From Eledone cirrhosa (taxonomy: Eukaryota): 64,000 nucleotides of DNA. The translations under genes and the position numbers were made by a program. Location of the stretch: the NCBI GenBank assembly GCA_964016885.1, contig OZ024755.1, forward strand, positions 38,874,001-38,938,000, in the 5' to 3' direction. Position 1 is the stretch's first letter. Every line of letters starts with the position of its first letter. The notes below the pieces were generated by a model. That model had not been told where the DNA came from, ran no database searches, and worked only from the letters and a program-made list of their open reading frames with translations. This document shows positions 1 to 64,000 of the stretch, one piece after another.

Positions 1-830
1 AGCGGATAATACAAAAAACAGGGGCAGTTAACGTTTACAAAAATTGAGTAAAAAAGATAAAATATATAACAAGAAAATTCCCCAGTAGTGGGGTGTACGA
101 CCCAGGGGTCACTTACGAACCCCACCGATCCTATACCACCCTACTCTCCCAGAGCACCATAGGAAAGCGCCCCGCTCCTGCCCAAACTAGCCAGCATACA
201 GGCGTATGGTCAGAGTAGTCCCATCCATACGAGCCATTCTCATTACATTCAACCACCTTTCAACGAATGTTCTGGGCCTGGGGCAGCACCTCAGTCTCCA
301 CCCTCACCTACTTTTCCAAGTGGAACTTGAAAATATTGATGAGGGTTTGCCCGAAGAACAAAGTGTCTATCTTTGGTTCTTTCAGATTCATCCACAACAC
401 AACCGCTTTCACAACAGCCACCAGACAGGAAAACTGTCTGCCCTTCCGGACCATAAGAAGGTGGCGGGGCAATCTTCCTGATGGACTCGGTCAATAGCCG
501 CATGTGTCCTACATCCGATAATAACTGTTTGACAAAACTCCTCAAGTACGTAATGCACGGTCGCTGGACGTGGAGAAAGCTTTCACCGTCCTGCACGTCT
601 CTCGGGCAGGTCGTCTGCCTGACAGCAATTCCGTGTCCCGTAGAGTTTATCTCAAACCAGACGTTGTCCATAATCAAGAGTTCTCCGGAACAGACTGGTC
701 AGTTTGCTTTTGTCGGCACCGAGAAAGTCGTCACATTTGCCCACCACTAGTATTCTATAGAACTCTAGAGTAGAATTTCCACCGATTGCATTGCCCGACC
801 GGATGGCAAGGCGAGGTCACCTCCATTTTT
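1..830 (-). mobile_element. Degenerate 3' end of a non-LTR retrotransposon (Tx1/L1-clade-like ORF2 C-terminus plus 3' UTR)
   Basis: Minus-strand frames join across frameshifts and a stop into GNSTLEFYRILVVGKCDDFLG...MDN...CPR...FVKQLLSDVGHMRLLTESIRKIAPPPSYGPEGQTVFL/LVAVVKAVVLW...GQTLINIFKFHLEK*VRVETEVL...FVERWLNVMRMARM. This resembles the post-RT zinc-knuckle/C-terminal region of Tx1-like ORF2. A T-rich 3' UTR follows at about 1-200. Clade is from recall, not a search. Confidence 0.6.
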
Positions 831-997
831 ACGAAAAAAAATTGTGGGCATAAATTTTAGGTTTGAAGTTCATATGTTTATGTCCCCTTGGCAACAAAAA
901 ATATAGCAAGGTACCAATTTTAATAGCTGAAAACAAACTTGCGGTAGCAATCTGCAAGAATATTCAACAAACGGACGAATAAAATAATAATTGTAAT

Positions 998-1140
998 GGT
1001 TTCTGATTTAGGCACAATTTTCGGTGAGGGGAAAGTCGATTAATTCGACTCCAGTGCATTACTGGTACTTTATTTTATATACCCTGTAAGGAATAAAGGC
1101 GAAGTTAACTTCGGCGAGATTTGAACACAATACGTAAGAT
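998..1140 (-). mobile_element. tRNA-derived SINE-like repeat, copy 1 (Nin/Deu-domain-like core)
   Basis: Minus strand has a B-box-like GTTCAAATCTC (1116-1126), followed by GCCTTTATTCCTTACAGGG...AAAGTACCAGTAATGCACTGGAGTCGA, which resembles a conserved invertebrate SINE core. Confidence 0.55.
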
Positions 1141-1199
1141 GGAGTAATTCTATGCCTCAAAAAATGTTACACGCTAAAAGCACGTTACGCCTTAATGAT

Positions 1200-1290
1200 G
1201 GTTTTATCGACCTTGTAAGGAGGAAAGGCAAAGCTAACCTCCATGGGATTTGAACCTAGAACGTAAAGGGCCGTAACTAATACCACTAGA
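1200..1290 (-). mobile_element. tRNA-derived SINE-like repeat, partial copy 2
   Basis: Minus strand reads GGTTCAAATCC (B box, 1246-1256) then CTTTGCCTTTCCTCCTTACAAGGTCGATAAAA. It aligns by eye with 1070-1135. Confidence 0.5.
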
Positions 1291-1384
1291 ACATTCTCAT
1301 GATTCAATAATGTCTAACATAGTCCCATCGGATTTCAAATATTGGAAATCCGTTAATTTTATTTGAAGAAAACTCTTTTTTAAT

Positions 1385-1484
1385 GGGGTCCCGACTCTTT
1401 TCCTATTACCCACTCTACTACCCTAAGTATCGAGTACTCTGGTGAGTTATGGTCCACCTAGTTCCTTACCACACCTTCTTTGTT
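1385..1484 (+). mobile_element. 3' tail of a short hammerhead-associated (PLE-derived) element; inverted homolog of 10052-10149
   Basis: GGGGTC...TTCCTATTACCCACTCTACTACCCTAAGTATCGAGTACTCTGGTGAGTTATGGTCCACCTAGTTCCTTACCACA is the near-exact reverse complement of 10052-10149. It ends in (TA)n. Confidence 0.8.
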
Positions 1485-1486
1485 GA

Positions 1487-1525
<39 letters not shown>

Positions 1526-1527
<2 letters not shown>

Positions 1528-1760
1528 CATCATCATCATCATCGTTTAACGTCCATATTCCACGCTTGCATGGGTTTGGACGGGAGTTTTCCCACTTGAG
1601 GCAAGAGTGGTTGTCTTGCTCGCATAGGACTGTCTGGCGGGTTTTCTACGGCTGGATGCCCTTCCTAACACCAACCACGTTTACAGTGTGGACTGGGACG
1701 TTTTTACTGTGTTACCTACACGGTCACATGGACTGTGTGTTTTTTTTTTTGTCGTGACAC
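1526..1760 (-). mobile_element. SINE-like repeat with (ATG)n tail and conserved GGAAGGGCATCCAGCCGTAGAAAA core (MetaSINE-like)
   Basis: Minus strand has GTGGTTGGTGTTAGGAAGGGCATCCAGCCGTAGAAAA and ends ...CCGTCCAAACCCATGCAAGCGTGGAATATGGACGTTAAACGATGATGATGATG, a LINE-type 3' tail with ATG repeats. The 5' boundary is approximate. Confidence 0.6.
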
Positions 1761-1993
1761 CTACACGACCTCGTTTGTTTCGGGCTGGATGTTGTGGTAC
1801 CAACATAACTTTACATTGTATATATATATATATATATAGAATATTTAAGTACCGAGAGAGAGAAAAGAAGACATAAGCGATACATATATTATTTGCCAAA
1901 AGCTTGTACAGATGTACTCAATACTTGTGCCTACAGGGTTAAATATTAGAAGCGGTAATATCTAGCGGGCGAGAATATAAGCAGAGCGGTTAC

Positions 1994-2159
1994 AAGTGAA
2001 ATGAATACAAAGGAGTATATACCGTTAAAACATGTTTATATAAAAAAAATGCACTTACGTACGTTTCGCCCAAAAAGGGCTTCTCAAGGGCATAGAAGAC
2101 AAAAAAATGATCAGTACCTGACCCAGGTGGGGTTTTAAGGTTAAGTTTACATCAGAGTT
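1994..2159 (-). repeat. Inverted pseudo-LTR (left copy)
   Basis: AAGTGAAATGAATACAAAGGAGTATATACCG...GGTTAAGTTTACATCAGAGTT matches the reverse complement of 5241-5403, with a few substitutions and homopolymer length differences. Confidence 0.95.
2049..2093 (-). ncRNA. Minimal type-I hammerhead ribozyme motif, U3-A8 core variant (left pLTR)
   Basis: Minus strand: ATGCCC-TTGAGAA-GCCC(TTTTT)GGGC-GAAA-CGTACG-TA/AGTGCAT. Helix II is 4 bp, helix III is palindromic, the cleavage triplet is GUA, and helix I is imperfect. Confidence 0.7.
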
Positions 2160-2188
2160 ATAGTAGAGCACTATACTTTATTTGCAAT

Positions 2189-4977
2189 ATGATGGAGAAT
2201 CAGCCGTTACCCATGTCTCTCAAGTGTATCCCCTTACCTAGCAGAAAAACATACATCAAGCAACTTATAGACGCCACTAACTCGTTTATACGGAGGGTAA
2301 GATGGAAGGCCTACCACCTTGATAAGGACACCCGTAACCTTCTTCCAGAACCGAAAGAGAGATACGGCTTCAAAACGTACCGAAACCAACCGCACAACAC
2401 CCTGCTGGAGCTCTTTGAGGAAGACTTGCTGAAACTGATCAGAAACATCAAGTTTAAGAGTAAACGCCAATGCAGTAATCCATTCCCAACGCACTCATTA
2501 CCAAGATCAAGAGCGACCCACACCTCTTCGTTACCTCTGACAAAACCAAGAAGCTGTACAAGATGGACGCGAGCAAGTACAAACAATTCATTTATAAAGA
2601 ACTACACAAAAATTATTTAAAAAACGCCCATTAGTACCTTAAATGACATAAATAGGGTAGGGAAGGATATAGTTACTAGCTTAGACATAGATAAGTACAC
2701 CAACCCTTATGTCCCTCTGACACCTAGATTCTCTCTTAAGGATCACAAATATAACTTTAATGAAAACCCCTCTATTAGACTAATATGTCCCTCTACATCG
2801 GATACAGGTAAAATTAGTAAAGTGATCCTGGATAGATTACTACTAGAACTTAATAGCAAAGCCAAGGTCAGTCTCTGGAGCAACACCGACCAGGTCATTA
2901 ATTGGTTCACGGAGTTGCCTGATAAAGCAACTCTCAAGTTCATCCAGTTTGACATAGACAGCAACTACGCCTCGATCTCCCCCATACTCTTAAATAAGGC
3001 ACTTAACTTAGCTAAGTCTAATACTAGCCTCACTAAAAAAGAGATAGATATAGTGCTCGCAGTGCGTAGAACTATTATCAAATTCGAAGGCTCCTATTGG
3101 ACCAGAACCAACCGTCCTGATAACTTCGATATCACGATGGGGTCCAGTGACTTGGCGCAAGTGACCGACCTGGTCGATATATACCTCCTCCATAGACTTA
3201 GAGACGAGATACCGGCCCTACAAGGAGGTGTATATAGGGACGATGTCCTATTTACTGTTAGAAACCATAGCCCTCGCAGGATAGAGAACCTTAACAAGCG
3301 CATACACAGGTTCTTCAAGTCATATGGCTTGTCCGTGACTATAGACCTCAACCACCAGATAGTCAACTTCCTGGATGTGACTCTGGAGTTGAGTACGGGC
3401 CTATACAAACCATACCATAAACCCGGCGAGATTCTATCTTATATAAACTATGCTTCTAACCCTAACTCTAGGTCTACTCTCAACTCCATAGTATATAGCA
3501 TATCCCATAGGATCTCGAGGCTCTCCGCAAACGAGGATATCTTCAACCAAGCGGCCGAATACTACAATAAGGTATTGCTAAATGCCGGAATTAAGCGGAG
3601 AATCTCCTATATCCCTAACGCTAGCTCTAGAAACCAACCCCACCATAGGACTAATGTTATAGTAAGCCATACCTATAACCGAGTACGCAGCGGCCCAGAC
3701 AGAGTCAAGAACTATAGTATAGAGAATCACACTAAGGAACTTGGTCAAACCGTTAATTACATGAGTGGTGGCCATGATACGCCACAGCACAATAAGGGTC
3801 ACCAGATTCGTAACGCTAGCCGCTGTAGCCTGCTAGAATTATTCCCTAACTATAAGATTAACAATGGCGGTGGCTTATTACCAACGCCCTCCAACCGGCG
3901 TCTAGCTACACAAAAGTAACGGAAGGAAGGCGCGGCCACCCGACTATAAAGTGAAGGGGACGCATAACTGGCTACAGCACAATAACAACCATAAGTACAG
4001 TCAACTATGAAGCACAACCCGTAGCAAACCCACGGGGAAACGGAAACGCCACCGTAATGTCCTATGGTCCCCCCCTACTCTCGGAGTGTGACCTCCGACC
4101 TACCGAGGATATTCTTCGAAGCCTTAGAGAAGAAATTCCCACCCATTCATAAATACAGGAAAATACTTAATAAGAACAATATTAAAATATCCTTCTCTAC
4201 CACCCCCAATCTAGCAGACATCATAGGAGCAACTAATCATAGTAAGATCACCGAAACACAGCACCTTAGCACAGATATATCTAGACCCGACAACAACACT
4301 AATAGCCTTAACGTCTCCCTAGCAGCACCCAATAGCCCCGACAGACGAAACCGGCATAACCAAGGTGAGACTGAGGAGTATGCTGGTGACCTGCACGGGT
4401 CACCCACCGGCAACGGAACGGGCTGCGGCGTGCGGAGGGATAATGGTACTACCCCGCAGGCCTTGAGATATAACAGTACCAACGACTGGGATAGAGGCGT
4501 AGATAACAACATAGGTAGCAATAGTAATAGCTTACTTCAGGAACTAGGAGCGACCGTGACAGAAAATGCAACTGTCGTGACAGGGGAAGCTGCCCTCTCA
4601 GAGGAAACTGCCTGACTGATAATGTTATTTATAGGTGCACCATAACTAGCCACAATAGAGTTAAACACTATATAGGGGCTACCTCTGGCCAGTTCAAAAC
4701 TAGATTTCGAACACATCTCCACTCTTTTAGGAACAAACAACTAAGACACTCCACGTCACTTGCCAATTACGTCACTACATTAAAAGACGCCAACATCAGC
4801 TTCTCCACACACTGGGATATTGTCGGTAGGGCTGCACCCTACAATTTCAAGAGGAAGTGCGAGCTTTGCCTCATGGAGCTTTACTATATCATAAGAACAC
4901 CCCCTGAACTGATAAACAGCAGAGCTGAACCGGTCATAAGCTGCAGGCACCGAATAAAGGTGACTTATTTAGGGTGA
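2189..4977 (+). pseudogene. PLE polyprotein (reverse transcriptase + GIY-YIG endonuclease), disrupted by about 5 frameshifts and a stop
   Basis: Motifs in order: N-terminal SLKCIPLPS..FIRRVRWKA..YGFK..FEEDL; SDKT (frame 1, ~2535); LKDHK..NPSIRLICP..GKISKVILD; FDIDS; ITMGSSD; YRDD; NFLDVTL..YKPYHKP; RHRNVLW/PPYS..KKFP.HKYRKILNKNNIKISFS; then the zinc-finger/GIY-YIG. Frameshifts are near 2487, 2618, 3910, 4066 and 4535, with an in-frame TGA at 4008-4010. Confidence 0.9.
4531..4977 (+). pseudogene. GIY-YIG endonuclease domain of the PLE (not in the ORF track)
   Basis: Frame 1 reads KCNCRDRGSCPLRGNCLTDNVIYRCTITSHNRVKHYIGATSGQFKTRFRTHLHSFRNKQLRHSTSLANYV...WDIVGRAAPYNFKRKCELCLME...INSRAEPVISCRHRIKVTYLG*, with the stop TGA at 4975-4977. 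VIY...YIG and the catalytic-type R, E and N residues are present. Confidence 0.92.
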
Positions 4978-5240
4978 GAACCCGCTGTGGCATGAAAACT
5001 ATAAACTGGGTCCCCCTGCCCAAACCATAACACTCCGGCGGGCAGCCAGCGCAATCAAACATCTGTGAACCAAATATGCATCCCAGACCCGGCTCGAACC
5101 GGCAATAGTAAAGCAGTACCCCAAAAATAATAACGCAAAACACCATCATGTGAAGGGGTAAAAAAGCAGTGGGGACAATTATTCAAGCACCGGCCAGAGT
5201 TACTCCTCTCGCTCTGTGGCAGGAACAACACATGTGCATG

Positions 5241-5400
5241 AACTCTGATGTAAACTTAACCTTAAAACCCCTCCTGGGTCACGTACTGATCATTTTTTGT
5301 CTTCTATGCCCTTGAGAAGCCCTTTTTGGGCGAAACGTACGAAGGTGCATTTTTTATATAAACATGTTTTAACGGTATATACTCCTTTGTATCCATTTCA

Positions 5401-5403
<3 letters not shown>
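5241..5403 (+). repeat. Pseudo-LTR (right, sense copy)
   Basis: Reverse complement of 1994-2159; ends directly in (TA)n. Confidence 0.95.
5306..5350 (+). ncRNA. Minimal hammerhead motif, U3-A8 variant (right pLTR; U16.1 mutated to A)
   Basis: ATGCCC-TTGAGAA-GCCC(TTTTT)GGGC-GAAA-CGTACG-AA-GGTGCAT. This matches the left copy except that GTA is GAA at the cleavage triplet, so it is probably inactive. Confidence 0.6.
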
Positions 5404-5458
<55 letters not shown>

Positions 5459-5461
<3 letters not shown>

Positions 5462-5648
5462 ATAATAATAAATGTGAAGACTAAAATCCAAAGAGGGCTC
5501 GATAAGGATAAATATATATCAAATATATAAGAACCCTAGAGCAAATATTTATTAAAATAACAGATTAAAGTTTAAGCAAAGAATCGCTGGTTTCGCCCTT
5601 AACGGGATCCTCAGCGATTCTTTGCTTAAACTTTAATGTTATTTTAAT
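5459..5648 (-). mobile_element. Short fold-back element centred on a hammerhead-like core
   Basis: Inverted arms of about 38 bp at 5550-5589 and 5612-5648. The minus-strand centre is CTGAGGA-TCCC(GTTAA)GGGC-GAAA-C. A tail extends to 5459. It is flanked by (TA)n and has homologs at 8343-8404 and 8668-8718. Confidence 0.7.
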
Positions 5649-5909
5649 ATATATATATATATATATATGCGAGAGAGAGAGAGGTTGCTGAATGGCGACT
5701 GAGTTAAGTGTTAGGTTAAACAAATGGCTGGGAGGTGTATGTTTAAACAATATACATTTTTAAACTATAGGATTAAATAAATGTCTGGTAAAGACAGACT
5801 GTTTCTCAGTTTAATATGTTTAATGTTTATTTTACAGCTATTAATTCTCGTAATATATTGAAGAAAAACTCAGGAAAATAAACACTACTTATCGTTTACG
5901 GTATATCTA

Positions 5910-6270
5910 TCTATATACTACTAAAACTCTGTGATTTCTTCATTGCCTGTCTGTAATGTAATACAGCCAAAACGGCAATTAATGGGAATACTTTGAAAGG
6001 AAGTTGCCCCTGAAATGGGAATACAAATGGAATAAAACACGTTTCGCGTAATTCGGAGCACAGGTTCCCGAGATACGGGTTTTTTCCGGGTACCTTCACA
6101 AACACAGAGAGAGAAGGATAGAGAGAAAGAAATAGTGGTTGTGAGAGAGTAGAATGAAAGAGAGACATGTCTGTGTACATTTTAATTATTTAAAAATTAT
6201 TTTTAAGTGAACATGATTTAAAGAAAGTATCTTTAAGTGGACGTGACCCAACGGGTCACAGGTGGTCTAG
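5910..6270 (+). mobile_element. Non-autonomous Helitron-like element
   Basis: 5' end A|TCTATATACTACTAAAA. 3' end has hairpin GTGACCC-AAC-GGGTCAC (6243-6259), a 7-nt spacer, then CTAG|T (6267-6270). These are the standard Helitron TC...hairpin-CTRR termini in an AT target. Confidence 0.7.
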
Positions 6271-6344
6271 TAATTATATTATATTATATATATTATTATA
6301 TGGTCTAGTATTTATATAACAACAAAGTGTGCTTCCTTTTACTT

Positions 6345-6765
6345 GTTGATATTACATCCAACCCAGAATCGAAGAGATCGGTGACAATAACAAAATTAAT
6401 TTTGGATTTCTGTCCCCGATTCCCTTTATACCATTTGTATTTATGGATACCTTTCTTTTGAATGAATGTGTTCATAATAGAGAACTGATTACCAGAACAG
6501 AAGTCTAATAAGGCCTCTCTGTTCATATTTAGATTGGGATCTCCGTTGTGAGATGGTCAGGGCGAATATGTGCATTGAAGACTTCTATTAGGATATGTGG
6601 CTCCCAGTCTTAACTATAGCTAATACTGCAGTGAAGGATCGATATTTGGGTTATGTTTGGTGCATAAACCTGTACCACCCACAGAGAACTTTCTTTCAAC
6701 TTAAACGTAAGAGGCATATCGTCCCTCCCCCATGGGATCCCATTCATAAAACATTCTGGCAGCTG
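6345..6765 (-). pseudogene. Fragment of an RTE-like LINE apurinic-type (APE) endonuclease
   Basis: Minus-strand pieces read KLKESSLWVVQVYAPN...LIEVFNAHI (degenerate GDFNAHV)...NREALLDFCSGNQFSIMNTFIQKKGIHKYKWY...QKSKINFVIV (degenerate SxIDF). These are exonuclease-endonuclease-phosphatase family motifs. Confidence 0.75.
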
Positions 6766-6808
6766 GGGGGAATGGGGGGAGTTGTGCACTCATTTCTAGC
6801 GCCACACC

Positions 6809-6873
<65 letters not shown>

Positions 6874-7122
6874 GTTAAACAATATTCAATGATTATGTCA
6901 AAGAATGAGTTTTACAGTAGATTGGAAGCACTCAACGAAAAAAAAAATTTCTGGAGTTGTTCTTTTGATCAATTACATTTTATTATACATATTTCGGATG
7001 TACAACAGTACGTCCTCATCAGACAAAATATAATGATACATGACATACCCTGACATGTTAAATGGTTAAGATTTAATCAAGGTAGTGATTAACCCAAGAG
7101 AAAATTTTACTTATATCCCATC

Positions 7123-7167
7123 TAATATATATATATACATATATATATATGTATATATGTCTATATG

Positions 7168-7226
<59 letters not shown>

Positions 7227-7394
7227 ATATATATGTATATATGTATATATATATACATATATACATATACACAAACACGTGCGTACACATGCATATGTAA
7301 GTATATAAGTTATGCATATATTTATACATACAAACATTTCCACACACACATGTATGTGCTTATATATGTTTGACGATCCTACTTGTTTGTTTGC

Positions 7395-7434
<40 letters not shown>
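7123..7434. repeat. Compound (TA)n/(TATG)n/(CA)n microsatellite region
   Basis: Directly visible dinucleotide tracts; the source of the YIYI/THTH ORFs. Confidence 0.95.
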
Positions 7435-7435
<1 letters not shown>

Positions 7436-7444
7436 TTATATATA

Positions 7445-7774
7445 CAATGATATTAAATAAATGGAAACTACATTTACAAAACCATATTTATTCTATTATA
7501 TATATTTCAAGGGTACCAAAAACTTTGGTACGCTTTCATCAGATAAAATTCAAAGTGTGTTTTATAAATGTTGACATAACCAAGGAAAACATACCTTATC
7601 AGTGGAATATTCCTTGGATACGTATTCCACTATCCAAGGAATACTTCAACTGATAAGGTATGTTCCTTGGATATGTCAGATGAATGCGTACCAAAGTTTT
7701 TGGTACCCTTGAAATATATATAATAGAATAAATATGGTTTTATAAATATAGTTTCCATTTATTTAAAATCATTG
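7445..7774. mobile_element. 330-bp fold-back (palindromic) element with hammerhead motifs in both arms
   Basis: 7445-7620 is the reverse complement of 7631-7774, around a 10-nt loop CGTATTCCAC. The right arm lacks ~28 nt present in the left arm. A tail continues to about 7820. Confidence 0.9.
7490..7549 (-). ncRNA. Type-I hammerhead ribozyme, canonical core
   Basis: Minus strand: ATTTTAT-CTGATGA-AAGCGTACCA(AAGTTT..)TGGTACCCTT-GAAA-TATATA-TA/ATAGAAT. Helix I is 7 bp with one G-U, helix II is ~9 bp with one C-C mismatch, helix III is palindromic and minimal, and the cleavage triplet is AUA. Confidence 0.8.
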
Positions 7775-8226
7775 AATATTTACTCCAGAAATCTGTCGAG
7801 TGCTCTGAATCAGTTATAAATATTTATATTTGTTGAATTACCAACAAACTGAATATCCCTTCTGCTTACATTTATATATACATTTATATATATATCTTTT
7901 ACTATTCCACAATGCTTCAAGCAAACTTCAATACTCTCTTATATATATATCTATATATCTAAAACAGAGAATGTCTGTAGGTCCGAACACTAAAACTCGA
8001 GAACCACCCAACCGATTATTTTCAAACTTTACACATGTAATATTTATGGTCCTGTGAAAACATTATCAATGCCCTGGGGACTGCATTAGGTGATTTAGCA
8101 ATCTCTCTCTATAATTCTTGATACATAGATATAACGTTTCGCCCTTATAATATCTGTATATGTCTGGCTGTCTGCATTACGACATTATGACTTAGCTGTG
8201 TATGTGTATATATATGTATATATATA

Positions 8227-8286
<60 letters not shown>

Positions 8287-8342
8287 TGGAACGTTTTTCG
8301 AAATATTTACTTCTGCGTTCACAGATTGATTTTTTTTAGTTT

Positions 8343-8403
8343 CAGAAGATCCCGTTATGGGTGAAACAGCGATTCTTTGCTTAAACTTTAATTTGTTATT
8401 TTG

Positions 8404-8404
<1 letters not shown>
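8343..8404 (+). mobile_element. Second copy of the hammerhead-like core family seen at 5550-5614
   Basis: CAGAAGA-TCCC(GTTAT)GGGT-GAAA-CAGCGATTCTTTGCTTAAACTTTAATTTGTTATTTTGA aligns with the minus strand of 5551-5614. Core U4 is mutated. Confidence 0.7.
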
Positions 8405-8459
<55 letters not shown>

Positions 8460-8552
8460 TGAATGAATGAATAACAACACAATCGGTATATATATATATG
8501 CGTACATACAAACATACATTCATTCATTCATTCATACATACACATACATACA

Positions 8553-8597
<45 letters not shown>

Positions 8598-8667
8598 CTT
8601 TATATTCGTGTACAGAAATTCTTGCATACACAATAACAAAATATAAACAAACGAATTTATTTCACGA

Positions 8668-8718
8668 GGCTCGATAAGGATAAATATATATCAAATATAT
8701 AAGAACCCTAGAGCAAAT
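8668..8718. repeat. 51-bp exact repeat of 5496-5546
   Basis: GGCTCGATAAGGATAAATATATATCAAATATATAAGAACCCTAGAGCAAAT is present at both positions. Confidence 0.95.
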
Positions 8719-8745
8719 CCCGAGTAACGCCGGGCCATTCTCCTA

Positions 8746-8790
<45 letters not shown>

Positions 8791-8879
8791 ATATATATAT
8801 GTAATGGATGTGTGTGTATATTTAGGCGAGTTATCGATTGTTAATAGACTGGCTGGAGCAAAAACACGCTTTTGTTTAC

Positions 8880-8914
<35 letters not shown>

Positions 8915-9287
8915 TATATATATGTGTAAAAGGTAAACAGAAATAACCACACAATCGGTATATATATATATATATGCGTACATACAAACATACACACGCG
9001 CATATACATACATACACACACATACATACAAACATAAACATACGTAGACACATGTCTATGTATATAGTTGTTATATAATGTAATAGGTAAATTACGGAGA
9101 GTAAAGTTGTAGGAAATGTTGTGATTATGTGGCAATCTCAGACGTATCGGAACCTCGGTCTGTTCTCTCTCTGTTGTCAGACAGACTCTTCGTCGTCTGT
9201 GAGGAATAGAAAACATCAACAATACAAAACAAACGGAACAACACAGAACAGTAGAACAGAATAAAGGAAGCCATCCAGAAAGTCAAC

Positions 9288-9324
9288 ATATATATATATA
9301 TATATATTACACACACACACACAC

Positions 9325-9365
<41 letters not shown>

Positions 9366-9377
9366 CACACACACACA

Positions 9378-9417
<40 letters not shown>

Positions 9418-9563
9418 CACACACACACACACATTATATATATATATATATATATATATTACATTTTATATATATATATATATATATATTACATTATATA
9501 TATATATATATATATATTACATTATATATATATATATATTACATTATATATATATATATATAC

Positions 9564-9651
<88 letters not shown>

Positions 9652-9765
9652 ATATATAGTTTAAGTATAAAGGAATAAAGAGTCAGTGTTGCATAATAAC
9701 TTTTTTCTTTACACCTAAACACACACACACACACACACACACAGAATACATACATAAATAAATAA

Positions 9766-9814
<49 letters not shown>
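9288..9814. repeat. Compound (TA)n-TTA(CA)n microsatellite with a higher-order unit
   Basis: Repeated (TA)n-TTACACAC.../TTACAT units, followed by (CA)n, (TAAA)n and (TA)n. Confidence 0.95.
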
Positions 9815-9819
<5 letters not shown>

Positions 9820-9997
9820 GACGTAAAATAAGAAAATTATAAAAATTAACTTACTTACTAATTTTCTTATTTTACGTCTTTCATATAATTGTTCTGCATC
9901 CCCATGCATTGAACCACAAAGTTACTAAGACAAAACCTATATATTTGCTGGCATAGGTATACATCTGTATATATATATGTTAGTAGATATACTAATT

Positions 9998-10051
<54 letters not shown>

Positions 10052-10053
<2 letters not shown>

Positions 10054-10229
10054 CGAAGGAAATGTGGTAAGGAACCAGGTGGACCATAACGCACCAAAGT
10101 ACTCGATACTTAGGGTAGTAGAGTGGGTAATAGGAACAAGTAAGACCCCGACGGCGGAGTATAGAATTAGTATAGAATTAGCCGTCGAAACGGCTTGAGC
10201 TCAGCCGTCGGGGTCTTACTTGTTCCTAT
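10052..10229. mobile_element. Fold-back element containing the 3' half of a hammerhead
   Basis: Perfect 26-bp inverted arms at 10130-10155 and 10204-10229. Plus strand reads GCCGTC-GAAA-CGGCT(TGAGCTC)AGCCG-TC/GGGGTCTT, with no CTGANGA box. It is flanked by (TA)n on both sides. Confidence 0.8.
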
Positions 10230-10340
10230 ATATATATATATGTAGCTTTGTAGAATTAGCTTTTAATGAATTCCCTTTTCTATCAACCAATGACCTGCAC
10301 CCATCCCACTCCCCACCCTCTCCTACCACTTGTAGAGACC

Positions 10341-10348
10341 TATAAATA
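10341..10348 (+). promoter_or_regulatory. TATA-box-like motif upstream of the hammerhead (pLTR-like promoter candidate)
   Basis: TATAAATA follows a C-rich tract and lies ~25 nt before helix I of the ribozyme at 10371. This is a motif match only. Confidence 0.35.
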
Positions 10349-10370
10349 CCATATTTATTTTTTGATACCC

Positions 10371-10421
10371 AGATTCCTGATGATTTCTAATGAATGAAAC
10401 AGTTCTAGTCCTGTAGAATCT
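10371..10421 (+). ncRNA. Type-I hammerhead ribozyme, canonical core
   Basis: AGATTC-CTGATGA-TTTC(TAAT)GAAT-GAAA-CAG(TTCTAGTC)CTG-TA/GAATCT. Helix I is a perfect 6 bp, helix III is 4 bp, and predicted GUA cleavage is after 10415. Helix II is 3 bp plus a U-U at the 10.1/11.1 position. Confidence 0.85.
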
Positions 10422-10963
10422 CATCTATATTAAAACTTTTATACTCTGCTATGTATTGAGTACCTTACTTACTGTGGTTACCTCCGATTCAACCCGGAAT
10501 AACGTATATATATATATGTATATATATAATATTTGTTGTATTTTCTTATTTTCCTGTAATCAGTGTAATTGTATTGCCTGTATTAAAACTGTAGATACAA
10601 GTTATATACAACTATTTTCTGATGAGGTCGTTAGTATTGATGTAATTCACTGTTCTTCTTTGATGTGTTATAGTTGTTATAGTTATTCCTAGGTTTTAGT
10701 CTGTGGGACTTCTCTCTTTCAATGGAGACGATCGACGGAGGAACTTGTGGAAGATATAATGGCGCTTCTCTACTGATGAGATCAATGGAATTAGTGGAGT
10801 GCTCCACGTGAACTTCTTCGGGTTGATATCTTCTGTAGATTATAACTAAGTAACCATGAAATTCCAGAGGGAAGCAGATTTACGTAGGAAAAATCTTAAT
10901 GTTGGTTTGTGGAGCCATAGTAGTTGATGATGTGTGGTGTACTGTCTTCCGTCGGGGTGTGTA

Positions 10964-13900
10964 GGGGTCTCACTAAAGTGTCTTGGGTTGGGGGTGTCTG
11001 GCAAAAGTGTCTTGTATTGGGGTGTCTCACTAAAGTGTCTTGTATTGGGGTGTCTCACTAAAGTGTCTTGTATTGGGGTGTCTCACTAAAATGTCTTGTA
11101 TTGGGGTGTCTCACTAAAATGTCTTGTATTGGGGTGTCTCACTAAAGTGTCTTGTATTGGGGTGTCTCACTAAAGTGTCTTGTATTGGCGTGTCTCACTA
11201 AAATGTATTGTATTTGGGTATCTCACTAAAATGTCTTGTATTGGGGTGTTTCACTAAAATGTCTTCTATTGGGGTGTCACACTAAAGTGTCTTGTATTGG
11301 AGTGTCTCACTAAAGTGTCTAGTATTGGGGTGTCACACTAAAGTGTCTTGTATTGGGGTGTCTCACTAAAGTGTCTTGTATGGGGGTGTCTCACTAAAGT
11401 GTCTTGTATTGAGGTTGTCTTACTAAAGTGTCTTGTATAGAGGTGTCTCACTAAAGTGTCTTGTATTGGGGTGTCTCACTAAAGTGTCTTGTATTGGGGT
11501 GTCTCACTAAAATGTCTTGTATTGGGGTGTCTCACTAAAGTGTCTTGTATTGGGGTGTCTCACTAAAGTGTCTTGTATTGGGGGTGTCTCACTAAAGTGT
11601 CTTGTATTGGGGTGTCTCACTAAAGTGTCTTGTATTGGGGTGTCTCACTAAAGTGTCTTGTATTGGGGTGTCTCACTAAAGTGTCTTGTATTGGGGTGTC
11701 TCACTAAAGTGTCTTGGGTTGGGGTGTCTCACTAAAGTGTCTTGGGTTGGGGTGTCTCACTAAAGTGTCTTGTATTGGGGTTTCTCACTAAATGTCTTGT
11801 ATTGAGGTGTCTCGCTAAAGTGTCTTGTAGTGGGGTGTCTCACTAAAGTGTCTTGTAATGGGGTGTCTCACTAAAGTGTCTTGTATTGGGGTGTCTCACT
11901 AAAGTGTCTTGTATTGGGGTGTCTCACTAAAGTGTCTTGTATTGGGGTGTCTCACTAAAGTGTCTTGTATTGGGGTGTCTCACTAAAGTGTCTTGTATTT
12001 GGGTGTCTCACTAAAATGTCTTGTATTGGGGTGTCTCACTAAAGTGTCTTGTATTGGGGGTGTCTCACTAAAGTGTCTTGTATTGAGGTGTCTCACCTAA
12101 AGTGTCTTGTATTGGGGTGTCTCACTAAAGTGTCTTGTATTGGGATGTCTCACTAAAGTGTCTTGTATTGAGGTGTCTCACTAAAGTGTTTTGTATTGAG
12201 GTGTCTCAACTAAAGTGTCTTGTATTGGGGTGTCTCACTAAAATGTCTTGTATTGGGGTGTCTCACTAAAGTGTCTTGTATTGGGGTGTCTCACTAAATT
12301 ATCTTGTATTGGGGTGTCTCACTAAAGTCTCTTTTATTGGGGTGTCTCACTAAAGTCTGTTGTATTGGGGTATCCTGTATTGGGGCGTCTCACTAAAGTG
12401 TCTTGTATTGGGGTGTCACACTAAAATTTCTTGTATTGGGGTGTCACACTAAAGTGTCTTGTGTTGGGGGTGTCTCACTAAAGTCTCTTGTATTGGGGTG
12501 TCTCACTAAAGTGTCTTGTATTGGGGTGTCTCACTAAAGTCTCTTGTATTGGGGTGTCTCACTAAAGTCTCTTGTATTGGGGTGTCTCACTAAAGTCTCT
12601 TGTATTGGGGTGTCTCACTAAAGCCTCTTGTATTGCTGTGACTCACCTAAATGTCTTGTATTGGGGTGTCTCACTAAAGTGTCTTGTATTGGGGTGTCTC
12701 ACTAAAGTGTCTTGTATTGGGGGTGTCACACTAAAGTGTCTTGTATTGGGGTGTCTCACTAAAGTGTCTTCTATTGGGGTGTCTCACTAAAGCCTCTTGT
12801 ATTGCTGTGACTCACCTAAATGTCTTGTATTGGGGTGTCTCACTAAAGTGTCTTGTATTGGGGTGTCTCACTAAAGTGTCTTGTATTGGGGTGTCACACT
12901 AAAGTGTCTTGTATTGGGTCTCTCACTAAAGTGTCTTCTATTGGGGTGTCTCACTAAAGTGTCTTGTATTGCGGTGTCTCTCCTAAATGTCTTGTATTGG
13001 GGTGTCTCACCTAAATGTCTTGTATTGGGGTGTCTCACTAAAGTGTCTTGTATTGGGGTGTCTCACTAAAGTGTCTTGTATTGGGGTGTCTCACTAAAGT
13101 GTCTTGTATTGGGGTGTCTCACTAAAATGTCTTGTAGTGGGGTGTCTCACCTAAAGTGTCTTGTATTGGGGTGTCTCACTAAAGTGTCTTGTATTGGCGG
13201 TGTCTCACTAAAGTGTCTTGTATTGGGGTATCTCACTAAAGTGTCTTGTATTGGGGTGTCTCACTAAAGTGTCTTGTATTGGGGTGTCTCACTAAAGTGT
13301 CTTGTATTGGTGTGTCTCACTAAAGTGTCTTCTATTGGGGTGTCACACTAAAGTGTCTTGTATTGGAGTGTCTCACTAAAGTGTCTAGTATTGGGGTGTC
13401 ACACTAAAGTGTCTTGTATTGGGGTGTCTCACTAAAGTGTCTTGTATGGGGGTGTCTCACCTAAATGTCTTGTATTGGGGTGTCTCACTAAAGTGTCTTG
13501 TAATGAGGTTGTCTTACTAAAGTGTCTTGTATAGAGGTGTCTCACTAAAGTGTCTTGTATTGGGGTGTCTCACTAAAGTGTCTTGTATTGGGGTGTCTCA
13601 CTAAAATGTCTTGTATTGGGGTGTCTCACTAAAGTGTCTTGTATTGGGGTGTCTCACTAAAGTGTCTTGTATTGGGGGTGTCTCACTAAAGTGTCTTGTA
13701 TTGGGGTGTCTCACTAAAGTGTCTTGTATTGGGGTGTCTCACTAAAGTGTCTTGTATTGGGGTGTCTCACTAAAGTGTCTTGGGTTGGGGTGTCTCACTA
13801 AAGTGTCTTGTATTGGGGTTTCTCACTAAATGTCTTGTATTGAGGTGTCTCGCTAAAGTGTCTTGTAGTGGGGTGTCTCACTAAAGTGTCTTGTAATGGG

Positions 13901-16900
13901 GTGTCTCACTAAAGTGTCTTGTATTGGGGTGTCTCACTAAAGTGTCTTGTATTGGGGTGTCTCACTAAAGTGTCTTGTATTGGGGTGTCTCACTAAAGTG
14001 TCTTGTATTGGGGTGTCTCACTAAAGTGTCTTGTATTTGGGTGTCTCACTAAAATGTCTTGTATTGGGGTGTCTCACTAAAGTGTCTTGTATTGGGGTGT
14101 CTCACTAAAGTGTCTTGTATTGAGGTGTCTCACCTAAAGTGTCTTGTATTGGGGTGTCTCACTAAAGTGTCTTGTATTGGGGTGTCTCACTAAAGTGTCT
14201 TCTATTGGGGTGTCTCACTAAAGCCTCTTGTATTGCTGTGACTCACCTAAATGTCTTGTATTGGGGTGTCTCACTAAAGTGTCTTGTATTGGGCTGTCTC
14301 ACTAAAGTGTCTTGTATTGGGGTGTCACACTAAAGTGTCTTGTATTGAGGTGTCTCACTAAAGTGTTTTGTATTGAGGTGTCTCACCTAAAGTGTCTTGT
14401 ATTGGGGTGTCTCACTAAAATGTCTTGTATTGGGGTGTCTCACTAAAGTGTCTTGTATTGGGGTGTCTCACTAAATTATCTTGTATTGGGGTGTCTCACT
14501 AAAGTCTGTTGTATTGGGGTATCCTGTATTGGGGTGTCTCACTAAAGTGTCTTGTATTGGGGTGTCACACTAAAATTTCTTGTATTGGGGTGTCACACTA
14601 AAGTGTCTTGTGTTGGGGGTGTCTCACTAAAGTCTCTTGTATTGGGGTGTCTCACTAAAGTGTCTTGTATTGGGGTGTCTCACTAAAGTCTCTTGTATTG
14701 GGGTGTCTCACTAAAGCCTCTTGTATTGCTGTGACTCACCTAAATGTCTTGTATTGGGGTGTCTCACTAAAGTGTCTTGTAGTGGGGTGTCTCACTAAAG
14801 TGTCTTGTATTGGGGTGTCTCACTAAAGTGTCTTGTATTGGGGGTGTCACACTAAAGTGTCTTGTATTGGGGTGTCTCACTAAAGTGTCTTCTATTGGGG
14901 TGTCTCACTAAAGCCTCTTGTATTGCTGTGACTCACCTAAATGTCTTGTATTGGGGTGTCTCACTAAAATGTCTTGTATTGGGGTGTCACACTAAAGTGT
15001 CTTTTATTGGGATGTCTCACTAAAATGTTTTCTATTGGGGTGTCTCACTAAAGTCTTTTCTATTGGGGTGTCTCACTAAACTCTTTCCTATTGGGGTGTC
15101 TCACTAAAATGTCTTGTATTGGGGTGTCTCACTAAAGTGTCTTGTATTGGGAGTGGCTCACTAAAGTGTCTTGTATTGGGGTGTCTCACTAAAGTGTCTT
15201 GTATTGGGGTGTCTCACTAAAGTGTCTTGTATTGGGGTGTCTCACTAAAGTGTCTTGTATTGGGGTGTCACACTAAAGTGTCTTGTATTGGGTGTCTCAC
15301 TAAAGTGTCTTCTATTGGGGTGTCTCACTAAAGCCTCTTGTATTGCGGTGACTCACCTAAATGTCTTGTATTGGGGTGTCTCACTAAAGTGTCTTGTATT
15401 GGGGTGTCTCACTAAAATGTCTTGTTTTGGGGTGTCTCACTAAAGTGTCTTGTATTGGGGTGTCTCACTAAAGTGTCTTGTATTGGGGTGTCTCACTAAA
15501 GTGTCTTGTATTGGGGTGTCTCACTAAAGTGTCTTGTATTGGGGGTGTCTCACTAAAGTGTCTTGTATTGGGGTGTCTCACTAAAGTCTTGTATTGGGGG
15601 TGTCTCACTTAAGTGTCTTGTATTGGGGTGTCTCACTAAAGTGTCTTGTATTGGGGTGTCTCACTAAAATGTCTTGTATTGAGGTGTCTCACTAAAGTGT
15701 CTTGTATTGGGGTGTCTCGCTAAAGTGACTTGTAGTGGGGTGTCTCACTAAAGTGTCTTGTATTGGGGTGTCTCACTAAAGTGTCTTGTATTGGGGTGTC
15801 TCACTAAAGTGTCTTGTATTGGGGTGTCTCACTAAAGTGTCTTGTATTGGGGTGTCACACTAAAGTGTCTTGTATTGGGTCTCTCACTAAAGTGTCTTCT
15901 ATTGGGGTGTCTCACTAAAGTCTCTTGTATTGCGGTGTCTCACCTAAATGTCTTGTATTGGTGTGTCTCACTAAAGTGTCTTGTATTGGGGTGTCTCACT
16001 AAAGTGTCTTGTATTGGGGTGTCTCACTAAAGTGTCTTGTATTGGGGTGTCTCACTAAAATGTCTTGTAGTGGGGTGTCTCACCTAAAGTGTGTTGTATT
16101 GGGGTGTCTCACTAAAGTGTCTTGTATTGGCGGTGTCTCACTAAAGTGTCTTGTATTGGGGTATCTCACTAAAGTGTCTTGTATTGGGGTGTCCTGTATT
16201 GGGGTGTCTCACTAAAGTGTCTTGTATTGGGGTGTCTCACTAAAGTGTCTTGTATTGGTGTGTCTCACTAAAGTGTCTTCTATTGGGGTGTCACACTAAA
16301 GTGTCTTGTATTGGAGTGTCTCACTAAAGTGTCTAGTATTGGGGTGTCACACTAAAGTGTCTTGTATTGGGGTGTCTCACTAAAGTGTCTTGTATGGGGG
16401 TGTCTCACCTAAATGTCTTGTATTGGGGTGTCTCACTAAAGTGTCTTGTATTGAGGTTGTCTTACTAAAGTGTCTTGTATAGAGGTGTCTCTCTAAAGTG
16501 TCTTGTATTGGGGTGTCTCACTAAAGTGTCTTGTATTGGGGTGTCTCACTAAAGTGTCTTGTATTGGGGTGTCTCACTAAAATGTCTTGTATTGGGGTGT
16601 CTCACTAAAGTGTCTTGTATTGGGGTGTCTCACTAAAGTGTCTTGTATTGGGGGTGTCTCACTAAAGTGTCTTGTATTGGGGTGTCTCACTAAAGTGTCT
16701 TGTATTGGGGTGTCTCACTAAAGGGTCTTGTATTGGGGTGTCTCACTAAAGTGTCTTGTATTGGGGTGTCTCACTAAAGTGTCTTGGGTTGGGGTGTCTC
16801 ACTAAAGTGTCTTGTATTGGGGTTTCTCACTAAATGTCTTGTATTGAGGTGTCTCGCTAAAGTGTCTTGTAGTGGGGTGTCTCACTAAAGTGTCTTGTAA

Positions 16901-19900
16901 TGGGGTGTCTCACTAAAGTGTCTTGTATTGAGGGTGTCTCACTAAAGTGTCTTGTATTGGGGTGTCTCACTAAAGTGTCTTGTATTGGGGTGTCTCACTA
17001 AAGTGTCTTGTATTGGGGTGTCTCACTAAAGTGTCTTGTATTGGTGTGTCTCACTAAAGTGTCTTCTATTGGAGTGTCTCACTAAAGTGTCTAGTATTGG
17101 GGTGTCACACTAAAGTGTCTTGTATTGGGGTGTCTCACCAAAGTGTCTTGTATGGGGGTGTCTCACCTAAATGTCTTGTATTGGGTGTCTCACTAAAGTG
17201 TCTTGTATTGAGGGTGTCTTACTAAAGTGTCTTGTATAGAGGTGTCTCACTAAAGTGTCTTGGGTTGGGGTGTCTCACTAAAGTGTCTTGTATTGGGGTG
17301 TCTCACTAAATATCTTGTATTGGGGTGTCTCACTAAATGTCTTGTATTGAGGTGTCTCACTAAAGTGTCTTGTAATGGGGTGTCTCGCTAAAGTATCTTG
17401 TAGTGGGGTGTCTCACTAAAGTGTCTTGTATTGGGGTGTCTCACTAAAGTGTCTTGTATTGGGGTGTCTCACTAAAGTGTCTTGTATTGGGGTGTCTCAC
17501 TAAAGTGTCTTGTATTTGGGTGTCTCACTAAAATGTCTTGTATTGGGGTGTCTCACTAAAGTGTCTTGTATTGGGGTGTCTCACTAAAGTGTCTTGTATA
17601 GGGGTGTCTCACTAAATGTCTTGTATTGGGGTGTCTCACTAAATGTCTTGTATTGAGGTGTCTCACTAAAGTGTCTTGTAAAGGGGTGTCTCGCTAAAGT
17701 ATCTTGTAGTGGGGTGTCTCACTAAAGTGTCTTGTATTGGGGTGTCTCACTAAAGTGTCTTGTATTGGGGTGTCTCACTAAAGTGTCTTGTATTGGGGTG
17801 TCTCACTAAAATGTCTTGTATTGGGGTGTCTCACTAAAGTGTCTTGTATTGGGGTGTCTCACTAAAGTGTCTTGTATTGGGGTGTCTCACAAAAATGTCT
17901 TGTATTGGGGTGTCTCACTAAAGTGTCTTGTAATGGGGTGTCTCACTAAAGTGTCTTGTATTGGGGGTGTCTCACTAAAGTGTCTTGTATTGGGGTGTCT
18001 CACTAAAGTGTCTTGTATTGGGGTGTCTCACTAAAGTGTCTTGTATTGGGGTGTCTCACTAAAGTGTCTTGTATTGGGGTGTCTCACTAAAGTGTCTTGG
18101 GTTGGGGTGTCTCACTAAAGTGTCTTGTATTGGGGTTTCTCACTAAATGTCTTGTATTGAGGTGTCTCGCTAAAGTGTCTTGTAGTGGGGTGTCTCACTA
18201 AAGTGTCTTGTATTGAGGGTGTCTCACTAAAGTGTCTTGTATTGGGGTGTCTCACTAAAGTGTCTTGTATTGGGGTGTCTCACTAAAGTGTCTTGTATTG
18301 GGGTGTCTCACTAAAGTGTCTTGTATTGGGGTGTCTCACTAAAGTGTCTTGTATTGGTGTGTCTCACTAAAGTGTCTTCTATTGGGGTGTCACACTAAAG
18401 TGTCTTGTATTGGAGTGTCTCACTAAAGTGTCTAGTATTGGGGTGTCACACTAAAGTGTCTTGTATTGGGGTGTCTCACCAAAGTGTCTTGTATGGGGGT
18501 GTCTCACCTAAATGTCTTGTATTGGGTGTCTCACTAAAGTGTCTTGTATTGAGGGTGTCTCACTAAAGTGTCTTGGGTTGGGGTGTCTCACTAAAGTGTC
18601 TTGTATTGGGGTGTCTCACTAAATGTCTTGTATTGGGGTGTCTCACTAAATGTCTTGTATTGAGGTGTCTCACTAAAGTGTCTTGTAATGGGGTGTCTCG
18701 CTAAAGTATCTTGTAGTGGGGTGTCTCACTAAAGTGTCTTGTATTGGGGTGTCTCACTAAAGTGTCTTGTATTGGGGTGTCTCACTAAAGTGTCTTGTAT
18801 TGGGGTGTCTCACTAAAGTGTCTTGTAATGGGGTGTCTCGCTAAAGTATCTTGTAGTGGGGTGTCTCACTAAAGTGTCTTGTATTGGGGTGTCTCACTAA
18901 AGTGTCTTGTATTGGGGTGTCTCACTAAAGTGTCTTGTATTGGGGTGTCTCACTAAAGTGTCTTGTATTGGGGTGTCTCTCTAAAGTGTCTTGTATTGGG
19001 GTGTCACACTAAAGTGTCTTGTATTGAAGTGTCTCACTAAAGTGTCTTGTATTGGGGTGTCTCACTAAAGTGTCTTGTATTGGGGTGTCTCACTAAAGTG
19101 TCTTGTATTGGGGTGTCACACTAAAGTGTCTTGTATTGGGTGTCTCACTAAAGTGTTTTCTATTGGGGTGTCTCACTAAAGCCTCTTGTATTGCCGTGAC
19201 TCACCTAAATGTCTTGTATTGGGGTGTCTCACTAAAGTGTCTTGTATTGGGGTGTCTCACTAAAATGTTTTCTATTGGGGTGTCTCACTAAAGTGTCTTG
19301 TAATGGGGTGTCTCACTAAAGTGTCTTGTATTGAGGGTGTCTCACTAAAGTGTCTTGTATTGAGGGTGTCTCACTAAAGTGTCTTGTATTGGGGTGTCTC
19401 ACTAAAGTGTCTTGTATTGGGGTGTCTCACTAAAGTGTCTTGGGTTGGGGTGTCTCACTAAAGTGTCTTGTATTGGGGTTTCTCACTAAATGTCTTGTAT
19501 TGAGGTGTCTCGCTAAAGTGTCTTGTAGTGGGGTGTCTCACTAAAGTGTCTTGTATTGAGGGTGTCTCACTAAAGTGTCTTGTATTGGGGTGTCTCACTA
19601 AAGTGTCTTGTATTGGGGTGTCTCACTAAAGTGTCTTGTATTGGGGTGTCTCACTAAAGTGTCTTGTATTGGGGTGTCTCACTAAAGTGTCTTGTATTGG
19701 TGTGTCTCACTAAAGTGTCTTCTATTGGGGTGTCACACTAAAGTGTCTTGTATTGGAGTGTCTCACAAAAGTGTCTAGTATTGGGGTGTCACACTAAAGT
19801 GTCTTGTATTGGGGTGTCTCACCAAAGTGTCTTGTATGGGGGTGTCTCACCTAAATGTCTTGTATTGGGTGTCTCACTAAAGTGTCTTGTATTGAGGGTG

Positions 19901-22900
19901 TCTCACTAAAGTGTCTTGGGTTGGGGTGTCTCACTAAAGTGTCTTGTATTGGGGTGTCTCACTAAATGTCTTGTATTGGGGTGTCTCACTAAATGTCTTG
20001 TATTGAGGTGTCTCACTAAAGTGTCTTGTAATGGGGTGTCTCGCTAAAGTATCTTGTAGTGGGGTGTCTCACTAAAGTGTCTTGTATTGGGGTGTCTCAC
20101 TAAAGTGTCTTGTATTGGGGTGTCTCACTAAAGTGTCTTGTATTGGGGTGTCTCACTAAAGTGTCTTGTAATGGGGTGTCTCGCTAAAGTATCTTGTAGT
20201 GGGGTGTCTCACTAAAGTGTCTTGTATTGGGGTGTCTCACTAAAGTGTCTTGTATTGGGGTGTCTCACTAAAGTGTCTTGTATTGGGGTGTCTCACTAAA
20301 GTGTCTTGTATTGGGGTGTCTCACTAAAGTGTCTTGTATTGGGGTGTCACACTAAAGTGTCTTGTATTGAAGTGTCTCACTAAAGTGTCTTGTATTGGTG
20401 TGTCTCACTAAAGTGTCTTGTATTGGGGTGTCTCACTAAAGTGTCTTGTATTGGGGTGTCACACTAAAGTGATTTGTATTGGGTGTCTCACTAAAGTGTT
20501 TTCTATTGGGGTGTCTCACTAAAGCCTCTTGTATTGCCGTGACTCACCTAAATGTCTTGTATTGGGGTGTCTCACTAAAGTGTCTTGTATTGGGGTGTCT
20601 CACTAAAATGTTTTCTATTGGGGTGTCTCACTAAAGTGTCTTGTAATGGGGTGTCTCACTAAATTGTCTTGTATTGAGGGTGTCTCACTAAAGTGTCTTG
20701 TATTGGGGTGTCTCACTAAAGTGTCTTGTATTGGGGTGTCTCACTAAAGTGTCTTGTATTGGGGTGTCTCACTAAAGTGTCTTGTATTGGTGTGTCTCAC
20801 TAAAGTGTCTTCTATTGGGGTGTCACACTAAAGTGTCTTGTATTGGAGTGTCTCACTAAAGTGTCTAGTATTGGGGTGTCACACTAAAGTGTCTTGTATT
20901 GGGGTGTCTCACCAAAGTGTCTTGTATGGGGGTGTCTCACCTAAATGTCTTGTATTGGGTGTCTCACTAAAGTGTCTTGTATTGAGGGTGTCTCACTAAA
21001 GTGTGTTGGGTTGGGGTGTCTCACTAAAGTGTCTTGTATTGGGGTGTCTCACTAAATGTCTTGTGTTGGGGTGTCTCACTAAATGTCTTGTATTGAGGTG
21101 TCTCACTAAAGTGTCTTGTAATGGGGTGTCTCGCTAACGTATCTTGTAGTGGGGTGTCTCACTAAAGTGTCTTGTATTGGGGTGTCTCACTAAAGTGTCT
21201 TGTATTGGGGTGTCTCACTAAAGTGTCTTGTATTGGGGTGTCTCACTAAAGTGTCTTGTAATGGGGTGTCTCGCTAAAGTATCTTGTAGTGGGGTGTCTC
21301 ACTAAAGTGTCTTGTATTGGGGTGTCTCACTAAAGTGTCTTGTATTGGGGTGTCTCACTAAAGTGTCTTGTATTGGGGTGTCTCACTAAAGTGTCTTGTA
21401 TTGGGGTGTCTCACTAAAGTGTCTTGTATTGGGGTGTCTCACTAAAGTGTCTTGTATTGGGGTGTCACACTAAAGTGTCTTGTATTGAAGTGTCTCACTA
21501 AAGTGTCTTGTATTGGGGTGTCTCACTAAAGTGTCTTGTATTGGGGTGTCTCACTAAAGTGTCTTGTATTGGGGTGTCACACTAAAGTGACTTGTATTGG
21601 GTGTCTCACTAAAGTGTTTTCTATTGGGGTGTCTCACTAAAGCCTCTTGTATTGCCGTGACTCACCTAAATGTCTTGTATTGGGGTGTCTCACTAAAGTG
21701 TCTTGTATTGGGATGTCTCACTAAAATGTTTTCTATTGGGGTGTCTCACTAAAGTCTTTTCTATTGGGGTGTCTCACTAAACTCTTTCCTATTGGGGTGT
21801 CTCACCTAAATGTCTTGTATTGGGGTGTCTCACTAAAGTGTCTTGTATTGGGGTGTCTCACTAAAATGTCTTGTTTTGGGGTGTCTCACTAAAGTGTCTT
21901 GTATTGGGGTGTCTCACTAAAGTGTCTTGTATTGGGGTGTCTCACTAAAGTGTCTTGTATTGGGGTGTCTCACTAAAGTGTCTTGTATTGGGGGTGTCTC
22001 ACTAAAGTGTCTTGTATTGGGGTGTCTCACTAAAGTCTTGTATTGGGGGTGTCTCACTTAAGTGTCTTGTATTGGGGTGTCTCACTAAAGTGTCTTGTAT
22101 TGGGGTGTCTCACTAAAATGTCTTGTATTGAGGTGTCTCACTAAAGTGTCTTGTATTGGGGTGTCTCGCTAAAGTGACTTGTAGTGGGGTGTCTCACTAA
22201 AGTGTCTTGTATTGGGGTGTCTCACTAAAGTGTCTTGTATTGGGGTGTCTCACTAAAGTGTCTTGTATTGGGGTGTCTCACTAAAGTGTCTTGTATTGGG
22301 GTGTCACACTAAAGTGTCTTGTATTGGGTCTCTCACTAAAGTGTCTTCTATTGGGGTGTCTCACTAAAGTCTCTTGTATTGCGGTGTCTCACCTAAATGT
22401 CTTGTATTGGTGTGTCTCACTAAAGTGTCTTGTATTGGGGTGTCTCACTAAAGTGTCTTGTATTGGGGTGTCTCACTAAAGTGTCTTGTATTGGGGTGTC
22501 TCACTAAAATGTCTTGTAGTGGGGTGTCTCACCTAAAGTGTGTTGTATTGGGGTGTCTCACTAAAGTGTCTTGTATTGGCGGTGTCTCACTAAAGTGTCT
22601 TGTATTGGGGTATCTCACTAAAGTGTCTTGTATTGGGGTGTCCTGTATTGGGGTGTCTCACTAAAGTGTCTTGTATTGGGGTGTCTCACTAAAGTGTCTT
22701 GTATTGGTGTGTCTCACTAAAGTGTCTTCTATTGGGGTGTCACACTAAAGTGTCTTGTATTGGAGTGTCTCACTAAAGTGTCTAGTATTGGGGTGTCACA
22801 CTAAAGTGTCTTGTATTGGGGTGTCTCACTAAAGTGTCTTGTATGGGGGTGTCTCACCTAAATGTCTTGTATTGGGGTGTCTCACTAAAGTGTCTTGTAT

Positions 22901-25900
22901 TGAGGTTGTCTTACTAAAGTGTCTTGTATAGAGGTGTCTCACTAAAGCGTCTTGTATTGGGGTGTCTCACTAAAGTGTCTTGTATTGGGGTGTCTCACTA
23001 AAGTGTCTTGTATTGGGGTGTCTCACTAAAATGTCTTGTATTGGGGTGTCTCACTAAAGTGTCTTGTATTGGGGTGTCTCACTAAAGTGTCTTGTATTGG
23101 GGGTGTCTCACTAAAGTGTCTTGTATTGGGGTGTCTCACTAAAGTGTCTTGTATTGGGGTGTCTCACTAAAGGGTCTTGTATTGGGGTGTCTCACTAAAG
23201 TGTCTTGTATTGGGGTGTCTCACTAAAGTGTCTTGGGTTGGGGTGTCTCACTAAAGTGTCTTGTATTGGGGTTTCTCACTAAATGTCTTGTATTGAGGTG
23301 TCTCGCTAAAGTGTCTTGTAGTGGGGTGTCTCACTAAAGTGTCTTGTAATGGGGTGTCTCACTAAAGTGTCTTGTATTGAGGGTGTCTCACTAAAGTGTC
23401 TTGTATTGGGGTGTCTCACTAAAGTGTCTTGTATTGGGGTGTCTCACTAAAGTGTCTTGTATTGGGGTGTCTCACTAAAGTGTCTTGTATTGGTGTGTCT
23501 CACTAAAGTGTCTTCTATTGGAGTGTCTCACTAAAGTGTCTAGTATTGGGGTGTCACACTAAAGTGTCTTGTATTGGGGTGTCTCACCAAAGTGTCTTGT
23601 ATGGGGGTGTCTCACCTAAATGGCTTGTATTGGGTGTCTCACTAAAGTGTCTTGTATTGAGGGTGTCTTACTAAAGTGTCTTGTATAGAGGTGTCTCACT
23701 AAAGTGTCTTGGGTTGGGGTGTCTCACTAAAGTGTCTTGTATTGGGGTGTCTCACTAAATATCTTGTATTGGGGTGTCTCACTAAATGTCTTGTATTGAG
23801 GTGTCTCACTAAAGTGTCTTGTAATGGGGTGTCTCGCTAAAGTATCTTGTAGTGGGGTGTCTCACTAAAGTGTCTTGTATTGGGGTGTCTCACTAAAGTG
23901 TCTTGTATTGGGGTGTCTCACTAAAGTGTCTTGTATTGGGGTGTCTCACTAAAGTGTCTTGTATTTGGGTGTCTCACTAAAATGTCTTGTATTGGGGTGT
24001 CTCACTAAAGTGTCTTGTATTGGGGTGTCTCACTAAAGTGTCTTGTATAGGGGTGTCTCACTAAATGTCTTGTATTGGGGTGTCTCACTAAATGTCTTGT
24101 ATTGAGGTGTCTCACTAAAGTGTCTTGTAAAGGGGTGTCTCGCTAAAGTATCTTGTAGTGGGGTGTCTCACTAAAGTGTCTTGTATTGGGGTGTCTCACT
24201 AAAGTGTTTTGTATTGGGGTGTCTCACTAAAGTGTCTTGTATTGGGGTGTCTCACTAAAATGTCTTGTATTGGGGTGTCTCACTAAAGTGTCTTGTATTG
24301 GGGTGTCTCACTAAAGTGTCTTGTATTGGGGTGTCTCACAAAAATGTCTTGTATTGGGGTGTCTCACTAAAGTGTCTTGTAATGGGGTGTCTCACTAAAG
24401 TGTCTTGTATTGGGGGTGTCTCACTAAAGTGTCTTGTATTGGGGTGTCTCACTAAAGTGTCTTGTATTGGGGTGTCTCACTAAAGTGTCTTGTATTGGGG
24501 TGTCTCACTAAAGTGTCTTGTATTGGGGTGTCTCACTAAAGTGTCTTGGGTTGGGGTGTCTCACTAAAGTGTCTTGTATTGGGGTTTCTCACTAAATGTC
24601 TTGTATTGAGGTGTCTCGCTAAAGTGTCTTGTAGTGGGGTGTCTCACTAAAGTGTCTTGTATTGAGGGTGTCTCACTAAAGTGTCTTGTATTGGGGTGTC
24701 TCACTAAAGTGTCTTGTATTGGGGTGTCTCACTAAAGTGTCTTGTATTGGGGTGTCTCACTAAAGTGTCTTGTATTGGGGTGTCTCACTAAAGTGTCTTG
24801 TATTGGTGTGTCTCACTAAAGTGTCTTCTATTGGGGTGTCACACTAAAGTGTCTTGTATTGGAGTGTCTCACTAAAGTGTCTAGTATTGGGGTGTCACAC
24901 TAAAGTGTCTTGTATTGGGGTGTCTCACCAAAGTGTCTTGTATGGGGGTGTCTCACCTAAATGTCTTGTATTGGGTGTCTCACTAAAGTGTCTTGTATTG
25001 AGGGTGTCTCACTAAAGTGTCTTGGGTTGGGGTGTCTCACTAAAGTGTCTTGTATTGGGGTGTCTCACTAAATGTCTTGTATTGGGGTGTCTCACTAAAT
25101 GTCTTGTATTGAGGTGTCTCACTAAAGTGTCTTGTAATGGGGTGTCTCGCTAAAGTATCTTGTAGTGGGGTGTCTCACTAAAGTGTCTTGTATTGGGGTG
25201 TCTCACTAAAGTGTCTTGTATTGGGGTGTCTCACTAAAGTGTCTTGTATTGGGGTGTCTCACTAAAGTGTCTTGTAATGGGGTGTCTCGCTAAAGTATCT
25301 TGTAGTGGGGTGTCTCACTAAAGTGTCTTGTATTGGGGTGTCTCACTAAAGTGTCTTGTATTGGGGTGTCTCACTAAAGTGTCTTGTATTGGGGTGTCTC
25401 ACTAAAGTGTCTTGTATTGGGGTGTCTCACTAAAGTGTCTTGTATTGGGGTGTCTCTCTAAAGTGTCTTGTATTGGGGTGTCACACTAAAGTGTCTTGTA
25501 TTGAAGTGTCTCACTAAAGTGTCTTGTATTGGGGTGTCTCACTAAAGTGTCTTGTATTGGGGTGTCTCACTAAAGTGTCTTGTATTGGGGTGTCACACTA
25601 AAGTGTCTTGTATTGGGTGTCTCACTAAAGTGTTTTCTATTGGGGTGTCTCACTAAAGCCTCTTGTATTGCCGTGACTCACCTAAATGTCTTGTATTGGG
25701 GTGTCTCACTAAAGTGTCTTGTATTGGGGTGTCTCACTAAAATGTTTTCTATTGGGGTGTCTCACTAAAGTGTCTTGTAATGGGGTGTCTCACTAAAGTG
25801 TCTTGTATTGAGGGTGTCTCACTAAAGTGTCTTGTATTGAGGGTGTCTCACTAAAGTGTCTTGTATTGGGGTGTCTCACTAAAGTGTCTTGTATTGGGGT

Positions 25901-28900
25901 GTCTCACTAAAGTGTCTTGGGTTGGGGTGTCTCACTAAAGTGTCTTGTATTGGGGTTTCTCACTAAATGTCTTGTATTGAGGTGTCTCGCTAAAGTGTCT
26001 TGTAGTGGGGTGTCTCACTAAAGTGTCTTGTATTGAGGGTGTCTCACTAAAGTGTCTTGTATTGGGGTGTCTCACTAAAGTGTCTTGTATTGGGGTGTCT
26101 CACTAAAGTGTCTTGTATTGGGGTGTCTCACTAAAGTGTCTTGTATTGGGGTGTCTCACTAAAGTGTCTTGTATTGGTGTGTCTCACTAAAGTGTCTTCT
26201 ATTGGGGTGTCACACTAAAGTGTCTTGTATTGGAGTGTCTCACAAAAGTGTCAAGTATTGGGGTGTCACACTAAAGTGTCTTGTATAGGGGTGTCTCACC
26301 AAAGTGTCTTGTATGGGGGTGTCTCACCTAAATGTCTTGTATTGGGTGTCTCACTAAAGTGTCTTGTATTGAGGGTGTCTCACTAAAGTGTCTTGGGTTG
26401 GGGTGTCTCACTAAAGTGTCTTGTATTGGGGTGTCTCACTAAATGTCTTGTATTGGGGTGTCTCACTAAATGTCTTGTATTGAGGTGTCTCACTAAAGTG
26501 TCTTGTAATGGGGTGTCTCGCTAAAGTATCTTGTAGTGGGGTGTCTCACTAAAGTGTCTTGTATTGGGGTGTCTCACTAAAGTGTCTTGTATTGGGGTGT
26601 CTCACTAAAGTGTCTTGTATTGGGGTGTCTCACTAAAGTGTCTTGTAATGGGGTGTCTCGCTAAAGTATCTTGTAGTGGGGTGTCTCACTAAAGTGTCTT
26701 GTATTGGGGTGTCTCACTAAAGTGTCTTGTATTGGGGTGTCTCACTAAAGTGTCTTGTATTGGGGTGTCTCACTAAAGTGTCTTGTATTGGGGTGTCTCA
26801 CTAAAGTGTCTTGTATTGGGGTGTCACACTAAAGTGTCTTGTATTGAAGTGTCTCACTAAAGTGTCTTGTATTGGTGTGTCTCACTAAAGTGTCTTGTAT
26901 TGGGGTGTCTCACTAAAGTGTCTTGTATTGGGGTGTCACACTAAAGTGATTTGTATTGGGTGTCTCACTAAAGTGTTTTCTATTGGGGTGTCTCACTAAA
27001 GCCTCTTGTATTGCCGTGACTCACCTAAATGTCTTGTATTGGGGTGTCTCACTAAAGTGTCTTGTATTGGGGTGTCTCACTAAAATGTTTTCTATTGGGG
27101 TGTCTCACTAAAGTGTCTTGTAATGGGGTGTCTCACTAAATTGTCTTGTATTGAGGGTGTCTCACTAAAGTGTCTTGTATTGGGGTGTCTCACTAAAGTG
27201 TCTTGTATTGGGGTGTCTCACTAAAGTGTCTTGTATTGGGGTGTCTCACTAAAGTGTCTTGTATTGGTGTGTCTCACTAAAGTGTCTTCTATTGGGGTGT
27301 CACACTAAAGTGTCTTGTATTGGAGTGTCTCACTAAAGTGTCTAGTATTGGGGTGTCACACTAAAGTGTCTTGTATTGGGGTGTCTCACCAAAGTGTCTT
27401 GTATGGGGGTGTCTCACCTAAATGTCTTGTATTGGGTGTCTCACTAAAGTGTCTTGTATTGAGGGTGTCTCACTAAAGTGTGTTGGGTTGGGGTGTCTCA
27501 CTAAAGTGTCTTGTATTGGGGTGTCTCACTAAATGTCTTGTGTTGGGGTGTCTCACTAAATGTCTTGTATTGAGGTGTCTCACTAAAGTGTCTTGTAATG
27601 GGGTGTCTCGCTAACGTATCTTGTAGTGGGGTGTCTCACTAAAGTGTCTTGTATTGGGGTGTCTCACTAAAGTGTCTTGTATTGGGGTGTCTCACTAAAG
27701 TGTCTTGTATTGGGGTGTCTCACTAAAGTGTCTTGTAATGGGGTGTCTCGCTAAAGTATCTTGTAGTGGGGTGTCTCACTAAAGTGTCTTGTATTGGGGT
27801 GTCTCACTAAAGTGTCTTGTATTGGGGTGTCTCACTAAAGTGTCTTGTATTGGGGTGTCTCACTAAAGTGTCTTGTATTGGGGTGTCTCACTAAAGTGTC
27901 TTGTATTGGGGTGTCTCACTAAAGTGTCTTGTATTGGGGTGTCACACTAAAGTGTCTTGTATTGAAGTGTCTCACTAAAGTGTCTTGTATTGGGGTGTCT
28001 CACTAAAGTGTCTTGTATTGGGGTGTCTCACTAAAGTGTCTTGTATTGGGGTGTCACACTAAAGTGACTTGTATTGGGTGTCTCACTAAAGTGTTTTCTA
28101 TTGGGGTGTCTCACTAAAGCCTCTTGTATTGCCGTGACTCACCTAAATGTCTTGTATTGGGGTGTCTCACTAAAGTGTCTTGTATTGGGGTGTCTCACTA
28201 AAATGTTTTCTATTGGGGTGTCTCACTAAAGTGTCTTGTAATGGGGTGTCTCACTAAAGTGTGTTGTATTGAGGGTGTCTCACTAAAGTGTCTTGTATTG
28301 GGGTGTCTCACTAAAGTGTCTTGTATTGGGGTGTCTCACTAAAGTGTCTTGTATTGGGGTGTCTCACTAAAGTGTCTTGTCTTGGTGTGTCTCACTAAAG
28401 TGTCTTCTATTGGGGTGTCACACTAAAGTGTCTAGTATTGTAGTGTCTCACTAAAGTGTCTAGTATTGGGGTGTCACACTAAAGTGTCTTGTATTGGGGT
28501 GTCTCACTAAAGTGTCTTGTATTGGGGTGTCTCACCAAAGTGTCTTGTATGGGGGTGTCTCACCTAAATGTCTTGTATTGGGTGTCTCACTAAAGTGTCT
28601 TGTATTGAGGGTGTCTCACTAAAGTGTCTTGGGTTGGGGTGTCTCACTAAAGTGTCTTGTATTGGGGTGTCTCACTAAATGTCTTGTATTGGGGTGTCTC
28701 ACTAAATGTCTTGTATTGAGGTGTCTCACTAAAGTGTCTTGTAATGGGGTGTCTCGCTAACGTATCTTGTAGTGGGGTGTCTCACTAAAGTATCTTGTAT
28801 TGGGGTGTCTCACTAAAGTGTCTTGTATTGGGGTGTCTCACTAAAGTGTCTTGTATTGGGGTGTCTCACTAAAGTGTCTTGTATTGGGGTGTCTCACTAA

Positions 28901-31900
28901 AGTGTCTTGTATTGGGGTGTCACACTAAAGTGTCTTGTATTGGGTGTCTCACTAAAGTGTTTTCTATTGGGGTGTCTCACTAAAGCCTCTTGTATTGCCG
29001 TGACTCACCTAAATGTCTTGTATTGGGGTGTCTCACTAAAGTGTCTTGTATTGGGGTGTCTCACTAAAATGTTTTCTATTGGGGTGTCTCACTAAAGTGT
29101 CTTGTAATGGGGTGTCTCACTAAAGTGTCTTGTATTGAGGGTGTCTCACTAAAGTGTCTTGTATTGAGGGTGTCTCACTAAAGTGTCTTGTATTGGGGTG
29201 TCTCACTAAAGTGTCTTGTATTGGGGTGTCTCACTAAAGTGTCTTGGGTTGGGGTGTCTCACTAAAGTGTCTTGTATTGGGGTTTCTCACTAAATGTCTT
29301 GTATTGAGGTGTCTCGCTAAAGTGTCTTGTAGTGGGGTGTCTCACTAAAGTGTCTTGTATTGAGGGTGTCTCACTAAAGTGTCTTGTATTGGGGTGTCTC
29401 ACTAAAGTGTCTTGTATTGGGGTGTCTCACTAAAGTGTCTTGTATTGGGGTGTCTCACTAAAGTGTCTTGTATTGGGGTGTCTCACTAAAGTGTCTTGTA
29501 TTGGTGTGTCTCACTAAAGTGTCTTCTATTGGGGTGTCACACTAAAGTGTCTTGTATTGGAGTGTCTCACAAAAGTGTCTAGTATTGGGGTGTCACACTA
29601 AAGTGTCTTGTATTGGGGTGTCTCACCAAAGTGTCTTGTATGGGGGTGTCTCACCTAAATGTCTTGTATTGGGTGTCTCACTAAAGTGTCTTGTATTGAG
29701 GGTGTCTCACTAAAGTGTCTTGGGTTGGGGTGTCTCACTAAAGTGTCTTGTATTGGGGTGTCTCACTAAATGTCTTGTATTGGGGTGTCTCACTAAATGT
29801 CTTGTATTGAGGTGTCTCACTAAAGTGTCTTGTAATGGGGTGTCTCGCTAAAGTATCTTGTAGTGGGGTGTCTCACTAAAGTGTCTTGTATTGGGGTGTC
29901 TCACTAAAGTGTCTTGTATTGGGGTGTCTCACTAAAGTGTCTTGTATTGGGGTGTCTCACTAAAGTGTCTTGTAATGGGGTGTCTCGCTAAAGTATCTTG
30001 TAGTGGGGTGTCTCACTAAAGTGTCTTGTATTGGGGTGTCTCACTAAAGTGTCTTGTATTGGGGTGTCTCACTAAAGTGTCTTGTATTGGGGTGTCTCAC
30101 TAAAGTGTCTTGTATTGGGGTGTCTCACTAAAGTGTCTTGTATTGGGGTGTCACACTAAAGTGTCTTGTATTGAAGTGTCTCACTAAAGTGTCTTGTATT
30201 GGTGTGTCTCACTAAAGTGTCTTGTATTGGGGTGTCTCACTAAAGTGTCTTGTATTGGGGTGTCACACTAAAGTGATTTGTATTGGGTGTCTCACTAAAG
30301 TGTTTTCTATTGGGGTGTCTCACTAAAGCCTCTTGTATTGCCGTGACTCACCTAAATGTCTTGTATTGGGGTGTCTCACTAAAGTGTCTTGTATTGGGGT
30401 GTCTCACTAAAATGTTTTCTATTGGGGTGTCTCACTAAAGTGTCTTGTAATGGGGTGTCTCACTAAATTGTCTTGTATTGAGGGTGTCTCACTAAAGTGT
30501 CTTGTATTGGGGTGTCTCACTAAAGTGTCTTGTATTGGGGTGTCTCACTAAAGTGTCTTGTATTGGGGTGTCTCACTAAAGTGTCTTGTATTGGTGTGTC
30601 TCACTAAAGTGTCTTCTATTGGGGTGTCACACTAAAGTGTCTTGTATTGGAGTGTCTCACTAAAGTGTCTAGTATTGGGGTGTCACACTAAAGTGTCTTG
30701 TATTGGGGTGTCTCACCAAAGTGTCTTGTATGGGGGTGTCTCACCTAAATGTCTTGTATTGGGTGTCTCACTAAAGTGTCTTGTATTGAGGGTGTCTCAC
30801 TAAAGTGTGTTGGGTTGGGGTGTCTCACTAAAGTGTCTTGTATTGGGGTGTCTCACTAAATGTCTTGTGTTGGGGTGTCTCACTAAATGTCTTGTATTGA
30901 GGTGTCTCACTAAAGTGTCTTGTAATGGGGTGTCTCGCTAACGTATCTTGTAGTGGGGTGTCTCACTAAAGTGTCTTGTATTGGGGTGTCTCACTAAAGT
31001 GTCTTGTATTGGGGTGTCTCACTAAAGTGTCTTGTATTGGGGTGTCTCACTAAAGTGTCTTGTAATGGGGTGTCTCGCTAAAGTATCTTGTAGTGGGGTG
31101 TCTCACTAAAGTGTCTTGTATTGGGGTGTCTCACTAAAGTGTCTTGTATTGGGGTGTCTCACTAAAGTGTCTTGTATTGGGGTGTCTCACTAAAGTGTCT
31201 TGTATTGGGGTGTCTCACTAAAGTGTCTTGTATTGGGGTGTCTCACTAAAGTGTCTTGTATTGGGGTGTCACACTAAAGTGTCTTGTATTGAAGTGTCTC
31301 ACTAAAGTGTCTTGTATTGGGGTGTCTCACTAAAGTGTCTTGTATTGGGGTGTCTCACTAAAGTGTCTTGTATTGGGGTGTCACACTAAAGTGACTTGTA
31401 TTGGGTGTCTCACTAAAGTGTTTTCTATTGGGGTGTCTCACTAAAGCCTCTTGTATTGCCGTGACTCACCTAAATGTCTTGTATTGGGGTGTCTCACTAA
31501 AGTGTCTTGTATTGGGGTGTCTCACTAAAATGTTTTCTATTGGGGTGTCTCACTAAAGTGTCTTGTAATGGGGTGTCTCACTAAAGTGTGTTGTATTGAG
31601 GGTGTCTCACTAAAGTGTCTTGTATTGGGGTGTCTCACTAAAGTGTCTTGTATTGGGGTGTCTCACTAAAGTGTCTTGTATTGGGGTGTCTCACTAAAGT
31701 GTCTTGTCTTGGTGTGTCTCACTAAAGTGTCTTCTATTGGGGTGTCACACTAAAGTGTCTAGTATTGTAGTGTCTCACTAAAGTGTCTAGTATTGGGGTG
31801 TCACACTAAAGTGTCTTGTATTGGGGTGTCTCACTAAAGTGTCTTGTATTGGGGTGTCTCACCAAAGTGTCTTGTATGGGGGTGTCTCACCTAAATGTCT

Positions 31901-34900
31901 TGTATTGGGTGTCTCACTAAAGTGTCTTGTATTGAGGGTGTCTCACTAAAGTGTCTTGGGTTGGGGTGTCTCACTAAAGTGTCTTGTATTGGGGTGTCTC
32001 ACTAAATGTCTTGTATTGGGGTGTCTCACTAAATGTCTTGTATTGAGGTGTCTCACTAAAGTGTCTTGTAATGGGGTGTCTCGCTAACGTATCTTGTAGT
32101 GGGGTGTCTCACTAAAGTATCTTGTATTGGGGTGTCTCACTAAAGTGTCTTGTATTGGGGTGTCTCACTAAAGTGTCTTGTATTGGGGTGTCTCACTAAA
32201 GTGTCTTGTATTGGGGTGTCTCACTAAAGTGTCTTGTATTTGGGTGTCTCACTAAAATGTCTTGTATTGGGGTGTCTCACTAAAGTGTCTTGTATTGGGG
32301 TGTCTCACTAAAGTGTCTTGTATAGGGGTGTCTCACTAAATGTCTTGTATTGGGGTGTCTCACTAAATGTCTTGTATTGAGGTGTCTCACTAAAGTGTCT
32401 TGTAATGGGGTGTCTCGCTAAAGTATCTTGTAGTGGGGTGTCTCACTAAAGTGTCTTGTATTGGGGTGTCTCACTAAAGTGTCTTGTATTGGGGTGTCTC
32501 ACTAAAGTGTCTTGTATTGGGGTGTCTCACTAAAGTGTCTTGTATTGGGGGTGACTCACCTAAATGACTTGTATTGGGGTGTCTCACTAAAGTGTCTTGT
32601 ATTGGGGTGTCTCACTAAAGTGTCTTGTATTGGGGTGTCTCACTAAAGTGTCTTATATTGGGGTGTCTCACTAAAGTGTCTTGTATTGGGGTGTCACACT
32701 AAAGTGTCTTGTATTGGGGTGTCACACTAAAGTGTCTTGTATTGGAGTGTCTCACTAAAGTGTCTTGTATTGGGGTGTCTCACTAAAGTGTCTTGTATTG
32801 GGGTGTCTCACTAAAGTGTCTTGTATTGGGGTGTCTCACTAAAGTGTCTTGTATTGGGGTGTCACACTAAAGTGTCTTGTATTGGGTGTCACACTAAAGT
32901 GTTTTCTATTGGGGTGTCTCAATAAAGCCTCTTGTATTGCCGTGACTCACCTAAATGTCTTGTATTGGGGTGTCTCACTAAAGTGTCTTGTATTGGGGTG
33001 TCTCACTAAAATGTTTTCTATTGGGGTGTCTCACTAAAGTCTTTTCTATTGGGGTGTCTCACTAAAGTCTTTTCTATTGGGGTGTCTCACTAAAGTGTCT
33101 TGTATTGGGGTGTCTCACTAAAGTGTCTTGTATTGGGGTGTCTCACTAAAATGTCTTGTATTGGGGAGTCTCACTAAAGTGTCTTGTATTGGGGGTGTCT
33201 CACTAAAGTGTCTTGTATTGGGGTGTCTCACTAAAGTGTCTTGTATTGGGGTGTCTCACTAATGTGTCTTGTATTGGGGTGTCTCACTAAGGTGTCTTGG
33301 GTTGGGGGTGTCTCACTAAAGTGTCTTGTATTGGGGTGTCTCACTAAAGTGTCTTGTATTGGGGTGTCTCACTAAAATGTCTTGTAGTGGGGTGTCTCAC
33401 CTAAAGTGTCTTGTATTGGGGTGTCTCACTAAAGTGTCTTGTATTGACGGTGTCTCACTAAAGTGTCTTGTATTGGGGTATCTCACTAAAGTGTCTTGTA
33501 TTGGGTGTCTTGTATTGGGTGTCTCACTAAAGTGTCTTCTATTGGGGTGTCTCACTAAAGCCTCTTGTATTGCTGTGACTCACCTAAATGTCTTGTATTG
33601 GGGTGTCTCACTAAAGTGTCTTGTATTGGGGTGTCTCACTAAAATGTCTTGTATTGGGGTGTCACACTAAAGTGTCTTGTATTGGGATGTCTCACTAAAA
33701 TGTTTTCTATTGGGGTGTCTCACTAAAGTCTTTTCTATTGGGGTGTCTCACTAAAGTGTCTTGTATTGGGGTGTCTCACTAAAATGTCTTGTATTGGGGT
33801 GTCTCATTAAAGTGTCTTGTATTGGGGGTGTCTCACTAAAGTGTCTTGTATTGGGGTGTCTCACTAAAGTGTCTTGTATTGGGGTGTCTCACTAAAGTGT
33901 CTTGTATTGGGGTGTCTCACTAAAGTGTCTTGTATTGGGGTGTCTCACTAAAGTGTCTTGGGTTGGGGTGTCTCACTAAAGTGTCTTGTATTGGGGTGTC
34001 TCACTGAATGTCTTGTATTGAGGTGTCTCACTAAAGTGTCTTGTATTGGGGTGTCTCGCTAAAGTGACTTGTAGTGGTGTGTCTCACTAAAGTGTCTTGT
34101 ATTGGGGTGTCTCACTAAAGTGTCTTGTATTGGGGTGTCTCACTAAAGTGTCTTGTATTGGGGTGTCTCACTAAAGTGTCTTGTATTGGGGTGTCACACT
34201 AAAGTGTCTTGTATTGGGTGTCTCACTAAAGTGTCTTCTATTGCGGTATCTCACTAAAGCCTCTTGTATTGCGGTGACTCACCTAAATGTCTTGTATTAG
34301 GGTGTCTCACTAAATGGTCTTGTATTGGGGTGTCTCACTAAAATGTCTTGTATTGGGGTGTCACACTAAAATGTCTTGTATTGGGGTGTCTCACTAAAGT
34401 GTCTTGTATTGGGGTGTCTCACTAAAGTGTCTTGTATTGGGGTGTCTCACTAAAGTGTCTTGTATTGGGGTGTCTCACTAAAGTGTCTTGTATTGGGGTG
34501 TCTCACTAAAGTGTCTTGTATTGGGGTGTCTCACTAAAGTGTCTTGTATTGGGGTGTCTCACTAAAGTGTCTTGTATTGGGGGTGTCTCACTAAAGTGTC
34601 TTGTATTGGGGTGTCTCACTAAAGTGTCTTGTATTGGGGGTGTCTCACTTAAGTGTCTTGTATTGAAGTGTCTCACTAAAGTGTCTTGTATTGGGGTGTC
34701 TCACTAAAGTGTCTTGTATTGGGGTGTCTCACTAAAGTGTCTTGTATTGGGGTGTCACACTAAAGTGACTTGTATTGGGTGTCTCACTAAAGTGTTTTCT
34801 ATTGGGGTGTCTCACTAAAGCCTCTTGTATTGCCGTGACTCACCTAAATGTCTTGTATTGGGGTGTCTCACTAAAGTGTCTTGTATTGGGGTGTCTCACT

Positions 34901-37900
34901 AAAATGTTTTCTATTGGGGTGTCTCACTAAAGTGTCTTGTAATGGGGTGTCTCACTAAAGTGTCTTGTATTGAGGGTGTCTCACTAAAGTGTCTTGTATT
35001 GGGGTGTCTCACTAAAGTGTCTTGTATTGGGGTGTCTCACTAAAGTGTCTTGTATTGGGGTGTCTCACTAAAGTGTCTTGTATTGGTGTGTCTCACTAAA
35101 GTGTCTTCTATTGGGGTGTCACACTAAAGTGTCTAGTATTGGAGTGTCTCACTAAAGTGTCTAGTATTGGGGTGTCACACTAAAGTGTCTTGTATTGGGG
35201 TGTCTCACCAAAGTGTCTTGTATGGGGGTGTCTCACCTAAATGTCTTGTATTGGGTGTCTCACTAAAGTGTCTTGTATTGAGGGTGTCTCACTAAAGTGT
35301 CTTGGGTTGGGGTGTCTCACTAAAGTGTCTTGTATTGGGGTGTCTCACTAAATGTCTTGTATTGGGGTGTCTCACTAAATGTCTTGTATTGAGGTATCTC
35401 ACTAAAGTGTCTTGTAATGGGGTGTCTCACTAAAATGTCTTGTATTGGGGTGTCTCACTAAAGTGTCTTGTATTGGGGTGTCTCACTAAAGTGTCTTGTA
35501 TAGGGGTGTCTCACTAAATGTCTTGTATTGGGGTGTCTCACTAAATGTCTTGTATTGAGGTGTCTCACTAAAGTGTCTTGTAATGGGGTGTCTCGCTAAA
35601 GTATCTTGTAGTGGGGTGTCTCACTAAAGTGTCTTGTATTGGGGTGTCTCACTAAAGTGTCTTGTATTGGGGTGTCTCACTAAAGTGTCTTGTATTGGGG
35701 TGTCTCACTAAAGTGTCTTGTATTGGGGGTGAGTCACCTAAATGACTTGTATTGGGGTGTCTCACTAAAGTGTCTTGTATTGGGGTGTCTCACTAAAGTG
35801 TCTTGTATTGGGGTGTCTCACTAAAGTGTCTTGTATTGGGGTGTCTCACTAAAGTGTCTTGTATTGGGGTGTCACACTAAAGTGTCTTGTATTGGAGTGT
35901 CTCACTAAAGTGTCTTGTATTGGGGTGTCTCACTAAAGTGTCTTGTATTGGGGTGTCTCACTAAAGTGTCTTGTATTGGGGTGTCACACTAAAGTGTCTT
36001 GTATTGGGTGTCACACTAAAGTGTTTTCTATTGGGGTGTCTCACTAAAGCCTCTTGTATTGCCGTGACTCACCTAAATGTCTTGTATTGGGGTGTCTCAC
36101 TAAAGTGTCTTGTATTGGGGTGTCTCACTAAAATGTTTTCTATTGGGGTGTCTCACTAAAGTCTTTTCTATTGGGGTGTCTCACTAAAGTCTTTTCTATT
36201 GGGGTGTCTCACTAAAGTGTCTTGTATTGGGGTGTCTCACTAAAGTGTCTTGTATTGGGGTGTCTCACTAAAATGTCTTGTATTGGGGAGTCTCACTAAA
36301 GTGTCTTGTATTGGGGGTGTCTCACTAAAGTGTCTTGTATTGGGGTGTCTCACTAAAGTGTCTTGTATTGGGGTGTCTCACTAATGTGTCTTGTATTGGG
36401 GTGTCTCACTAAGGTGTCTTGGGTTGGGGGTGTCTCACTAAAGTGTCTTGTATTGGGGTGTCTCACTAAAGTGTCTTGTATTGTGGTGTCTCACTAAAAT
36501 GTCTTGTAGTGGGGTGTCTCACCTAAAGTGTCTTGTATTGGGGTGTCTCACTAAAGTGTCTTGTATTGACGGTGTCTCACTAAAGTGTCTTGTATTGGGG
36601 TATCTCACTAAAGTGTCTTGTATTGGGTGTCTTGTATTGGGTGTCTCACTAAAGTGTCTTCTATTGGGGTGTCTCACTAAAGCCTCTTGTATTGCTGTGA
36701 CTCACCTAAATGTCTTGTATTGGGGTGTCTCACTAAAGTGTCTTGTATTGGGGTGTCTCACTAAAATGTCTTGTATTGGGGTGTCACACTAAAGTGTCTT
36801 GTATTGGGATGTCTCACTAAAATGTTTTCTATTGGGGTGTCTCACTAAAGTCTTTTCTATTGGGGTGTCTCACTAAAGTGTCTTGTATTGGGGTGTCTCA
36901 CTAAAATGTCTTGTATTGGGGTGTCTCATTAAAGTGTCTTGTATTGGGGGTGTCTCACTAAAGTGTCTTGTATTGGGGTGTCTCACTAAAGTGTCTTGTA
37001 TTGGGGTGTCTCACTAAAGTGTCTTGTATTGGGGTGTCTCACTAAAGTGTCTTGTATTGGGGTGTCTCACTAAAGTGTCTTGGGTTGGGGTGTCTCACTA
37101 AAGTGTCTTGTATTGGGGTGTCTCACTGAATGTCTTGTATTGAGGTGTCTCACTAAAGTGTCTTGTATTGGGGTGTCTCGCTAAAGTGACTTGTAGTGGT
37201 GTGTCTCACTAAAGTGTCTTGTATTGGGGTGTCTCACTAAAGTGTCTTGTATTGGGGTTTCTCACTAAAGTGTCTTGTATTGGGGTGTCACACTAAAGTG
37301 TCTTGTATTGGGTGTCTCACTAAAGTGTCTTCTATTGCGGTGTCTCACTAAAGCCTCTTGTATTGCGGTGACTCACCTAAATGTCTTGTATTAGGGTGTC
37401 TCACTAAATGGTCTTGTATTGGGGTGTCTCACTAAAATGTCTTGTATTGGGGTGTCACACTAAAATGTCTTGTATTGGGGTGTCTCACTAAAGTGTCTTG
37501 TATTGGGGTGTCTCACTAAAGTGTCTTGTATTGGGGGTGTCTCACTAAAGTGTCTTGTATTGGGGTGTCTCACTAAAGTGTCTTGTATTGGGGGTGTCTC
37601 ACTTAAGTGTCTTGTATTGGGGTGTCTCGCTAAAGTGTCTTGTATTGGGGTGTCTCACTAAAGTGTCTTGTATTGGGGTGTCTCACTAAAATGTCTTGTA
37701 TTGGGGTGTCTCACTAAAGTGTCTTGTATTGGGGTGTTTCACTAAATGTCTTGTAATGAGGTGTCTCATTAAAGTGTCTTGTATTGGGGTGTCTCGCTAA
37801 AGTGACTTGTAGTGGGGTGTCTCACTAAAGTGTCTTGTATTGGGGTGTCTCACTAAAGTGTCTATTATTGGGGTGTCCTGTATTGGGGTGTCTCAATAAA

Positions 37901-40900
37901 GTGTCTTGTATTGAGGTGTCTCACTAAAGTGTCTTGTATTGGTGTGTCTCACTAAAGTGTCTTGTATTGGTGTGTCTCACTAAAGTGTCTTCTATTGGGG
38001 TGTCTCACTAAAGTCTCTTGTATTGCGGTGTCTCACCTAAATGTCTTGTATTGGGGTGTCACACTAAAGTGTCTTGTATTGGGGTGTCTCACTAAAGTGT
38101 CTTGTATTGGGGTGTCTCACTAAAGTGTCTTGTATTGAGGGTGTCTTACTAAAGTGTCTTGTATAGAGGTGTCTCACTAAAGTGTCTTGTATTGGGGTGT
38201 CTCACTAAAGTGTCTTGTATTGGGGTGTCTCACTAAAGTGTCTTGGGTTGGGGTGTCTCACTAAAGTGTCTTGTATTGGGGTTTCTCACTAAATGTCTTG
38301 TATTGGGGTGTCTCACTAAATGTCTTGTATTGAGGTGTCTCGCTAAAGTGTCTTGTAGTGGGGTGTCTCACTAAAGTGTCTTGTAGTGGGGTGTCTCACT
38401 AAAGTGTCTTGTATTGGGGTGTCTCACTAAAGTGTCTTGTATTGGGGTGTCCTGTATTGGGGTGTCTCACTAAAGTGTCTTGTATTGGGGTGTCTCACTA
38501 AAGTGTCTTGTAATGGGCTGTCTCACTAAAGTGTCTTGTAATGGGCTGTCTCACTAAAGTGTCTTGTATTGAGGGTGTCTCACTAAAGTGTCTTGTATTT
38601 GGGTGTCTCACTAAAGTGTCTTGTATTGGGCTGTCTCACTAAAGTGTCTTGTATTGGGGTGTCTCACTAAAATGTCTTGTATTGGTGTGTCTCACTAAAG
38701 TGTCTTCTATTGGGGTGTCACACTAAAGTGTCTTGTATTGGAGTGTCACACTAAAGTGTCTTGTATTGGAGTGTCTCACTAAAGTGTCTAGTATTGGGGT
38801 GTCACACTAAAGTGTCTTGTATTGGGGTGTCTCACTAAAGTGTCTTGTATGGGGGTGTCTCACCTAAATGTCTTGTATTGGGGTGTCTCACTAAAGTGTC
38901 TTGTATTGAGGGTGTCTTACTAAAGTGTCTTGTATAGAGGTGTCTCACTAAAGTGTCTTGTATTGGGGTGTCTCACTAAATGTCTTGTATTGGGGTGTCT
39001 CACTAAATTGTCTTGTAATGGGGTGTCTCGCTAAAGGGTCTTGTAGTGGGGTGTCTCACTAAAGTGTCTTGTATTGGGGTGTCTCACTAAAGTGTCTTGT
39101 ATTGGGGTGTCTCACTAAAGTGTCTTGTATTGGGGTGTCTCACTAAAGTGTCTTGTATTTGGGTGTCTCACTAAAATGTCTTGTATTGGGGTGTCTCACT
39201 AAAGTGTCTTGTATTGGGGTGTCTCACTAAAGTGTCTTGTATTGAGGTGTCTCACCTAAAGTGTCTTGTATTGAGGTGTCTCACCTAAAGTGTCTTGTAT
39301 TGGGGTGTCTCACTAAAGTGTCTTGTATTGGGATGTCTCACTAAAGTGTCTTGTATTGAGGTGTCTCACTAAAGTGTTTTGTATTGAGGTGTCTCACCTA
39401 AAGTGTCTTGTATTGGGGTGTCTCACTAAAATGTCTTGTATTGGGGTGTCTCACTAAAGTGTCTTGTATTGGGGTGTCTCACTAAATTATCTTGTATTGG
39501 GGTGTCTCACTAAAGTCTCTTTTATTGGGGTGTCTCACTAAAGTCTGTTGTATTGGGGTATCCTGTATTGGGGTGTCTCACTAAAGTGTCTTGTATTGGG
39601 GTGTCGCACTAAAATTTCTTGTATTGGGGTGTCACACTAAAGTGTCTTGTGTTGGGGGTGTCTCACTAAAGTCTCTTGTATTGGGGTGTCTCACTAAAGT
39701 GTCTTGTATTGGGGTGTCTCACTAAAATGTCTTGTATTGGGGTGTCTCACTAAAGTCTCTTGTATTGGGGTGTCTCACTAAAATGTCTTGTATTGGGGTG
39801 TCTCACTAAAGTGTCTTGTAGTGGGGTGTCTCACTAAAGTGTCTTGTATTGGGGTGTCTCACTAAAGTGTCTTGTATTGGGGTGTCACACTAAAGTGTCT
39901 TGTATTAGGTGTCTCACTAAAGTGTCTTCTATTGGGGTGTCTCACTAAAGCCTCTTGTATTGCTGTGACTCACCTAAATGTCTTGTATTGGGGTGTCTCA
40001 CTAAAGTGTCTTGTATTGGGGTGTCTCACTAATGTCTTGTATTGGGGTGTCACACTAAAGTGTCTTGTATTGGGATGTCTCACTAAAATGTTTTCTATTG
40101 GGGTGTCTCACTAAAGTCTTTTCTATTGGGGTGTCTCACTAAAGTGTCTTGTATTGGTGTGTCTCACTAAATTGTCTTGTATTGGGGTGTCACACTAAAG
40201 TGTCTTCTATTGGGGTGTCTCACTAAAGTCTCTTGTATTGCGGTGTCTCACCTAAATGTCTTGTATTGGGGTGTCACACTAAAGTGTCTTGTATTGGGGT
40301 GTCTCACTAAAGTGTCTTGTATGGGGGTGTCTCACCTAAATGTCTTGTATTGGGGTGTCTCACTAAAGTGTCTTGTATTGAGGGTGTCTTACTAAAGTGT
40401 CTTGTATAGAGGTGTCTCACTAAAGTGTCTTGTATTGGGGTGTCTCACTAAAGTGTCTTGTATTGGGGTGTCTCACTAAAGTGTCTTGGGTTGGGGTGTC
40501 TCACTAAAGTGTCTTGTATTGGGGTTTCTCACTAAATGTCTTGTATTGGGGTGTCTCACTAAATGTCTTGTATTGAGGTGTCTCGCTAAAGTGTCTTGTA
40601 GTGGGGTGTCTCACTAAAGTGTCTTGTATTGGGGTGTCTCACTAAAGTGTCTTGTATTGGGGTGTCTCACTAAAGTGTCTTGTATTGGGGTGTCCTGTAT
40701 TGGGGTGTCTCACTAAAGTGTCTTGTATTGGGGTGTCTCACTAAAGTGTCTTGTAATGGGCTGTCTCACTAAAGTGTCTTGTAATGGGCTGTCTCACTAA
40801 AGTGTCTTGTATTGAGGGTGTCTCACTAAAGTGTCTTGTATTTGTGTGTCTCACTAAAGTGTCTTGTATTGGGCTGTCTCACTAAAGTGTCTTGTATTGG

Positions 40901-43900
40901 GGTGTCACACTAAAGTGTCTTGTATTGGGGTGTCTCACTAAAGTGTCTTGTATGGGGGTGTCTCACCTAAATGTCTTGTATTGGGGTGTCTCACTAAAGT
41001 GTCTTGTATTGAGGGTGTCTTACTAAAGTGTCTTGTATAGAGGTGTTTCACTAAAGTGTCTTGGGTTGGGGTGTCTCACTAAAGTGTCTTGTATTGGGGT
41101 GTCTCACTAAATGTCTTGTATTGGGGTGTCTCACTAAATTGTCTTGTAATGGGGTGTCTCGCTAAAGGGTCTTGTAGTGGGGTGTCTCACTAAAGTGTCT
41201 TGTATTGGGGTGTCTCACTAAAGTGTCTTGTATTGGGGTGTCTCACTAAAGTGTCTTGTATTGGGGTGTCTCACTAAAGTGTCTTGTATTGGGGTGTCTC
41301 ACTAAAGTGTCTTGTATTGGGGTGTCTCACTAAAATGTCTTGTATTGGGGTGTCTCACTAAAGTGTCTTGTATTGGGGCGTCTCACTAAAGTGTCTTGTA
41401 TTGAGGTGTCTCACCTAAAGTGTCTTGTATTGAGGTGTCTCACCTAAAGTGTCTTGTATTGGGGTGTCTCACTAAAGTGTCTTGTATTGGGATGTCTCAC
41501 TAAAGTGTCTTGTATTGAGGTGTCTCACTAAAGTGTTTTGTATTGAGGTGTCTCACCTAAAGTGTCTTGTATTGGGGTGTCTCACTAAAATGTCTTGTAT
41601 TGGGGTGTCAAACTAAAGTGTCTTGTATTGGGGTGTCTCACTAAATTATCTTGTATTGGGGTGTCTCACTAAAGTCTCTTTTATTGGGGTGTCTCACTAA
41701 AGTCTGTTGTATTGGGGTATCCTGTATTGGGGTGTCTCACTAAAGTGTCTTGTATTGGGGTGTCGCACTAAAATTTCTTGTATTGGGGTGTCTCACTAAA
41801 GTGTCTTGTGTTGGGGGTGTCTCACTAAAGTCTCTTGTATTGGGGTGTCTCACTAAAGTGTCTTGTATTGGGGTGTCTCACTAAAGTGTCTTGTATTGGG
41901 GTGTCTCACTAAAGTGTCTTGTATTGGGGTGTCTCACTAAAGTCTCTTGTATTGGGGTGTCTCACTAAAATGTCTTGTATTGGGGTGTCTCACTAAAGTG
42001 TCTTGTAGTGGGGTGTCTCACTAAAGTGTCTTGTATTGGGGTGTCTCACTAAAGTGTCTTGTATTGGGGTGTCACACTAAAGTGTCTTGTATTAGGTGTC
42101 TCACTAAAGTGTCTTCTATTGGGGTGTCTCACTAAAGCCTCTTGTATTGCTGTGACTCACCTAAATGTCTTGTATTGGGGTGTCTCACTAAAGTGTCTTG
42201 TATTGGGGTGTCTCACTAATGTCTTGTATTGGGGTGTCACACTAAAGTGTCTTGTATTGGGATGTCTCACTAAAATGTTTTCTATTGGGGTGTCTCACTA
42301 AAGTCTTTTCTATTGGGGTGTCTCACTAAAGTGTCTTGTATTGGGGTGTCTCACTAAAGTGTCTTGTATTGGGGTGTCTCACTAAAATGTCTTGTATTGG
42401 GGTGTCTCACTAAAGTGTCTTGTATTGGGAGTGGCTCACTAAAGTGTCTTGTATTGGGGTGTCTCACTAAAGTGTCTTGTATTGGGGTGTCACACTAAAG
42501 TGTCTTGTATTGGGGTGTCTCACTAAAGTGTCTTCTATTGGGGTGTCTCACTAAAGCCTCTTGTATTGCGGTGACTCACCTAAATGTCTTGTATTGGGCT
42601 GTCTCACTAAAGTGTCTTGTATTGGGGTGTCTCACTAAAGCGTCTTGTATTGGGGTGTCTCACTAAAGTGTCTTGTATTGGGGTGTCTCACTAAAGTGTC
42701 TTGTATTGGGGTGTCTCACTAAAGTGTCTTATATTGGGGTGTCTCACTAAAGTGTCTTGTATTGGGGTGTCTCACTAAAGTGTCTTGTATTGGGGGTGTC
42801 TCACTAAAGTGTCTTGTATTGGGGTGTCTCACTAAAGTGTCTTGTATTGGGGGTGTCTCACTTAAGTGTCTTGTATTGGGGTGTCTCGCTAAAGTGTCTT
42901 GTATTGGGGTGTCTCACTAAAGTGTCTTGTATTGGGGTGTCTCACTAAAATGTCTTGTATTGGGGTGTCTCACTAAAGTGTCTTGTATTGGGGTGTTTCA
43001 CTAAATGTCTTGTATTGAGGTGTCTCACTAAAGTGTCTTGTATTGGGGTGTCTCGCTAAAGTGACTTGTAGTGGGGTGTCTCACTAAAGTGTCTTGTATT
43101 GGGGTGTCTCACTAAAGTGTCTTGTATTGGGGTGTCCTGTATTGGGGTGTCTCACTAAAGTGTCTTGTATTGGGGTGTCTCACTAAAGTGTCTTGTATTG
43201 GGGTGTCTCACTAAAGTGTCTTGTATTGGGGTGTCTCACTAAAGTGTCTTGTATTGGGGTGTCACACTAAAGTGTCTTGTATTGGGGTCTCTCACTAAAG
43301 TGTCTTCTATTGGGGTGTCTCACTAAAGTCTCTTGTATTGGGGTGTCTCACTAAAGTGTCTTGTATTGGGGTGTCTCACTAAAGTGTCTTGTATTGGGGT
43401 GTCTCACTAAAGTGTCTTGTATTGGGGTGTCTCACTAAAGTGTCTTGTATTGGGGTGTCTCTCTAAAGTGTCTTGTATTGGGGTGTCTCACTAAAGTGTC
43501 TTGTATTGGGGTGTCTCACTAAAGTGTCTTGTATTGGGGCTGTCTCACTAAAGTGTCTTGTATTGGGGTGTCTCACTAAAGTGTCTTGTATTGGGGGTGT
43601 CTCACTTAAGTGTCTTGTATTGGGGTGTCTCGCTAAAGTGTCTTGTATTGGGGTGTCTCACTAAAGTGTCTTGTATTGGGGTGTCTCACTAAAATGTCTT
43701 GTATTGGGGTGTCTCACTAAAGTGTCTTGTATTGGGGTGTTTCACTAAATGTCTTGTATTGAGGTGTCTCACTAAAGTGTCTTGTATTGGGGTGTCTCAC
43801 TAAAGTGTCTTGTATTGGGGGTGTCTCACTTAAGTGTCTTGTATTGGGGTGTCTCGCTAAAGTGTCTTGTATTGGGGTGTCTCACTAAAGTGTCTTGTAT

Positions 43901-46900
43901 TGGGGTGTCTCACTAAAATGTCTTGTATTGGGGTGTCTCACTAAAGTGTCTTGTATTGGGGTGTTTCACTAAATGTCTTGTATTGAGGTGTCTCGCTAAA
44001 GTGACTCGTAGTGGGGTGTCTCACTAAAGTGTCTTGTATTGGGGTGTCTCACTAAAGTGTCTTGTATTGGGGTGTCTCACTAAAGTGTCTTGTATTGGGG
44101 TGTCCTGTATTGGGGTGTCTCACTAAAGTGTCTTGTATTGGGGTGTCTCACTAAAGTGTCTTGTATTGGGGTGTCTCACTAAAGTGTCTTGTATTGGGGT
44201 GTCTCACTAAAGTGTCTTGTATTGGGGTGTCACACTAAAGTGTCTTGTATTGGGTCTCTCACTAAAGTGTCTTCTATTGGGGTGTCTCACTAAAGTCTCT
44301 TGTATTGCGGTGTCTCACCTAAATGTCTTGTATTGGGGTGTCTCACTAAAGTGTCTTGTATTGGGGTGTCTCACTAAAGTGTCTTGTATTGGGGTGTCTC
44401 ACTAAAGTGTCTTGTATTGGGGTGTCTCACTAAAATGTCTTGTATTGGGGTGTCTCACCTAAAGTGTCTTGTATTGGCGGTGTCTCACTAAAGTGTCTTG
44501 TATTGGCGGTGTCTCACTAAAGTGTCTTGTATTGGGGTATCTCACTAAAGTGTCTTGTATTGGGGTGTCCTGTATTGGGGTGTCTCACTAAAGTGTCTTG
44601 TATTGGGGTGTCTCACTAAAGTGTCTTGTATTGGTGTGTCTCACTAAAGTGTCTTCTATTGGGGTGTCACACTAAAGCGTCTTGTATTGGAGTGTCTCAC
44701 TAAAGTGTCTAGTATTGGGGTGTCACACTAAAGTGTCTTGTATTGGGGTGTCACACTAAAGTGTCTTGTATTGGGGTGTCTCACTGAATGTCTTGTATTG
44801 AGGTGTCTCACTAAAGTGTCTTGTATTGGGGTGTCTCGCTAAAGTGACTTGTAGTGGTGTGTCTCACTAAAGTGTCTTGTATTGGGGTGTCTCACTAAAG
44901 TGTCTTGTATTGGGGTGTCTCACTAAAGTGTCTTGTATTGGGGTGTCTCACTAAAGTGTCTTGTATTGGGTGTCTCACTAAAGTGTCTTCTATTGCGGTG
45001 TCTCACTAAAGCCTCTTGTATTGCGGTGACTCACCTAAATGTCTTGTATTAGGGTGTCTCACTAAATGGTCTTGTATTGGGGTGTCTCACTAAAATGTCT
45101 TGTATTGGGGTGTCACACTAAAATGTCTTGTATTGGGGTGTCTCACTAAAGTGACTTGTATTGGGGTGTCTCACTAAAGTGTCTTGTATTGGGGTGTCTC
45201 ACTAAAGTGTCTTGTATTGGGGTGTCTCACTAAAGTGTCTTGTATTGGGGTGTCTCACTAAAGTGTCTTTTATTGGGGTGTCTCACTAAAGTGTCTTGTA
45301 TTGGGGGTGTCTCACTAAAGTGTCTTGTATTGGGGGTGTCTCACTAAAGTGTCTTGTATTGGGGTGTCTCACTAAAGTGTCTTGTATTGGGAGTGTCTCA
45401 CTTAAGTGTCTTGTATTGGGGTGTCTCGCTAAAGTGTCTTGTATTGGGGTGTCTCACTAAAGTGTCTTGTATTGGGGTGTCTCACTAAAATGTCTTGTAT
45501 TGGGGTGTCTCACTAAAGTGTCTTGTATTGGGGTGTTTCACTAAATGTCTTGTAATGAGGTGTCTCATTAAAGTGTCTTGTATTGGGGTGTCTCGCTAAA
45601 GTGACTTGTAGTGGGGTGTCTCACTAAAGTGTCTTGTATTGGGGTGTCTCACTAAAGTGTCTTGTATTGGGGTGTCCTGTATTGGGGTGACTCAATAAAG
45701 TGTCTTGTATTGGGGTGTCTCACTAAAGTGTCTTGTATTGGGGTGTCTCACTAAAGTGTCTTGTATTGGGGGTGTCTCACTAAAGTGTCTTGTATTGGGG
45801 TGTCTCACTAAAGTGTCTTGTATTGGGGGTGTCTCACTTAAGTGTCTTGTATTGGGGTGTCTCGCTAAAGTGTCTTGTATTGGGGTGTCTCACTAAAGTG
45901 TCTTGTATTGGGGTGTCTCACTAAAATGTCTTGTATTGGGGTGTCTCACTAAAGTGTCTTGTATTGGGGTGTTTCACTAAATGTCTTGTAATGAGGTGTC
46001 TCATTAAAGTGTCTTGTATTGGGGTGTCTCGCTAAAGTGACTTGTAGTGGGGTGTCTCACTAAAGTGTCTTGTATTGGGGTGTCTCACTAAAGTGTCTAT
46101 TATTGGGGTGTCCTGTATTGGGGTGTCTCAATAAAGTGTCTTGTATTGGGGTGTCTCACTAAAGTGTCTTGTATTGGTGTGTCTCACTAAAGTGTCTTGT
46201 ATTGGTGTGTCTCACTAAAGTGTCTTCTATTGGGGTGTCTCACTAAAGTCTCTTGTATTGCGGTGTCTCACCTAAATGTCTTGTATTGGGGTGTCACACT
46301 AAAGTGTCTTGTATTGGGGTGTCTCACTAAAGTGTCTTGTATTGGGGTGTCTCACTAAAGTGTCTTGTATTGAGGGTGTCTTACTAAAGTGTCTTGTATA
46401 GAGGTGTCTCACTAAAGTGTCTTGTATTGGGGTGTCTCACTAAAGTGTCTTGTATTGGGGTGTCTCACTAAAGTGTCTTGGGTTGGGGTGTCTCACTAAA
46501 GTGTCTTGTATTGGGGTTTCTCACTAAATGTCTTGTATTGGGGTGTCTCACTAAATGTCTTGTATTGAGGTGTCTCGCTAAAGTGTCTTGTAGTGGGGTG
46601 TCTCACTAAAGTGTCTTGTAGTGGGGTGTCTCACTAAAGTGTCTTGTATTGGGGTGTCTCACTAAAGTGTCTTGTATTGGGGTGTCCTGTATTGGGGTGT
46701 CTCACTAAAGTGTCTTGTATTGGGGTGTCTCACTAAAGTGTCTTGTAATGGGCTGTCTCACTAAAGTGTCTTGTAATGGGCTGTCTCACTAAAGTGTCTT
46801 GTATTGAGGGTGTCTCACTAAAGTGTCTTGTATTTGGGTGTCTCACTAAAGTGTCTTGTATTGGGCTGTCTCACTAAAGTGTCTTGTATTGGGGTGTCTC

Positions 46901-49900
46901 ACTAAAATGTCTTGTATTGGTGTGTCTCACTAAAGTGTCTTCTATTGGGGTGTCACACTAAAGTGTCTTGTATTGGAGTGTCACACTAAAGTGTCTTGTA
47001 TTGGAGTGTCTCACTAAAGTGTCTAGTATTGGGGTGTCACACTAAAGTGTCTTGTATTGGGGTGTCTCACTAAAGTGTCTTGTATGGGGGTGTCTCACCT
47101 AAATGTCTTGTATTGGGGTGTCTCACTAAAGTGTCTTGTATTGAGGGTGTCTTACTAAAGTGTCTTGTATAGAGGTGTCTCACTAAAGTGTCTTGTATTG
47201 GGGTGTCTCACTAAATGTCTTGTATTGGGGTGTCTCACTAAATTGTCTTGTAATGGGGTGTCTCGCTAAAGGGTCTTGTAGTGGGGTGTCTCACTAAAGT
47301 GTCTTGTATTGGGGTGTCTCACTAAAGTGTCTTGTATTGGGGTGTCTCACTAAAGTGTCTTGTATTGGGGTGTCTCACTAAAGTGTCTTGTATTTGGGTG
47401 TCTCACTAAAATGTCTTGTATTGGGGTGTCTCACTAAAGTGTCTTGTATTGGGGTGTCTCACTAAAGTGTCTTGTATTGAGGTGTCTCACCTAAAGTGTC
47501 TTGTATTGAGGTGTCTCACCTAAAGTGTCTTGTATTGGGGTGTCTCACTAAAGTGTCTTGTATTGGGATGTCTCACTAAAGTGTCTTGTATTGAGGTGTC
47601 GCACTAAAGTGTTTTGTATTGAGGTGTCTCACCTAAAGTGTCTTGTATTGGGGTGTCTCACTAAAATGTCTTGTATTGGGGTGTCTCACTAAAGTGTCTT
47701 GTATTGGGGTGTCTCACTAAATTATCTTGTATTGGGGTGTCTCACTAAAGTCTCTTTTATTGGGGTGTCTCACTAAAGTCTGTTGTATTGGGGTATCCTG
47801 TATTGGGGTGTCTCACTAAAGTGTCTTGTATTGGGGTGTCGCACTAAAATTTCTTGTATTGGGGTGTCACACTAAAGTGTCTTGTGTTGGGGGTGTCTCA
47901 CTAAAGTCTCTTGTATTGGGGTGTCTCACTAAAGTGTCTTGTATTGGGATGTCTCACTAAAGTGTCTTGTATTGGGGTGTCTCACTAAAGTCTCTTGTAT
48001 TGGGGTGTCTCACTAAAATGTCTTGTATTGGGGTGTCTCACTAAAGTGTCTTGTAGTGGGGTGTCTCACTAAAGTGTCTTGTATTGGGGTGTCTCACTAA
48101 AGTGTCTTGTATTGGGGTGTCACACTAAAGTGTCTTGTATTAGGTGTCTCACTAAAGTGTCTTCTATTGGGGTGTCTCACTAAAGCCTCTTGTATTGCCG
48201 TGACTCACCTAAATGTCTTGTATTGGGGTGTCTCACTAAAGTGTCTTGTATTGGGGTGTCTCACTAATGTCTTGTATTGGGGTGTCACACTAAAGTGTCT
48301 TGTATTGGGATGTCTCACTAAAATGTTTTCTATTGGGGTGTCTCACTAAAGTCTTTTCTATTGGGGTGTCTCACTAAAGTGTCTTGTATTGGTGTGTCTC
48401 ACTAAATTGTCTTGTATTGGGGTGTCACACTAAAGTGTCTTCTATTGGGGTGTCTCACTAAAGTCTCTTGTATTGCGGTGTCTCACCTAAATGTCTTGTA
48501 TTGGGGTGTCACACTAAAGTGTCTTGTATTGGGGTGTCTCACTAAAGTGTCTTGTATGGGGGTGTCTCACCTAAATGTCTTGTATTGGGGTGTCTCACTA
48601 AAGTGTCTTGTATTGAGGGTGTCTTACTAAAGTATCTTGTATAGAGGTGTCTCACTAAAGTGTCTTGTATTGGGGTGTCTCACTAAAGTGTCTTGTATTG
48701 GGGTGTCTCACTAAAGTGTCTTGGGTTGGGGTGTCTCACTAAAGTGTCTTGTATTGGGGTTTCTCACTAAATGTCTTGTATTGGGGTGTCTCACTAAATG
48801 TCTTGTATTGAGGTGTCTCGCTAAAGTGTCTTGTAGTGGGGTGTCTCACTAAAGTGTCTGGTATTGGGGTGTCTCACTAAAGTGTCTTGTATTGGGGTGT
48901 CTCACTAAAGTGTCTTGTATTGGGGTGTCTCACTAAAGTGTCTTGTATTGGGGTGTCCTGTATTGGGGTGTCTCACTAAAGTGTCTTGTATTGGGGTGTC
49001 TCACTAAAGTGTCTTGTAATGGGCTGTCTCACTAAAGTGTCTTGTAATGGGCTGTCTCACTAAAGTGTCTTGTATTGAGGGTGTCTCACTAAAGTGTCTT
49101 GTATTTGGGTGTCTCACTAAAGTGTCTTGTATTGGGCTGTCTCACTAAAGTGTCTTGTATTGGGGTGTCACACTAAAGTGTCTTGTATTGGGGTGTCTCA
49201 CTAAAGTGTCTTGTATGGGGGTGTCTCACCTAAATGTCTTGTATTGGGGTGTCTCACTAAAGTGTCTTGTATTGAGGGTGTCTTACTAAAGTGTCTTGTA
49301 TAGAGGTGTTTCACTAAAGTGTCTTGGGTTGGGGTGTCTCACTAAAGTGTCTTGTATTGGGGTGTCTCACTAAATGTCTTGTATTGGGGTGTCTCACTAA
49401 ATTGTCTTGTAATGGGGTGTCTCGCTAAAGGGTCTTGTAGTGGGGTGTCTCACTAAAGTGTCTTGTATTGGGGTGTCTCACTAAAGTGTCTTGTATTGGG
49501 GTGTCTCACTAAAGTGTCTTGTATTGGGGTGTCTCACTAAAGTGTCTTGTATTGGGGTGTCTCACTAAAGTGTCTTGTATTGGGGTGTCTCACTAAAATT
49601 TCTTGTATTGGGGTGTCTCACTAAAGTGTCTTGTATTGGGGTGTCTCACTAAAGTGTCTTGTATTGAGGTGTCTCACCTAAAGTGTCTTGTATTGAGGTG
49701 TCTCACCTAAAGTGTCTTGTATTGGGGTGTCTCACTAAAGTGTCTTGTATTGGGATGTCTCACTAAAGTGTCTTGTATTGAGGTGTCTCACTAAAGTGTT
49801 TTGTATTGAGGTGTCTCACCTAAAGTGTCTTGTATTGGGGTGTCTCACTAAAATGTCTTGTATTGGGGTGTCAAACTAAAGTGTCTTGTATTGGGGTGTC

Positions 49901-52900
49901 TCACTAAATTATCTTGTATTGGGGTGTCTCACTAAAGTCTCTTTTATTGGGGTGTCTCACTAAAGTCTGTTGTATTGGGGTATCCTGTATTGGGGTGTCT
50001 CACTAAAGTGTCTTGTATTGGGGTGTCGCACTAAAATTTCTTGTATTGGGGTGTCACACTAAAGTGTCTTGTGTTGGGGGTGTCTCACTAAAGTCTCTTG
50101 TATTGGAGTGTCTCACTAAAGTGTCTTGTATTGGGGTGTCTCACTAAAGTGTCTTGTATTGGGGTGTCTCACTAAAGTCTCTTGTATTGGGGTGTCTCAC
50201 TAAAATGTCTTGTATTGGGGTGTCTCACTAAAGTGTCTTGTAGTGGGGTGTCTCACTAAAGTGTCTTGTATTGGGGTGTCTCACTAAAGTGTCTTGTATT
50301 GGGGTGTCACACTAAAGTGTCTTGTATTAGGTGTCTCACTAAAGTGTCTTCTATTGGGGTGTCTCACTAAAGCCTCTTGTATTGCTGTGACTCACCTAAA
50401 TGTCTTGTATTGGGGTGTCTCACTAAAGTGTCTTGTATTGGGGTGTCTCACTAATGTCTTGTATTGGGGTGTCACACTAAAGTGTCTTGTATTGGGATGT
50501 CTCACTAAAATGTTTTCTATTGGGGTGTCTCACTAAAGTCTTTTCTATTGGGGTGTCTCACTAAAGTGTCTTGTATTGGGGTGTCTCACTAAAGTGTCTT
50601 GTATTGGGGTGTCTCACTAAAATGTCTTGTATTGGGGTGTCTCACTAAAGTGTCTTGTATTGGGAGTGGCTCACTAAAGTGTCTTGTATTGGGGTGTCTC
50701 ACTAAAGTGTCTTGTATTGGGGTGTCACACTAAAGTGTCTTGTATTGGGGTGTCTCACTAAAGTGTCTTCTATTGGGGTGTCTCACTAAAGCCTCTTGTA
50801 TTGCGGTGACTCACCTAAATGTCTTGTATTGGGCTGTCTCACTAAAGTGTCTTGTATTGGGGTGTCTCACTAAAGTGTCTTGTATTGGGGTGTCTCACTA
50901 AAGTGTCTTGTATTGGGGTGTCTCACTAAAGTGTCTTGTATTGGGGTGTCTCACTAAAGTGTCTTATATTGGGGTGTCTCACTAAAGTGTCTTGTATTGG
51001 GGTGTCTCACTAAAGTGTCTTGTATTGGGGGTGTCTCACTAAAGTGTCTTGTATTGGGGTGTCTCACTAAAGTGTCTTGTATTGGGGGTGTCTCACTTAA
51101 GTGTCTTGTATTGGGGTGTCTCGCTAAAGTGTCTTGTATTGGGGTGTCTCACTAAAGTGTCTTGTATTGGGGTGTCTCACTAAAATGTCTTGTATTGGGG
51201 TGTCTCACTAAAGTGTCTTGTATTGGGGTGTTTCACTAAATGTCTTGTATTGAGGTGTCTCACTAAAGTGTCTTGTATTGGGGTGTCTCGCTAAAGTGAC
51301 TTGTAGTGGGGTGTCTCACTAAAGTGTCTTGTATTGGGGTGTCTCACTAAAGTGTCTTGTATTGGGGTGTCCTGTATTGGGGTGTCTCACTAAAGTGTCT
51401 TGTATTGGGGTGTCTCACTAAAGTGTCTTGTATTGGGGTGTCTCACTAAAGTGTCTTGTATTGGGGTGTCTCACTAAAGTGTCTTGTATTGGGGTGTCAC
51501 ACTAAAGTGTCTTGTATTGGGGTCTCTCACTAAAGTGTCTTCTATTGGGGTGTCTCACTAAAGTCTCTTGTATTGGGGTGTCTCACTAAAGTGTCTTGTA
51601 TTGGGGGTGTCTCACTAAAGTGTCTTGTATTGGGGTGTCTCACTAAAGTGTCTTGTATTGGGGTGTCTCACTAAAGTGTCTTGTATTGGGGTGTCTCACT
51701 AAAGTGTCTTGTATTGGGGTGTCTCACTAAAGTGTCTTGTATTGGGGTGTCTCACTAAAGTGTCTTGTATTGGGGGTGTCTCACTAAAGTGTCTTGTATT
51801 GGGGTGTCTCACTAAAGTGTCTTGTATTGGGGGTGTCTCACTTAAGTGTCTTGTATTGGGGTGTCTCGCTAAAGTGTCTTGTATTGGGGTGTCTCACTAA
51901 AGTGTCTTGTATTGGGGTGTCTCACTAAAATGTCTTGTATTGGGGTGTCTCACTAAAGTGTCTTGTATTGGGGTGTTTCACTAAATGTCTTGTATTGAGG
52001 TGTCTCACTAAAGTGTCTTGTATTGGGGTGTCTCACTAAAGTGTCTTGTATTGGGGGTGTCTCACTTAAGTGTCTTGTATTGGGGTGTCTCGCTAAAGTG
52101 TCTTGTATTGGGGTGTCTCGCTAAAGTGTCTTGTATTGGGGTGTCTCACTAAAGTGTCTTGTATTGGGGTGTCTCACTAAAATGTCTTGTATTGGGGTGT
52201 CTCACTAAAGTGTCTTGTATTGGGGTGTTTCACTAAATGTCTTGTATTGAGGTGTCTCGCTAAAGTGACTCGTAGTGGGGTGTCTCACTAAAGTGTCTTG
52301 TATTGGGGTGTCTCACTAAAGTGTCTTGTATTGGGGTGTCCTGTATTGGGGTGTCTCACTAAAGTGTCTTGTATTGGGGTGTCTCACTAAAGTGTCTTGT
52401 ATTGGGGTGTCTCACTAAAGTGTCTTGTATTGGGGTGTCTCACTAAAGTGTCTTGTATTGGGGTGTCACACTAAAGTGTCTTGTATTGGGTCTCTCACTA
52501 AAGTGTCTTCTATTGGGGTGTCTCACTAAAGTCTCTTGTATTGCGGTGTCTCACCTAAATGTCTTGTATTGGGGTGTCTCACTAAAGTGTCTTGTATTGG
52601 GGTGTCTCACTAAAGTGTCTTGTATTGGGGTGTCTCACTAAAGTGTCTTGTATTGGGGTGTCTCACTAAAATGTCTTGTATTGGGGTGTCTCACCTAAAG
52701 TGTCTTGTATTGGCGGTGTCTCACTAAAGTGTCTTGTATTGGCGGTGTCTCACTAAAGTGTCTTGTATTGGGGTATCTCACTAAAGTGTCTTGTATTGGG
52801 GTGTCCTGTATTGGGGTGTCTCACTAAAGTGTCTTGTATTGGGGTGTCTCACTAAAGTGTCTTGTATTGGTGTGTCTCACTAAAGTGTCTTCTATTGGGG

Positions 52901-55900
52901 TGTCACACTAAAGCGTCTTGTATTGGAGTGTCTCACTAAAGTGTCTAGTATTGGGGTGTCACAATAAAGTGTCTTGTATTGGGGTGTCACACTAAAGTGT
53001 CTTGTATTGGGGTGTCTCACTGAATGTCTTGTATTGAGGTGTCTCACTAAAGTGTCTTGTATTGGGGTGTCTCGCTAAAGTGACTTGTAGTGGTGTGTCT
53101 CACTAAAGTGTCTTGTATTGGGGTGTCTCACTAAAGTGTCTTGTATTGGGGTGTCTCACTAAAGTGTCTTGTATTGGGGTGTCTCACTAAAGTGTCTTGT
53201 ATTGGGGTGTCACACTAAAGTGTCTTGTATTGGGTGTCTCACTAAAGTGTCTTCTATTGCGGTGTCTCACTAAAGCCTCTTGTATTGCGGTGACTCACCT
53301 AAATGTCTTGTATTAGGGTGTCTCACTAAATGGTCTTGTATTGGGGTGTCTCACTAAAATGTCTTGTATTGGGGTGTCACACTAAAATGTCTTGTATTGG
53401 GGTGTCTCACTAAAGTGTCTTGTATTGGGGTGTCTCACTAAAGTGTCTTGTATTGGGGTGTCTCACTAAAGTGTCTTGTATTGGGGTGTCTCACTAAAGT
53501 GTCTTGTATTGGGGTGTCTCACTAAAGTGTCTTGTATTGGGGTGTCTCACTAAAGTGTCTTGTATTGGGGGTGTCTCACTAAAGTGTCTTGTATTGGGGT
53601 GTCTCACTAAAGTGTCTTGTATTGGGAGTGTCTCACTTAAGTGTCTTGTATTGGGGTGTCTCGCTAAAGTGTCTTGTATTGGGGTGTCTCACTAAAGTGT
53701 CTTGTATTGGGGTGTCTCACTAAAATGTCTTGTATTGGGGTGTCTCACTAAAGTTGTTTTGTATTGGGGTGTTTCACTAAATGTCTTGTAATGAGGTGTC
53801 TCATTAAAGTGTCTTGTATTGGGGTGTCTCGCTAAAGTGACTTGTAGTGGGGTGTCTCACTAAAGTGTGTTGTATTGGGGTGTCTCACTAAAGTGTCTTG
53901 TATTGGGGTGTCCTGTATTGGGGTGACTCAATAAAGTGTCTTGTATTGGGGTGTCTCACTAAAGTGTCTTGTATTGGTGTGTCTCACTAAATTGTCTTGT
54001 ATTGGGGTGTCACACTAAAGTGTCTTCTATTGGGGTGTCTCACTAAAGTCTCTTGTATTGCGGTGTCTCACCTAAATGTCTTGTATTGGGGTTTCACACT
54101 AAAGTGTCTTGTATTGGGGTGTCTCACTAAAGTGTCTTGTATGGGGGTGTCTCACCTAAATGTCTTGTATTGGGGTATCTCACTAAAGTGTCTTGTATTG
54201 AGGGTGTCTTACTAAAGTGTCTTGTATAGAGGTGTCTCACTAAAGTGTCTTGTATTGGGGTGTCTCACTAAAGTGTCTTGTATTGGGGTGTCTCACTAAA
54301 GTGTCTTGGGTTGGGGTGTCTCACTAAAGTGTCTTGTATTGGGGTGTCTCACTAAATGTCTTGTATTGAGGTGTCTCGCTATAGTGTCTTGTAGTGGGGT
54401 GTCTCACTAAAGTGTCTTGTATTGGGGTGTCTCACTAAAGTGTCTTGTATTGGGGTGTCTCACTAAAGTGTCTTGTATTGGGGTGTCCTGTATTGGGGTG
54501 TCTCACTAAAGTGTCTTGTATTGGGGTGTCTCACTAAAGTGTCTTGTAATGGGCTGTCTCACTAAAGTGTCTTGTATTGAGGGTGTCTCACTAAAGTGTC
54601 TTGTATTTGGGTGTCTCACTAAAGTGTCTTGTATTGGGCTGTCTCACTAAAGTGTCTTGTATTGGGGTGTCTCACTAAAATGTCTTGTATTGGGGTGTCT
54701 CACTAAAGTGTCTTGTATTGGGGTGTCTCACTAAAGTGTCTTGTATTGGGGTGTCTCACTAAAGTGTCTTGTATTGGGGTGTCTCACTAAAGTGTCTTGT
54801 ATTGGGGTGTCTCACTAAAGTGTCTTGTATTGGGGGTGTCTCACTAAAGTGTCTTGTATTGGGGTGTCTCACTAAAGTGTCTTGTATTGGGAGTGTCTCA
54901 CTTAAGTGTCTTGTATTGGGGTGTCTCGCTAAAGTGTCTTGTATTGGGGTGTCTCACTAAAGTGTCTTGTATTGGGGTGTCTCACTAAAATGTCTTGTAT
55001 TGGGGTGTCTCACTAAAGTGTCTTGTATTGGGGTGTTTCACTAAATGTCTTGTAATGAGGTGTCTCATTAAAGTGTCTTGTATTGGGGTGTCTCGCTAAA
55101 GTGACTTGTAGTGGGGTGTCTCACTAAAGTGTCTTGTATTGGGGTGTCTCACTAAAGTGTCTTGTATTGGGGTGTCCTGTATTGGGGTGACTCAATAAAG
55201 TGTCTTGTATTGGGGTGTCTCACTAAAGTGTCTTGTATTGGTGTGTCTCACTAAATTGTCTTGTATTGGGGTGTCACACTAAAGTGTCTTCTATTGGGGT
55301 GTCTCACTAAAGTCTCTTGTATTGCGGTGTCTCACCTAAATGTCTTGTATTGGGGTTTCACACTAAAGTGTCTTGTATTGGGGTGTCTCACTAAAGTGTC
55401 TTGTATGGGGGTGTCTCACCTAAATGTCTTGTATTGGGGTGTCTCACTAAAGTGTCTTGTATTGAGGGTGTCTTACTAAAGTGTCTTGTATAGAGGTGTC
55501 TCACTAAATTGTCTTGTATTGGGGTGTCTCACTAAAGTGTCTTGTATTGGGGTGTCTCACTAAAGTGTCTTGGGTTGGGGTGTCTCACTAAAGTGTCTTG
55601 TATTGGGGTGTCTCACTAAATGTCTTGTATTGAGGTGTCTCGCTAAAGTGTCTTGTAGTGGGGTGTCTCACTAAAGTGTCTTGTATTGGGGTGTCTCACT
55701 AAAGTGTCTTGTATTGGGGTGTCTCACTAAAGTGTCTTGTATTGGGGTGTCCTGTATTGGGGTGTCTCACTAAAGTGTCTTGTATTGGGGTGTCTCACTA
55801 AAGTGTCTTGTAATGGGCTGTCTCACTAAAGTGTCTTGTATTGAGGGTGTCTCACTAAAGTGTCTTGTATTTGGGTGTCTCACTAAAGTGTCTTGTATTG

Positions 55901-58900
55901 GGCTGTCTCACTAAAGTGTCTTGTATTGGGGTGTCTCACTAAAATGTCTTGTATTGGTGTGTCTCACTAAAGTGTCTTCTATTGGGGTGTCACACTAAAG
56001 TGTCTTGTATTGGAGTGTCTCACTAAAGTTTCTAGTATTGGGGTGTCACACTAAAGTGTCTTGTATTGGGGTGTCTCACTAAAGTGTCTTGTATGGGGGT
56101 GTCTCACCTAAATGTCTTGTATTGGGGTGTCTCACTAAAGTGTCTTGTATTGAGGGTGTCTTACTAAAGTGTCTTGTATAGAGGTGTCTCACTAAAGTGT
56201 CTTGGTTTGGGGTGTCTCACTAAAGTGTCTTGTATTGGGGTGTCTCACTAAATGTCTTGTATTGGGGTGTCTCACTAAATTGTCTTGTAATGGGGTGTCT
56301 CGCTAAAGGGTCTTGTAGTGGGGTGTCTCACTAAAGTGTCTTGTATTGGGGTGTCTCACTAAAGTGTCTTGTATTGGGGTGTCTCACTAAAGTGTCTTGT
56401 ATTGGGGTGTCTCACTAAAGTGTCTTGTATTTGGGTGTCTCACTAAAATGTCTTGTATTGGGGTGTCTCACTAAAGTGTCTTGTATTGGGGTGTCTCACT
56501 AAAGTGTCTTGTATTGAGGTGTCTCACCTAAAGTGTCTTGTATTGAGGTGTCTCACCTAAAGTGTCTTGTATTGGGGTGTCTCACTAAAGTGTCTTGTAT
56601 TGGGATGTCTCACTAAAGTGTCTTGTATTGAGGTGTCTCACTAAAGTGTTTTGTATTGAGGTGTCTCACCTAAAGTGTCTTGTATTGGGGTGTCTCACTA
56701 AAATGTCTTGTATTGGGGTGTCTCACTAAAGTGTCTTGTATTGGGGTGTCTCACTAAATTATCTTGTATTGGGGTGTCTCACTAAAGTCTCTTTTATTGG
56801 GGTGTCTCACTAAAGTCTGTTGTATTGGGGTATCCTGTATTGGGGTGTCTCACTAAAGTGTCTTGTATTGGGGTGTCGCACTAAAATTTCTTGTATTGGG
56901 GTGTCACACTAAAGTGTCTTGTGTTGGGGGTGTCTCACTAAAGTCTCTTGTATTGGGGTGTCTCACTAAAGTGTCTTGTATTGGGGTGTCTCACTAAAGT
57001 CTCTTGTATTGGGGTGTCTCACTAAAATGTCTTGTATTGGGGTGTCTCACTAAAGTGTCTTGTAGTGGGGTGTCTCACTAAAGTGTCTTGTATTGGGGTG
57101 TCTCACCTAAAGTGTCTTGTATTGGCGGTGTCTCACTAAAGTGTCTTGTATTGGCGGTGTCTCACTAAAGTGTCTTGTATTGGGGTATCTCACTAAAGTG
57201 TCTTGTATTGGGGTGTCCTGTATTGGGGTGTCTCACTAAAGTGTCTTGTATTGGGGTGTCTCACTAAAGTGTCTTGTATTGGTGTGTCTCACTAAAGTGT
57301 CTTCTATTGGGGTGTCACACTAAAGCGTCTTGTATTGGAGTGTCTCACTAAAGTGTCTAGTATTGGGGTGTCACACTAAAGTGTCTTGTATTGGGGTGTC
57401 ACACTAAAGTGTCTTGTATTGGGGTGTCTCACTGAATGTCTTGTATTGAGGTGTCTCACTAAAGTGTCTTGTATTGGGGTGTCTCGCTAAAGTGACTTGT
57501 AGTGGTGTGTCTCACTAAAGTGTCTTGTATTGGGGTGTCTCACTAAAGTGTCTTGTATTGGGGTGTCTCACTAAAGTGTCTTGTATTGGGGTGTCACACT
57601 AAAGTGTCTTGTATTGGGTGTCTCACTAAAGTGTCTTCTATTGCGGTGTCTCACTAAAGCCTCTTGTATTGCGGTGACTCACCTAAATGTCTTGTATTAG
57701 GGTGTCTCACTAAATGGTCTTGTATTGGGGTGTCTCACTAAAATGTCTTGTATTGGGGTGTCACACTAAAATGTCTTGTATTGGGGTGTCTCACTAAAGT
57801 GTCTTGTATTGGGGTGTCTCACTAAAGTGTCTTGTATTGGGGTGTCTCACTAAAGTGTCTTGTATTGGGGTGTCTCACTAAAGTGTCTTGTATTGGGGGT
57901 GTCTCACTAAAGTGTCTTGTATTGGGGTGTCTCACTAAAGTGTCTTGTATTGGGGGTGTCTCACTTAAGTGTCTTGTATTGGGGTGTCTCGCTAAAGTGT
58001 CTTGTATTGGGGTGTCTCACTAAAGTGTCTTGTATTGGGGTGTCTCACTAAAATGTCTTGTATTGGGGTGTCTCACTAAAGTGTCTTGTATTGGGGTGTT
58101 TCACTAAATGTCTTGTAATGAGGTGTTTCATTAAAGTGTCTTGTATTGGGGTGTCTCGCTAAAGTGACTTGTAGTGGGGTGTCTCACTAAAGTGTCTTGT
58201 ATTGGGGTGTCTCACTAAAGTGTCTTGTATTGGGGTGTCCTGTATTGGGGTGTCTCAATAAAGTGTCTTGTATTGGGGTGTCTCACTAAAGTGTCTTGTA
58301 TTGGTGTGTCTCACTAAATTGTCTTGTATTGGGGTGTCACACTAAAGTGTCTTCTATTGGGGTGTCTCACTAAAGTCTCTTGTATTGCGGTGTCTCACCT
58401 AAATGTCTTGTATTGGGGTTTCACACTAAAGTGTCTTGTATTGGGGTGTCTCACTAAAGTGTCTTGTATTGGGGTGTCTCACCTAAATGTCTTGTATTGG
58501 GGTGTCTCACTAAAGTGTCTTGTATTGAGGGTGTCTTACTAAAGTGTCTTGTATAGAGGTGTCTCACTAAAGTGTCTTGTATTGGGGTGTCTCACTAAAG
58601 TGTCTTGTATTGGGGTGTCTCACTAAAGTGTCTTGGGTTGGGGTGTCTCACTAAAGTGTCTTGTATTGGGGTGTCTCACTAAATGTCTTGTATTGAGGTG
58701 TCTCGCTAAAGTGTCTTGTAGTGGGGTGTCTCACTAAAGTGTCTTCTATTGGGGTGTCTCACTAAAGTGTCTTGTATTGGGGTGTCTCACTAAAGTGTCT
58801 TGTATTGGGGTGTCCTGTATTGGGGTGTCTCACTAAAGTGTCTTGTATTGGGGTGTCTCACTAAAGGGTCTTGTAATGGGCTGTCTCACTAAAGTGTCTT

Positions 58901-61900
58901 GTATTGAGGGTGTCTCACTAAAGTGTCTTGTATTTGGGTGTCTCACTAAAGTGTCTTGTATTGGGCTGTCTCACTAAAGTGTCTTGTATTGGGGTGTCTC
59001 ACTAAAATGTCTTGTATTGGTGTGTCTCACTAAAGTGTCTTCTATTGGGGTGTCACACTAAAGTGTCTTGTATTGGAGTGTCTCACTAAAGTGTCTAGTA
59101 TTGGGGTGTCACACTAAAGTGTCTTGTATTGGGGTGTCTCACTAAAGTGTCTTGTATGGGGGTGTCTCACCTAAATGTCTTGTATTGGGGTGTCTCACTA
59201 AAGTGTCTTGTATTGAGGGTGTCTTACTAAAGTGTCTTGTATAGAGGTGTCTCACTAAAGTGTCTTGGGTTGGGGTGTCTCACTAAAGTGTCTTGTATTG
59301 GGGTGTCTCACTAAATGTCTTGTATTGGGGTGTCTCACTAAATTGTCTTGTAATGGGGTGTCTCGCTAAAGGGTCTTGTAGTGGGGTGTCTCACTAAAGT
59401 GTCTTGTATTGGGGTGTCTCACTAAAGTGTCTTGTATTGGGGTGTCTCACTAAAGTGTCTTGTATTGGGGTGTCTCACTAAAGTGTCTTGTATTTGGGTG
59501 TCTCACTAAAATGTCTTGTATTGGGGTGTCTCACTAAAGTGTCTTGTATTGGGGTGTCTCACTAAAGTGTCTTGTATTGGGGTGTCTCACTAAAGTGTCT
59601 TGTATTGAGGTGTCTCACCTAAAGTGTCTTGTATTGAGGTGTCTCACCTAAAGTGTCTTGTATTGGGGTGTCTCACTAAAGTGTCTTGTATTGGGATGTC
59701 TCACTAAAGTGTCTTGTATTGAGGTGTCTCACTAAAGCGTTTTGTATTGAGGTGTCTCACCTAAAGTGTCTTGTATTGGGGTGTCTCACTAAAATGTCTT
59801 GTATTGGGGTGTCTCACTAAAGTGTCTTGTATTGGGGTGTCTCACTAAATTATCTTGTATTGGGGTGTCTCACTAAAGTCTCTTTTATTGGGGTGTCTCA
59901 CTAAAGTCTGTTGTATTGGGGTATCCTGTATTGGGGTGTCTCACTAAAGTGTCTTGTATTGGGGTGTCGCACTAAAATTTCTTGTATTGGGGTGTCACAC
60001 TAAAGTGTCTTGTGTTGGGGGTGTCTCACTAAAGTCTCTTGTATTGGGGTGTCTCACTAAAGTGTCTTGTATTGGGGTGTCTCACTAAAGTGTCTTGTAT
60101 TGGTGTGTCTCACTAAAGTGTCTTCTATTGGGGTGTCACACTAAAGCGTCTTGTATTGGAGTGTCTCACTAAAGTGTCTAGTATTGGGGTGTCACACTAA
60201 AGTGTCTTGTATTGGGGTGTCACACTAAAGTGTCTTGTATTGGGGTGTCTCACTGAATGTCTTGTATTGAGGTGTCTCACTAAAGTGTCTTGTATTGGGG
60301 TGTCTCGCTAAAGTGACTTGTAGTGGTGTGTCTCACTAAAGTGTCTTGTATTGGGGTGTCTCACTAAAGTGTCTTGTATTGGGGTGTCTCACTAAAGTGT
60401 CTTGTATTGGGGTGTCACACTAAAGTGTCTTGTATTGGGTGTCTCACTAAAGTGTCTTCTATTGCGGTGTCTCACTAAAGCCTCTTGTATTGCGGTGACT
60501 CACCTAAATGTCTTGTATTAGGGTGTCTCACTAAATGGTCTTGTATTGGGGTGTCTCACTAAAATGTCTTGTATTGGGGTGTCACACTAAAATGTCTTGT
60601 ATTGGGGTGTCTCACTAAAGTGTCTTGTATTGGGGTGTCTCACTAAAGTGTCTTGTATTGGGGTGTCTCACTAAAGTGTCTTGTATTGGGGTGTCTCACT
60701 AAAGTGTCTTGTATTGGGGTGTCTCACTAAAGTGTCTTGTATTGGGGGTGTCTCACTAAAGTGTCTTGTATTGGGGTGTCTCACTAAAGTGTCTTGTATT
60801 GGGGGTGTCTCACTTAAGTGTCTTGTATTGGGGTGTCTCGCTAAAGTGTCTTGTATTGGGGTGTCTCACTAAAGTGTCTTGTATTGGGGTGTCTCACTAA
60901 AATGTCTTGTATTGGGGTGTCTCACTAAAGTGTCTTGTATTGGGGTGTTTCACTAAATGTCTTGTAATGAGGTGTTTCATTAAAGTGTCTTGTATTGGGG
61001 TGTCTCGCTAAAGTGACTTGTAGTGGGGTGTCTCACTAAAGTGTCTTGTATTGGGGTGTCTCACTAAAGTGTCTTGTATTGGGGTGTCCTGTATTGGGGT
61101 GTCTCAATAAAGTGTCTTGTATTGGGGTGTCTCACTAAAGTGTCTTGTATTGGTGTGTCTCACTAAATTGTCTTGTATTGGGGTGTCACACTAAAGTGTC
61201 TTCTATTGGGGTGTCTCACTAAAGTCTCTTGTATTGCGGTGTCTCACCTAAATGTCTTGTATTGGGGTTTCACACTAAAGTGTCTTGTATTGGGGTGTCT
61301 CACTAAAGTGTCTTGTATGGGGGTGTCTCACCTAAATGTCTTGTATTGGGGTGTCTCACTAAAGTGTCTTGTATTGAGGGTGTCTTACTAAAGTGTCTTG
61401 TATAGAGGTGTCTCACTAAAGTGTCTTGTATTGGGGTGTCTCACTAAAGTGTCTTGTATTGGGGTGTCTCACTAAAGTGTCTTGGGTTGGGGTGTCTCAC
61501 TAAAGTGTCTTGTATTGGGGTGTCTCACTAAATGTCTTGTATTGAGGTGTCTCGCTAAAGTGTCTTGTAGTGGGGTGTCTCACTAAAGTGTCTTGTATTG
61601 GGGTGTCTCACTAAAGTGTCTTGTATTGGGGTGTCTCACTAAAGTGTCTTGTATTGGGGTGTCCTGTATTGGGGTGTCTCACTAAAGTGTCTTGTATTGG
61701 GGTGTCTCACTAAAGGGTCTTGTAATGGGCTGTCTCACTAAAGTGTCTTGTATTGAGGGTGTCTCACTAAAGTGTCTTGTATTTGGGTGTCTCACTAAAG
61801 TGTCTTGTATTGGGCTGTCTCACTAAAGTGTCTTGTATTGGGGTGTCTCACTAAAATGTCTTGTATTGGTGTGTCTCACTAAAGTGTCTTCTATTGGGGT

Positions 61901-64000
61901 GTCACACTAAAGTGTCTTGTATTGGAGTGTCTCACTAAAGTGTCTAGTATTGGGGTGTCACACTAAAGTGTCTTGTATTGGGGTGTCTCACTAAAGTGTC
62001 TTGTATGGGGGTGTCTCACCTAAATGTCTTGTATTGGGGTGTCTCACTAAAGTGTCTTGTATTGAGGGTGTCTTACTAAAGTGTCTTGTATAGAGGTGTC
62101 TCACTAAAGTGTCTTGGGTTGGGGTGTCTCACTAAAGTGTCTTGTATTGGGGTGTCTCACTAAATGTCTTGTATTGGGGTGTCTCACTAAATTGTCTTGT
62201 AATGGGGTGTCTCGCTAAAGGGTCTTGTAGTGGGGTGTCTCACTAAAGTGTCTTGTATTGGGGTGTCTCACTAAAGTGTCTTGTATTGGGGTGTCTCACT
62301 AAAGTGTCTTGTATTGGGGTGTCTCACTAAAGTGTCTTGTATTTGGGTGTCTCACTAAAATGTCTTGTATTGGGGTGTCTCACTAAAGTGTCTTGTATTG
62401 GGGTGTCTCACTAAAGTGTCTTGTATTGGGGTGTCTCACTAAAGTGTCTTGTATTGAGGTGTCTCACCTAAAGTGTCTTGTATTGAGGTGTCTCACCTAA
62501 AGTGTCTTGTATTGGGGTGTCTCACTAAAGTGTCTTGTATTGGGATGTCTCACTAAAGTGTCTTGTATTGAGGTGTCTCACTAAAGTGTTTTGTATTGAG
62601 GTGTCTCACCTAAAGTGTCTTGTATTGGGGTGTCTCACTAAAATGTCTTGTATTGGGGTGTCTCACTAAAGTGTCTTGTATTGGGGTGTCTCACTAAATT
62701 ATCTTGTATTGGGGTGTCTCACTAAAGTCTCTTTTATTGGGGTGTCTCACTAAAGTCTGTTGTATTGGGGTATCCTGTATTGGGGTGTCTCACTAAAGTG
62801 TCTTGTATTGGGGTGTCGCACTAAAATTTCTTGTATTGGGGTGTCACACTAAAGTGTCTTGTGTTGGGGGTGTCTCACTAAAGTCTCTTGTATTGGGGTG
62901 TCTCACTAAAGTGTCTTGTATTGGGGTGTCTCACTACAGTGTCTTGTATTGGGGTGTCTCACTAAAGTGTCTTGTATTGGGGTGTCTCACTAAAATGTCT
63001 TGTATTGGGGTGTCTCACTAAAGTGTCTTGCAGTGGGGTGTCTCACTAAAGTGTCTTGTATTGGGGTGTCTCACCTAAAGTGTCTTGTATTGGCGGTGTC
63101 TCACTAAAGTGTCTTGTATTGGCGGTGTCTCACTAAAGTGTCTTGTATTGGGGTATCTCACTAAAGTGTCTTGTATTGGGGTGTCCTGTATTGGGGTGTC
63201 TCACTAAAGTGTCTTGTATTGGGGTGTCTCACTAAAGTGTCTTGTATTGGTGTGTCTCACTAAAGTGTCTTCTATTGGGGTGTCACACTAAAGTGTCTTG
63301 TATTGGAGTGTCTCACTAAAGTGTCTAGTATTGGGGTGTCACACTAAAGTGTCTTGTATTGGGGTGTCACACTAAAGTGTCTTGTATTGGGGTGTCTCAC
63401 TGAATGTCTTGTATTGAGGTGTCTCACTAAAGTGTCTTGTATTGGGGTGTCTCGCTAAAGTGACTTGTAGTGGTGTGTCTCACTAAAGTGTCTTGTATTG
63501 GGGTGTCTCACTAAAGTGTCTTGTATTGGGGTGTCTCACTAAAGTGTCTTGTATTGGGGTGTCACACTAAAGTGTCTTGTATTGGGTGTCTCACTAAAGT
63601 GTCTTCTAATGCGGTGTCTCACTAAAGCCTCTTGTATTGCGGTGACTCACCTAAATGTCTTGTATTAGGGTGTCTCACTAAATGGTCTTGTATTGGGGTG
63701 TCTCACTAAAATGTCTTGTATTGGGGTGTCACACTAAAATGTCTTGTATTGGGGTGTCTCACTAAAGTGTCTTGTATTGGGGTGTCTCACTAAAGTGTCT
63801 TGTATTGGGGTGTCTCACTAAAGTGTCTTGTATTGGGGTGTCTCACTAAAGTGTCTTGTATTGGGGTGTCTCACTAAAGTGTCTTGTATTGGGGGTGTCT
63901 CACTAAAGTGTCTTGTATTGGGGTGTCTCACTAAAGTGTCTTGTATTGGGGGTGTCTCACTTAAGTGTCTTGTATTGGGGTGTCTCGCTAAAGTGTCTTG
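10964..64000. repeat. 28-bp tandem satellite (TCTCACTAAAGTGTCTTGTATTGGGGTG)n, ~53 kb, ~1,900 copies, running off the window end
   Basis: Continuous head-to-tail monomers in one orientation, with recurring 27-, 29- and 15-bp variants. No unique spacers or insertions were seen. The first monomers at ~10950-11010 are degenerate. Confidence 0.99.

Follow-up and report, generated by a model that had tools for sequence, protein, structure and literature searches.

The locus considered here raises the question of why short hammerhead-bearing elements of several families cluster around a coding Penelope-like element (PLE), and what the motif that they share might do. The stretch of DNA analysed, hereafter the window, comprises 64,000 nucleotides of the Eledone cirrhosa genome (contig OZ024755.1), and its relevant features are collected in Table 1.

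Table 1. Features of the ribozyme-bearing element families in the window
Feature	Position	Strand	Remarks
Family E fragment	1385..1485	+	ribozyme core absent; hairpin 1 at 1412-1435; stops at outer end site
Family A inverted arm with tail	1838..2159	-	core of hammerhead at 2087 with cleavage after 2056; also hairpin 1 and an outer end lying in (TA)n
Family A hairpin 1	1916..1987	-	long loop; includes the previously described motif at 1914-1924
Family A Hydra-type PLE	2160..5402	+	forward copy; RT, with GIY-YIG C-terminal of it
Family A hairpin 2, 3' half	2164-2169	+	copy starts inside this hairpin
Family A ORF	2189-4977	+	frame interrupted by frameshifts and stops
Family A hammerhead	5303..5360	+	U3-A8 core at 5312; position 16.1 altered in window copy
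Family A 3' pLTR		+	terminates in (TA)n at inner end site, 6 nt 5' of hairpin 1
Family B fold-back copy	5459..5646	-	junction chimaera as core (5614); hairpin 1 at 5542-5497
Family B fold-back, short inverted arm	about 5617-5646	+	
Family D copy	6868..7040	-	hammerhead core 7022; hairpin 1 at 6957-6930; absent from preliminary description
Family C fold-back copy	7437..7870	+	forward part from 7676; hairpin 1 at 7782-7801
Family C inverted arm	7543-7437	-	intact hammerhead at 7542
Family B copy	8290..8404	+	core 8343, A at position 4; stops at inner end site 5' of hairpin 1
Family B hairpin-1 fragment	8668..8718	-	51 nt identical to 5496-5546
Family M tail fragment	9817..9992	+	hairpin 1 at 9891-9914, compensatory change in basal helix; absent from preliminary description
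Family E fold-back copy	10053..10226	-	hairpin 1 at 10124-10101
Family E fold-back, inverted arm	about 10172-10226	+	3' half of hammerhead; stops at inner end site
Family F 3' end	10243..10503	+	core of hammerhead at 10377 with cleavage after 10415; hairpin 1 spans 10443-10461; outer end lies in (TA)n

The identity of the coding element (family A) is indicated by the order of its domains. RT is followed by a C-terminal GIY-YIG domain both in the window copy and in an intact relative (locus L169); in profile searches with Pfam, the GIY-YIG match is weak (E 0.087, residues 793-825 of 909) and the RT is not recognised. An RWK motif lies in frame 2111 and a DKT motif (changed from DKG) in frame 2113, and both are also present in the relatives compared. 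By eye, there is a CxCX5C linker, CxxC and CxH lie near the C-terminal end, and the GIY-YIG core is without the CCHH pair. The hammerhead near the 3' end and the insertion into (TA)n are likewise traits of the Hydra clade. Judged by these sequence features, the coding element is a Hydra-clade PLE. The Naiad label that it had been given is wrong because the endonuclease is C-terminal; moreover, there is no N-terminal endonuclease, CxC domain or DKA, and canonical hammerheads are present.

The short elements had been proposed to be either non-coding ribozyme retroelements of 100-350 bp or solo pLTRs, and it is the second of these possibilities that has survived. For all six families tested (A-F), the family continues elsewhere in the genome into a coding PLE of its own: beginning from the leader, a Hydra-type ORF is reached at 10 of 15 loci for family E, 9 of 10 for F, 9 of 12 for B, 1 of 2 for D and 9 of 10 for C, and families E, F and B were also found downstream of a GIY-YIG domain. 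Since each family runs into its own PLE ORF, the short elements of families A-F are solo or truncated (in part inverted) pLTR ends and do not constitute a separate class of retrozymes, which is the outcome that the preliminary description had itself named as fatal to a non-autonomous class. In themselves, the short elements are ordinary.

It could still be argued that these are non-coding retrozymes that borrow the enzyme of the coding element through the shared 3' motif, given that short copies far outnumber full ones. For family F, a pattern search found 2051 matches to a 31-mer from the 3' UTR versus 127 full leaders (the latter with a wider pattern; one variant, at locus L108, gave 2), and a tandem array of family F ends exists elsewhere in the genome. 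However, the 5' ends of short copies are ragged or inverted, and the array units carry a (TA)n junction and therefore resemble a local DNA duplication; because these units also contain a microsatellite spacer, we rejected the array as a rolling-circle multimer. Copies in the window are single or fold-back, with no tandem units. We regard the retrozyme reading as very improbable, and for families A-F it is refuted by their junctions with ORFs.

The ribozymes themselves are abundant, although few in the window are sound. Hammerheads or halves of about five families had been reported within 10 kb, and a random sample of the genome does contain 36 descriptor matches in 39 stretches of 10 kb, compared with 0, 2 and 4 in three shuffles. 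In the window, however, only 10377+, 7542- and 7022- satisfy a strict descriptor for type I, having the core, stems I-III and the cleavage triplet, and the remainder are damaged copies or halves. The core at 5614- is a chimaera formed at a fold-back junction, and 10183+ is the 3' half of a hammerhead on an inverted arm whose complete ribozyme is present at loci L038 and L177. Families D (7022-) and M (9891+) had been overlooked. The cores of family A at 2087- and 5312+ are of the U3-A8 type, each differing by one change from a relative at locus L030. The true core of family B carries an A at position 4 in all 42 cluster members, and it is doubtful that this predicted A4 hammerhead cleaves itself. 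An Rfam scan of the window produced no hammerhead at E<=5, returning only microsatellite-driven miRNA noise. Among the clusters, 4, 7 and 20 are false matches to AT-rich satellite and were left out of the counts.

All six previously listed occurrences of the shared motif are present on the strands given (1427+, 10453+, 10109-, 1924-, 7796+ and 5504-). What had been taken as a linear motif, though, is the 3' arm of a bulged hairpin (RCTC-stem-loop-stem-UN-GAGY, with U-N as the two bulged nucleotides), whose 5' partner strand and second copy had escaped notice. Nor is the motif confined to the 3' tail of the element: in full-length copies it sits in the leader, in the order hammerhead, hairpin 1, hairpin 2 and ATG, and many copies stop 5' of it. 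We describe as new a predicted bulged hairpin that usually occurs twice between the hammerhead and the start codon; among 36 leaders, 23 have two copies, nine have one and four have none. A literature search found no description of this hairpin.

Conservation of the predicted structure extends to relatives far outside the E. cirrhosa genome. When sites were picked without assuming a bulge, the hairpin closed with a bulge of length 2 at 41 of 41 non-redundant sites from non-host relatives, compared with none at lengths 0 and 1 and four at length 3. The first bulge base is U in 40 of the 41, and the second is free. The closing pair at 61 non-redundant sites is C-G in 33, U-A in 18, U-G in one and C-A in none, counts that ignore kinship, and in hairpin 2 it is mostly C-G. 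The partner strand is present at 88 of 102 sense sites versus 15 of 60 antisense sites. Folding energy fails to discriminate between strands (median pair probability 0.84 sense and 0.94 antisense, n=68). The random genome sample holds 32 hairpins versus 4-6 in shuffles, and the strict motif follows the hammerhead in only 3 of its 36 descriptor matches. Two other identities for the motif were rejected: a splice donor, since the donor position is missing in families B and C and the partner strand covaries, and a palindromic DNA site, since the palindrome is found in family E only.

Copies end at two sites, an inner one before hairpin 1 and an outer one before hairpin 2, usually with a gap of 2-7 nt, and 194 of 243 TA-junction ends fall 1-8 nt upstream of a hairpin, an interval set after an earlier inspection of ends. 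Among recurrent end clusters, 14 of 19 lie before a hairpin, compared with a null mean of 2.6 and a maximum of 9 among 20,000 draws from TA/AT sites. Both counts drop duplicates of the window (L001, L032, L131 and L097) and the family F array loci (L161-163 and L239-251); ends without a TA junction, below 88% identity or at locus edges were also dropped from the end counts, and loci for families E, B and F were retrieved with queries favouring outer ends. Termini in metagenomes agree, with five of seven at 0-4 nt before a hairpin. For five families, the prediction, made beforehand, of a further hairpin immediately beyond the outer end was borne out (matches: E 336, B 407, D 2, C 26/30 and M 95; reversed-pattern controls 0). 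Family F is the exception, with no canonical hairpin 2 in 127 full leaders, yet 27 of its 51 ends are at an outer site; its ends also scatter over several bases (139-143). Some other ends sit 11-13 nt before a hairpin (families C and G) or far away.

Because a hairpin lies a few bases beyond most copy ends, it is likely that the hairpin tells the enzyme where copying starts. We consider it probable that the short elements are truncated or fold-back ends of several coding Hydra-clade PLEs in (TA)n, and that the bulged hairpin binds a protein and sets the RT start. In this mechanism, a transcript would read through the pLTR, and the RT-endonuclease would bind a hairpin in that RNA, nick (TA)n DNA and prime on TA-like template immediately upstream of that hairpin, which would thus be left uncopied. 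A start before hairpin 2 would yield a copy with a 'tail' containing hairpin 1, a start before hairpin 1 would yield a copy without it, and one start of each kind would produce lopsided fold-backs. Two hairpin-fixed start sites would explain the PLE 'tail'. The earlier suggestion of a cis signal for the PLE RT is thus supported by wide conservation and by the fixed distance to ends, with the amendments that the signal would be a structure and that ends lie upstream of the motif.

Similar ends could arise if the hairpin instead directed a cut in the RNA a few bases upstream, made either by a nuclease of the host or by the protein of the element, with RT starting at an ordinary RNA 3' end. Nuclease sites typically keep a constant spacing from a structure, and the DNA ends predicted by such a cut are identical to those of internal priming and cannot tell the two apart. 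Nevertheless, the ends spread over several bases, as in family F, which is what microhomology priming predicts, and the product of the Poseidon element is unchanged by extra 3' sequence, so priming there is internal (PMC11167929). We judge an RNA cut to be unlikely. It might also be proposed that the two hairpins have a role in translation or transcription, through cap-independent initiation after cleavage or as an internal promoter, and that nearby ends merely reflect a TA-rich leader. Both hairpins do sit downstream of the ribozyme cut and upstream of the ATG, RNA cleaved by a ribozyme is without a cap, and each hairpin has a conserved unpaired stretch on its 3' side. However, only a small share of the TA/AT sites in the leader is used, namely those before hairpins; the distance from hairpin to ATG is loose (5-91 nt), whereas that to the ends is tight; and the covariation speaks against a double-stranded DNA site. 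We hold this explanation to be improbable.

A bolder proposal concerns the bulge itself. In HIV TAR, an essential bulged U is followed by a free base and then by G-C, A-U and G-C pairs, and HIV-2 naturally has a bulge of 2 nt (PMC11885821). The predicted hairpin matches this pattern, with an invariant U, a free second base and a G-C/A-U/G-C helix. By analogy, and speculatively, the invariant U might form a U-A-U triple over these pairs, which might be read by arginines, perhaps in the RWK segment of the clade. It is conceivable, although we would not yet favour it, that the RNA address for the telomerase-related RT of Hydra-clade PLEs is an arginine-binding bulge like that of TAR, with the two leader copies acting as a two-step counter. 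If true, a start at hairpin 2 would keep one hairpin and permit one more copying, a start at hairpin 1 would be a dead end, and both hairpins would be regained only when read-through extends to a pLTR or a tandem unit. Such a counter would account for tails, lopsided fold-backs and the retention of partial tandem ends by PLEs, and would imply that RNAs of any kind are inserted at (TA)n once supplied with the hairpin.

PLE enzymes are the closest relatives of telomerase RT, and for their choice of RNA and of internal start sites a covarying hairpin of 20-30 nt, whose spacing to both end sites is constant, offers a precise and cheap test. The hairpin also provides a marker by which Hydra-clade ends can be annotated and truncated PLE ends separated from true retrozymes. 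The clade is abundant in the E. cirrhosa genome, with approximately one hammerhead match per 11 kb in the random sample, not all of them Hydra-clade.

Comparison with known systems places these elements among their neighbours. Naiad PLEs share the (TA)n preference and pLTRs, but their endonuclease is N-terminal, they carry DKA and a canonical hammerhead is missing (PMC8557442); the window element shows none of these traits. Metazoan non-LTR retrozymes are likewise short repeats with a type I hammerhead and are related to pLTRs; however, they are defined as protein-free tandem units (PMC7229834; bioRxiv 10.64898/2026.07.22.740005), whereas the families here join ORFs and occur as single or fold-back ends. 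In TAR, the arrangement is permuted relative to our hairpin, where the bulge strand is 3' of the loop, and common ancestry is not implied (PMC11885821).

A precedent for paired start sites is Poseidon PAc of Anolis, in which two internal RT start sites bound the tail (Frangieh et al. 2024, PMC11167929). Its targets are also AT-rich and its hammerhead is also upstream of the start sites, but it belongs to another clade, its start sites are inside the ORF in an AC-rich stem-loop, its binding motif is only bracketed (+20 to +172) and not identified, and no bulged twin hairpin is described (PMC11167929). The nearest relatives are the Hydra clade, the PLEs with a C-terminal endonuclease (Craig et al. 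2021, PMC8557442). The shared characters are RWK, DKT, the CxCX5C linker, the C-terminal GIY-YIG, a type I hammerhead near the 3' end, (TA)n targets and inverted 5' arms. Differences are the family A ORF of 910 aa, compared with about 700 in most homologues, the 3' UTRs of families E and F, which are 1.2-3 kb long, and the U3-A8 and A4 cores, which are missing from the File S2 list (PMC8557442). Although the available part of the clade's description is silent on the hairpin, on its duplication and on how it relates to ends, the published consensi Hydra-2_Amil, Hydra-1_Ajap and Hydra-2_Ajap, inspected by eye, display it (PMC8557442).

The six short motif sites of the preliminary description were all found where it placed them. 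The linear motif is indeed present at each, but it is only one half of a bulged hairpin, in which RCTC and GAGY flank an upper stem-loop and a 2-base bulge sits just before GAGY; every motif in the window has its upstream partner. The hairpin descriptor also picks up three unrelated chance sites in the window.

Bulged hairpins found by descriptor in the short elements and the coding copy (family A) of the window
Family	Position	Strand	Remark
A	1987-1916	-	
B	5542-5497	-	
C	7782-7801	+	
D	6957-6930	-	
E	1412-1435	+	
E	10124-10101	-	
F	10443-10461	+	
M	9891-9914	+	compensatory basal pair

Conservation was assessed away from the host genome, with 43 of 74 homologues and the ORF of L169 (a family A relative) aligned and 77 metagenome loci retrieved. 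A hairpin with at least three upper pairs occurs in 23 of 61 leaders, many of them 5'-incomplete, against 2 of 61 reverse complements, in 7 of 19 regions following a 3' hammerhead against 0 of 19 controls, and in 12 of 546 ORF windows. At sites set by the 3' strand only, the partner strand is found at 88 of 102 sense versus 15 of 60 antisense positions. Without correction for kinship, the closing pair is Watson-Crick at 78 of 88 sites (42.8 expected), the 61 non-redundant sites comprise C-G 33, U-A 18, U-G 1, C-A 0 and other 9, and a bulge of length 2 closes the hairpin at all 41 sites set without a bulge assumption. U occupies the first bulge position at 40 of these 41 sites, and the second position is free. 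Among the 36 leaders with sufficient upstream sequence, 23 carry two hairpins, nine carry one and four carry none, again uncorrected for kinship. Folding supports the helix but does not tell the strands apart, with a helix probability above 0.5 at 51 of 68 sense and 48 of 68 opposite-strand sites. In the metagenome loci, a conserved unpaired 5-nt run that resembles the hairpin's own 5' arm follows each hairpin; it could be a protein contact or provide alternative hairpin-hairpin pairing.

Copies end at a consistent distance from this structure. Of the 243 (TA)n-joining copy ends measured on 14 reference leaders, 194 lie 1-8 nt upstream of a hairpin, an interval chosen after an earlier end count had been seen, and the modal distances are 2-7 nt. 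Recurrent end clusters have that placement in 14 of 19 cases; when TA/AT sites were drawn at random 20,000 times, 2.6 clusters did so on average and never more than 9. On metagenome contigs with both ends, five of seven termini fall 0-4 nt before a hairpin, the other two at 11 and 21. Some ends of families C and G lie 11-13 nt upstream of hairpin 1. Locus sampling for families E, B and F was biased to outer ends. In a fairer, prospective test, a second hairpin just beyond the outer end was predicted before inspection and sought with loose patterns, which gave 336 matches for E and 407 for B (nearly all the same hairpin among the first 100 matches listed), 2 for D, 26 of 30 for C and 95 for M, with zero in every reversed control. 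For family F the prediction failed: its 127 full leaders showed no second hairpin, just the trailing unpaired run, and 27 of 51 F ends fall at that hairpin-less outer site.

The elements themselves are ordinary. The coding element had been labelled Naiad, which is the wrong clade; by sequence it belongs to the Hydra clade. The window's family A copy is broken, and relatives have a 910-aa ORF (L169:3979-6711; about 700 aa in most homologues), in which long low-complexity insertions flank the linker on both sides. In family E (L038, also L044), the element is uninterrupted from a GIY-YIG domain through a 1.2-kb 3' UTR to the hammerhead. Family B is located after an endonuclease in L146 and L262, and family F has a complete pLTR-ORF-pLTR copy (L257; pLTR, the terminal repeat) and a long, microsatellite-rich 3' UTR. 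At loci picked by leader pattern, an RWK segment lies at most 250 nt away on the same strand in 10/15 (E), 9/10 (F), 9/12 (B), 1/2 (D) and 9/10 (C). The 5' ends of short copies are inverted or ragged. Judged from these sequences, the short copies of families A-F derive from the ends of coding elements, and those of M may do so too; the preliminary description had named this outcome as one that would refute a separate non-autonomous class.

The 3' UTR of family F (L252, G000:C1:2874501-2884000; L257) spans about 2.5-3 kb of mostly mixed TA/TG microsatellite, so its movement would spread microsatellite and thereby targets for its own clade. An array at G000:C1:83679906-83691827 holds twelve ~1085-bp tandem units, each the 3' end of F with its TA junction, and probably arose by local duplication. 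Family E leaders recur with a ~3.54-kb period at G000:C1:91476593-91487262 and C1:437200348-437210983, probably full-length elements in tandem.

Random sampling of 39 stretches of 10 kb gave 36 matches to the type I hammerhead descriptor, whereas shuffled sequence gave 0, 2 and 4, so the hammerhead signal is real and not chance. Of the hammerheads first proposed in the window, 10377 (+) and 7542 (-) satisfy the strict type I descriptor, but the other copies are damaged, halved or chimaeric; 7022 (-) also satisfies it. An Rfam scan of the window returned no hammerhead match. The cores at 2087 (-) and 5312 (+) are U3-A8, with one damaging change apiece relative to the comparison copy L030; U3-A8 cores occur in three families, namely A (these two), E (L038) and that of L062. 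The core at 5614 (-) was rejected as a genuine family B core, being the product of a fold-back junction. The true core of family B, a putative ribozyme, carries A at position 4 (42 of 42 copies; cluster 1; window copy 8343), yet the family is abundant and young. Loop II is very long in family E. No such hairpin was seen by eye in hammerhead clusters 5, 6, 10, 11 and 12, which perhaps belong to other PLE clades.

The first 11 kb of the window is repeat-rich animal DNA, with two SINE-like pieces at 1028-1270 that we take to resemble cephalopod SINEs and an 80-bp palindrome (7586-7665) between both arms of the family C fold-back. A 28-bp satellite with higher-order variants occupies 10967-64000 (53 kb). 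The clustering of PLE ends here fits a common (TA)n target, and the same families adjoin one another at many other loci.

The leader architecture (hammerhead, hairpin 1, hairpin 2, ATG), the covariation and the end spacing are established by these comparisons, and a mechanism can be proposed to accompany them. Each hairpin would anchor the Hydra-element protein, reverse transcription would begin immediately 5' of the anchored hairpin, and TA microhomology to the nicked target would serve for priming. What lies between the two starts would then be the tail; it would hold hairpin 1, which would account for the motif lying 40-90 nt upstream of (TA)n, as originally noted; arms begun at hairpin 1 would lack it. 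According to the Poseidon study (PMC11167929), that PLE primes internally at two tail-bounding sites on uncleaved RNA, and its binding motif lies somewhere within +20 to +172. It is unlikely that the RNA is instead cut where reverse transcription appears to start, followed by an ordinary start, and we consider a translation or promoter role for the hairpins rather improbable. Least credible is that the short elements are retrozymes: they had been proposed as a non-autonomous class, and the leaders of E, F, B, D and C join ORFs.

Anchoring of the reverse transcriptase by the hairpins remains our preferred reading. The hairpin is a real and sharply testable cis structure, apparently new to the literature. 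No description of it was found in the portions examined of the PLE and hammerhead literature in open-access PMC and bioRxiv, including PMC8557442, PMC11167929, bioRxiv 10.64898/2026.07.22.740005, PMC7229834 and PMC11885821. In the Craig supplement (PMC8557442), five 9-mer terms occur in seven places, four in Hydra untranslated ends and three in non-Hydra files. Arginine read-out is a speculative candidate for recognition of the bulge, given that it shares its identity elements with the TAR core. As given in PMC11885821, the HIV TAR core has an essential U23, a free position 24, and G26-C39, A27-U38 and G28-C37, and the Hydra hairpin bulge is alike; HIV-2 TAR also has a 2-nt bulge, as in the Hydra hairpin.
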